Source of the DNA: Bacillota bacterium
GTDB lineage: Bacteria; Bacillota; Proteinivoracia; UBA4975
DNA length: 34,709 nucleotides
Assembly: GCA_012727415.1 (NCBI GenBank)
Contig: JAAYHI010000033.1
Span: 1 to 34,709, forward strand
Direction of reading: 5' to 3'
Part shown: positions 1 through 34,709 of the stretch, one piece after another
Position numbering within the stretch: position 1 is the stretch's first letter
Layout of the letters: every line of letters starts with the position of its first letter
The notes under the pieces: generated by a model
Database searches by the model: none
What the model saw: only the letters and a program-made list of their open reading frames with translations
Told to the model about the DNA's origin: nothing
Program-made: the position numbers and the translations under genes

Positions 1-147
1 GTATTACTCAGGTAGTGCCAGCACCGCAATGGCATCCTCAAACCCCTGGTCCAGAGTCGTCTCTACAGCCCTATTCTCAACTTCCGGGACAGCACCGGCA
101 GGTATGAAACCTACCAGTACGATGAAAACAACAATGCCACCAGCCTG

Positions 148-1884
148 ATGGAAGTTATAGATGGAGTTGCCTATACCACCAGTCTAAACTATAACGAAGA
201 TAACACCCTCAAGAGCATCACCATCAACTCTGGAGTTGATTTCGAATACTACTATGATGAAAAGGGACTACCCAACCGGGTTATCGCTAGCCTGGGCTTC
301 GGGTATAAGTTGTACACCCAATACATCTATAACCAGCGGGGCTTGCTGGAGAGCTATCAGCACGACAAGGAAACTTACACCTATGAGTTTGATAGCAAGG
401 GGAATATAACCAGAATCACCACGGGCACCGGCGATGAGGCCAGCTACACCTACGATTCCCTCAACCAGCTCAAGACCGAAAGTATTACCCAAGACGGCAG
501 TACCCGGGTAATCGCCTATGAATACGACAGCCACGGCAACATGGTCAGGAGGGTGGAAGGGAACAAAGAGACACTCTACACCTACGACCTGGACAGGCTT
601 ATCCAGATTGAGGAGAAGGAAGACGGAGTCACCACCAGCATAAAAACCCTGGCCTATGACGATGCAGGGAATCTCGTCACCGATGGAGAATACTCCTACA
701 CCTGGCAGATGGGCAGGCAGCTCCAAGGTATTTCCGGAACAGGTCTCACTACCAGTTACAAATACAATGAAAATGGCCTTCGCACCCAGAAGACCGTAAA
801 TGGCCAGACCCATGAGTATACACTGCTGGGAAGTAGTGTCACTCGAGAAGTAATTCGGGATAGCCAGGGGACCATACTGTGGACCATTCATTACTCCTAT
901 GCCGGTGACAGTACTCCTGTCAGCATGAATGTCAACGGGACGGAGTACTATTACCTGAAGAACGCCCAGGGGGATATCACCCACATTGTTGACGAGGAAG
1001 GCAATGTGGTGGCCAGCTACGAGTATGATGCCTGGGGGAACCACCTGAGCATCACTGGCGGAGAGATTGCCGAGCTTAACCCGTATAGGTACCGGGGTTA
1101 CAGATATGACAGCGAGACGGGATTCTATTCGTTACAATCACGTTATTACGATCCGGAAATTGGGCGTTTTATCAATGCCGATGATACTGATGTTTTAGGT
1201 GTTGAACAAGACAGCTTGTTACAGTTTAACCTCTTTACATATTGCCTTAACAATCCAGTCAACAGGACAGATGATAGTGGGTATTTATCAATTCCCAATT
1301 GGCTAAAAGTAACTGTAGGTGCTGTAGCTATAGCTGGATTAGCTGTTGCTACGGTTGCCACTGGTGGTGCAGCTGCGGTTATTTGTGGCGCGGCTCTATC
1401 AGGTGCAATTGCTGGAGGCGCTTCAGGAGCTGTCTTGGGCGCTGTCGGTGGTGGAATATCTGGGGGCTGGCAAGGAGCTTTAGATGGTGCTTGCTCAGGG
1501 TTTATGTCTGGCACGTTAATAGGTGGAGCGACTGGCGCCGTTGCAGCGGGATTTAATATTGCAACAGGAGCAACATCTGTGGTCGGCAAGGCACACGGTT
1601 CAACATTACACAAACTTGCGACCAATATGGAAGCAGGTAAAATGGCTGCCTCTGGGCAATATTCACAAATCGGATTGAATAAATCATTAAACACAATGGG
1701 CCTAAACGGCAAGTTGAGACCTGATGTTATTGGGATTGGGAAAAAGGGAGTTAATAAATTAGTCGAGGTTGTTAGCCCCAAACAAAGCATTAATTATATT
1801 TCTAATAAGATGAATGGAATGTTATCTAACAATCCAGGTAGTGTGGGAAAAATTGTGAGCTGGGTTAGAAATTTGTTTAAGTGA
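148..1884 (+). CDS. RHS/YD-repeat polymorphic toxin, C-terminal portion (repeat shell end, core-end motif, variable toxin tip CT1)
   Basis: The translation is full of YD/RHS repeats (RYETYQYDENNN, TYTYEFDSKGN, ASYTYDSLNQL, AYEYDSHGNM, ASYEYDAWGN). The canonical RHS core-end block YSLQSRYYDPEIGRFINADD...NLFTYCLNNPVNRTDDSGY lies at ~1123-1284. After it come an unrelated Gly/Ala-zipper hydrophobic stretch and a ~110-aa tail (1285-1884). The frame stays open and RHS-like upstream to nt 16 (TAG at 13-15), with no ATG/GTG/TTG before 148. The gene is therefore 5'-truncated or frameshifted relative to whatever lies upstream of the window. Confidence 0.85.
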   Translation: MEVIDGVAYTTSLNYNEDNTLKSITINSGVDFEYYYDEKGLPNRVIASLGFGYKLYTQYIYNQRGLLESYQHDKETYTYEFDSKGNITRITTGTGDEASYTYDSLNQLKTESITQDGSTRVIAYEYDSHGNMVRRVEGNKETLYTYDLDRLIQIEEKEDGVTTSIKTLAYDDAGNLVTDGEYSYTWQMGRQLQGISGTGLTTSYKYNENGLRTQKTVNGQTHEYTLLGSSVTREVIRDSQGTILWTIHYSYAGDSTPVSMNVNGTEYYYLKNAQGDITHIVDEEGNVVASYEYDAWGNHLSITGGEIAELNPYRYRGYRYDSETGFYSLQSRYYDPEIGRFINADDTDVLGVEQDSLLQFNLFTYCLNNPVNRTDDSGYLSIPNWLKVTVGAVAIAGLAVATVATGGAAAVICGAALSGAIAGGASGAVLGAVGGGISGGWQGALDGACSGFMSGTLIGGATGAVAAGFNIATGATSVVGKAHGSTLHKLATNMEAGKMAASGQYSQIGLNKSLNTMGLNGKLRPDVIGIGKKGVNKLVEVVSPKQSINYISNKMNGMLSNNPGSVGKIVSWVRNLFK

Positions 1885-1887
1885 GGG

Positions 1888-2388
1888 GTGAAAATAATGT
1901 GTGTTCCTTCAAAACTCAAATCCTACTTTCATCAGATAAATTCGAAAATTGATACAAATACTATTGTTAGTGGAATTGTGACATGTTGCTCTTGCTCTGA
2001 GTTTGATGTGCTATGCTATGGCAATATCAAAAAGAGTCTTCTTGGACATATATCATTATGTGATAAAACCGATGGGATTGTTGTACGCTTGCGTTGTAAG
2101 AAATGCGGAGAGGAAATCGAAGTATTCAACAGTTTTACTGATGGATATAACCGATGCATAGAAGAAAAAGTAGATTGTGTTAATTTTCAATTCCAATCAT
2201 TTTATTGCAATGCACATGAACATTCAAATATCTCTGTAGAGGTCATTTTTGAATATCCACCAAAGCAAGAGTTAATAGAAGATGAGATTACAGAATGCGA
2301 TAATGCTTTTTCTTGGATATGGATATCACTAAAATGTAACATATGCAATAAATCCTTTAAAAATTTTGTGGATTATGAAACGTCATAA
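1888..2388 (+). CDS. Cys-rich small protein, putative cognate immunity protein for CT1
   Basis: The ORF starts 4 nt after the toxin stop, with GAGGGG at 1883-1888. ATG 1897 is the better-spaced start; GTG 1888 is the ORF-track start. The protein has several Cys pairs in two halves (CCSC...RCKKC and YCNAHEH...KCNIC), suggesting zinc-ribbon-like folds. The position directly after a polymorphic-toxin tip is the classic immunity position. The region is AT-rich like the toxin tip. Confidence 0.55.
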   Translation: MKIMCVPSKLKSYFHQINSKIDTNTIVSGIVTCCSCSEFDVLCYGNIKKSLLGHISLCDKTDGIVVRLRCKKCGEEIEVFNSFTDGYNRCIEEKVDCVNFQFQSFYCNAHEHSNISVEVIFEYPPKQELIEDEITECDNAFSWIWISLKCNICNKSFKNFVDYETS

Positions 2389-2391
2389 AAA

Positions 2392-3977
2392 CTAAAAATT
2401 CCCCGCAAATCTCCAAACAATTGTTATTTCCTGCACCGTCTGTCCATTCACCGTTTCTGCATGACCAACCTGAATATTCTCGATGAGCTTATTCAATATA
2501 AAGGGCGTTAATGTGGCGATATTCAGATAGTCTGAGATGGCTTGACGTAGTTGTTCAGCGTTGGCTTGATAATCTGTCTGTTGCGCCAGCTTTGCATCAA
2601 ACACAGCAATTTTCTCTTGGATTTCTGCTTGTTCGGACTGGTATCTGTTTGTGAAGCTACATAGTTTTCATCGGATATCAGTCCGGCAGCGTGATCCTCA
2701 AACAGCTTGAAAAGCAGGGTGGAAAGTTCTTGCTGTCTGCGTTTCAGCTTGTCACGCTCAGTAGCTAATTGCCTATCAGACGTGTTGAGACCGGATCTTT
2801 CTTCCACCAGCCGATAAAAGGCTTCATCATCCTGCAATAGCTTTGCTGTTGCCCTGATACGCTCTAATACCGCTTTGTACAGGTCATCGTAAAAGATGGC
2901 ATGAGTGTGCAGACATTCGCCAGGATGGCGGTAATGGTGCATACAACGGTAATAGGTTCGCTTATCCCGACGGTGTGCCATAGACAGGCTGTGGCCGCAT
3001 TCAGAACAAACCAGAACCCCACGGAACAGATTCTCTGTTTCATAAACCGATGGTGATGGACGGGACTTGATCAACATTTGCACCTGCTCAAAATCCTCAC
3101 GGCTGACAAGGGGCTCATGGGTATTCGGTACAATTATGTATTGCTCTTTCGGCAGGGTTTGCCGTTCCTTGGTCTTGTAATTGACAATCTCACACTTGTG
3201 ATTGACCATATCCCCGGTGTAAACACGGTCTTGCAGGATTATTTGAATGGTAGCATAACACCATTCATAGACCTTGTTTGGGTTTTGGTTGTCATTGTAC
3301 CGAGAAAAGCGTGTATCGCCGTTTTTCGCCTTGTAAGCAGATGGATTGATGATTCTTTCGGCTTTCAGTGCATTATCGATCTTTACCGCACCGTAACCGG
3401 ACAGAGCCAGTGCAAAGATTTTTCTTACTACTTTGGAAGCTTCTACATCTACAATCAGTTGATTGCGGTTATGAGGGTTTGGTTTGTACCCGTATGGTGC
3501 CTGTGCACTGATGTAATAACCGTTCTTGGCTCGTTGCCTTTTTGCTGCTTTGACCTTACGGGACAGATCCTTTGCGTACATATCGTTCAGAATGTTCTTA
3601 AACGGTGCAATGTCATTGTCGTCTCGCATAGAATCAAAACGGTCATTCAGGGCAATGTAACGCACATGCTTACGGCTGAAATACACTTCGGTGTAATAGC
3701 CGGTCTGAATGTAGTCACGCCCCAAACGGCTTAAATCTTTGGTAATGACAAGGTTCACCCTGCCGTTATCAATGTCATTGAGCATCCGTTCAAAGCCCGG
3801 GCGGTTGAAGTTGAGACCGGAATAGCCGTCATCAACATAATAATCGTATACAAGAAAGCCCTGTTCACGGCAGTAGCTTTCAAGCATAGACTTTTGTGTA
3901 CCGATGCTGATACTTTCTCCGGCCTGTTCGTCGTCTTTGGAAAGACGGCAATAAAGGATTGAGGGGGGCGTAGACAT
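2392..3977 (-). pseudogene. Large serine recombinase (TndX/TnpX-like), disrupted by a frameshift near 2650-2665
   Basis: The N-terminus MSTPPSILYCRLSKDDEQAGESISIGTQK carries the catalytic-Ser motif of resolvase-type serine recombinases. It is followed by a recombinase domain and a Cys/His zinc motif (CSECGH...YYRCMHH...GEC). The ORF 2523-4067 leaves the family-typical sequence after ...LISDENYV. The frame of the downstream ORF 2392-2604 is open further upstream and reads SFTNRYQSEQAEIQEKIAVFDAKLAQQTDYQANAEQLRQAI...EITIVWRFAGNF. A single indel therefore splits one ~528-aa gene. The start is assigned to the Met 12 residues before the catalytic Ser (complement of 3975-3977). Confidence 0.85.
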
Positions 3978-4509
3978 GAATAAAACACAAAAAAAAGCCG
4001 TAATCATTTTTACTGCAATTATTGTTTTGATTGGGGGGACAATTATGATTTTTACACTTACAAACAACTCTCAATCAGTTAAAGCTTCAAAACAGCTCGT
4101 TATTGCTATTGGAGATCACGACCTATTGAAAGTGGAGGAGATTGTTAAGCAATACCCTAAAAGTGTCAATACCTTGCCTTCTATGAGTCCGTGGTGGTGG
4201 CAATTGATATCTGAACAACCACCTGTTAGTTTTCCACTGCAAAGAGCTTGTTGGGGTGGGGATTATGATATTGTTAAACTTCTCATTGATAATGGAGCCG
4301 ATGCTAATCTTGTGTGGAAAGGGATTGAGGGCAGTAAATCACCGATGATGCGTTCTGTTCTTTCGGGAAGCGAAAGAACACAAGAAATAGTTGAACTGTT
4401 ACTCGAACACGGCGCGGATAAATCCATTAAAGATAGCAGTGGAAAGACAGCCTATGATTACGCTGTAGAGGAAGACAACTTAGAACTTGCAGAATTATTG
4501 AAACCATAA
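3976..4509 (+). CDS. N-terminally membrane-anchored ankyrin-repeat protein
   Basis: GAGGGGGG lies 7 nt upstream of ATG 3976. The N-terminus is MNKTQKK followed by the hydrophobic helix AVIIFTAIIVLIGGTIMIFTL. Two clear ankyrin repeats follow (GDYDIVKLLIDNGADANL; TQEIVELLLEHGADKSIKDSSGKTAYDYAVEEDNLELAELL). Confidence 0.75.
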   Translation: MNKTQKKAVIIFTAIIVLIGGTIMIFTLTNNSQSVKASKQLVIAIGDHDLLKVEEIVKQYPKSVNTLPSMSPWWWQLISEQPPVSFPLQRACWGGDYDIVKLLIDNGADANLVWKGIEGSKSPMMRSVLSGSERTQEIVELLLEHGADKSIKDSSGKTAYDYAVEEDNLELAELLKP

Positions 4510-4572
4510 CATATTTTTAAGGCTCAGTTACCGTGCTTCCAAAGTTCTTAATTTAAACCACCACTACCATGC

Positions 4573-4748
4573 CTTAACGAGCAATGAATTTATACTCCTG
4601 TAGGAGTAAAATTCGCCTGTTCGGGGAATCCCCGAAATCCCCTCGCCACCGTTTTGTGTGCGACAACATATTTTACGCAAAGGGTTTCGGGAACTTCCCT
4701 GACAAGCGAATTTGTGGGTCTATAACCACAAATTCATTGCTCGTTAAG
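4573..4748. repeat. Compound palindromic element: perfect 19-bp terminal inverted repeats enclosing nested palindromes
   Basis: cttaacgagcaatgaattt (4573-4591) is the exact reverse complement of aaattcattgctcgttaag (4730-4748). Inside are tactcct-gt-aggagta (4593-4608), ttcgggga-a-tccccgaa (4620-4636), aattcgc/gcgaatt, gggaa-c-ttccc (4689-4699) and gaatttgtgg/ccacaaattc. The last of these competes with the outer stem. Confidence 0.65.
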
Positions 4749-4820
4749 ACAACACATTTTATATTGTTATTATTTGTGGATTCCACAGCAAAGGCAGGAT
4801 AGATGAGCAGAGATACATAG

Positions 4821-5522
4821 ACAAGTCCATCCGAGACAGGACTATATTCGTTACAATCTCGCTATTATGATCCGGAAATTGGAAGATTCATTAATGCAGA
4901 TGATACGGATACTCTACTTTGCTCACCAAATGAATTAACAGATAAAAATTTGTTTGCTTACTGTGATAATAATCCTGTTATGCGTGTTGATCATGGCGGA
5001 GATTTCTGGATGCTAATAGGTGCCGCTGTTGGTGCAGTAGTAGGTGGTACGGTTTCCGCATTTTCTCAATTAGCAACAACTGGTCAAGTAAACTGGGGAG
5101 TGGTTGGTGTTAATGCTGCTGCCGGGGCTATTTCGGGAGCATTGGCTTCGACAGGCATAGGACTTGTTGCTTCTGTTGGCATTAATGCTGCTTTGGGCGG
5201 AGGGACATATGCCGCTGAACAAGCCATTAAAGGGGAAAAAATCACGCTTGGCGGAGTAGTAGCAAGTACAGTAGCCGGTGGAATAGGTGGTGCGATAGGC
5301 GGCAAGGGAGCTAATGCAAAAGGCCTTTCAGCAGCTTGGAAAAGCGCATCAAAGGGGATTTTTAGAGAATTGCGAAGAGCCAATGTTAAATATGCAACAA
5401 AGCAAATTGCAAGATATACTGCTGAAAAGGTTGCGGTGAAAACATCAGCTAAAGTCTCTACCGGCAGGTTTATTTTCGGAGCAATTGGAAATGCAATCGC
5501 TCGCAATTTAGTTGGATATTAA
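4821..5522 (+). CDS. Orphan RHS C-terminal cassette: core-end motif plus unrelated toxin tip CT2 (no conventional start before TTG 4950)
   Basis: The open frame begins after TAG 4818-4820 and reads TSPSETGLYSLQSRYYDPEIGRFINADDTD...NLFAYCDNNPVMRVDHGGD. This is the same core-end block as 1112-1284. By hand alignment 66 of 81 nt are identical between 1112-1192 and 4832-4912. The sequence then diverges into a Gly/Ala-zipper region and a short basic tail (KGLSAAWKSASKGIFRELRRANVKYATKQIARYTAEK...). Confidence 0.7.
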   Translation, partial: TSPSETGLYSLQSRYYDPEIGRFINADDTDTLLCSPNELTDKNLFAYCDNNPVMRVDHGGDFWMLIGAAVGAVVGGTVSAFSQLATTGQVNWGVVGVNAAAGAISGALASTGIGLVASVGINAALGGGTYAAEQAIKGEKITLGGVVASTVAGGIGGAIGGKGANAKGLSAAWKSASKGIFRELRRANVKYATKQIARYTAEKVAVKTSAKVSTGRFIFGAIGNAIARNLVGY

Positions 5523-5535
5523 TGGGGTGAGCAAA

Positions 5536-6054
5536 ATGCAGATTTTAACTCGCATATTAATTCCCACACTAGTTCCGATTATCCTAGGATTAATTCTTTC
5601 TATCATTGACAAAAGCAATGACAAAGAAATAGTAAAGAGTATTACTAAAGAACATATCGTTATTCGATTGCCAAAAGCTTATTTATGGGTTGGATGCCTC
5701 GAAATCTCTTTCTTTGTCACTTGCATTGTCTTAATGACTTGGTTTCCAAATGGTACAGCAACCGCATGGGAATGGATATTATTCGTTTTATTAGCCTTTA
5801 TTGGAGTTGCTATCGTTTTAAAAACTCAAATTTGGAAAATAGAGATATTCAGAAGCAAAAACTATTTTATTTGCAGAACATTACCTTATAAGACGTATAG
5901 AATACTGTATAGTGATTGTATGAGCTATAGGTTCGGAGCCAATACTCTCGAGTTGAGAACAAAAGAAAAAACATTTCATATTGATACTCACGCAACCAAT
6001 TTTGAGTTTATGTTAGCAATGCTTATTCAACACAAGATAAGGGAGACAAATTAG
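5536..6054 (+). CDS. Multi-pass membrane protein, putative immunity protein for CT2
   Basis: The ORF overlaps or abuts the CT2 stop. GGGGTGAG lies upstream of ATG 5536; the ORF-track start is 5512. Three hydrophobic helices are visible (ILIPTLVPIILGLILSII, LWVGCLEISFFVTCIVLMTWF, WEWILFVLLAFIGVAIVL), followed by a soluble C-terminal part. The region is AT-rich. Confidence 0.6.
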   Translation: MQILTRILIPTLVPIILGLILSIIDKSNDKEIVKSITKEHIVIRLPKAYLWVGCLEISFFVTCIVLMTWFPNGTATAWEWILFVLLAFIGVAIVLKTQIWKIEIFRSKNYFICRTLPYKTYRILYSDCMSYRFGANTLELRTKEKTFHIDTHATNFEFMLAMLIQHKIRETN

Positions 6055-6056
6055 AG

Positions 6057-6167
6057 CTATACTGTTCCAGCCAATCTCCTTACAATCCGTATTTCCTGCA
6101 CTGCCTAACCGTTGATCGTTTCCGCGTGTGCAATCAGAGTTTTTCAAATTACTTAATTAAAATAAAT
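6057..6167 (-). pseudogene. Relic of the 3' end of a second large serine recombinase gene
   Basis: The minus-strand translation RIYFN*VI*KTLIAHAETING*AVQEIRIVRRLAGTV* aligns colinearly with the C-terminus of the 2392-3977 recombinase (FILNKLIENIQVGHAETVNGQTVQEITIVWRFAGNF*). In the last 23 positions 15 are identical. There are three in-frame stops. The nucleotide similarity to 2392-2500 is visible by eye. The relic is truncated at ~6167, where RHS homology starts. Confidence 0.55.
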
Positions 6168-6169
6168 TC

Positions 6170-6447
6170 GTGACCGCCGGAGAATTTACCTATACCTGGC
6201 AGTGGGGAGACAACTCCAGGGTATTAGTGGAATTGATCTCACCACCAGCTATAAGTACAACGAAGACGGCCTTCGCACCCAAAAGACCGTCAACGGCCGG
6301 ACCCATGAGTATACCTTGTTGGGCAGCAGCGTCACCCGGGGTTTATCTGGTGCTATCACCGGTGCAATAACAGGTGCTGTAAGCAATGCGGTGAAAGTTT
6401 CACAGGCTGCAAAAACCTTTGACAAAGGAACTTTTAGTTACGTGTGA
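6170..6447 (+). pseudogene. RHS core fragment (copy of the region equivalent to ~675-846 of the main gene) with a frameshift and a short novel tail
   Basis: GEFTYTWQ, then after a 1-nt frame change GRQLQGISGIDLTTSYKYNEDGLRTQKTVNGRTHEYTLLGSSVTR. This matches DGEYSYTWQMGRQLQGISGTGLTTSYKYNENGLRTQKTVNGQTHEYTLLGSSVTR of the main gene. Homology stops at ~6340 and is followed by GLSGAITGAITGAVSNAVKV...SYV*. Confidence 0.7.
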
Positions 6448-6589
6448 TATTGTCTGTAAAAGTGGATCCTTACAGACTAATCCAGTGGGTTATCATTATT
6501 TGAGTGAATATCCCCGATTAATGGATTAGCGTAGGTGGGCTTTTAGCTCGCCTTTTTTAGTCACGGAATATTTCCTATGAATTGGATAG

Positions 6590-6775
6590 CCTCGGGAATG
6601 GCCGTGAGGCTGCCTACACCTACGACCTGGACAGGCTGGTCGGGATAGAGGAATCAATAGACGGTGTCACAACTAGCACGAAAATATTGACCTATGACGG
6701 TGCAGGGAATTTCCTTACCGAGGGAGAATTTACCTATACTTGCCAGATGGGGAGGCAGCTCCAAGGTATTACAGG
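6590..6775 (+). pseudogene. RHS core fragment (copy of the region equivalent to ~553-731 of the main gene)
   Basis: AAYTYDLDRLVGIEESIDGVTTSTKILTYDGAGNFLTEGEFTYTCQMGRQLQGITG matches TLYTYDLDRLIQIEEKEDGVTTSIKTLAYDDAGNLVTDGEYSYTWQMGRQLQGISG. The 24-nt block ctacacctacgacctggacaggct is identical at 575-598 and 6613-6636. Homology ends at ~6771. Confidence 0.7.
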
Positions 6776-6938
6776 GGCGGATAAAGTAGATAGACCCAAG
6801 GGCGCCAAGAGAATAACCCATTATCTTCAGGAATTGTGTTGGTACATAGTTAGGCTGGTAATAGCGAGACCCATAAAGCGGGTAGCGGTATTTTTTTTTC
6901 CAGAGAGGGAATACTTCAAAGTGACAGGGGGGACGAGG

Positions 6939-7433
6939 GTGAAAAGGGCCAGTGATTTGCTGGGAATGCCGGTGACCGATACAAGCGGCGATTCTATTGG
7001 GGTTGTCGAAGAAGTGTTAGTGGATTTCTCCCGGGAACGCATCGCAGGGATGTTCATTGCCGATAAAGCTGCGGGTGAGTCTGGCTATATTGCCAGTGAA
7101 GACATAGCCTTCAGCCCCGATACCCTTGTAGTTCCCACTGATGCCATTGTTCAGGGTGATGGTGCAGTCATTTTCCGTCAGGGCAAGCTGACCCTGGAGG
7201 AAGTGCGCAGACTTGTGGCGGCAACCGATTCTGGCCGCCGGTTGGGCAATGTGGCCGACCTGATTGTTGAGAACACCCAGCTGGTGGCCCTGGAACTGTC
7301 TGATGGTTTGCTTCAGGACGTCTTTGCCGGCAGGAATATTCTCCCCCTGCCCATTTTCGCAGACATTGCCGCAGAGAAAATCATTGTCCCTGAAGGCGCA
7401 AGGCTGATTGCTCATGAAAGTTCAGGAGAATGA
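6939..7433 (+). CDS. PRC-barrel domain protein (two barrels)
   Basis: GTG 6939 is preceded by a GGGGGGA purine run. VKRASDLLGMPVTDTSGDSIGVVEEVLVDF... and ...GRRLGNVADLIVENTQLVALELSDG... fit the PRC-barrel pattern. The upstream part of ORF 6582-7433 is an RHS relic read through in the same frame, not part of this gene. Confidence 0.65.
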   Translation: MKRASDLLGMPVTDTSGDSIGVVEEVLVDFSRERIAGMFIADKAAGESGYIASEDIAFSPDTLVVPTDAIVQGDGAVIFRQGKLTLEEVRRLVAATDSGRRLGNVADLIVENTQLVALELSDGLLQDVFAGRNILPLPIFADIAAEKIIVPEGARLIAHESSGE

Positions 7434-7467
7434 CTGCACTTGGAGAATTGATTGGAGGTAGATTTAC

Positions 7468-7626
7468 ATGAGGTGTCCCAAATGTAATTCCCGGGACACA
7501 GGCAAGGTCGCCACCAACCAGTACTATTGCTGGAATTGCTTTATACTCTTTAGTTTCGACAACAAGAAGCGCCCGTGCCTGTATGAAGTAAATACTGAAG
7601 GCACCTTGGTCGCCTTGGAACAATGA
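7468..7626 (+). CDS. Small zinc-ribbon protein (52 aa), not in the ORF track
   Basis: GGAGGT at 7454-7459 lies 8 nt before ATG 7468. The translation is MRCPKCNSRDTGKVATNQYYCWNCFILFSFDNKKRPCLYEVNTEGTLVALEQ* with CxxC...CxxC. The downstream gene's RBS follows immediately. Confidence 0.45.
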   Translation: MRCPKCNSRDTGKVATNQYYCWNCFILFSFDNKKRPCLYEVNTEGTLVALEQ

Positions 7627-7642
7627 CAGGAGGTATTGCCCA

Positions 7643-7837
7643 GTGCGTCGCGGCTATTGGACGGGATTCTTTACCGGCGGCCTGATAGGGATGCTGGCCG
7701 TCAAAGCCTTTGGAGATCAGTTGCTTGACTTGATGTATTCCAAATTGACTCAACATACCGGGGGGACTCCCTCGGGTGAAGAAGGGGAAGCAGTATACAG
7801 GCCCAGGCAACGCTACCGTTCCCGGCGGACCTGGTAG
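7643..7837 (+). CDS. Small membrane protein with Gly-zipper helix
   Basis: ACAGGAGGT at 7626-7634 precedes GTG 7643. There is one hydrophobic helix (GFFTGGLIGMLAV) and a basic C-terminus. A strong terminator follows. Confidence 0.45.
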   Translation: MRRGYWTGFFTGGLIGMLAVKAFGDQLLDLMYSKLTQHTGGTPSGEEGEAVYRPRQRYRSRRTW

Positions 7838-7850
7838 CGCACACAGGAGA

Positions 7851-7887
7851 AATTACTGGGCAGCCTCCGGGCTGCCCAGTAATTTTT
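7851..7887 (+). terminator. Rho-independent terminator
   Basis: A perfect 14-bp stem attactgggcagcc / ggctgcccagtaat with loop tccg, followed by a T-run (7882-7887). Confidence 0.75.
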
Positions 7888-7927
7888 TCCCGGTGGCGGC
7901 GATAAGCTTTTAGCAGGGGGGAAAAGC

Positions 7928-8977
7928 ATGCTGACGAAACTGCCTCAAAACTCTTTGCTAAAAAGGGCCTTGCAGATTGCCGGCCTCGTCCTTGTCCTGA
8001 TTGTCAGCTATCTATTGCGCCGCCAGTTATTGGCGGTATTGGGGCCGCTGCTTATTGCCATAACAATATCTTATATTCTCAATCCCCTGGTCCTCTGGCT
8101 GGAACAGCGGCGCTTAAGCCGTACAATGGCGGTAATCTTGATCTTTGCAGTTTTTTTTGGCATGGCCTTTATTTTCTTAGCCAGGGTATTGCCACTGTTT
8201 GCCGACGAAGCCAATAACCTGGTGCGCCGGTTGCCCCAGTATCTTGAGCAGGGGCAGGGGCTGCTGACTAAGTTTTACAGTGCTGCCCACCGTCTCAACC
8301 TCCCCTTGTCAATTATTCAAGCCCTGGAGAAGAGTTTGGATACACTGGAAGCCAGGATGTTGGCCGCCTTGGGAAGAATACCTGAAGTTACAATTAACGC
8401 TGCCAGGGGCCTGATTAGCTTTTTTCTGGTCTTGGTGCTCAGCTTCTATATTTTAAGGGATTTTGACATGCTAAAGGACAGCTTGTATTACATTATCCCC
8501 CGCAAGGGCAAGTCCCGAGCCCGCAAGATTCTCCATGAAGTGGACAGCAGCTTGGGCAGGTACTTGCGAGGGCAACTGTTTCTGGCCCTGGCAGTGGGGG
8601 TGCTCACATATATAAGCTTATTGGTGCTGGGAGTGGAGTTTTCTCTGCTGTGGGGTCTTTTTGCCGGGCTCACCAACACCATACCCTACTTCGGCCCCAT
8701 CCTTGGCGCCGTGCCGGCAGTGCTTATGGCCCTGTTGACTTCTTCGACCCTGGCTATAAAAACCGTCATTGTATTTGTCATCATCCAGCAGGTGGAAAGC
8801 AATTTCATCTCCCCCTATGTACTGGGCAAGACTTTGGATCTGCACCCGCTGGTGGTGCTGTTAGCCTTGCTGGCAGGGGGGCAGTTTTTTGGGTTTTGGG
8901 GCCTCATTGCCGCCGTCCCTGCGGCAGCCGTCGCCAGGATTGTTATACGCAACCTGGTCCTGCCTCCTTTAGAGTGA
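7928..8977 (+). CDS. AI-2E family transporter (PerM/UPF0118-like permease)
   Basis: The protein is a 349-aa polytopic membrane protein. It carries family-typical blocks LTNTIPYFGPILGAVPAVLMAL and IQQVESNFISPYVLGKTLDLHPLVVLLALLAGGQFFGFWGLIAAVP. Confidence 0.85.
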   Translation: MLTKLPQNSLLKRALQIAGLVLVLIVSYLLRRQLLAVLGPLLIAITISYILNPLVLWLEQRRLSRTMAVILIFAVFFGMAFIFLARVLPLFADEANNLVRRLPQYLEQGQGLLTKFYSAAHRLNLPLSIIQALEKSLDTLEARMLAALGRIPEVTINAARGLISFFLVLVLSFYILRDFDMLKDSLYYIIPRKGKSRARKILHEVDSSLGRYLRGQLFLALAVGVLTYISLLVLGVEFSLLWGLFAGLTNTIPYFGPILGAVPAVLMALLTSSTLAIKTVIVFVIIQQVESNFISPYVLGKTLDLHPLVVLLALLAGGQFFGFWGLIAAVPAAAVARIVIRNLVLPPLE

Positions 8978-9009
8978 AGAGGTTGTGGCGGGAAGCAATG
9001 TCCCGGCAG

Positions 9010-9038
9010 TTGACAGGCTGAGGGCAGATGGATATAAT
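9010..9038 (+). promoter_or_regulatory. Consensus sigma-A type promoter for the alaS leader
   Basis: TTGACA (9010-9015), an exact 17-nt spacer, then TATAAT (9033-9038). Confidence 0.6.
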
Positions 9039-9044
9039 TTGTGT

Positions 9045-9273
9045 ATCAATGGCAAAATACCCATGAAGGGGCAAGCTTGCTGCGGCGCCTTCCAGAGAGG
9101 AACCCCTGGCTGAAAGGTTCCGGCAAAGCTGCAGGCGGCCACCCCCGAGGTGGAGGCGAGGAGCCTCACGGCTGATCCCGTTACAGATCTGCTGAGTTGA
9201 TCGGCATTGTCCGGTAAACAAGGTGGTACCGCGGCTAAGCCCGTCCTTGTATTGGGGATGGGCATATTTTTTT
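9045..9273 (+). promoter_or_regulatory. T-box riboswitch leader (Ala-specific by context) with terminator/antiterminator
   Basis: The conserved T-box sequence aaGGTGGTACCGCGg lies at 9220-9234. An AGAGAG AG-bay-like motif lies at 9093-9098. Candidate GCU specifier triplets are at 9128-9130 and 9109-9111. The terminator hairpin gcccgtcc/ggatgggc plus a T-run lies at ~9238-9273, directly upstream of alaS. Confidence 0.8.
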
Positions 9274-9292
9274 ATTGAGGAAGGTGTAAGCA

Positions 9293-11911
9293 ATGAAGGG
9301 TAATGAAATACGCAGGCGTTTTTTACAGTTTTTTGAGGGCAAGGGTCACACCATTGTCGACAGCTTTAGTCTGGTTCCGGAAAATGATCCCAGCCTCCTT
9401 ATTATCGGGGCGGGAATGGCGCCGCTGAAACCGTTCTTTACCGGTGCCAAGACCCCTCCTAACCGGCGCATGGCCAGCAGTCAGAAGTGCGTGCGCACAG
9501 GAGATATTGAGATGGTGGGGCAGACTGCCAGGCACCATACTTTTTTCGAAATGCTGGGCAACTTTTCTTTCGGGGATTACTTTAAGAAAGAGGCAATTGC
9601 CTGGGCCTGGGAGTTTTTGTTGGAGGATTTGAAAATCGATGTCGATAAGCTCTGGGTTTCTGTATATGAAGAGGATCAGGAAGCCTGGGACATCTGGCAT
9701 CATACCATGGGAGTTCCTGCCGGGCGCATTGTCCGTCTGGGCAAAGAAGATAACTTTTGGGAAATCGGGGTGGGCCCCTGCGGTCCCTGTTCCGAGATTT
9801 ATGTCGACCTGGGCCCGGAATTTGGCTGCGGCAGTCCTGAGTGCAAACCTGGTTGCGACTGTGACCGCTATTTGGAGATTTGGAACTTGGTCTTTACCCA
9901 GTTTGATAAAGACGAAGAGGGCAATTACAACCCCCTGCCCCATCCCAATATTGACACCGGCATGGGGCTGGAGAGGCTGGCAGCAGTCCTCCAGGGGGTT
10001 CCCACCAATTACGACTGCGACCTGATTTTCCCCTTGATAGAGCATTTCGCAGATCTTGCAGGCGTAGAGTATGCAGATCAAAAATACACTCAATCCCTGC
10101 GGATTTTGGGCGACCATTTTCGGGCCGTGGCCTTCATGCTGGCCGACGGCATCCTTCCCAGCAATGAGGGCAGGGGCTATGTCCTCCGCCGCCTGCTGCG
10201 GCGGGCAGTGCGCCACGGCATTCTCTGTGGCATTGAAGGCCCCTTCCTGTATACAGCAGTTGAGCCGCTGCTGAAGATCTTCCCCGACATCTACCCGGAA
10301 CTGACTGCCAATACGCAGCACCTCATTGCCACCATTAAGGCTGAAGAGGAGCGGTTCCTGGCCACCATTCAATCGGGGATGGAATTGCTGAAATCTCTGT
10401 TGGCCAAGGTGGGGAAAGGGGGAGTCCTGAATGGCGAAGAGGCCTTCCGCCTGTATGATACCTTTGGCTTCCCCCTGGAGCTGACAGTGGAAATTGCCGG
10501 TGAGCAACAAGTGAAGGTTGACGAGGACGGTTTCCGCAAGGCCCTGGAGGGCCAGAGGGCCCAAGCCCGGGCAGCCCGGGAACAAGTCGATGCCATGTTG
10601 TTGGAGAGAACTTCCGACTTAGTGGCGGATTTGCCGGCGACTACTTTTACAGGTTACAGCACTTTTTCTGCCAGTGCCCGTGTCCTGGCTCTGCTGGATG
10701 GCAAGGAGCATCTGGACCAGGCGGAAGCTGGCCAGGAAATCCTCATTGTCCTGGACCAGACGCCCTTTTACCCCGAAGGCGGCGGCCAGGTGGGAGATGG
10801 CGGCATCATGCGCGGGGAAAGGGCTGTGGTGGAAATTGACACTGCCAGCAAGAGCGACGCTGTCATCCTGCATCGGGGAAGAGTCCTGGAGGGAGTTCTC
10901 CGGTCAGGAGACAATGTCACTGCGGAAGTGGACACCCGGCGCCGAGATATCGAGGCTAATCACACCGCCACCCATCTCCTTCACCATGCCCTGAGGAAAG
11001 TGTTGGGCGAACATGTGCGCCAGGCTGGTTCCCTGGTGGAGGCCGACAGGCTGCGCTTTGACTTTACTCATACTCAGCCTGTTACTTCCCAGGAGATTCA
11101 GCGCATAGAACAAGAGGTCAATGCCCTTATTGCCGCTGATTTGCCGGTGGAATGCAGGGAGATGAACATGGAAGACGCCCAGCGCCTGGGGGCAATTGCC
11201 CTCTTTGGCGAGAAATATGGGGCTACGGTGCGGGTGGTCTCGGTGGGGGATGTCAGTCGCGAACTGTGTGGCGGCACCCATGTGGCCACTACTTCCCGCA
11301 TTCGGGGCTTTAAGATCCTGTCCGAGTCCGGCATCGGCGCCGGGTTGCGCCGCATCGAGGCGGTAACCGGCAATGGCTTGCTGCGATATTTCTTTGCCCT
11401 GGAGGATACTCTGGAAGGGGCTGCGCGGGCAGCCAAGGCACGCCGGGAAAACCTGGTCTCCCGCATTGAAGAGCTGCAGCAGGAGTTGAGGGAGCAGAAG
11501 CAGAAGGCGGAAAAACTGGAAACAAAAATCTTGGCCCTTGAAAGCGACAATTTGCTGGCGGCCGCTGAAGATGTGGCGGGAATCAAGGTTGTATCCGGCC
11601 AGGTGCCCGCTTTGGATATGGCAGCCCTGCGCAATAATTCCGAGCTTATTTTGGGCAGGCTGGGCAGTGGTGTCGTCGTCCTGGGGGCAATAGTCGGCGA
11701 CAAGGTCAACTTGGTGGCCACGGTGAGCAAGGACTTGGTGGCCAAGGGTATCCACGCCGGCAAGATCATCGGGGAAGTTGCCCGGGTTGCCGGTGGCGGC
11801 GGCGGTGGCCGCCCCGATATGGCCCAGGCCGGGGGCAAGGATCCCTCGCGGCTTAAGGAGGCCCTGGCCCTGGTTGCCGGCCTGGTTGCCAACCAGGCAG
11901 AGGGTAAGTGA
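9293..11911 (+). CDS. alaS: Alanine--tRNA ligase
   Basis: 872 aa. It has the classic N-terminus MKGNEIRRRFLQFFEGKGH, the class II catalytic core, the editing domain HxxxH/CxxxH motifs (ANHTATHLLHHAL; CGGTHV) and a C-terminal DHHA1-like domain ending in GGGGGGRPDMAQAGG. Confidence 0.97.
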   Translation: MKGNEIRRRFLQFFEGKGHTIVDSFSLVPENDPSLLIIGAGMAPLKPFFTGAKTPPNRRMASSQKCVRTGDIEMVGQTARHHTFFEMLGNFSFGDYFKKEAIAWAWEFLLEDLKIDVDKLWVSVYEEDQEAWDIWHHTMGVPAGRIVRLGKEDNFWEIGVGPCGPCSEIYVDLGPEFGCGSPECKPGCDCDRYLEIWNLVFTQFDKDEEGNYNPLPHPNIDTGMGLERLAAVLQGVPTNYDCDLIFPLIEHFADLAGVEYADQKYTQSLRILGDHFRAVAFMLADGILPSNEGRGYVLRRLLRRAVRHGILCGIEGPFLYTAVEPLLKIFPDIYPELTANTQHLIATIKAEEERFLATIQSGMELLKSLLAKVGKGGVLNGEEAFRLYDTFGFPLELTVEIAGEQQVKVDEDGFRKALEGQRAQARAAREQVDAMLLERTSDLVADLPATTFTGYSTFSASARVLALLDGKEHLDQAEAGQEILIVLDQTPFYPEGGGQVGDGGIMRGERAVVEIDTASKSDAVILHRGRVLEGVLRSGDNVTAEVDTRRRDIEANHTATHLLHHALRKVLGEHVRQAGSLVEADRLRFDFTHTQPVTSQEIQRIEQEVNALIAADLPVECREMNMEDAQRLGAIALFGEKYGATVRVVSVGDVSRELCGGTHVATTSRIRGFKILSESGIGAGLRRIEAVTGNGLLRYFFALEDTLEGAARAAKARRENLVSRIEELQQELREQKQKAEKLETKILALESDNLLAAAEDVAGIKVVSGQVPALDMAALRNNSELILGRLGSGVVVLGAIVGDKVNLVATVSKDLVAKGIHAGKIIGEVARVAGGGGGGRPDMAQAGGKDPSRLKEALALVAGLVANQAEGK

Positions 11912-11990
11912 ATACAATAATTTCAAGGGGGAAGTAATATTATGCAGGAGTTAATGGCAGTTTGGCGAATATATCCTTTAGACTTAGGGG

Positions 11991-12260
11991 GTGGATATTT
12001 TGAGTAAGCAAACTCAAGATACTGTCAGCTTTCAAAAGAGCACCGATGAAGCCAACGAAACGAAGAAAATTTTGCTGGAAGTAGCAGAAGCTTTGGCAGA
12101 GAAGGGCTACAATCCAATTAATCAGATTGTCGGCTACCTTATCTCTGCCGACCCCGCATACATTACCAGCCACAACAACGCCCGCAACCTCATCCGCAAA
12201 CTGGAACGGGACGATATTCTGGATGAGTTAGTATCCTCCTACTTGAAAGGAAATAACTAA
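11991..12260 (+). CDS. UPF0297 / IreB-family small regulatory protein (YrzL-like)
   Basis: [59 protein letters not shown] is the family signature. The gene sits in the conserved position between alaS and ruvX. TTG 12000 is a better-spaced alternative start. Confidence 0.85.
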
Positions 12261-13205
12261 TTGTTTCCGGAATTGACAAAGCTGGGTCCATTGGCTGTCA
12301 GCCCATTGGGATTCGGCACCTTGTCTATCAGCCCCCTTCAATCTTCCCTTGCGGCAGAACAGGGGGCTGAACTCTTGTGTTACGCCTGGGATAAAGGGAT
12401 TAATTTTTGGGACACTGCCGAAATCTATGAGAATTATCCTGTTTTGCGGGCTGCCGTTAGGCGCTTGCAGGGTTTGCCGGTAATTGCCTCCAAGACCTAT
12501 GCTTATACGGCGGAGCAGGCTGCGGCGGCGGTGGACAAGGCGCGCAGGGAATTAGGAATAGATTGCCTGGATATTATGCTCCTGCACGAGCAGACTGCCC
12601 AGACCCTGCCGGGGCACAGGGAAGCCCTGGACTGGCTGGCAACTGCCCGGGAAAAGGGAGTAATCCGGGCTGTTGGTGTATCCACCCACAGCGTGGCCTG
12701 TGTGTTGGCTGCCGCCGACTATCCTGAAATCGATGTCATTCACCCCCTCTATAATATGGAGGGAGTAGGCATCCACGACGGCAGCTGCGAAGATATGGCC
12801 ACCGCCATTGCTGCTGCCAAAGCTAAGGGCAAGGGCATATATGCCATGAAGGTGCTGGGTGGCGGCACCCTTTACCGTCACGCCCAAGCTGCAATTAACC
12901 ATGTTCGCAGTCAGCCCTGGTTTGACTGCGCCGTAATAGGCATGTCCACCACCGCCGAAATTGACTGTAATGTGGCCCTTTTCCAGGGCCATGCCCCTGA
13001 TGCCCGCACTTTGCTCCAGGTGCAGGGCCGGCGCAGGTTTCTGCACAGGGCTGACTGGTGTCAGGGTTGCGGCAACTGTGTCCAAGCCTGTGGCCAGGGG
13101 GCCCTGGGCCTGGAGCAGGGGCAGGTCCAGGTGCGTCATGAGCTGTGTGTCCTGTGCGGCTATTGCAGCCGCCACTGTGAGCTCATGTGCCTGAAAATAA
13201 TTTAA
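12261..13205 (+). CDS. Aldo/keto reductase fused to a C-terminal 2x[4Fe-4S] ferredoxin-like domain
   Basis: The AKR-like N-terminus reads LGFGTL...GINFWDTAEIY...IDCLDIMLLHE. The C-terminus carries two Cys clusters, CQGCGNCVQAC and CVLCGYCSRHC. The start is TTG directly after the preceding stop. Confidence 0.75.
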   Translation: MFPELTKLGPLAVSPLGFGTLSISPLQSSLAAEQGAELLCYAWDKGINFWDTAEIYENYPVLRAAVRRLQGLPVIASKTYAYTAEQAAAAVDKARRELGIDCLDIMLLHEQTAQTLPGHREALDWLATAREKGVIRAVGVSTHSVACVLAAADYPEIDVIHPLYNMEGVGIHDGSCEDMATAIAAAKAKGKGIYAMKVLGGGTLYRHAQAAINHVRSQPWFDCAVIGMSTTAEIDCNVALFQGHAPDARTLLQVQGRRRFLHRADWCQGCGNCVQACGQGALGLEQGQVQVRHELCVLCGYCSRHCELMCLKII

Positions 13206-13232
13206 GGGAGGGGCCGTAAAGTAGAACGCATT

Positions 13233-13637
13233 ATGGCTTTGGATGTCGGCGACAAGCGCATCGGCGTTGCCATCTCCGATCCCTTGCAGTTAACTGCCCA
13301 GGGTCTGTTGGTCCTGGACAACTCCCCGGAAGTGTTTGCCGAAATTGCTGGCCTGTGCCGGGAATATGCTGTGGGCAAGATTGTCGTCGGACTGCCTAAG
13401 AATATGAACAACACCCTTGGGCCCCGGGCCCAGCAAACACTTAAATTTTCCGAGCAATTGGCCGATGCCACAGGCCTGCCCGTTGTAATGGAAGACGAAC
13501 GCCTGACCACCGTCGCTGCAAATCGGGCGATGCTGGAGGCAGACATTAGCCGCCGCAAGCGCCGCAAGGCAATTGATAAAATGGCAGCGGTGCTTATTCT
13601 GCAAAATTATTTAGCCAGAGGTGAAAAAAATGACTGA
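13233..13637 (+). CDS. ruvX: Holliday junction resolvase-like nuclease RuvX (YqgF family)
   Basis: MALDVGDKRIGVAISDP..., GKIVVGLPKNMNNTLGPRAQ and DERLTTVAA are YqgF hallmarks. Confidence 0.9.
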   Translation: MALDVGDKRIGVAISDPLQLTAQGLLVLDNSPEVFAEIAGLCREYAVGKIVVGLPKNMNNTLGPRAQQTLKFSEQLADATGLPVVMEDERLTTVAANRAMLEADISRRKRRKAIDKMAAVLILQNYLARGEKND

Positions 13638-13878
13638 TGACAGTGACCTCATTCACCTGTATAATGAAGAAGATAATCAGGTGCTTCAATTCATTGAATA
13701 TAAAAGGCTGGCGGTAAAAGGAAGGATTTACGCCCTGTTGCAGCCGGAAGATGATCTCGAGCAGTTGGTAGCCTTTCGCGTGGAAGAAGCCGAAGACGGG
13801 GAAGACGTATATATTTATGTCGTTGACTCTGATGAACTCGATGCTGTAGATGAGGCCTGGAAAAAACTTCACTCCTGA
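13630..13878 (+). CDS. DUF1292 (UPF0473, YrzB-like) protein
   Basis: The protein is acidic and small, with ...IHLYNEEDNQVLQFIEYKRLAVKGRIYALLQPEDD...VAFRVEE... It sits in the conserved position after ruvX. ATG 13630 has AGAGG 8 nt upstream; the ORF-track start is GTG 13621. Confidence 0.8.
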   Translation: MTDDSDLIHLYNEEDNQVLQFIEYKRLAVKGRIYALLQPEDDLEQLVAFRVEEAEDGEDVYIYVVDSDELDAVDEAWKKLHS

Positions 13879-13892
13879 CTGGGGGAATTGGA

Positions 13893-14981
13893 TTGGAAAG
13901 AACTGACAAGGTCCCCGCTAAAAAGCGGCCTGTTTTAAAAGCATTTCTAATCATCGTTCTTATACTTATTATCGGTGCCGCCGGTGCCGGCTGGTATGGC
14001 TGGAACTGGCTGCAAAGCCAGCTTGAACCTGTAGGGGATTCCGACCACCCCATACTGGTGACTATTCCTAAGGGCACCTCCAGCACCGGTGCCGGCAACA
14101 TCCTCTACGAAGCCGGGTTAATCCGCAACAGCACAGTCTTCCGCCTGTGGATGCGGTACCATGAACTGGACGGCAAGATTCAGGCAGGGGATTATATTTT
14201 AAGCAATAACCTTAGCCTCAGGGAAATAGTGGACAAGTTGGTGAAGGGTGATGTGCACCGGGAAACCTTGCGTTTTACCATTCCCGAAGGATTGTTCCTG
14301 GAGGACATTGCTTCCCGCCTGGCTGACAGCGGCATTGTCGATGAGCAGAGATTCCTGGAATTGGCTGCAGACCTAAGTCTGTGGCAGGACTACTGGTTTA
14401 TCCGGGAACTGCCAGCGGGATTGGATGTTCCCCTTGAAGGCTATCTGTTTCCCAATACCTATGAGATTTGGGCTTCGGCAGAAAACAAGGAAGAGCTGGT
14501 TATTGCCATCATGCTTCGCCAGTTCGACCGGGTATTTACCGAGGAAATGCGGGCAGAAGCTAAGGACTTGGGCATGAGCGTCCATGAAGTAGTAACCCTT
14601 GCTTCTATTGTCGAAAAAGAAGCGGTGTCGGGCAAGGAGAGGCCCCTCATTGCCGGCGTGTTTTACAACCGCCTGAAGAAGAAAATGCCTCTGCAATCCT
14701 GCGCCACAGTAAATTACATTCTCAAGGATTTCTCCATCCGGGACATTTCCCCGTACAAAGACAATCCCTCTCGATATAATACCTACAAATATGGCGGTTT
14801 GCCGCCGGGGCCCATTGCTGCCCCGGGAAAGGCTGCCTTGGAAGCAGCCCTGCGGCCTGAAGCCTCAGACTATCTGTACTTTGTCGCCAAGGACGACGGC
14901 AGCGGTGAACATTATTTTGCCAAAACCTACGCCGAGCATATTAAAAATGCCAGAAAGGCTAAAGAGAACAGAAAACACTGA
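13893..14981 (+). CDS. mltG: Endolytic murein transglycosylase MltG (YceG-like)
   Basis: It has an N-terminal TM helix, the block [19 protein letters not shown] with the catalytic Glu context, and [18 protein letters not shown]...[23 protein letters not shown]. Confidence 0.9.
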
Positions 14982-14997
14982 CAAGGAGGTTGGACCA

Positions 14998-15615
14998 ATG
15001 AATGCCAAACCGCTGATCATTGGTCTTGCCGGAGGCACCGGCTCGGGCAAGACTTCTGTCACCCGGGCCATTGTCAATGCGCTGCCCCCGGACAGCGTTG
15101 CTGTCCTGGAGCACGACAGCTACTACAAGGACCAAAGTCATCTTAGCTTTGAGGAGAGACTGAAGACAAATTATGACCACCCCTTTGCCTTCGACACCCC
15201 ACTTCTCATTGAGCACCTGGAAAAGCTGCAGCGGGGGATGGCTATTGAAAAGCCCGTTTATTCCTTCGTGGAGCACACCCGCCTGCCCGAAACTCAGCTC
15301 GTTCCCAGCAGGCCTGTTGTAATTCTCGAGGGCATTCTCATTCTCGAAGATGAGCGCATTCGGGATTTGTTAGATATTAAGGTTTATGTCGATACCGACG
15401 CCGATGTCCGCATCATCCGCAGAATTCTCCGGGACATTAAAGAGCGGGGAAGGACCCTGGAATCTGTCGTCGACCAATACCTTAACGTCGTCCGGCCAAT
15501 GCATTTGCGCTTTGTTGAACCCACTAAGCGCTATGCAGATATCATCATTCCCGAAGGAGCCGAAAACACTGTAGCCATAGACCTCTTAGTCTCCAAAATC
15601 CTTCACGAAGCCTAG
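14998..15615 (+). CDS. udk: Uridine kinase
   Basis: AAGGAGG at 14983-14989 precedes ATG 14998. The translation is [21 protein letters not shown] (P-loop), ...DSYYKD..., NYDHPFAFD, ...ILEGILIL.... The ORF-track start at 14791 overlaps mltG and is rejected. Confidence 0.92.
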
Positions 15616-15671
15616 GAAGCACGGGGACGGTTCTCCTGCTTCTAGGAAGCACGGGGACGGTTCTCCTGCTT
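15612..15671. repeat. Two exact tandem copies of a 30-bp REP-like hairpin unit (left flank of the RAYT gene)
   Basis: ctaggaagcacggggacggttctcctgctt is present at 15612-15641 and again at 15642-15671. Each unit contains the stem ggaagca/tgcttc(c). The first copy overlaps the udk stop codon. Confidence 0.8.
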
Positions 15672-15827
15672 CCAACCACGATAGAACCAATCCATAGTCC
15701 GGTAACCCCCCTGGCGGGGTTTTTCTATTTCGACACAATTCGACAGCGCGGCGTTGCCAGTTGTGATACACTGGAGCAAACCTGCTTCTGAGCCAGTCTG
15801 TTAAGTCAGAAGGAAAGGGATGAGAGT

Positions 15828-16607
15828 ATGCCTCGCCAAGCCCGTGTTATAAGTGAGTCGGGGATATACCATATTATGTTGCGGGGTGCAAACAAACAAG
15901 AAATATTTCATGATGATGAAGATAGGTACAGGTTTTTACACACCCTTGTGCGCTACAAAAAAGAAATCGAGTTGAGTGTGTTTGGCTGGTGTCTAATGGG
16001 AAACCATGTTCATATGCTGCTGAAAGAAGGTAAGGAGTCGATTTCTGACACCATGAGGCGCATAGGTGTCAGTTATGTTCTCTTCTATAATGATAAGTAC
16101 TTAACATCGGGGCATCTGTTCGAAGGAAGGTTCAGGAGTGAGCCTGTCAACTCCGAAGCCTATTTAAAGACTGTAGTCAGATACATTCATCAAAATCCTG
16201 TGAAGGCGGGATTAGTTAATAGAGTTGAAGAGTGGAAATGGAGCAGTTGTCGCGGATACTATCGGTTAGAAAGAATGCCAGCGGGACTGTTGGACCCGGA
16301 ATTTGTCCTGAGCTTCTTTGACGAAGATATTCACACTGCTGTAGCCTGTTTCAAGGAATTTAATGAAATGAGCAATGCAGATAAATGTATAGACATTGAC
16401 GATAACAGAAGAGTTCGCATATCTGATGAGAAAGCGCGAGAGCTGATTATTGCCATACTAGGTGATGTCACCATTGGACAGGTAAAAAGTTTACCTAAAC
16501 CTGCCCGGGATGAAATACTTCGCAGGGCCAAGGAAATTGACGGCATTTCGCAGCGCCAGTTGGCAAGGATATTGGGGATTTCGCCAAATATCATTTTCAA
16601 GGCATAG
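15828..16607 (+). CDS. REP-associated tyrosine transposase (RAYT; IS200/IS605 Y1 HUH family) with C-terminal HTH extension
   Basis: The HUH motif is in GNHVHMLL and the catalytic Tyr context is VVRYIHQNPVKAGLV, with GHLFEGRFRSEPV between them. The C-terminal ~70 aa (ARDEILRRAKEIDGISQRQLARILGISPN) look like a DnaA-C-like HTH. The gene is flanked by inverted REP-like repeats. Confidence 0.85.
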   Translation: MPRQARVISESGIYHIMLRGANKQEIFHDDEDRYRFLHTLVRYKKEIELSVFGWCLMGNHVHMLLKEGKESISDTMRRIGVSYVLFYNDKYLTSGHLFEGRFRSEPVNSEAYLKTVVRYIHQNPVKAGLVNRVEEWKWSSCRGYYRLERMPAGLLDPEFVLSFFDEDIHTAVACFKEFNEMSNADKCIDIDDNRRVRISDEKARELIIAILGDVTIGQVKSLPKPARDEILRRAKEIDGISQRQLARILGISPNIIFKA

Positions 16608-16626
16608 AGGGATTGGGTTGGAAAAA

Positions 16627-16696
16627 GGAAGCACCAGAACCGTCCCCTTGCTTCTTTCGGGAAGCGAAGGAAGCGCCAGAACCGTCCCCTTGCTTC
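16627..16696. repeat. Two REP-like hairpin units in the opposite orientation (right flank of the RAYT gene)
   Basis: ggaagcaccagaaccgtccccttgcttc lies at 16627-16654 and ggaagcgccagaaccgtccccttgcttc at 16669-16696. The loop ccagaaccgtcccct matches the reverse complement of the left-flank loop (ggagaaccgtccccg) at 12 of 15 positions, with identical gaagca/tgcttc stems. Confidence 0.75.
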
Positions 16697-16742
16697 GGCA
16701 TAATATGAGGGCCTCCGGCAAAAATATGCTGGGGGTGTTTTT

Positions 16743-18464
16743 ATGCTGGATGGGTTTGGGCGCCGGGTTGTAAGTTTGATGGTGGTGTTTTTGGTGTTGG
16801 CGGGCAGTTTTGTCGCCCGCCTGGCCTGGCTGCAGTTGCTCCACGGCAGAGAGCTGGCCGCCATCGCTGCCAGGTATCACAGCCGCACAGTGTATTATCG
16901 CTGGGGCCATGGCAGTGAGGGGCGGGGGGCGATTCTCGACCGCAAGCTGCGCCCTTTTACCGAAGCAAAATTGCAGCCGGGGGTGGCGGTTTTCGCCAGC
17001 GTGGGCGAGAAGTATCCCGACTTCGAAGTTTACCTGGAGCTGCTGTCTCGGCACTCGGGCTTCAGCCCCGAAGAAATAATCCTGCGTTCAGAGCAGAGTC
17101 TTCCCCTGCCCCTGAGTGTTCCTCTTCCCTCTGCAGCGGAGCTGCCTCACTGGATTGTGCCGGTGGCGGGGGAATGGGACAGGGAGGGCAATTTTCGCCG
17201 GTACTCCTATGGGAGTCTTGCCTGCCATGTCTTGGGTATAATTCAGCCCCCCTTCAGCGGTGAGGAGCCCCCCGGAAAATTGGTGGGGCGCCTGGGGATT
17301 GAGAAGAAATATGATTCTCATCTCCGCAGCCAGCGGCCAGGGGTGCTGGCCATGGTGGATGCCAGGGACCGGCTCATTGGTGGGCTGGGCTACCGCAGTA
17401 TTATTGAGCCAGGCAAACAGCCCAATATAGTCCTCACCCTGGACATAGAAATTCAGCAACTGGTGGAAGAGATATTCGATAAATACATTGAAGCTGGCCG
17501 GGTCCCTCCCTGGGGAGCCTTGGTGGTGATGGATCCCAATAATGGAGACATCCTGGCTATGGCCAGCAGACCTGTCATCCAGGGTTCCAGCCACCAGTAT
17601 AACCGGGCTGCCCGCAAATCCAATATTGTAGATATGCAGCCCCTGGCCTCAATGGTAAAGGTGGTGACCACTGCAGCTGCACTGGAAAAAGATCCGCAGC
17701 TGGTCAACGCCCGCTTTACCTGCTCAGGCACCTTGAAACTGGGGGGGAATGTTTTTGAATGTGCCCACGGTCCCCACGGAGAACAGGACTTGTCTGCTGC
17801 CCTGGCCAATTCCTGCAACCTGTATTTTGCCCAACTGGCCCAGGAGGTGGGGGGGAAGGAATTGCTGGCTATGGCTATGGCAATGGGTTTGGGCACAAAG
17901 CCTGGCATTGAACTGCCTGCCGAGGAAGTCGGTGCCGGGAGTGTGCCGGCCCCGGAAGATTTGGCTACAGCTGCCGGTTTGGCCAACCATTTTGCCATGG
18001 GGGGGAACAAGCTGGAAGTCACTCCCTTGCAGACTGCAGTAATGCTGAGTTCCATTGCCAACGGAGGCTGGTGGGTGGAGCCCAGGCTGGTGCTGGCGGT
18101 CAACCAGGATTTGACAAAGAAAGTCCGCCCTCCCGGGGTGAAAGAAGAAAAAATTATGAGTGCCGCTACGGCAGACAGGGTGACGCAGCTGATGCGCAAT
18201 GCAGTTGTCGAGGGACAGACGGGATATTTTGATCACAATCTCTATCCTGCGGCAGCAGCTGCCTTGGCCGCCAAGACAGGCACTTCCGACCCCCTTCCCC
18301 CCATGGGCTACCATCTTCGCTGGTACGGAGGCTTTTTCCCCTGGCGCAATCCCAAGTATGTGGTGGTCTACATGGCGGAGGTTCCCGACAGGGGAAGGGC
18401 AGTGGAAAGGGGGAGCATTGTGGCAGAGATAGTGCAGGGACTGGCAGATTTGAAGGGAGAATAG
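16743..18464 (+). CDS. Class B penicillin-binding protein (PBP2/SpoVD/FtsI-like transpeptidase)
   Basis: It has an N-terminal TM anchor and a dimerisation domain. The transpeptidase motifs are SxxK (ASMVK), SxN (NSCN) and KTG (AKTGTS). Confidence 0.9.
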   Translation: MLDGFGRRVVSLMVVFLVLAGSFVARLAWLQLLHGRELAAIAARYHSRTVYYRWGHGSEGRGAILDRKLRPFTEAKLQPGVAVFASVGEKYPDFEVYLELLSRHSGFSPEEIILRSEQSLPLPLSVPLPSAAELPHWIVPVAGEWDREGNFRRYSYGSLACHVLGIIQPPFSGEEPPGKLVGRLGIEKKYDSHLRSQRPGVLAMVDARDRLIGGLGYRSIIEPGKQPNIVLTLDIEIQQLVEEIFDKYIEAGRVPPWGALVVMDPNNGDILAMASRPVIQGSSHQYNRAARKSNIVDMQPLASMVKVVTTAAALEKDPQLVNARFTCSGTLKLGGNVFECAHGPHGEQDLSAALANSCNLYFAQLAQEVGGKELLAMAMAMGLGTKPGIELPAEEVGAGSVPAPEDLATAAGLANHFAMGGNKLEVTPLQTAVMLSSIANGGWWVEPRLVLAVNQDLTKKVRPPGVKEEKIMSAATADRVTQLMRNAVVEGQTGYFDHNLYPAAAAALAAKTGTSDPLPPMGYHLRWYGGFFPWRNPKYVVVYMAEVPDRGRAVERGSIVAEIVQGLADLKGE

Positions 18465-18476
18465 TCAGCAACAGGC

Positions 18477-18504
18477 ACCTTTCCAGGCTAGCGGGCATAT
18501 ACTA
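18477..18504 (+). promoter_or_regulatory. Candidate mother-cell (sigma-K/sigma-E type) promoter of sigK
   Basis: AC (18477-18478), a 17-nt spacer, then CATATACTA (18496-18504) fits the sigma-K pattern AC-N16-17-CATAnnnTA. It overlaps a perfect 12-bp palindrome tatactagtata (18498-18509). This is pattern matching only. Confidence 0.3.
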
Positions 18505-18535
18505 GTATACGTACGCCTGGGAAGGGGGGGAGCCG

Positions 18536-19225
18536 TTGATAACTGGGTTGTTAATGGCTATGGCCATGGCTGTCAAAGAGTTGGCCCTGTTGGTCTCTCA
18601 CATCAAGAACAACTCTTTTCCGCATCCCCTGGATCCGGAAAAGGAAAGGGAATGCCTGTTGCGCCTGGCCCAGGGAGATGAGGAGGCCCGCCGCATTTTG
18701 ATTGAGCACAATTTGCGCCTGGTGGCCCATATTGTGAAGAAGTATGACAACACCCGTCTGGAAAACGACGATCTCATCTCCATTGGCACGTTGGGTCTGA
18801 TCAAGGCTATTAACACCTATGATCTGGCAAAGGGGGTGAAGCTGGCCACATATGCTGCCCGCTGCATTGAAAACGAAATCCTCATGCAGCTGCGGGCAAT
18901 GAAGAAGAATCGGGATGATATTTCCCTGGAGGAACCCCTGGGGGTGGACCAGGAGGGGAATGAGCTTTCGCTAATGGACATATTGGGCAATCAGTCTGAT
19001 ATCTTTGAGAAGGTAAATCAGAAAATCGAGGTTGCCCGCCTGATGGAGTCGATGAAAAGCCTCCCCCCGCGGGAGAGATTTGTGCTGGAAAGGCGGTTCG
19101 CCCTGGCAGACGGCCGCAGCTGGCCCCAAAGAGAAATTGCTGCGAAACTGGGGATTTCCCGCTCCTATGTGTCGCGAATAGAAAAGAGAGCCCTGCGCAT
19201 GCTCACCAATAACCAAGGGCGATAA
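18536..19225 (+). CDS. sigK: Sporulation sigma factor SigK (pro-sigma-K, uninterrupted)
   Basis: The translation is close to what I recall of B. subtilis pro-SigK. It has a hydrophobic pro-peptide (MITGLLMAMAMAVKELALLVS), then HIKNNSFPHPL, ILIEHNLRLVAHIVKKY, DLISIGTLGLIKAI, KLATYAARCIENEILMQLRAMKK and LGISRSYVSRIEKRAL. The start is TTG, preceded by a G-rich RBS. Confidence 0.88.
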   Translation: MITGLLMAMAMAVKELALLVSHIKNNSFPHPLDPEKERECLLRLAQGDEEARRILIEHNLRLVAHIVKKYDNTRLENDDLISIGTLGLIKAINTYDLAKGVKLATYAARCIENEILMQLRAMKKNRDDISLEEPLGVDQEGNELSLMDILGNQSDIFEKVNQKIEVARLMESMKSLPPRERFVLERRFALADGRSWPQREIAAKLGISRSYVSRIEKRALRMLTNNQGR

Positions 19226-19293
19226 AAATTCATGCAGGATATTCCACCACCTTTCACGAACTATATGTGATGGCTAAGAAGGAGGTGGTTTCG

Positions 19294-19827
19294 GTGCTAA
19301 AAAAACTAGTACCTGATTATTATGTAAACAGCATTTATGACCTGGATCTGGACGAACTGAGTGCTAAGGGCATCCGCGGGATAATCTCTGATTTGGACAA
19401 CACTCTTGTCTCCTGGGACGATCCGCTGCCCAACCCGGAGCTGCTGGAATGGCTAAAAAAAGTTCAGGACAAGGGTTTTTCTGTTTATATAGTATCTAAT
19501 AACTCTCAGGAAAGGGTGCGGAAGTTCGCCGAAGCCTTTGGGGTGCCGGCGATTTCCAAGGCAGTCAAGCCCCGGCGCAGGGCCTTCAGGTTGGCTTGTG
19601 AGGCTATGGGGGTTACTATCGACGAAACTGCTGTCATCGGCGACCAGATTTTCACCGACGTTTTAGGGGGCAATCGCCTTGGTGTGTACACCATCCTGGT
19701 GGTGCCTGTGAGTGATAAAGAGTTTTTTGGCACAAAGATAATGCGCAAGCTTGAAGGCCTGGTTTTGCGTATATTGAAGGCCCGGGGGCTGACGGCAAGT
19801 CCCCAGGAAAAAAATCGACAATCATAA
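19294..19827 (+). CDS. yqeG: YqeG-family HAD-IIIA phosphatase
   Basis: AAGGAGG at 19278-19284 precedes GTG 19294. The translation is MLKKLVPDYYVNSIYDLD..., with IISDLDNTLV (DxDxT motif), IVSNNSQERV and GDQIFTDVLGGNRLG. Confidence 0.85.
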   Translation: MLKKLVPDYYVNSIYDLDLDELSAKGIRGIISDLDNTLVSWDDPLPNPELLEWLKKVQDKGFSVYIVSNNSQERVRKFAEAFGVPAISKAVKPRRRAFRLACEAMGVTIDETAVIGDQIFTDVLGGNRLGVYTILVVPVSDKEFFGTKIMRKLEGLVLRILKARGLTASPQEKNRQS

Positions 19828-19853
19828 AGCCTTTTGAAGCGCTTTATTTTTTT
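19824..19853 (+). terminator. Weak AT-rich rho-independent terminator after yqeG
   Basis: The stem is ataaagc / gctttat with a 10-nt loop, followed by a 7-T run. It overlaps the yqeG stop codon. Confidence 0.4.
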
Positions 19854-19914
19854 AGGGTAGATTAATATTTGCAGGAATTAATAATCTTCCAGCGAATTAA
19901 TAAATTCGAAAGAG

Positions 19915-20361
19915 GTGATGAAGGTGCGTTTTAGCCTGGGGAGCCTGTTGGTGGCCTGTGCGATAACCGCTGTCCTTGCCCTTTCTTTTTTGCCCCTGGC
20001 CACATCCACCCATGAAGTCCTGGCTGTGGAGCGGGGGGCGGAGGAACTGGCCCGGGAGTTGCAGGCCGCCCGCCAGCGGGCTGTAGCCCAAAACAGTACA
20101 TACAGGGTGCTCTTTGACCGGGGAGGCAAGGCATATTACATCCTGAGCGAAGATGCCTTTGCCCCTTCCCGCTGCATTCAACTGCCTCCAGGAGTGGAAT
20201 GGGAAAAGCTGTCCACCAATCCCCTTGTCTTTTATGGCACGGGCAGGTGCCCGGCAGGAGGGACTTATTCCTTGGTATACCAGGGTTCGGAGTACAGGGT
20301 TGAGGTTGTGGTTGCCACCCATTCCGGCCGCGTGCGGGTAGAAAGGGGATACCGGCGATGA
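19915..20361 (+). CDS. GspH/FimT-like pseudopilin with a degenerate prepilin signal
   Basis: The N-terminus is (M)MKVRFSLGSLLVACAITAVLA. The body fits the GspH/FimT pattern (ELARELQAARQRAVAQNSTYRVLFD...YYIL...IQLPPGVEW...LVFYGTGRCPAGGTYSLV...RVEVVVATHSGRVRVE). The stop overlaps the next start (ATGA at 20358). Confidence 0.6.
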   Translation: MMKVRFSLGSLLVACAITAVLALSFLPLATSTHEVLAVERGAEELARELQAARQRAVAQNSTYRVLFDRGGKAYYILSEDAFAPSRCIQLPPGVEWEKLSTNPLVFYGTGRCPAGGTYSLVYQGSEYRVEVVVATHSGRVRVERGYRR

Positions 20362-21404
20362 GCCTGGAGTTGTTGGAGCAGGCAGTGGCAGCCCGGGCAA
20401 CAGATATTCACCTGGAACCGACACAGGATGCGCTGCGGATACGCCTGCGGGTGGATGGCAGCCTTGTTTTTTTTAAGATATTGCCTGACCCCGAGGGGAA
20501 GCAGCTGTGCAGCCGCATAAAAGTTCAGGCAGGTATGGACATTGCTCAGCGCATGCTGCCCCAGGATGGCAGCATGCGTTTGACTTGCAGGGGGCAGAGC
20601 TGGGACATCCGGGTGGCCAGCCAGCCTACCATCCTGGGAGAAAAACTGGTGCTGCGCTTGCTTCCGGTGCAGCCCCTGGAGCAGGAGCTGTCTTCCCTGG
20701 GTATGGATGCCAAGACCTGCGAGGCCTTTGCCCGTCTTTTTTACAAGGGGCAAGGGCTGGTTCTGGTTACAGGACCTACAGGATGCGGCAAGACGACGAC
20801 TTTGTATGCCGCGCTGAACTTGTTGGACAGGCAGCGCCTGAACATTATGACCATGGAAGATCCGGTGGAGTACCGCATGGAGGACATTATCCAGACCCAG
20901 GTCAATTACCGGGGCGGGCTGGATTTTGCTGCCGCTTTGCGGGGTGCCCTTCGCCAGGACCCCGATGTCATGCTGGTGGGCGAGATCCGGGACTCCGAAA
21001 CCGCTGCCATTAGCCTCCGGGCCGCTTTGACGGGGCACCTGGTCCTGGCCACCATGCATACTCAGGATTCCCGGTCGGCGGTGGCGCGTTTGCTGGATAT
21101 GAATTGCGCCCGCTACCAGGTGGCTGCGGCCCTTAACGGGGTATTGGCCCAGAGATTGGTGCGCATTCCCTGCTCCTGCCAGGGAGGGTGTCCCCGCTGC
21201 TTTGACAGTGGCTATTACGGCCGCACCGGTGTCTTTGAACTGTTGGTGGTCAGCGGGGCTGTAAAGGATGCAATCCTCAATGGCTCTCCGCTGCCCCCTC
21301 CCGGTGTCACCATCCTCGATGACTGCAGGGCAAAGCTGAGGGAGGGACTCACCGATGAGGCCCAGTTCCGGCAGCTTTCCCTTTCCCTGGAGGAGGGGCT
21401 ATGA
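20358..21404 (+). CDS. Short GspE/PilB-family assembly ATPase (ComGA-like, 348 aa)
   Basis: Motifs present are Walker A GPTGCGKTTT, Asp box MTMEDPVEY, Walker B DPDVMLVGEIRD and His box LTGHLVLATMHT. A tetra-Cys motif CSCQGGCPRC is also present. There is no N-terminal MshEN/T2SSE_N domain. Confidence 0.85.
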   Translation: MSLELLEQAVAARATDIHLEPTQDALRIRLRVDGSLVFFKILPDPEGKQLCSRIKVQAGMDIAQRMLPQDGSMRLTCRGQSWDIRVASQPTILGEKLVLRLLPVQPLEQELSSLGMDAKTCEAFARLFYKGQGLVLVTGPTGCGKTTTLYAALNLLDRQRLNIMTMEDPVEYRMEDIIQTQVNYRGGLDFAAALRGALRQDPDVMLVGEIRDSETAAISLRAALTGHLVLATMHTQDSRSAVARLLDMNCARYQVAAALNGVLAQRLVRIPCSCQGGCPRCFDSGYYGRTGVFELLVVSGAVKDAILNGSPLPPPGVTILDDCRAKLREGLTDEAQFRQLSLSLEEGL

Positions 21405-22381
21405 AAAGCTTAGCCATGTTTACCCGCCAACTGGCCTCGATGCTGCGAGGAGGTTTGACTTTGGTGGCAAGCCTTAAGCAGCTGGCCACAGTGTTTCCCC
21501 ACAAGGGCTACAGCAGAGTCGCAGGGGAGATGGCCCTGGGGCTGACCATGGGGTATGGCTTTTCCCAGCAGTTGGGGAATTATCCCCGGCTCTTCCCCGC
21601 CTTTTATCGGGGGGTGACGGAGATCGGCGAAACCGGGGACAGTCTCTTGCCCGCCCTGGACACCTTGGCCCACTACTACCGGGAAAGGGAAGTCGTTAAA
21701 AACCGGCTGCTGCGGATCCTCTTTTACCCTCTATTGCTTATTATTGTTGCCCTGGGCAGCGGGATGATCGCCCTGTGGTATGTTGTGCCGGGGTTTAGCA
21801 GCCTTTACGCTGTGCTGGGGGCAAGGGTGCCTGCAGCCACCAGCTGGGTTTTTGCCCTTGCGGAGGCGGTGACTCCAACTCGCATGCTGCTGGCAGGAAT
21901 AGGGCTTGCAGCGGTTTTCGCAGGGGGTTGCAGGTTTTTGGCCAAAAGGGTGCGCTGGCGAACCCTGGCGAAATTGCCCTTGGTTGGGACCTTGTATTGC
22001 TACTGGTTTTGCCTGGTCACAGCGATGATTACCCAGGCAGGACATACCCTTGAGCAGGCACTGACTATGGCGGCTGCTGTGTCCCGCCGTGGACCTGGGC
22101 CTGCAGCACTGGAGGCTATTCGGGAAGGGCGCAGTCTTTACTCTGGTCTGGAAGGAAGCCCGGGGGTGCTCCGTTCCTTTGTGGCCCAGGGGGAAGCTAC
22201 AGGGGAGCTGCCTGAGGCTTTGGCAAGAGCAACGGAGTACTACCGGCAGGGGCTGGAGGATGTCATGGAAAACTTCCAGCGCCTCCTTGAACCCGTGTCG
22301 GTATTGATAGTTGGCGGGATGGTGGCGGCAATGTTGCTGGTGCTGATGCTACCGGTGCTGCAGTTGGCCAGGGTCTTCTAA
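21401..22381 (+). CDS. GspF/PilC-family platform protein (ComGB-like, 326 aa)
   Basis: Two T2SSF-type repeats are visible (...LFPAFYRGVTEIGETGDSLLPALDTLAHYY... and ...VLRSFVAQGEATGELPEALARATEYY...) with TM helices. The start overlaps the preceding stop (ATGA). Confidence 0.8.
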   Translation: MKSLAMFTRQLASMLRGGLTLVASLKQLATVFPHKGYSRVAGEMALGLTMGYGFSQQLGNYPRLFPAFYRGVTEIGETGDSLLPALDTLAHYYREREVVKNRLLRILFYPLLLIIVALGSGMIALWYVVPGFSSLYAVLGARVPAATSWVFALAEAVTPTRMLLAGIGLAAVFAGGCRFLAKRVRWRTLAKLPLVGTLYCYWFCLVTAMITQAGHTLEQALTMAAAVSRRGPGPAALEAIREGRSLYSGLEGSPGVLRSFVAQGEATGELPEALARATEYYRQGLEDVMENFQRLLEPVSVLIVGGMVAAMLLVLMLPVLQLARVF

Positions 22382-22421
22382 AGCAGTTCAGGAGGCAAAA
22401 TTATTATTAAAGGAGAAAGAA

Positions 22422-22781
22422 ATGTTAAGAAGTTGTAAAGGGTTTACCCTGATGGAGATTTTGGTGGTGGTGACCATTATCGGGATTCTCGCAGCCATTG
22501 CCATTCCCAGCTACATCAACGCTGTGGAACAAGGGCGTAGGGATGCCTGTGCTGCCAATGTCCATATCCTCTTTGCCCAGGTGGAGAGGTACAGGCTGAC
22601 GGAGGGGAGGCCTGTACCCGTCGATGTCGACTTGGTGCAGTTTTTAAAAGCAAAGGGCTATCTCACGGGAGAAGAACTGCAATGCCCCTTTGCCAGCGAG
22701 GAAGTGAAGCCCGAGTACAAGCTAAGGTATCAAGGCCAGGAAGCGACAGTATACTGCAGCCACTGCAATCCGGAGCAATGA
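22422..22781 (+). CDS. Major pseudopilin (ComGC-like prepilin)
   Basis: It has the class III signal MLRSCKG|FTLMEILVVVTIIGILAAIAIP with Glu at +5, and an AAAGGAG RBS upstream. Confidence 0.85.
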   Translation: MLRSCKGFTLMEILVVVTIIGILAAIAIPSYINAVEQGRRDACAANVHILFAQVERYRLTEGRPVPVDVDLVQFLKAKGYLTGEELQCPFASEEVKPEYKLRYQGQEATVYCSHCNPEQ

Positions 22782-22784
22782 TCA

Positions 22785-23102
22785 ATGAGGGGATTCAGGG
22801 GGTTCATCTTAATGGAAGTAATTATGGCGGCGGCAGTGATTGCCCTGGCTGCCCTGGTCCTGGGGGCAGCGCTGGCAGGTGCCATGCAAATCTTCCGGGC
22901 CTCCCAGGCTGTCACCCGGGGGCGTCTGTTGGCAGCCAGTCATCTGGAACAAGCCGCAGCCGGTGTGGCTGAACCCTTTCTGTGGGAGGGGGAGCTCCAA
23001 AGCACTCTCACTGTCCTGGAAGGGGAGGGCTACATACTGTGGCAGGCAGAGGTCTCGGGTCCGGGATTGGCTGAACCCCTGCGGTTGGTGGGGGGACCAT
23101 GA
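22785..23102 (+). CDS. Minor pseudopilin (prepilin-type N-terminus)
   Basis: MRGFRG|FILMEVIMAAAVIALAALVL with Glu at +5. The gene starts 3 nt after the previous stop. Confidence 0.7.
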   Translation: MRGFRGFILMEVIMAAAVIALAALVLGAALAGAMQIFRASQAVTRGRLLAASHLEQAAAGVAEPFLWEGELQSTLTVLEGEGYILWQAEVSGPGLAEPLRLVGGP

Positions 23103-23515
23103 ATAAGGGGGGAATGGCCGCCCTGGAGGCCTTGATTGCTGCAGCCCAGGTGCTGATTTTGGCGGCAGTGGTCTGCGCCCTGCTGGTGACTTTTTGGCAA
23201 ACCTGGCTGAAATACAATGAGGCCTGCCGCCAGCGGCAATGGGCTGCTGTTGCTTTTGCCTACCTGGACCAGGACCTGAGGGATGCAGAGGAGGTCTTGG
23301 TCACTGCTTCAGAACTGCGAATAGTCCAAGAGAACAGAGAGTGCATCTACCGGGTTACTGCCGAAAAATCCTTTTACAGGGGCCTGGGCAGTGCATATTA
23401 TCCCTTGGGGATAGTCGAGTCGGTGAGTTTCCGGCGGGAAGGAGACTTGTTGTGGGCAGAACTTTATTTTCCCGGAGAATGCTACCGCTGTTGCTACTTC
23501 CTGGAGGGTAATTAA
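23099..23515 (+). CDS. Minor pseudopilin (ComGF-like)
   Basis: MNKGG|MAALEALIAAAQVLILAAVV with Glu at +5. The start overlaps the preceding stop (ATGA). Confidence 0.6.
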   Translation: MNKGGMAALEALIAAAQVLILAAVVCALLVTFWQTWLKYNEACRQRQWAAVAFAYLDQDLRDAEEVLVTASELRIVQENRECIYRVTAEKSFYRGLGSAYYPLGIVESVSFRREGDLLWAELYFPGECYRCCYFLEGN

Positions 23516-23853
23516 TGAACAAAAAAGGCTCAGCTATGTTGCTTGCCCTTATCCTTTGCCTGACTGCCCTGCCTGCGGCAGGGGTCTTTATCACTATTGC
23601 CCGCTCTGACCTGGAATCTGCCCTGGATGATTATCACTGGGCCAGGGCGCAAAGAGCCGCCTGGGGCGCCCTGGAACTGATTGAGAGAGACCTTCAGTCT
23701 GGTGGTGCCGGGGAGATTTCATGGCCTGACCCGGATATTCTGTTAGCCGTAAAGATTGCAGACAGTGATGGCGGCTGGGAGGTTACTGTTTCAGCAGTCA
23801 GTGAGAGGGCGGAAGTTACATTATCCGGGTGGGTTGCAGGACCAAAGTCTTGA
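23515..23853 (+). CDS. ComGG/PilX-like pseudopilin-associated protein
   Basis: MNKKG|SAMLLALILCLTAL has a hydrophobic N-terminus but no Glu at +5, as in ComGG/PilX-type proteins. The start overlaps the preceding stop (TAATG). It is the last gene of the coupled operon. Confidence 0.55.
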   Translation: MNKKGSAMLLALILCLTALPAAGVFITIARSDLESALDDYHWARAQRAAWGALELIERDLQSGGAGEISWPDPDILLAVKIADSDGGWEVTVSAVSERAEVTLSGWVAGPKS

Positions 23854-24026
23854 CGGAAGAGTACTATGTGCATACTTGGAAAAACAGGCCAATTTTCAGC
23901 AATAACAGACCGGGAAAGTCATTTTTTTCAGGTATTTGGCAGGGAAAAAAAAGTTTTGTGTCGAATAAGGCTTGTAATCTGGTATTTTTCCCGATATTTT
24001 TTCTGCCTTACCCTCAAAATTATTAC

Positions 24027-24055
24027 TTGACATGAGAAATCTGTAATGGTACACT
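24027..24055 (+). promoter_or_regulatory. Candidate extended -10 promoter for the pilB operon
   Basis: TTGACA (24027-24032), a 17-nt spacer ending in TGg, then TACACT (24050-24055). It lies in the 340-bp AT-rich intergenic region. Confidence 0.35.
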
Positions 24056-24194
24056 CGTTTATGCCGGTAAAACTTTTATGCGGTAAAGCGAAAAAACTTT
24101 TTGAGGGACAAGGATTTTCCAAGTTTATGTAGAATACTTAATACATGAACCTTTAGGTTTTAAAACTATTGGTTCATTACACGGGGGAGAGAGT

Positions 24195-25784
24195 ATGTAC
24201 CAGTCATTGGAGCAACTTTTGCTGGACACGGGGATGGCTACCCCCCAGCAAATTGAAGAAGCCCGGGCCGCCAACAAAGGAAGCAATATTGCCGAGGCCC
24301 TTACAGAAATTGGCGTTCTCACCCAGCAACAATACATAGAAATTATGGAATTCCATTTGGGGGTTCCCCACGTTAATCTCGATGCCTACCAGCTGAAGCC
24401 TGAGGTCTTGAAGCTTCTTGATGCTGAGTTGGTTAAGAGATATAAGTCTGTACCCGTGGAAAAAGTCGGCGACCGTTTGACTGTTGCCATGGCTGATCCC
24501 AAAAATGTCGTAGCCATCGATGACATTGCCCTGGCCACCGGATGTCAGGTAATCCCTGTCATTGCGGCCGAGTCCGAGTTGGACAGGGTCATCCGCCAAC
24601 ACTATACCATGCGGGAGTCCATGGAGCGGGTTGCCCAGGAGGCCGAACCGGAGGACAAATTTGACGTAGAGGAATTATCACTTCTGGTTGATGACGCTCC
24701 TATTGTCCGCATGGTGGACAATATGATTGAGCAGGCAGTCAACGAGGGTGCCAGTGACATCCACGTGGAACCCAGGGAGGATTCCCTGATCATCCGCTAC
24801 CGCATTGACGGCTTGTTGTACGAGCGCATGACTCCCCCGCGCAATACTCATCCCCTTATCGTATCCCGGTTAAAGATTATGGCCAATCTCGACATCGCCG
24901 AACGCCGGGTTCCCCAGGACGGCAGAATCAAGTTTATGCTGGGCGAGGACAGCAGTGTCGACCTGCGTATGAACACCATGCCTACAATTTACGGAGAAAA
25001 AGTGGTTTTGCGTATTCTCAACCCGGAATCAATTCTCCTTAAGCTGACTGACTTGGGGTTCAGTGAGGCTAATTACACTAAGTTTCAGGACATTATCACC
25101 AGAGCCTATGGTATGGTCCTGGTTACCGGCCCTACCGGCAGCGGTAAGACCACAACTCTGTACTCCGCTCTGAACTTTATTAACTCTCCCCATTTAAACC
25201 TGTCTACTGTCGAGGACCCGGTGGAGTATCGTCTGGCGGGCGTCAATCAGGTCAACGTCCACAGCAAGATCGGCATGACCTTTAATGCGGGACTTCGGGC
25301 TCTTCTCCGCCAGGACCCGGACATCATCATGATTGGAGAGATTCGGGATACCGAGACCTTGGAGACAGCTGTTCGCGCTGCCCTTACCGGCCACCTGGTG
25401 CTTTCCACTATTCACACTAACGATGCGCCTTCTACTTTGACGAGAATGGTTGAAATGGGCCTTCCCCCGTTCCTGGTGGTGGCTGCCACCAACGGCATCG
25501 TTGCCCAGCGCCTGGTGCGCAGGTTATGCCGCGACTGCAAGGGCGAGGGTTGCAGCCGGTGCAATAAAACCGGGTTTAAGGGCAGATTGGCTGTGCATGA
25601 GGTGTTGACTTTTACAGATACCTTGCGCCAGGCTGTCCTTGAAGGACGCGGGGCCTCGGAGTTACGCAAGATGGCAATGGCCGATGGTATGATTACCATG
25701 TATCAGGATGGCATGGAGAAAGTTAAATTAGGGCTGACAACCCGGGAAGAGGTAGTCCGTGTGGTTGGCCTTGACTATATCTAA
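24195..25784 (+). CDS. pilB: Type IV pilus assembly ATPase PilB
   Basis: 529 aa. It has an N-terminal T2SSE_N/MshEN-like domain, Walker A GPTGSGKTTT, VEDPVEY, DPDIIMIGEIRD, LTGHLVLSTIHT and the tetra-Cys motif CRDCKGEGCSRC. Confidence 0.95.
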   Translation: MYQSLEQLLLDTGMATPQQIEEARAANKGSNIAEALTEIGVLTQQQYIEIMEFHLGVPHVNLDAYQLKPEVLKLLDAELVKRYKSVPVEKVGDRLTVAMADPKNVVAIDDIALATGCQVIPVIAAESELDRVIRQHYTMRESMERVAQEAEPEDKFDVEELSLLVDDAPIVRMVDNMIEQAVNEGASDIHVEPREDSLIIRYRIDGLLYERMTPPRNTHPLIVSRLKIMANLDIAERRVPQDGRIKFMLGEDSSVDLRMNTMPTIYGEKVVLRILNPESILLKLTDLGFSEANYTKFQDIITRAYGMVLVTGPTGSGKTTTLYSALNFINSPHLNLSTVEDPVEYRLAGVNQVNVHSKIGMTFNAGLRALLRQDPDIIMIGEIRDTETLETAVRAALTGHLVLSTIHTNDAPSTLTRMVEMGLPPFLVVAATNGIVAQRLVRRLCRDCKGEGCSRCNKTGFKGRLAVHEVLTFTDTLRQAVLEGRGASELRKMAMADGMITMYQDGMEKVKLGLTTREEVVRVVGLDYI

Positions 25785-25814
25785 AATACCATTGATTGAA
25801 CCAGGGGGTACAGC

Positions 25815-26816
25815 ATGAGTCTACTGGACATTATCGAGTATGCAAGGCAAAGAGGAGCTTCAGATATTCACTTCACCAATCGTCGCCCGCCCTTGGTCCG
25901 AATCGACGGTGAATTGTTCCCTGTCGGCAAACAGAATCTGAATCCACAAGTGCTGGATGCAATTGTCAGGGAACTGGCCGGCGACAGGTATGAGGCTTTT
26001 GTGGCGAGAGGGGAAATGGATTTTACCTATCAGGCACCTCATAACCGTCTGAGGGTCAATATCTACTTCCAGCGAGGAGTGCCTGCTGCAGCATTGCGCC
26101 TCATTCCCGATAGAATCCCCCCCTTTGAGGAACTGGGTATTCCGCCAGCCGTGCGTTCTTTTGCTGAGTTGCATCAGGGACTGGTTCTCTTTACCGGCCC
26201 CACCGGCAGCGGAAAATCTACAACCATGGCTTCAATTATAAATGAAATTAACAGCACCAGAGCCTGTCACATACTTACCCTGGAGGACCCCATCGAATAT
26301 GTGCATCAGCACAAAAAGGCAATCGTCAACCAAAGGGAAATCCATCAGGACAGCAAATCCTTCGCCAACGCCCTGCGGGCAGCTTTGCGCCAGGACCCCG
26401 ATGTCATTCTGGTAGGGGAAATGCGGGACCTGGAAACCATATCTACCGCTGTGACGGCGGCGGAAACAGGGCACCTGGTTTTAGCTACTTTGCACACTTC
26501 CGGCGCCCCTGCAGCCGTTGACAGGATCATCGACGCTTTCCCTGCCCATCAGCAGCAGCAAATTCGCGTACAGCTGGCCGATACCCTCCGCGGTATCGTG
26601 GCGCAACGGCTGTTGCCCAAGAAGGGGGAGAAGGGACGGGTTTTGGCCTGTGAAATCCTTGTGGGCAATTCTGCCGTAAAAAACTTAATCCGGGAAGGGA
26701 AATTGCATCAGATTCCTGTTGCCATGGAGACAGGTTCAAAATTTGGCATGCAGACCTTTGAACAGTCTCTGAAAATGCTGGTTGACCAGGGACTTATCGA
26801 GCCAGTTCAGTTGTAA
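25815..26816 (+). CDS. pilT: Type IV pilus retraction ATPase PilT
   Basis: 333 aa. Motifs are GASDIHF, GPTGSGKSTT, LEDPIEY, DPDVILVGEMRD, ETGHLVLATLHT and the PilT-specific AHQQQQIRVQLADTLRGIVAQRL. Confidence 0.95.
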   Translation: MSLLDIIEYARQRGASDIHFTNRRPPLVRIDGELFPVGKQNLNPQVLDAIVRELAGDRYEAFVARGEMDFTYQAPHNRLRVNIYFQRGVPAAALRLIPDRIPPFEELGIPPAVRSFAELHQGLVLFTGPTGSGKSTTMASIINEINSTRACHILTLEDPIEYVHQHKKAIVNQREIHQDSKSFANALRAALRQDPDVILVGEMRDLETISTAVTAAETGHLVLATLHTSGAPAAVDRIIDAFPAHQQQQIRVQLADTLRGIVAQRLLPKKGEKGRVLACEILVGNSAVKNLIREGKLHQIPVAMETGSKFGMQTFEQSLKMLVDQGLIEPVQL

Positions 26817-26837
26817 ATTTGCAGAGGGGGTGACACC

Positions 26838-28049
26838 ATGCCCAATGTATACAGCTACAGGGCCAGGGATTTCACCGGTAAAATAATATCGGGGCAAATT
26901 CAGGCCGATGACATCAACCGGGCTGCCGAGATGATCCGAGAGAAAAGGCTGATTATTGTGGACCTGGCCCCGGGACAGATCAAGAAGAAGAGTACCTCCC
27001 TTTTTCAAAAGAAGGCGATTGCCCTTAAGGAATTTGCCGTTTTCTGCCGGCAAATGTCTACCATGACCAATGCGGGCGTGACGATTATTTCATCCATCAC
27101 CGCAATTTCTTCCCAGTCGGAAAACCCTTTGTTGACAGAAATCTTGACAGATGTTGCCAAGGAACTGGAAGCCGGCAAGACCTTCAGCGAGGCATGTTAT
27201 AAACACAAGGACGTTTTTCCCAACATCTTTATCAGCATGGTGGAAGCCGGCGAGGCCTCCGGTTCCCTGGATGTTGTCCTCAATCGCCTGGCGGAATACT
27301 TTGAGAACCAAAGTGAGATCAGGGAAAAGGTCAAATCTGCCACAACTTATCCCATGGTTATCGGCATTGTGGCCGTAGTAGTTGTAATTGCTCTCCTTAC
27401 CACTGTTATTCCCGGTTTCGCCGACATGTTTGCCCAGGCAGAGCAAGAACTGCCAGGTATAACCGTTGCCATGCTCACTCTCAGCGATATAATTAAAAAA
27501 TACTTTTTCATCCTCATCCCGGCAATAATTATTGCAATAGTTGCCATTCTGAGATGGTCAGGTACTACCAAGGGCCGCCACACCATTCAAAGGTGGAGCT
27601 TAAAGGTACCTAAGTTTGGAGTCATCTTCAGGAACTCAGCCATCGGCAGATTTTGCCGCTCCCTCAGTATCCTCGTTGGCAGCGGGGTCCCCATGGTCCA
27701 GGCCCTGGAAATAGTCGCCCGGGTGGTCAACAATGTGGAATTTTCCAGCGCCATTCTCCACGCCCGCAAAGGGGTGACGGAGGGAATGACTCTCAGCCAG
27801 GGCCTTGCCAGTTCGCCCCACTTTACTCCCCTGGTGCTGCACATGCTCCGGGTGGGGGAAGAGGCAGGGGCTTTGGATGACATGCTTTCCAAAGTTGCCG
27901 ACTTCTATGAGGATGAGGTCAAGTACACAGTGGACAGGCTGAGCTCAATTATCGAACCGATAATGATTTTGGGTTTAGCTTTAATAGTTGGCGTTATGCT
28001 GGTGTCGGTGATGCTGCCAATGTTCGAAATGGGCAGCCTTGTCCAGTAA
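26838..28049 (+). CDS. pilC: Type IV pilus platform protein PilC (GspF family)
   Basis: 403 aa with two T2SSF repeats (...FPNIFISMVEAGEASGSLDVVLNRLAEYFE... and ...FTPLVLHMLRVGEEAGALDDMLSKVADFYE...) and three TM segments. Confidence 0.92.
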   Translation: MPNVYSYRARDFTGKIISGQIQADDINRAAEMIREKRLIIVDLAPGQIKKKSTSLFQKKAIALKEFAVFCRQMSTMTNAGVTIISSITAISSQSENPLLTEILTDVAKELEAGKTFSEACYKHKDVFPNIFISMVEAGEASGSLDVVLNRLAEYFENQSEIREKVKSATTYPMVIGIVAVVVVIALLTTVIPGFADMFAQAEQELPGITVAMLTLSDIIKKYFFILIPAIIIAIVAILRWSGTTKGRHTIQRWSLKVPKFGVIFRNSAIGRFCRSLSILVGSGVPMVQALEIVARVVNNVEFSSAILHARKGVTEGMTLSQGLASSPHFTPLVLHMLRVGEEAGALDDMLSKVADFYEDEVKYTVDRLSSIIEPIMILGLALIVGVMLVSVMLPMFEMGSLVQ

Positions 28050-28149
28050 AATTGCTTATTCCGTCTGCGATAATATTACAAGGAGGTGGTGCTGAAGGCG
28101 CAAGCATCTGTCACCTATAATATCCCAACATATTAAAGGAGGTAATAAA

Positions 28150-28623
28150 ATGTTGAACTTTTTCTGTCGGACATTAAAAGATGATAAGGGCTTTACCCTT
28201 ATCGAAGTGCTGGTCGTTGTCGCCATCATTGGCATCCTGGTGGCCCTGGCAGCCCCCCGGGTCATCAAGCGGATTGATGACGCCAGACTTGCCGCTGACG
28301 AAGCTACCGCCAAGATTCTCAACGACGCCATCCTCTCCATCGAACTGGAGGCCCACAAGCAGAATAAGGAAAATTGGCACACCGGGATGATTACCTGGGG
28401 AGAATTGATGGAATTCCTCGATGATACCAACGTTGTATCTACTGACCAAGGCGAAGGTACTACTGTTTCTGAGCTTACGCTCCATGGCAAGAGCAAAAAG
28501 CATGTCATTAAGGCACTGGCGCCTAACTCTGGAGACAACAAATCAGAGGTTTACAAATTCTTCGTCATAGAACAAGAAGAAGGCACCGGCAATGATCCTG
28601 GTGAAGGCGGCACCGGCGACTAA
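28150..28623 (+). CDS. pilA: Major type IV pilin
   Basis: AAAGGAGG RBS. The class III signal is MLNFFCRTLKDDKG|FTLIEVLVVVAIIGILVALAAP. The protein is 157 aa with an acidic Gly-rich tail. It is the first pilin after pilC and is followed by a strong hairpin. Confidence 0.85.
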   Translation: MLNFFCRTLKDDKGFTLIEVLVVVAIIGILVALAAPRVIKRIDDARLAADEATAKILNDAILSIELEAHKQNKENWHTGMITWGELMEFLDDTNVVSTDQGEGTTVSELTLHGKSKKHVIKALAPNSGDNKSEVYKFFVIEQEEGTGNDPGEGGTGD

Positions 28624-28641
28624 GGCTAAAAACTAACAGCC

Positions 28642-28661
28642 AGACAGGGCATGCCCTGTCT
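28642..28661 (+). terminator. Perfect 20-nt palindrome after pilA (possible attenuating hairpin, no T-run)
   Basis: agacagggca/tgccctgtct lies 19 nt after the pilA stop. The downstream sequence is not U-rich. Confidence 0.4.
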
Positions 28662-28716
28662 AGCCCCTCCCTTATATTAATCTTCGTCTTATATTAACCA
28701 GAAAGGGGGCCAGCCC

Positions 28717-29709
28717 ATGGCAGCACTATCCAAGAAATATAAACTGGGACTGGACATCGGCAGCTCATCTATCAAACTATGCGTTCCCCACAGGGGGGGC
28801 AAGCCCCTTGTCTTGCGACTGCCAACTCCCCAAGGAGCAGTCAGCAAGGGAGTTTTACAAAATGCTGAGGCTGTTTCAGATTTTTTGCGCCAGCAGCTGC
28901 GAAACAAGCAATTGGTCAATCATCAAGTGGTGACAACTTTACCGGCCAGCACCTTGGTATTGAGACATATTCAGCTTCCCCGCTTAAAGGCAAAGGACCT
29001 CGCCGAGGCCATTCACTGGGAGGCAAGGCGTGTGCTGCCCTTCCCCCTTGAGGAAGCCCAATTGGACTGGCTGGTTCAGGACACTGTCATCAGTGAAGAA
29101 GGAGAGATGCAGGATATTCTCCTGGTGGCAGTGAGGGATTCCGTCATCGACCGCTATGTCCGGGCGATTAATGAAGCGGGCCTGAAACTGGTGGCCCTGG
29201 ACGTGGCCCCATTGGCCCTGGGGCGCTGGTTGTTGAAAACGGCCACAGGGGCGTCCCTGATCATTGACATTGGCGCTGAAACCACTCAGATTCACTTCTT
29301 CAACGACACCCATCTGATTTTTTCCCGCAGCGCGTCGGTGGGAGGGGTTGAAGCTACCCGAGCCATAGCTTCTGTCAGCGGGATGTCCTACGCCGAGGCT
29401 GAAGCTGCGAAAATTCGCGGCGAGTACCAGGAGGGCTGGCTGGATTCCTGGCTGCGAGAGGTTGGCAGAGAAATAGAGCGTTCCTTAGAATATTACAAGG
29501 CTAATTTCGAGCAAGGTGCCTCCGGCCGGTATGAGAGAGTCTACCTGTCGGGCGGGGCTGCCCTGACCAGGGGAATTCCCTCGGTCATCCGGCAAATTGC
29601 CGGAGTGGAGGTGGGCTTTGCTGAGTTTTCCAGCAGGGACCGCACCCCCAGGCATGACAAAATTATGTACAATGTGGCCTTGGGCGCCGGTATGTGGGGG
29701 GGGAAATAG
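28717..29709 (+). CDS. pilM: Type IV pilus assembly protein PilM (actin-like ATPase fold)
   Basis: KLGLDIGSSSIKL (phosphate-1 motif), ...IIDIGAETT..., ...VYLSGGAA.... Confidence 0.9.
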   Translation: MAALSKKYKLGLDIGSSSIKLCVPHRGGKPLVLRLPTPQGAVSKGVLQNAEAVSDFLRQQLRNKQLVNHQVVTTLPASTLVLRHIQLPRLKAKDLAEAIHWEARRVLPFPLEEAQLDWLVQDTVISEEGEMQDILLVAVRDSVIDRYVRAINEAGLKLVALDVAPLALGRWLLKTATGASLIIDIGAETTQIHFFNDTHLIFSRSASVGGVEATRAIASVSGMSYAEAEAAKIRGEYQEGWLDSWLREVGREIERSLEYYKANFEQGASGRYERVYLSGGAALTRGIPSVIRQIAGVEVGFAEFSSRDRTPRHDKIMYNVALGAGMWGGK

Positions 29710-30258
29710 ATGCAAATTCAAGTAAATCTTTTGCCCCCGCAATACCGACCACAACCATCGGTTAGGCTTTGGCCAATCCTCGTCACCATTGTGCTGACGG
29801 TCAACCTTTTGTCCATCAGCATATACTGGCTGACCCTGCATCTTGACGGGGTTGAAACCTGGAACAAAATCCAGGCAGTGGAAAACGAAATTGCCCAGCT
29901 CCAGCACCAAGTGGATGAAAACCTCTGGAGGGAAGAACTCCAGGTTCGGGTCAACAATTACAAGAAGTACATCGATACTGAAATAAGTGAATCGGTTCTT
30001 TGGCACCCTGCAGCTTCAGTGGTGGAAAGAGCCATGGTTCCAGGCCTGCGTATTGACTCTCTTGATTTCTCCCCATCCGGGGACATCCGCATTTCCGGCG
30101 AAGTAAACACCATCGAGACGGCGGCGAAGTTTTGGGGAAGCATCCAGGCGGAATCCGGGTTGGAAGTCGTCCGCCTCAGTCAAGTCACTCCAGGCAAGAA
30201 GTTTGACATGATATTGCGGAGCTGGTACGGCCGGGAGGTGGAAGAAGATGGCGAGTAA
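29710..30258 (+). CDS. pilN: PilN-like fimbrial assembly protein
   Basis: The N-terminus is MQIQVNLLPPQYR, followed by one TM helix and a coiled-coil. The gene starts at the nucleotide after the pilM stop. Confidence 0.8.
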   Translation: MQIQVNLLPPQYRPQPSVRLWPILVTIVLTVNLLSISIYWLTLHLDGVETWNKIQAVENEIAQLQHQVDENLWREELQVRVNNYKKYIDTEISESVLWHPAASVVERAMVPGLRIDSLDFSPSGDIRISGEVNTIETAAKFWGSIQAESGLEVVRLSQVTPGKKFDMILRSWYGREVEEDGE

Positions 30259-30829
30259 GCTTACTACCCAACACAAGTGGATTATTGCAATTATCGCTGT
30301 CATCATTATCAATGTCGCCGTCTGGTTTTTTGGGCTGTCACCGGCTTTGGAGGGGGTAAAGAGCGCTCAGGCTGAGCTCGATGCCCGCCAGGGGAAACGG
30401 GATAGCTTGCAGCAGCGCTTGGATGAGCTAAATGCCATTGACACCGTTGCCCTGGAGCAGGAGCTGGAGGTTCAGCGGATTCGCATCCCCCAGGTGGGGT
30501 TGTTGGCAGAATTTATCACCGAGCTGGAAAAAGTGGCCCTGGGTGAAAAGCTGGTCGTCGACAGGCTGAGCATCTCCGAACCCTCCGCCCGGGAGCAGTT
30601 TATGGTAACATCAATATCTATCAATTTGACGGGACAGTATCCCGCTTTGGTAAAATACCTCACTTTTTTAGAAAACCACTCTCGCTTGGTAATAGTGGAT
30701 TCTGCCAGTTTTAGGGCAGCTTCTGACGGAAAATTGCAGTGCACCATTGACTTGGACATTTTTGCCGAGGACTTTGACCCCATCACTCCCCACAAAGCTC
30801 CAGGCCGGGATAATCCCTTCAGGTTGTAA
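30248..30829 (+). CDS. pilO: PilO-like pilus assembly protein
   Basis: It has a single N-terminal TM helix, a coiled-coil (ELDARQGKRDSLQQRLDELN) and a ferredoxin-like C-terminus. It overlaps pilN by 11 nt. Confidence 0.75.
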   Translation: MASKLTTQHKWIIAIIAVIIINVAVWFFGLSPALEGVKSAQAELDARQGKRDSLQQRLDELNAIDTVALEQELEVQRIRIPQVGLLAEFITELEKVALGEKLVVDRLSISEPSAREQFMVTSISINLTGQYPALVKYLTFLENHSRLVIVDSASFRAASDGKLQCTIDLDIFAEDFDPITPHKAPGRDNPFRL

Positions 30830-30830
30830 G

Positions 30831-31571
30831 ATGTTTTGGCTCATTACCTTTTTTGTCCTTGGTTCTGTCCTTGGCAGCTTTGCCAATGTATGTATTTGGC
30901 GTCTGCCCCGCAATGAGTCCATTGTCTGGCCACCGTCCCACTGTCCCCATTGTCAGGGCAAGTTGCGCCCCCAACATTTGCTGCCGCTGATTAGTTGGCT
31001 TGCGCTCAGGGGAAAGTGCGCCATGTGCCAGGGGAAAATTTCCTTGCGTTACCCGGCAGTGGAACTTGTCTCCGCTTTGCTCTTTGCCGCAATCGGCTAT
31101 AAATGGCAGCTCTCAGTTACTACCTTGCAATACTGTACTCTGTCCCTGGCATTGATTATCAGCGTGGCCACAGATATATCTCACCGGGAGATCCCTGATG
31201 AGGTCAGCCTGGGGGCAGCAGCAATTCTGGCCATTGCTGCCCTGCTCACCGCCCAGTGGGGGCATCTCCTGGGAGGGATAATCCTCTTCAGCATCTTATT
31301 TCTTATTGCAGTAGTAAGTCGGGGAGGAATGGGTGGTGGAGACATTAAATTGGCCCTGGCCATAGGCCTGGGGCTGGGCTGGAAGGCAGGTTTAATCGCC
31401 CTGGTCCTGGCGATAGTCATTGGCGGAGTGTTGGCGACGGTGCTGTTGTTGCGGGGAACCCGGGGTAAGGCATTGCCCTTTGCCCCCTTCCTGGCGGCTG
31501 GATCCTTGATTGCCATGTTTTGGGGGGATATTTTGGCAGAATTTTACGTTTCTATTGTCATGGGGCTGTGA
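30831..31571 (+). CDS. pilD: Prepilin peptidase (A24 family) PilD
   Basis: ATG 30831 gives MFWLITFFVLGSVLGSFANVCIWRLP.... Cys motifs CPHC...CAMC are present, and the two catalytic Asp contexts are ATDISHREIPDE and GGMGGGDIKLA. The ORF-track start at 30747 overlaps pilO and is rejected. Confidence 0.92.
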   Translation: MFWLITFFVLGSVLGSFANVCIWRLPRNESIVWPPSHCPHCQGKLRPQHLLPLISWLALRGKCAMCQGKISLRYPAVELVSALLFAAIGYKWQLSVTTLQYCTLSLALIISVATDISHREIPDEVSLGAAAILAIAALLTAQWGHLLGGIILFSILFLIAVVSRGGMGGGDIKLALAIGLGLGWKAGLIALVLAIVIGGVLATVLLLRGTRGKALPFAPFLAAGSLIAMFWGDILAEFYVSIVMGL

Positions 31572-31631
31572 ATATGTTAGATTATTTGTACAGAAATTGG
31601 TTTGCTTGAGATTTGATGCACTTGAATAATA

Positions 31632-32999
31632 TTGAAAGGTGGTGCACTATCAGTGTTGGTTCGCAATCAAAAGGGTTCGATTTTGTTGGTTGCCTTGTCG
31701 GTGACTCTGTGTCTTCTCCTACTGGGAGCTGGTCTGGTTGCTTTAAGTTATGCAGACCTGAAACAAAGTGTCCGCCAGCAGAGAAATGCCGAGGCACTTT
31801 ACATTGCCAGGGGAGCTACCGATGCTGTGGCTTCATATCTGTTGGCACATCCTGAGGCCATCCCTCAGGTTCTTGCCCGGGGCTATGATGAAGTAGTCCT
31901 GGAAAATGGTGCGAGGTTTACAGTCAGCGTCTCCAAAGATGATGATGACAGGATTCTCATTTCTTCGACGGGCTACTCAGGCGAAAATTATGAGCGGCTC
32001 ACCTTCTCCCTGGAGCCCCGCACCGAAACAATTTACACGGAACCGGAAGTTGTCTACCCCATTTTTGACATGGCTGTTTTTGCCGAGGGCAGCATTACTA
32101 TCGGCAATGCAGGCATCATAGATGGCAACCTCGGCACCCACACCGTATTGGCTGGCGACGTGTACTTAAACAATGCTTCCATAGTGGACGGCAGTGTTCA
32201 GGTGGGTATCGGCGCCAATCCTTCCCGAGTGGTTACCATCAAAAACAGTGCACAGGTTTACGGCATTATCACCAACCTTGACGAGGAGCGGCAGTACCCC
32301 CTGCCCATCTTCCCTGAGTTTCCCGATCTGCCCAACCGGGGGAATCTCAGTGTCGGTACCAGCACCGTTTCTGTTTCCGAAAGCGGCTATTATAACAATA
32401 TCACCGTCACCAACTCCGGAAAGCTGATTTTTAATGTCGGCTCAGGTACTATGAAGATCAGGGCAAAAAACTTCTCACTTAATAATTCTTCGCAAATGGA
32501 GATTGTTGGCTCAGGAAAACTGATTCTCTATGTCGAAGAAAAATTGGAATTTAAAAACAGCAGTACTTTTAATGTCAACACCAACGATCCCAATAAAGCT
32601 CTCCTCTATTACAAAGGTGCCAGTTCAAAACTGAAGATCAACAACAGTTGTACTTTCTGCGGTTCCATCTATGCTGAGAAGGCAGACTTTGACCTGGCAA
32701 ACAGCGGTTTGATCCTGGGAAGTATTTTCACCGGCGGCACCGACGTCAAACTGTCAAATGCCAGCATGGCATATGTCCAGGTAATCTACGCTCCCAACGC
32801 TTTGGTCACCCTGCACAACTCGGGATATGTGCGGGGAGCAATAGTCTGTAAAGAATTTGAGTCCAAGAACGCCAGTCGCGTGGAATTTGCTGCCGATGCT
32901 CAGGAAATTTGGGACTGGCTGTCGGACCTTCAGTTTGAGCCCCAAGAGCCTCAGCCAATTGAGGTTACTACTTATATCAAAGGCTCCTGGTCCAATTAA
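31632..32999 (+). CDS. Large PilX-N-like pilus protein with a predicted beta-helix C-terminal domain (possible tip/adhesin subunit)
   Basis: The N-terminus NQKG|SILLVALSVTLCLLLLGAGLVAL...RNAEALYIARGA is PilX-like. The C-terminal ~320 aa consist of short beta-strand repeats rich in N/S/G turns (ITIGNAGIIDGNLG, VYLNNASIVDGSVQVG, FSLNNSSQMEIVGSGKLILY, LEFKNSSTFNV, LKINNSCTFCGSIYA, VKLSNASMAYVQVIYA, VTLHNSGYVRGAIVC). GTG 31653 is a possible alternative start. Confidence 0.7.
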   Translation: MKGGALSVLVRNQKGSILLVALSVTLCLLLLGAGLVALSYADLKQSVRQQRNAEALYIARGATDAVASYLLAHPEAIPQVLARGYDEVVLENGARFTVSVSKDDDDRILISSTGYSGENYERLTFSLEPRTETIYTEPEVVYPIFDMAVFAEGSITIGNAGIIDGNLGTHTVLAGDVYLNNASIVDGSVQVGIGANPSRVVTIKNSAQVYGIITNLDEERQYPLPIFPEFPDLPNRGNLSVGTSTVSVSESGYYNNITVTNSGKLIFNVGSGTMKIRAKNFSLNNSSQMEIVGSGKLILYVEEKLEFKNSSTFNVNTNDPNKALLYYKGASSKLKINNSCTFCGSIYAEKADFDLANSGLILGSIFTGGTDVKLSNASMAYVQVIYAPNALVTLHNSGYVRGAIVCKEFESKNASRVEFAADAQEIWDWLSDLQFEPQEPQPIEVTTYIKGSWSN

Positions 33000-33020
33000 G
33001 TTGCCAGGGAGGGGTATAAT

Positions 33021-33383
33021 GTGAAGTACCTCAGGAAAAAATCTGGTTTTTCCCTTGTAGAAGTTATCGTTGCCACAGCTATACTTCTGATTGGCATCCT
33101 GGCCGTCAGCTCCCTTTTGCTGCGCGGTTTAAAAGGGATGCATACCGCAGAAAACAGAAGTGACGTACTTCATGATACCCAAAAGGACATAGAGGCAGTT
33201 ATTCAAAACGAAGAGGCAGATGATGAGGCTATTGTTGTCCGCGAGCCCTACACCTTGCGGTTTGAGAATCTGGGCATCGAGGTGGAAGGAACCTTGGTTA
33301 CGGTGAAAAAGATTGCCGCAGGCTTGCCCGAGGGGGAAATTGTTTATGTTACTTTTATCCCCAATGAGGGGTTGGAGGAATGA
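33021..33383 (+). CDS. Minor pilin (PilV-like prepilin)
   Basis: GTG start, with MKYLRKKSG|FSLVEVIVATAILLIGILAV and Glu at +5. Confidence 0.75.
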   Translation: MKYLRKKSGFSLVEVIVATAILLIGILAVSSLLLRGLKGMHTAENRSDVLHDTQKDIEAVIQNEEADDEAIVVREPYTLRFENLGIEVEGTLVTVKKIAAGLPEGEIVYVTFIPNEGLEE

Positions 33384-33910
33384 TCCGGAATAAGCAGGGT
33401 TTTACCATCATTGAAACGCTGGCCGTCCTGGCCATCATCCTGGTGTTAATGGCTGCTGTATCGACCCTCTTTGTCTTCAGTCAAAGGCTGTTTCTATCCA
33501 CTTCCCAACGCAACAGTCTTCACAACTCTCTACGGTTCACTGCGGAAAGGATCAGCAAGGAATTGCGCTTTGCCTTTTTCCTGGAGTTAATTGACGAACC
33601 ACATTGGGATGTCAACGGGATAGATCCCAATGAGTACAGCTATATCTACCTGGACAGGGATACTAACTCTGTTATAATGCTCGATGGTGAAGGCAGTCAT
33701 ATCTTATCCGAGGGCAAAATCTCTGACATATCTTTTTACGGCAATGTCAGCACCCTCCTCTTTACCTTGGAAGGGGAGAAGGGGACAGTAAAGTATAGCC
33801 TGGATTCATCTGTGCGGTTGTTAAACTACAGATGTAATTTCCAAAATCCCCCGCATCCCATTGCTATTCGTTTTAGCATGGATCCAAATGTCATAATTCC
33901 AGAGCCGTGA
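33380..33910 (+). CDS. Minor pilin (PilW-like prepilin)
   Basis: MIRNKQG|FTIIETLAVLAIILVLMAAV with Glu at +5. The start overlaps the preceding stop (ATGA). Confidence 0.7.
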   Translation: MIRNKQGFTIIETLAVLAIILVLMAAVSTLFVFSQRLFLSTSQRNSLHNSLRFTAERISKELRFAFFLELIDEPHWDVNGIDPNEYSYIYLDRDTNSVIMLDGEGSHILSEGKISDISFYGNVSTLLFTLEGEKGTVKYSLDSSVRLLNYRCNFQNPPHPIAIRFSMDPNVIIPEP

Positions 33911-33915
33911 TAAAG

Positions 33916-33946
33916 GGTTAAGCAAACTGCTTAGCCATTTTTTTTT
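33916..33946 (+). terminator. Rho-independent terminator of the pilus operon
   Basis: The stem is ggttaagca / tgcttagcc (9 bp with one G-U) with loop aac, followed by a 9-10 T run. Confidence 0.6.
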
Positions 33947-34029
33947 GTGTTTGCCGGAAAGGTAATCACTTTAAGTACTTTGGTATGCTATACTCTATAT
34001 ATCATACAGGTGTGCCTGCGAGGTGGAGA

Positions 34030-34709
34030 ATGCAAGAGAAAAACTGGGTTGGCTACGGAGTTCTCATTTTGGTCACCGTGATCTGGGGCAGCACTTTCTC
34101 GGTGACCAAGACAGCTTTAGCTGCCGTGCCCCCATTACTTTTTCTGGCCTGGAGGTTTTCTCTGGCTGTCCTGGGCCTGTTGCTGTTGAATTTCAGGAAA
34201 TTAGCGTCGCTCACTAAAGACGAACTGGCGGGGGGGATTATTAGCGGCACCTCCATGTCCCTGGGCTACATTGCGCAGACGGTGGGCATGGTGTTCTCCA
34301 CTGCAGCTAAGGCAGGATTTATAACTGGCCTGGCAGTAGTGCTGGTGCCTTTATTGGGGGCGGTCTTCTTTCGGCGCCGCCCCCCTGTTGTGGTCTACAT
34401 ATTTGCCGCTGTGGCGGCCATGGGCCTTGCCCTCCTAAGCCTGGATTTTTCGGCCGGCCTTCTTCTCAATCAGGGGGATCTATTGTTGTTAATCTGTGCT
34501 GTGGCCTTTGCCCTCAATATCCTCTTCCTTGGGGAATATGCACCCCGGTGTCGTGTGCTGATGCTGACCCTGGTGCAGGTGGCTATAACGGCAATATTTT
34601 GCTGGATTGCCTCCTCGCTGCTGGAGCAGCATGTAAGCTTCACCAGTCAGGTGTGGGCGGGGCTGTTTTACCTGGCTATTGCCGGCACCATCCTCACTAC
34701 TGTTGGCCA
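34030..34709 (+). CDS. EamA/DMT-family transporter (3' end outside the window)
   Basis: GAGGTGGAG RBS, then ATG 34030. I translated this frame by hand to the window end and found no stop. It reads MQEKNWVGYGVLILVTVIWGSTFSVTKTALAAVPPLLFLAWRFSLAVLGLLLL... with successive TM helices. It is absent from the ORF track because it has no stop in the window. Confidence 0.85.
   Translation, partial: MQEKNWVGYGVLILVTVIWGSTFSVTKTALAAVPPLLFLAWRFSLAVLGLLLLNFRKLASLTKDELAGGIISGTSMSLGYIAQTVGMVFSTAAKAGFITGLAVVLVPLLGAVFFRRRPPVVVYIFAAVAAMGLALLSLDFSAGLLLNQGDLLLLICAVAFALNILFLGEYAPRCRVLMLTLVQVAITAIFCWIASSLLEQHVSFTSQVWAGLFYLAIAGTILTTVG

What the first reader, a model, noticed from the sequence alone, without database searches (positions are those of the whole stretch)
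1112..6167. RHS toxin array in which RHS-derived segments alternate with serine-recombinase tails at 2-3 nt junctions: possible recombinase-borne toxin-tip modules
Seen in sequence, unit 1: RHS core-end block (1112-1284), CT1, small ORF ending at 2388, a 3-nt gap, then the stop codon of a minus-strand large serine recombinase at 2392. Unit 2: the same core-end block (4832-4912, 66 of 81 nt identical to 1112-1192), an unrelated CT2, a membrane ORF ending at 6054, a 2-nt gap, then the stop codon (6057-6059) of a decayed recombinase tail. That tail's translation is colinear with the C-terminus of the first recombinase, and it is itself followed by more RHS sequence (6170 onward). The array can therefore be read as tandem elements. 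Each element would begin exactly at a recombinase stop codon and carry a promoterless RHS core fragment plus toxin tip plus immunity gene as cargo. Established models for Rhs/CdiA orphan cassettes rely on homologous recombination at the core. A tight, repeated physical link to a TndX/TnpX-like serine recombinase is not part of that picture. It suggests that tips are delivered by site-specific integration next to the previous immunity gene and then swapped into the expressed gene by homologous recombination. This mechanism is an inference.
Basis: partly seen in the sequence, partly recalled or inferred. Interest (0 to 1): 0.8.

Follow-up and report, generated by a model that had tools for sequence, protein, structure and literature searches.

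The report
Recombinase-borne RHS toxin-tip cassettes
The window holds decayed copies of small mobile cassettes, each carrying a toxin tip, its immunity gene and its own serine integrase, that insert at one fixed GA inside the conserved end of an RHS toxin gene and so swap the toxin in frame, a route for toxin-tip exchange that had only been postulated.

Summary

- **Association:** In 157 related loci, LSRs at least ~43% identical to this one are almost always embedded in RHS tip arrays. LSRs below 42% never are (0 of 27).
- **Mobile unit:** It runs GA | RHS core-end, toxin, immunity gene, LSR, P arm | GA. It inserts at the GA of the Glu codon in the conserved D-x-E-T-G motif.
- **Junction evidence:** Identity between loci breaks exactly at that GA. 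Dyad symmetry peaks on it. Each element's own two ends form inverted repeats (13.8 of 22 positions).
- **Mobility:** One 3,214-bp element is 99.3% identical in two genomes whose flanks are only 61-69% identical.
- **Effect:** Integration fuses the new tip in frame to the RHS gene and pushes the old tip downstream.
- **This window:** Two fossil elements of the convergent type start at 1114 and 4833. Their LSRs are dead: one frameshifted and 5'-truncated, one reduced to a ~90-nt tail. A remnant of a third element lies between them.

I found no published description. All recombination steps are inferred from sequence.

The parts
16..1884 (+). 3' part of the main RHS gene, open in frame 1 from nt 16 (an in-frame TAG lies at 13-15; the first ATG is at 148). 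The RHS-associated core domain covers about nt 1024-1281.
   Evidence: Pfam RHS_repeat E = 3.5e-18. TIGR03696 Rhs_assc_core at residues 337-422, E = 5e-20. Window 310-3955 is 93% identical to L022.
1114..1137 (+). Left junction (attL) of fossil element E1. The inferred GA crossover dinucleotide (1114-1115) is the first two bases of the Glu codon of D-S-E-T-G. The element's left inverted repeat P' follows at 1116-1137 (GACGGGATTCTATTCGTTACAA).
   Evidence: Matches the alpha-prime right-end arm of L022 and L011 as an inverted repeat at 17 of 22 positions; 0 of 10,000 shuffles reach 15. Dyad symmetry peaks on the GA. Identity between loci breaks at the GA.
1192..1884 (+). CT1, the variable toxin tip of E1: a short linker, the conserved NLFTYCLNNPVNRTDDSG end of the core domain, a glycine-rich membrane-like stretch and a C-terminal domain of unknown family.
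   Evidence: Translation. No Pfam family. Conserved together with imm1 and the LSR in L022.
1888..2388 (+). imm1, the presumed immunity gene of CT1 (166 aa, Cys-rich, no known family).
   Evidence: ORF. No Pfam or NCBIfam match. An ORF of the same length (166 aa) occupies the matching position at L022 11615-12115, inside the stretch that is 93% identical to the window.
2392..3977 (-). LSR pseudogene of E1 (TndX/TnpX-like, with DUF4368). Homology to relatives covers only 2396-3955. There is a 1-nt deletion in the A run at 2654-2655. The first ~15 codons and the upstream small ORFs are replaced.
   Evidence: Domains. 92-93% identical to P0001 and P0002. Frameshift seen against the intact L022 gene. 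Homology limits.
3976..4509 (+). Membrane-anchored ankyrin-repeat protein. Best read as the orphan immunity gene of a third, mostly deleted element of the co-directional 'alpha' type. Its start codon overlaps the pseudo-start of the truncated LSR.
   Evidence: Ank_2 and Ank Pfam hits. Its position matches that of the immunity gene upstream of the same structured element in L022. The immunity role is an inference.
4560..4770 (+). Strongly structured 211-nt element with 22-nt terminal inverted repeats (4570-4591 and 4730-4751). In relatives it lies between the immunity gene and a co-directional alpha-type LSR.
   Evidence: Inverted repeat. RNA fold -84 kcal/mol, z = -10.2. No Rfam hit. Copies in L022, L023, L038 and L072.
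4811..4856 (+). Junction between the alpha-type remnant and fossil element E2. It comprises the right-end P arm remnant (4811-4832, homologous from 4814), the GA (4833-4834), and the left inverted repeat P' of E2 (4835-4856, GACAGGACTATATTCGTTACAA).
   Evidence: The left arm matches the P' of alpha-type elements at 13 of 22 positions but convergent-type P' at only 8-9 of 22. The right arm matches the alpha-prime arm at 15-16 of 22. Homology to L023.
4833..5522 (+). Promoterless orphan consisting of the RHS core-end (TIGR03696 positions 26-75) plus CT2, a glycine-zipper-rich tip unrelated to CT1. Stop codons lie in frame just upstream.
   Evidence: 84% direct repeat with 1113-1191. No toxin family found.
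5512..6054 (+). imm2, the presumed immunity gene of CT2 (180 aa, membrane protein, weak DUF6560 match).
   Evidence: ORF. DUF6560 E = 1.8e-4, below the Pfam cut-off.
6057..6143 (-). The last ~29 codons of the LSR of E2, with one internal stop. The rest of the gene and the element's right end are deleted.
6164..6775 (+). Debris at the distal end of the array. RHS core fragment 6164-6338 is fused to a glycine-rich tip remnant that runs to 6447. A second RHS core fragment lies at 6574-6775. Neither is bounded by the GA site.
   Evidence: 79% direct repeats with 710-845 and 576-737. Matches to L022 core copies.

Best explanation
The region is an RHS toxin-tip array built by repeated site-specific integration of small (about 3-5 kb) mobile cassettes.

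Structure of a cassette:
- its own copy of the last ~50 codons of the RHS core (from E-T-G onward), fused to a toxin tip;
- the cognate immunity gene;
- a TndX-like large serine recombinase (LSR), with zero to three small ORFs;
- a right-end arm (P) that is an inverted repeat of the cassette's left end (P').

Proposed mechanism:
- As a circle, P-GA-P' forms attP.
- The LSR recombines attP with the GA of the Glu codon in the conserved D-x-E-T-G motif of a resident RHS gene (attB).
- The incoming tip is thereby joined in frame to the expressed RHS shell.
- The old core-end, tip and immunity gene are shunted downstream as a promoterless orphan, now preceded by the P arm.

History read from this window:
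- An element E2 (CT2, imm2, convergent LSR) entered first.
- An alpha-type element followed. Its remains are the ankyrin gene, the structured element and the P arm remnant.
- E1 (CT1, imm1, convergent LSR) entered last.
- Deletions and a frameshift then killed all three recombinases and removed the right ends of E1 and E2. The array is now frozen.

Shown directly: the anatomy, the association, the junction positions, the inverted repeats, and the same element in different genes.
Inferred: the circular form, catalysis by the LSR, expression and delivery of the new tip, and the order of events.
For: - **Specific association.** The closest LSR homologues lie beside RHS toxin and immunity genes. 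Of the 77 genome loci, 64 carry an RHS core-end within 6 kb of the LSR: 40 have a co-directional core-end within 300 nt of the LSR stop, 7 have the convergent layout and 17 have one elsewhere within 6 kb. In metagenome loci the association stops sharply below about 42% identity (0 of 27).
- **Junctions at GA.** Dozens of locus pairs share one side of the GA at 93-100% identity and diverge on the other, with the break at or within a few bases of the GA.
- **Dyad symmetry.** For 77 orphan sites it peaks on that GA alone: 9.57 of 22 against 4.6-7.1 at the 24 other offsets tested.
- **Terminal inverted repeats.** Reconstructed attP (an element's right arm plus its own left end) scores 13.8 of 22 over 38 elements. 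That compares with 9.1 for attR, 8.7 for attB and 7.3 for attL.
- **Window ends.** 1116-1137 and 4835-4856 match the clade's right-end arm at 17 and 16 of 22 positions; 0 of 10,000 shuffles reach 15.
- **Mobility.** A 3,214-bp element is 99.3% identical, without gaps, in L030 (Lachnospiraceae MAG) and L032 (Blautia isolate). It is bounded GA to GA, and the flanks are only 61-69% identical.
- **Intact version.** L022 is 93% identical over window 310-3955 and carries the intact E1 LSR. Its two small ORFs and its alpha-prime arm follow beyond that stretch.
- **Family precedent.** The LSR is about 37% identical to annotated TndX, and its best solved relative is TnpX. TndX always needs a central GA and prefers DNA encoding a conserved protein domain (PMC4430133).
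Against: - No circular form, empty site for the same RHS gene, or recombination activity has been observed. Everything rests on integrated copies, many of them from MAGs and metagenome contigs.
- For the window's own convergent clade I found no case of one element in two different RHS genes. That demonstration comes from a co-directional relative about 53% identical.
- The tight and varied immunity-gene/LSR-tail junctions are not explained by GA-to-GA integration.
- Some rearrangements do not use the GA: the L012 break at the NADD codons, the P0001 module between housekeeping genes, and RHS core fragments of variable length. Homologous or illegitimate recombination therefore also shapes these arrays.
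- The 79-nt core-end repeats could in principle support RecA-dependent integration.
Confidence: 0.8

Rival explanations
1. Each unit starts at a recombinase stop codon and carries a promoterless core fragment, tip and immunity gene. It integrates next to the previous immunity gene, and the tip is later moved into the expressed gene by homologous recombination.
For: Tight 2-3 nt junctions between immunity-gene stops and LSR stops occur in the window and in relatives: a 4-nt gap in the P0002 loci and a 26-nt overlap in the P0001 loci. Homology between LSR genes of different elements ends just after the WRFAG codons.
Against: - Co-directional LSRs end in the same way after (W/Y)RF(A/I)G, so that point is simply the natural end of the protein.
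- Tail-to-immunity spacing varies from 4 to 63 nt, sometimes with a hairpin. No symmetry or motif is present there.
- The immunity genes on the proposed target side are unrelated, so there is no shared attB.
- The P0001 LSR keeps its tail-side toxin and immunity gene in four contexts, while nothing RHS-like follows on its head side.
- GA-bounded inverted repeats define different ends.
Confidence: 0.05
2. Classical C-terminal displacement by homologous recombination alone (Jackson et al. 2009). Circles carrying a core fragment and a tip integrate by RecA-dependent crossover in the conserved core. The recombinase genes are passengers or unrelated transposons.
For: - Direct repeats of the core-end flank the inserted block.
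- Core fragments of variable length occur in the window (6164-6338, 6574-6775) and in L022.
- Homologous activation of orphan tips has been shown experimentally in Salmonella (PMC3967940).
Against: - Orphan core-ends in 77 non-redundant sites all begin at the same GA rather than at variable points.
- The non-coding arm left of the GA is conserved per LSR subfamily and is an inverted repeat of the element's own left end.
- The same element sits in RHS genes whose flanks are only 61-69% identical, which is poor substrate for homologous recombination.
- The LSR association is clade-specific.
Confidence: 0.08
3. A host-domesticated switch. The recombinase is kept by the host to excise or re-order tips, giving programmed switching between stored toxins, rather than serving horizontal spread.
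For: Arrays store several tips, each preceded by an att-like site. Excision between attL and attR would re-fuse the RHS gene to the next stored tip in frame (geometry).
Against: - Near-identical elements occur in different genomes and different RHS genes.
- Each tip brings its own LSR, and several LSR subfamilies compete within one array.
- LSRs decay quickly after insertion, as in this window and in L022. That fits a selfish element better than a maintained host function.
Confidence: 0.05

Closest known systems
Tn5397 (TndX) and Tn4451/Tn4453 (TnpX): elements moved by DUF4368-type large serine recombinases
   Same: - Same recombinase branch: about 37% identical to annotated TndX, best solved relative TnpX, same four-domain architecture.
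- A central GA dinucleotide at the junctions.
- A preference for DNA encoding a conserved protein domain, Fic for TndX (PMC4430133).
- Belongs to the 'multi-targeting' DUF4368 clade of Durrant et al. 2022 (PMC10083194).
   Different: - The elements here are 3-5 kb, with no conjugation or resistance genes.
- The target is the RHS core-coding sequence.
- The element's left end is itself coding sequence that completes the target gene in frame with a new toxin domain.
- LSRs below about 42% identity, the TndX level, show no RHS association.
Rhs C-terminal displacement and orphan tip arrays (Jackson et al. 2009; Koskiniemi et al. 2014)
   Same: A main rhs gene is followed by displaced tips with immunity genes. 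The newest tip is attached to the core. A circular tip-bearing intermediate was postulated (PMC2935791).
   Different: [quoted passage not shown] Here each tip carries its own integrase, and the junctions sit at one fixed dinucleotide.
Integrons
   Same: Site-specific capture of promoterless cassettes at a fixed site downstream of a promoter. Older cassettes are pushed distally.
   Different: - An integron has one resident tyrosine integrase plus attI and attC sites. Here the recombinase is of the serine type and is carried by every cassette.
- Here the insertion creates a protein fusion rather than a separate gene.
- Kirchberger et al. 2017 noted the integron analogy for T6SS effector/immunity arrays but found 'no evidence' of an integrase (PMC5361080).
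Recombinase-associated acquired interbacterial defence (rAID) islands of Bacteroidales (Ross et al. 2019; cited from memory, paper not held)
   Same: A recombinase is linked to arrays of polymorphic-toxin immunity genes and toxin fragments.
   Different: As I recall it, those islands use a tyrosine recombinase, collect immunity genes for defence, and do not rebuild an expressed toxin gene. I could not check this here.
Integrative elements that insert into a gene's 3' end and supply a replacement 3' end (for example tRNA-targeting islands and prophages; general knowledge)
   Same: The element carries a copy of the target's 3' portion, so the target stays intact after insertion.
   Different: Here the replacement is deliberately non-identical. 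It changes the gene's functional domain (the toxin) and adds the matching immunity gene.

Membership tests
RHS / YD-repeat polymorphic toxin locus | RHS/YD repeats and the RHS-associated core domain (TIGR03696) preceding a variable C-terminal tip | tested here: met
   PF05593 E = 3.5e-18. TIGR03696 E = 5e-20, above the cut-off, at residues 337-422.
RHS / YD-repeat polymorphic toxin locus | Tip followed by a cognate immunity gene, with orphan tip/immunity pairs downstream | tested here: inconclusive
   The gene order fits: CT1/imm1, the orphan core-end with CT2/imm2, and the ankyrin orphan. No toxin or immunity family was recognised. Function is not testable here.
Large serine recombinase, TndX/TnpX-like (DUF4368) branch | Resolvase catalytic domain with its serine, Recombinase domain, zinc ribbon, and C-terminal DUF4368 | tested here: met
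   All four Pfam domains are present. The YCRLSKDDEQ motif is present. About 37% identical to annotated TndX. TnpX is the best PDB hit, E = 7.5e-35.
Large serine recombinase, TndX/TnpX-like (DUF4368) branch | Intact, potentially active gene | tested here: not met
   The window copy has a 1-nt deletion and a replaced 5' end. The second copy is a ~29-codon tail. The gene is intact in L022, P0001 and P0002.
LSR-mobilised integrative element | Junctions at a fixed central dinucleotide flanked by imperfect inverted repeats (att half-sites) | tested here: met
   Symmetry peaks on the GA. Reconstructed attP scores 13.8 of 22. The window ends score 17 and 16 of 22 against the clade's right-end arm. 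Identity breaks at or within a few bases of the GA.
LSR-mobilised integrative element | The same discrete element in different target contexts | tested here: met
   L030 and L032: 3,214 bp at 99.3% identity, flanks 61-69%. This is a co-directional relative. For the window's convergent clade there is only partial evidence: the same right arm followed by different displaced tips in L011 and L022.
LSR-mobilised integrative element | Circular intermediate and recombinase-dependent integration and excision | not testable with these tools
   Needs reads spanning P-GA-P' or a recombination assay.
LSR-mobilised integrative element | Both ends present in this window, so the element could still move | tested here: not met
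   There is no alpha-prime right-end arm anywhere in the window, and the LSRs are dead. The window holds fossils.
Integron | Tyrosine integrase IntI with adjacent attI and attC-bounded cassettes | tested here: not met
   The recombinase is of the serine type. Each cassette has its own recombinase. No attC-like repeats were found.
Homologous-recombination C-terminal displacement (Jackson model) | Core fragments of variable length attached to displaced tips | tested here: inconclusive
   The orphan at 4833 and 77 orphan sites elsewhere start at the same GA. However, 6164-6338, 6574-6775 and L022 6970-6363 are core fragments of variable length.

The most novel reading that the evidence does not exclude
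A previously undescribed and widespread class of self-integrating 'toxin-tip cassettes' exists in Bacillota and Mycoplasmatota, including Lachnospiraceae, Oscillospiraceae, Erysipelotrichales and Mollicutes-like lineages. A dedicated clade of TndX-like serine integrases reads a conserved protein-coding motif of RHS genes (D-x-E-T-G). It inserts at its GA and thereby re-arms the host's RHS toxin in frame while archiving the old tip. These cassettes would be the 'episomal tips' predicted in 2009. Several integrase subfamilies, each with its own arm sequences and matching codon usage in G-(F/L)-Y-x-x-x-S, compete for the same site.
Probability: 0.6. Interest if true: 0.9.

Novelty: new variant of a known kind. 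Interest (0 to 1): 0.85.

Why it matters
How polymorphic toxins such as Rhs, CdiA and T6SS effectors acquire new tips while keeping old ones as orphans has been explained only by hypothetical homologous recombination with unseen circular intermediates.
- Jackson et al. 2009 wrote explicitly that no integrase co-occurs with Rhs (PMC2935791).
- Kirchberger et al. 2017 wrote that there was no evidence for one in T6SS effector/immunity arrays (PMC5361080).

These elements supply a concrete, testable vehicle and enzyme. The circular junction, the attB and the crossover dinucleotide can all be predicted, and they can be tested in isolates such as Blautia sp. HCP3S3_G3 or Mycoplasmatota strain zrk2.

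The finding also gives three further things:
- a natural example of an integrase whose attachment site doubles as coding sequence, with codon choice co-evolving with the recombinase;
- a family of LSRs with a defined attB of roughly 40-50 bp in a conserved gene, possibly useful as tools;
- an explanation for recombinase fragments scattered through RHS arrays in gut Firmicutes.

Tried and rejected
- **Exact-protein look-ups.** imm1 and the ankyrin gene are not on record, so the source contig and its upstream RHS part could not be fetched.
- **RNA genes.** Rfam and tRNA scans of the window found nothing.
- **Family searches.** Pfam, NCBIfam and PHROGs gave nothing for CT1, CT2, imm1 or the small ORFs next to the LSRs. 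The small ORFs of the two architectures are not alike.
- **LSR 3' end as a recombination site.** I considered this because homology between elements stops after WRFAG. I rejected it because co-directional LSRs end the same way and the spacing to the immunity gene varies from 4 to 63 nt.
- **Crossover at the NADD codons.** I first placed it there, at the right edge of the repeat, because of the L012/L013 break. The symmetry scan and the pairwise breakpoints then showed that the general site is the GA about 70 nt upstream.
- **Alpha-prime arm at the far end of the P0001-type module.** None was found at the L001/L002 break at 7111.
- **Metagenome scan.** It yielded only one further close relative (L098), so mobility of the window's own clade could not be shown directly.
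- **Literature search.** The tool failed on eight of its calls. Later queries pairing 'Rhs' with 'large serine recombinase' or 'serine recombinase' returned only unrelated papers. Subscription journals are not covered, so prior description cannot be excluded.

Full report
**1.

- The window opens inside an RHS gene. It has RHS repeats and the TIGR03696 RHS-associated core domain at residues 337-422 of the frame open from nt 16.
- The 79 nt at 1113-1191 recur at 4832-4910 with 84% identity. The second copy encodes core-domain positions 26-75 and is followed by an unrelated tip.
- imm1 ends at 2388. Three bases later, on the other strand, lies the stop codon of a recombinase with Resolvase, Recombinase, zinc-ribbon and DUF4368 domains.
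- The membrane ORF ends at 6054. Two bases later comes the stop codon of a ~29-codon remnant. This remnant aligns with the C-terminus of the closest intact homologue at 17 of 25 residues (E = 1e-9; DNA alignment).
- RHS core sequence resumes at 6164.
- New points: the first recombinase is dead. It has a 1-nt deletion in the A run at 2654-2655. Homology to every relative stops at 3955, so its first ~15 codons and its upstream genes have been replaced by the ankyrin gene region.

**2. The link to RHS is specific and widespread**

- The closest homologues, P0001 (92%) and P0002 (93%), also sit tail-to-tail with an immunity gene downstream of RHS toxins. These are Tox-REase-9 with a 142-aa immunity protein, and a 2,372-aa RHS with a YxiG-type immunity protein.
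- A genome scan returned 77 loci with LSRs 42-100% identical to P0001, from Lachnospiraceae, Blautia, Faecalimonas, Erysipelotrichales, Oscillospiraceae and Mollicutes-like lineages.
- Among those 77 loci:
  - 40 have an RHS core-end on the same strand within 300 nt of the LSR stop;
  - 7 have the convergent layout seen in the window;
  - 17 have a core-end within 6 kb;
  - 7 have none;
  - 6 are too short to judge.
- A metagenome scan supplies an internal control:

| LSR identity to P0001 | Informative loci with RHS core-end nearby |
|---|---|
| 50% or more | 18 of 18 |
| 42-49% | 18 of 25 |
| 36-41% (the TndX level) | 0 of 27 |

- This group of recombinases is therefore dedicated to RHS.

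**3. Where the elements begin and end**

- I aligned 137 non-redundant core-end sites on the Glu codon of (x)-E-T-G.
  - At 54 sites the left flank encodes the RHS core (...YRGYYYD-x).
  - At 77 sites the left flank is non-RHS DNA carrying a motif typical of the LSR subfamily. An example is gccgggtacatatataagtccagcc|GA.
  - For co-directional LSRs this motif lies 36-106 nt after the end of the LSR alignment.
- Many pairs of loci share one side at 93-100% identity and diverge on the other, with the break at or within a few bases of the GA that opens the Glu codon.
- Dyad symmetry over 22-nt arms peaks on that GA alone: 9.57 of 22 against 4.6-7.1 at the other offsets tested.
- I then paired each element's right arm (P) with the same element's own left end (P', the first 22 nt after the left GA). 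Mean symmetry over 38 elements:

| Site | Arms paired | Matches of 22 |
|---|---|---|
| attP | P + P' | 13.8 |
| attR | P + B' | 9.1 |
| attB | B + B' | 8.7 |
| attL | B + P' | 7.3 |

- The elements therefore have terminal inverted repeats next to a GA at both ends, as expected for attachment sites of a TndX/TnpX-type recombinase.
- TndX always requires a central GA, and in C. difficile it targets DNA encoding a conserved (Fic) domain (PMC4430133).
- The LSR here is about 37% identical to annotated TndX, and its best solved relative is TnpX.

**4. Mobility of the whole unit**

- L030 (a Lachnospiraceae MAG) and L032 (Blautia sp. HCP3S3_G3) carry the same 3,214-bp element, 99.3% identical and without gaps.
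- It runs from GA to GA and contains the core-end, a toxin, a 145-aa immunity gene, a 65-aa ORF, the LSR and the P arm.
- The RHS sequence upstream and the displaced tip downstream are only 61-69% identical between the two loci.
- The mobile unit therefore includes the tip and immunity gene that lie upstream of the recombinase.

**5. The window's own clade**

- Here the LSR module is inverted. The order is core-end | toxin | immunity gene | LSR (convergent) | two or three small ORFs | alpha-prime arm | GA. This layout is seen in L011/L013, L022, L023 and L024, with sizes of 3.9-5.0 kb.
- L022 (Firmicutes bacterium UBA5509) is 93% identical to window 310-3955.
  - It shows the intact form of E1: the same RHS end, CT1 and imm1, an open 545-aa LSR, and ORFs of 94 and 103 aa.
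  - Its right end is the arm tcgtaacgaatacaattcagcc|GA.
- Window 1116-1137 and 4835-4856 are inverted repeats of that arm at 17 and 16 of 22 positions. None of 10,000 shuffles reaches 15.
- Both window core-end blocks are thus left ends of convergent-type elements, each followed by its toxin, immunity gene and recombinase tail.
- The 22 nt left of 4833 instead match the left ends of a different, co-directional subfamily (alpha) at 13 of 22, against 8-9 of 22 for the convergent type.
- Three features mark a third, mostly deleted element between E1 and E2: the ankyrin gene, the structured element at 4560-4770, and that arm remnant. In L022 and L038 the structured element sits between an immunity gene and an alpha-type LSR.
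- No alpha-prime arm survives anywhere in the window. With all recombinases dead, the array is frozen.

**6.

- The central idea, that tips are carried by recombinase elements, is supported. The unit boundaries are not.
- The recombinase belongs with the tip it faces. The identical P0001 module (toxin fragment, immunity gene, LSR, 59-aa and 93-aa ORFs) recurs with different DNA on either side, and with housekeeping genes rather than another tip on its head side.
- The end of homology after WRFAG is simply the natural end of the protein, since co-directional LSRs stop there too.
- The spacing from tail to immunity gene varies from 4 to 63 nt, sometimes with a hairpin.
- Integration at the GA joins the new tip to the expressed gene directly. 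The proposed second step by homologous recombination is unnecessary.

**7. What remains unexplained**

- At least six unrelated immunity genes abut the convergent LSR tail within 4-16 nt. I have no mechanism for how such junctions form. Compaction, or selection for antisense control of the LSR by read-through from the RHS operon, are guesses.
- L012 differs from L013 by a sharp break at the NADD codons, with non-RHS DNA on the other side.
- The P0001 module lies between housekeeping genes without a recognisable right arm.
- RHS core fragments of variable length (window 6164-6338 and 6574-6775; L022 6970-6363) show that homologous or illegitimate recombination also acts on these arrays.

**8. 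Comparison with what is known**

- Jackson et al. 2009 proposed tip displacement through homologous recombination with circular intermediates. [quoted passage not shown]
- Koskiniemi et al. 2014 showed activation of an orphan tip by homologous recombination (PMC3967940).
- Kirchberger et al. 2017 drew the integron analogy for T6SS effector/immunity arrays but found no evidence of an integrase (PMC5361080).
- Durrant et al. 2022 catalogued DUF4368 LSRs as 'multi-targeting'. The words Rhs and toxin do not occur in their main text (PMC10083194).
- Full-text queries combining Rhs with (large) serine recombinase returned only unrelated papers. The library lacks most subscription journals, so a prior description is possible.
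- I class the finding as a new variant of known kinds: a TndX-like integrative element combined with Rhs C-terminal displacement. The new logic is a self-integrating cassette whose attachment site is coding sequence and whose insertion swaps the toxin domain of a host gene.

**9. Confidence**

- The anatomy, the association, the junction positions and the inverted repeats are direct results.
- The circular form, catalysis by the LSR, expression of the new tip and the order of insertions in this window are inferences.
- I put 0.8 on the site-specific tip-cassette explanation.

Noticed in passing
window 4560-4770: A 211-nt element with 22-nt terminal inverted repeats folds far better than shuffles (-84 kcal/mol, z = -10.2) and has no Rfam match. 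Copies occur in L022 (91%), L038 (two, 80%), L023 (two, one inverted relative to the RHS gene) and L072. It lies between an immunity gene and a co-directional alpha-type LSR. It could be a non-coding RNA or a MITE-like element.
   Followed up: partly
L012 7126 versus L013 4255: Two contigs that are 99.98% identical diverge exactly at AATGCAGATGAT (the NADD codons, about 70 nt 3' of the GA site). In L012 the other side is AT-rich non-RHS DNA with a small Cys-rich ORF. This is a sharp rearrangement that does not use the usual site.
   Followed up: partly
window 1-310: There is an in-frame TAG at 13-15 in the RHS reading frame. Between nt 294 and 310 the window lacks about 150 codons present in the L022 RHS gene (window 73-294 matches residues 1203-1276; window 310 onward matches from residue 1430). 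Whether the main RHS gene is intact cannot be judged from the window.
   Followed up: partly
L001-L010 (for example L001 9607-9632): In the P0001 loci the LSR has lost its own stop codon. It reads 26 nt into the antisense strand of the immunity gene, giving the C-terminus ...WRFAGEVNSVKCSC.
   Followed up: no
L011 4674-5966, also L012 and L016: A group II intron reverse transcriptase (RVT_1, GIIM) sits inside the displaced old tip just beyond the element's right end. An IS110-family transposase lies further on in L011.
   Followed up: no
window 6582-7433: The mechanical ORF list fuses an RHS core fragment (6574-6775) in frame with the PRC-barrel gene that follows. This is probably a chance open frame at the decayed end of the array rather than a real fusion protein.
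   Followed up: no
window 1500-6500 versus 7000-34709: The tip array has 33-47% G+C, against 52-60% in the flanking housekeeping DNA (alaS and neighbours). This is consistent with foreign origin of the cassettes.
   Followed up: no
many loci, for example L022, L023, L071 and the window: Several LSR subfamilies, each with a different right-end arm motif, occur in the same array. Each subfamily uses its own codon and residue variant of G-(F/L)-(Y/F)-x-x-x-S at the element's left end (FYSLQS for the window clade, LFYVGS for the alpha type). This suggests that coding sequence and recombinase binding site co-evolve.
   Followed up: partly
window 3122-3133: A one-mismatch copy (TATTCGGTACAA) of the 12-nt core of the left inverted repeat lies inside the LSR gene. 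It is probably chance.
   Followed up: no
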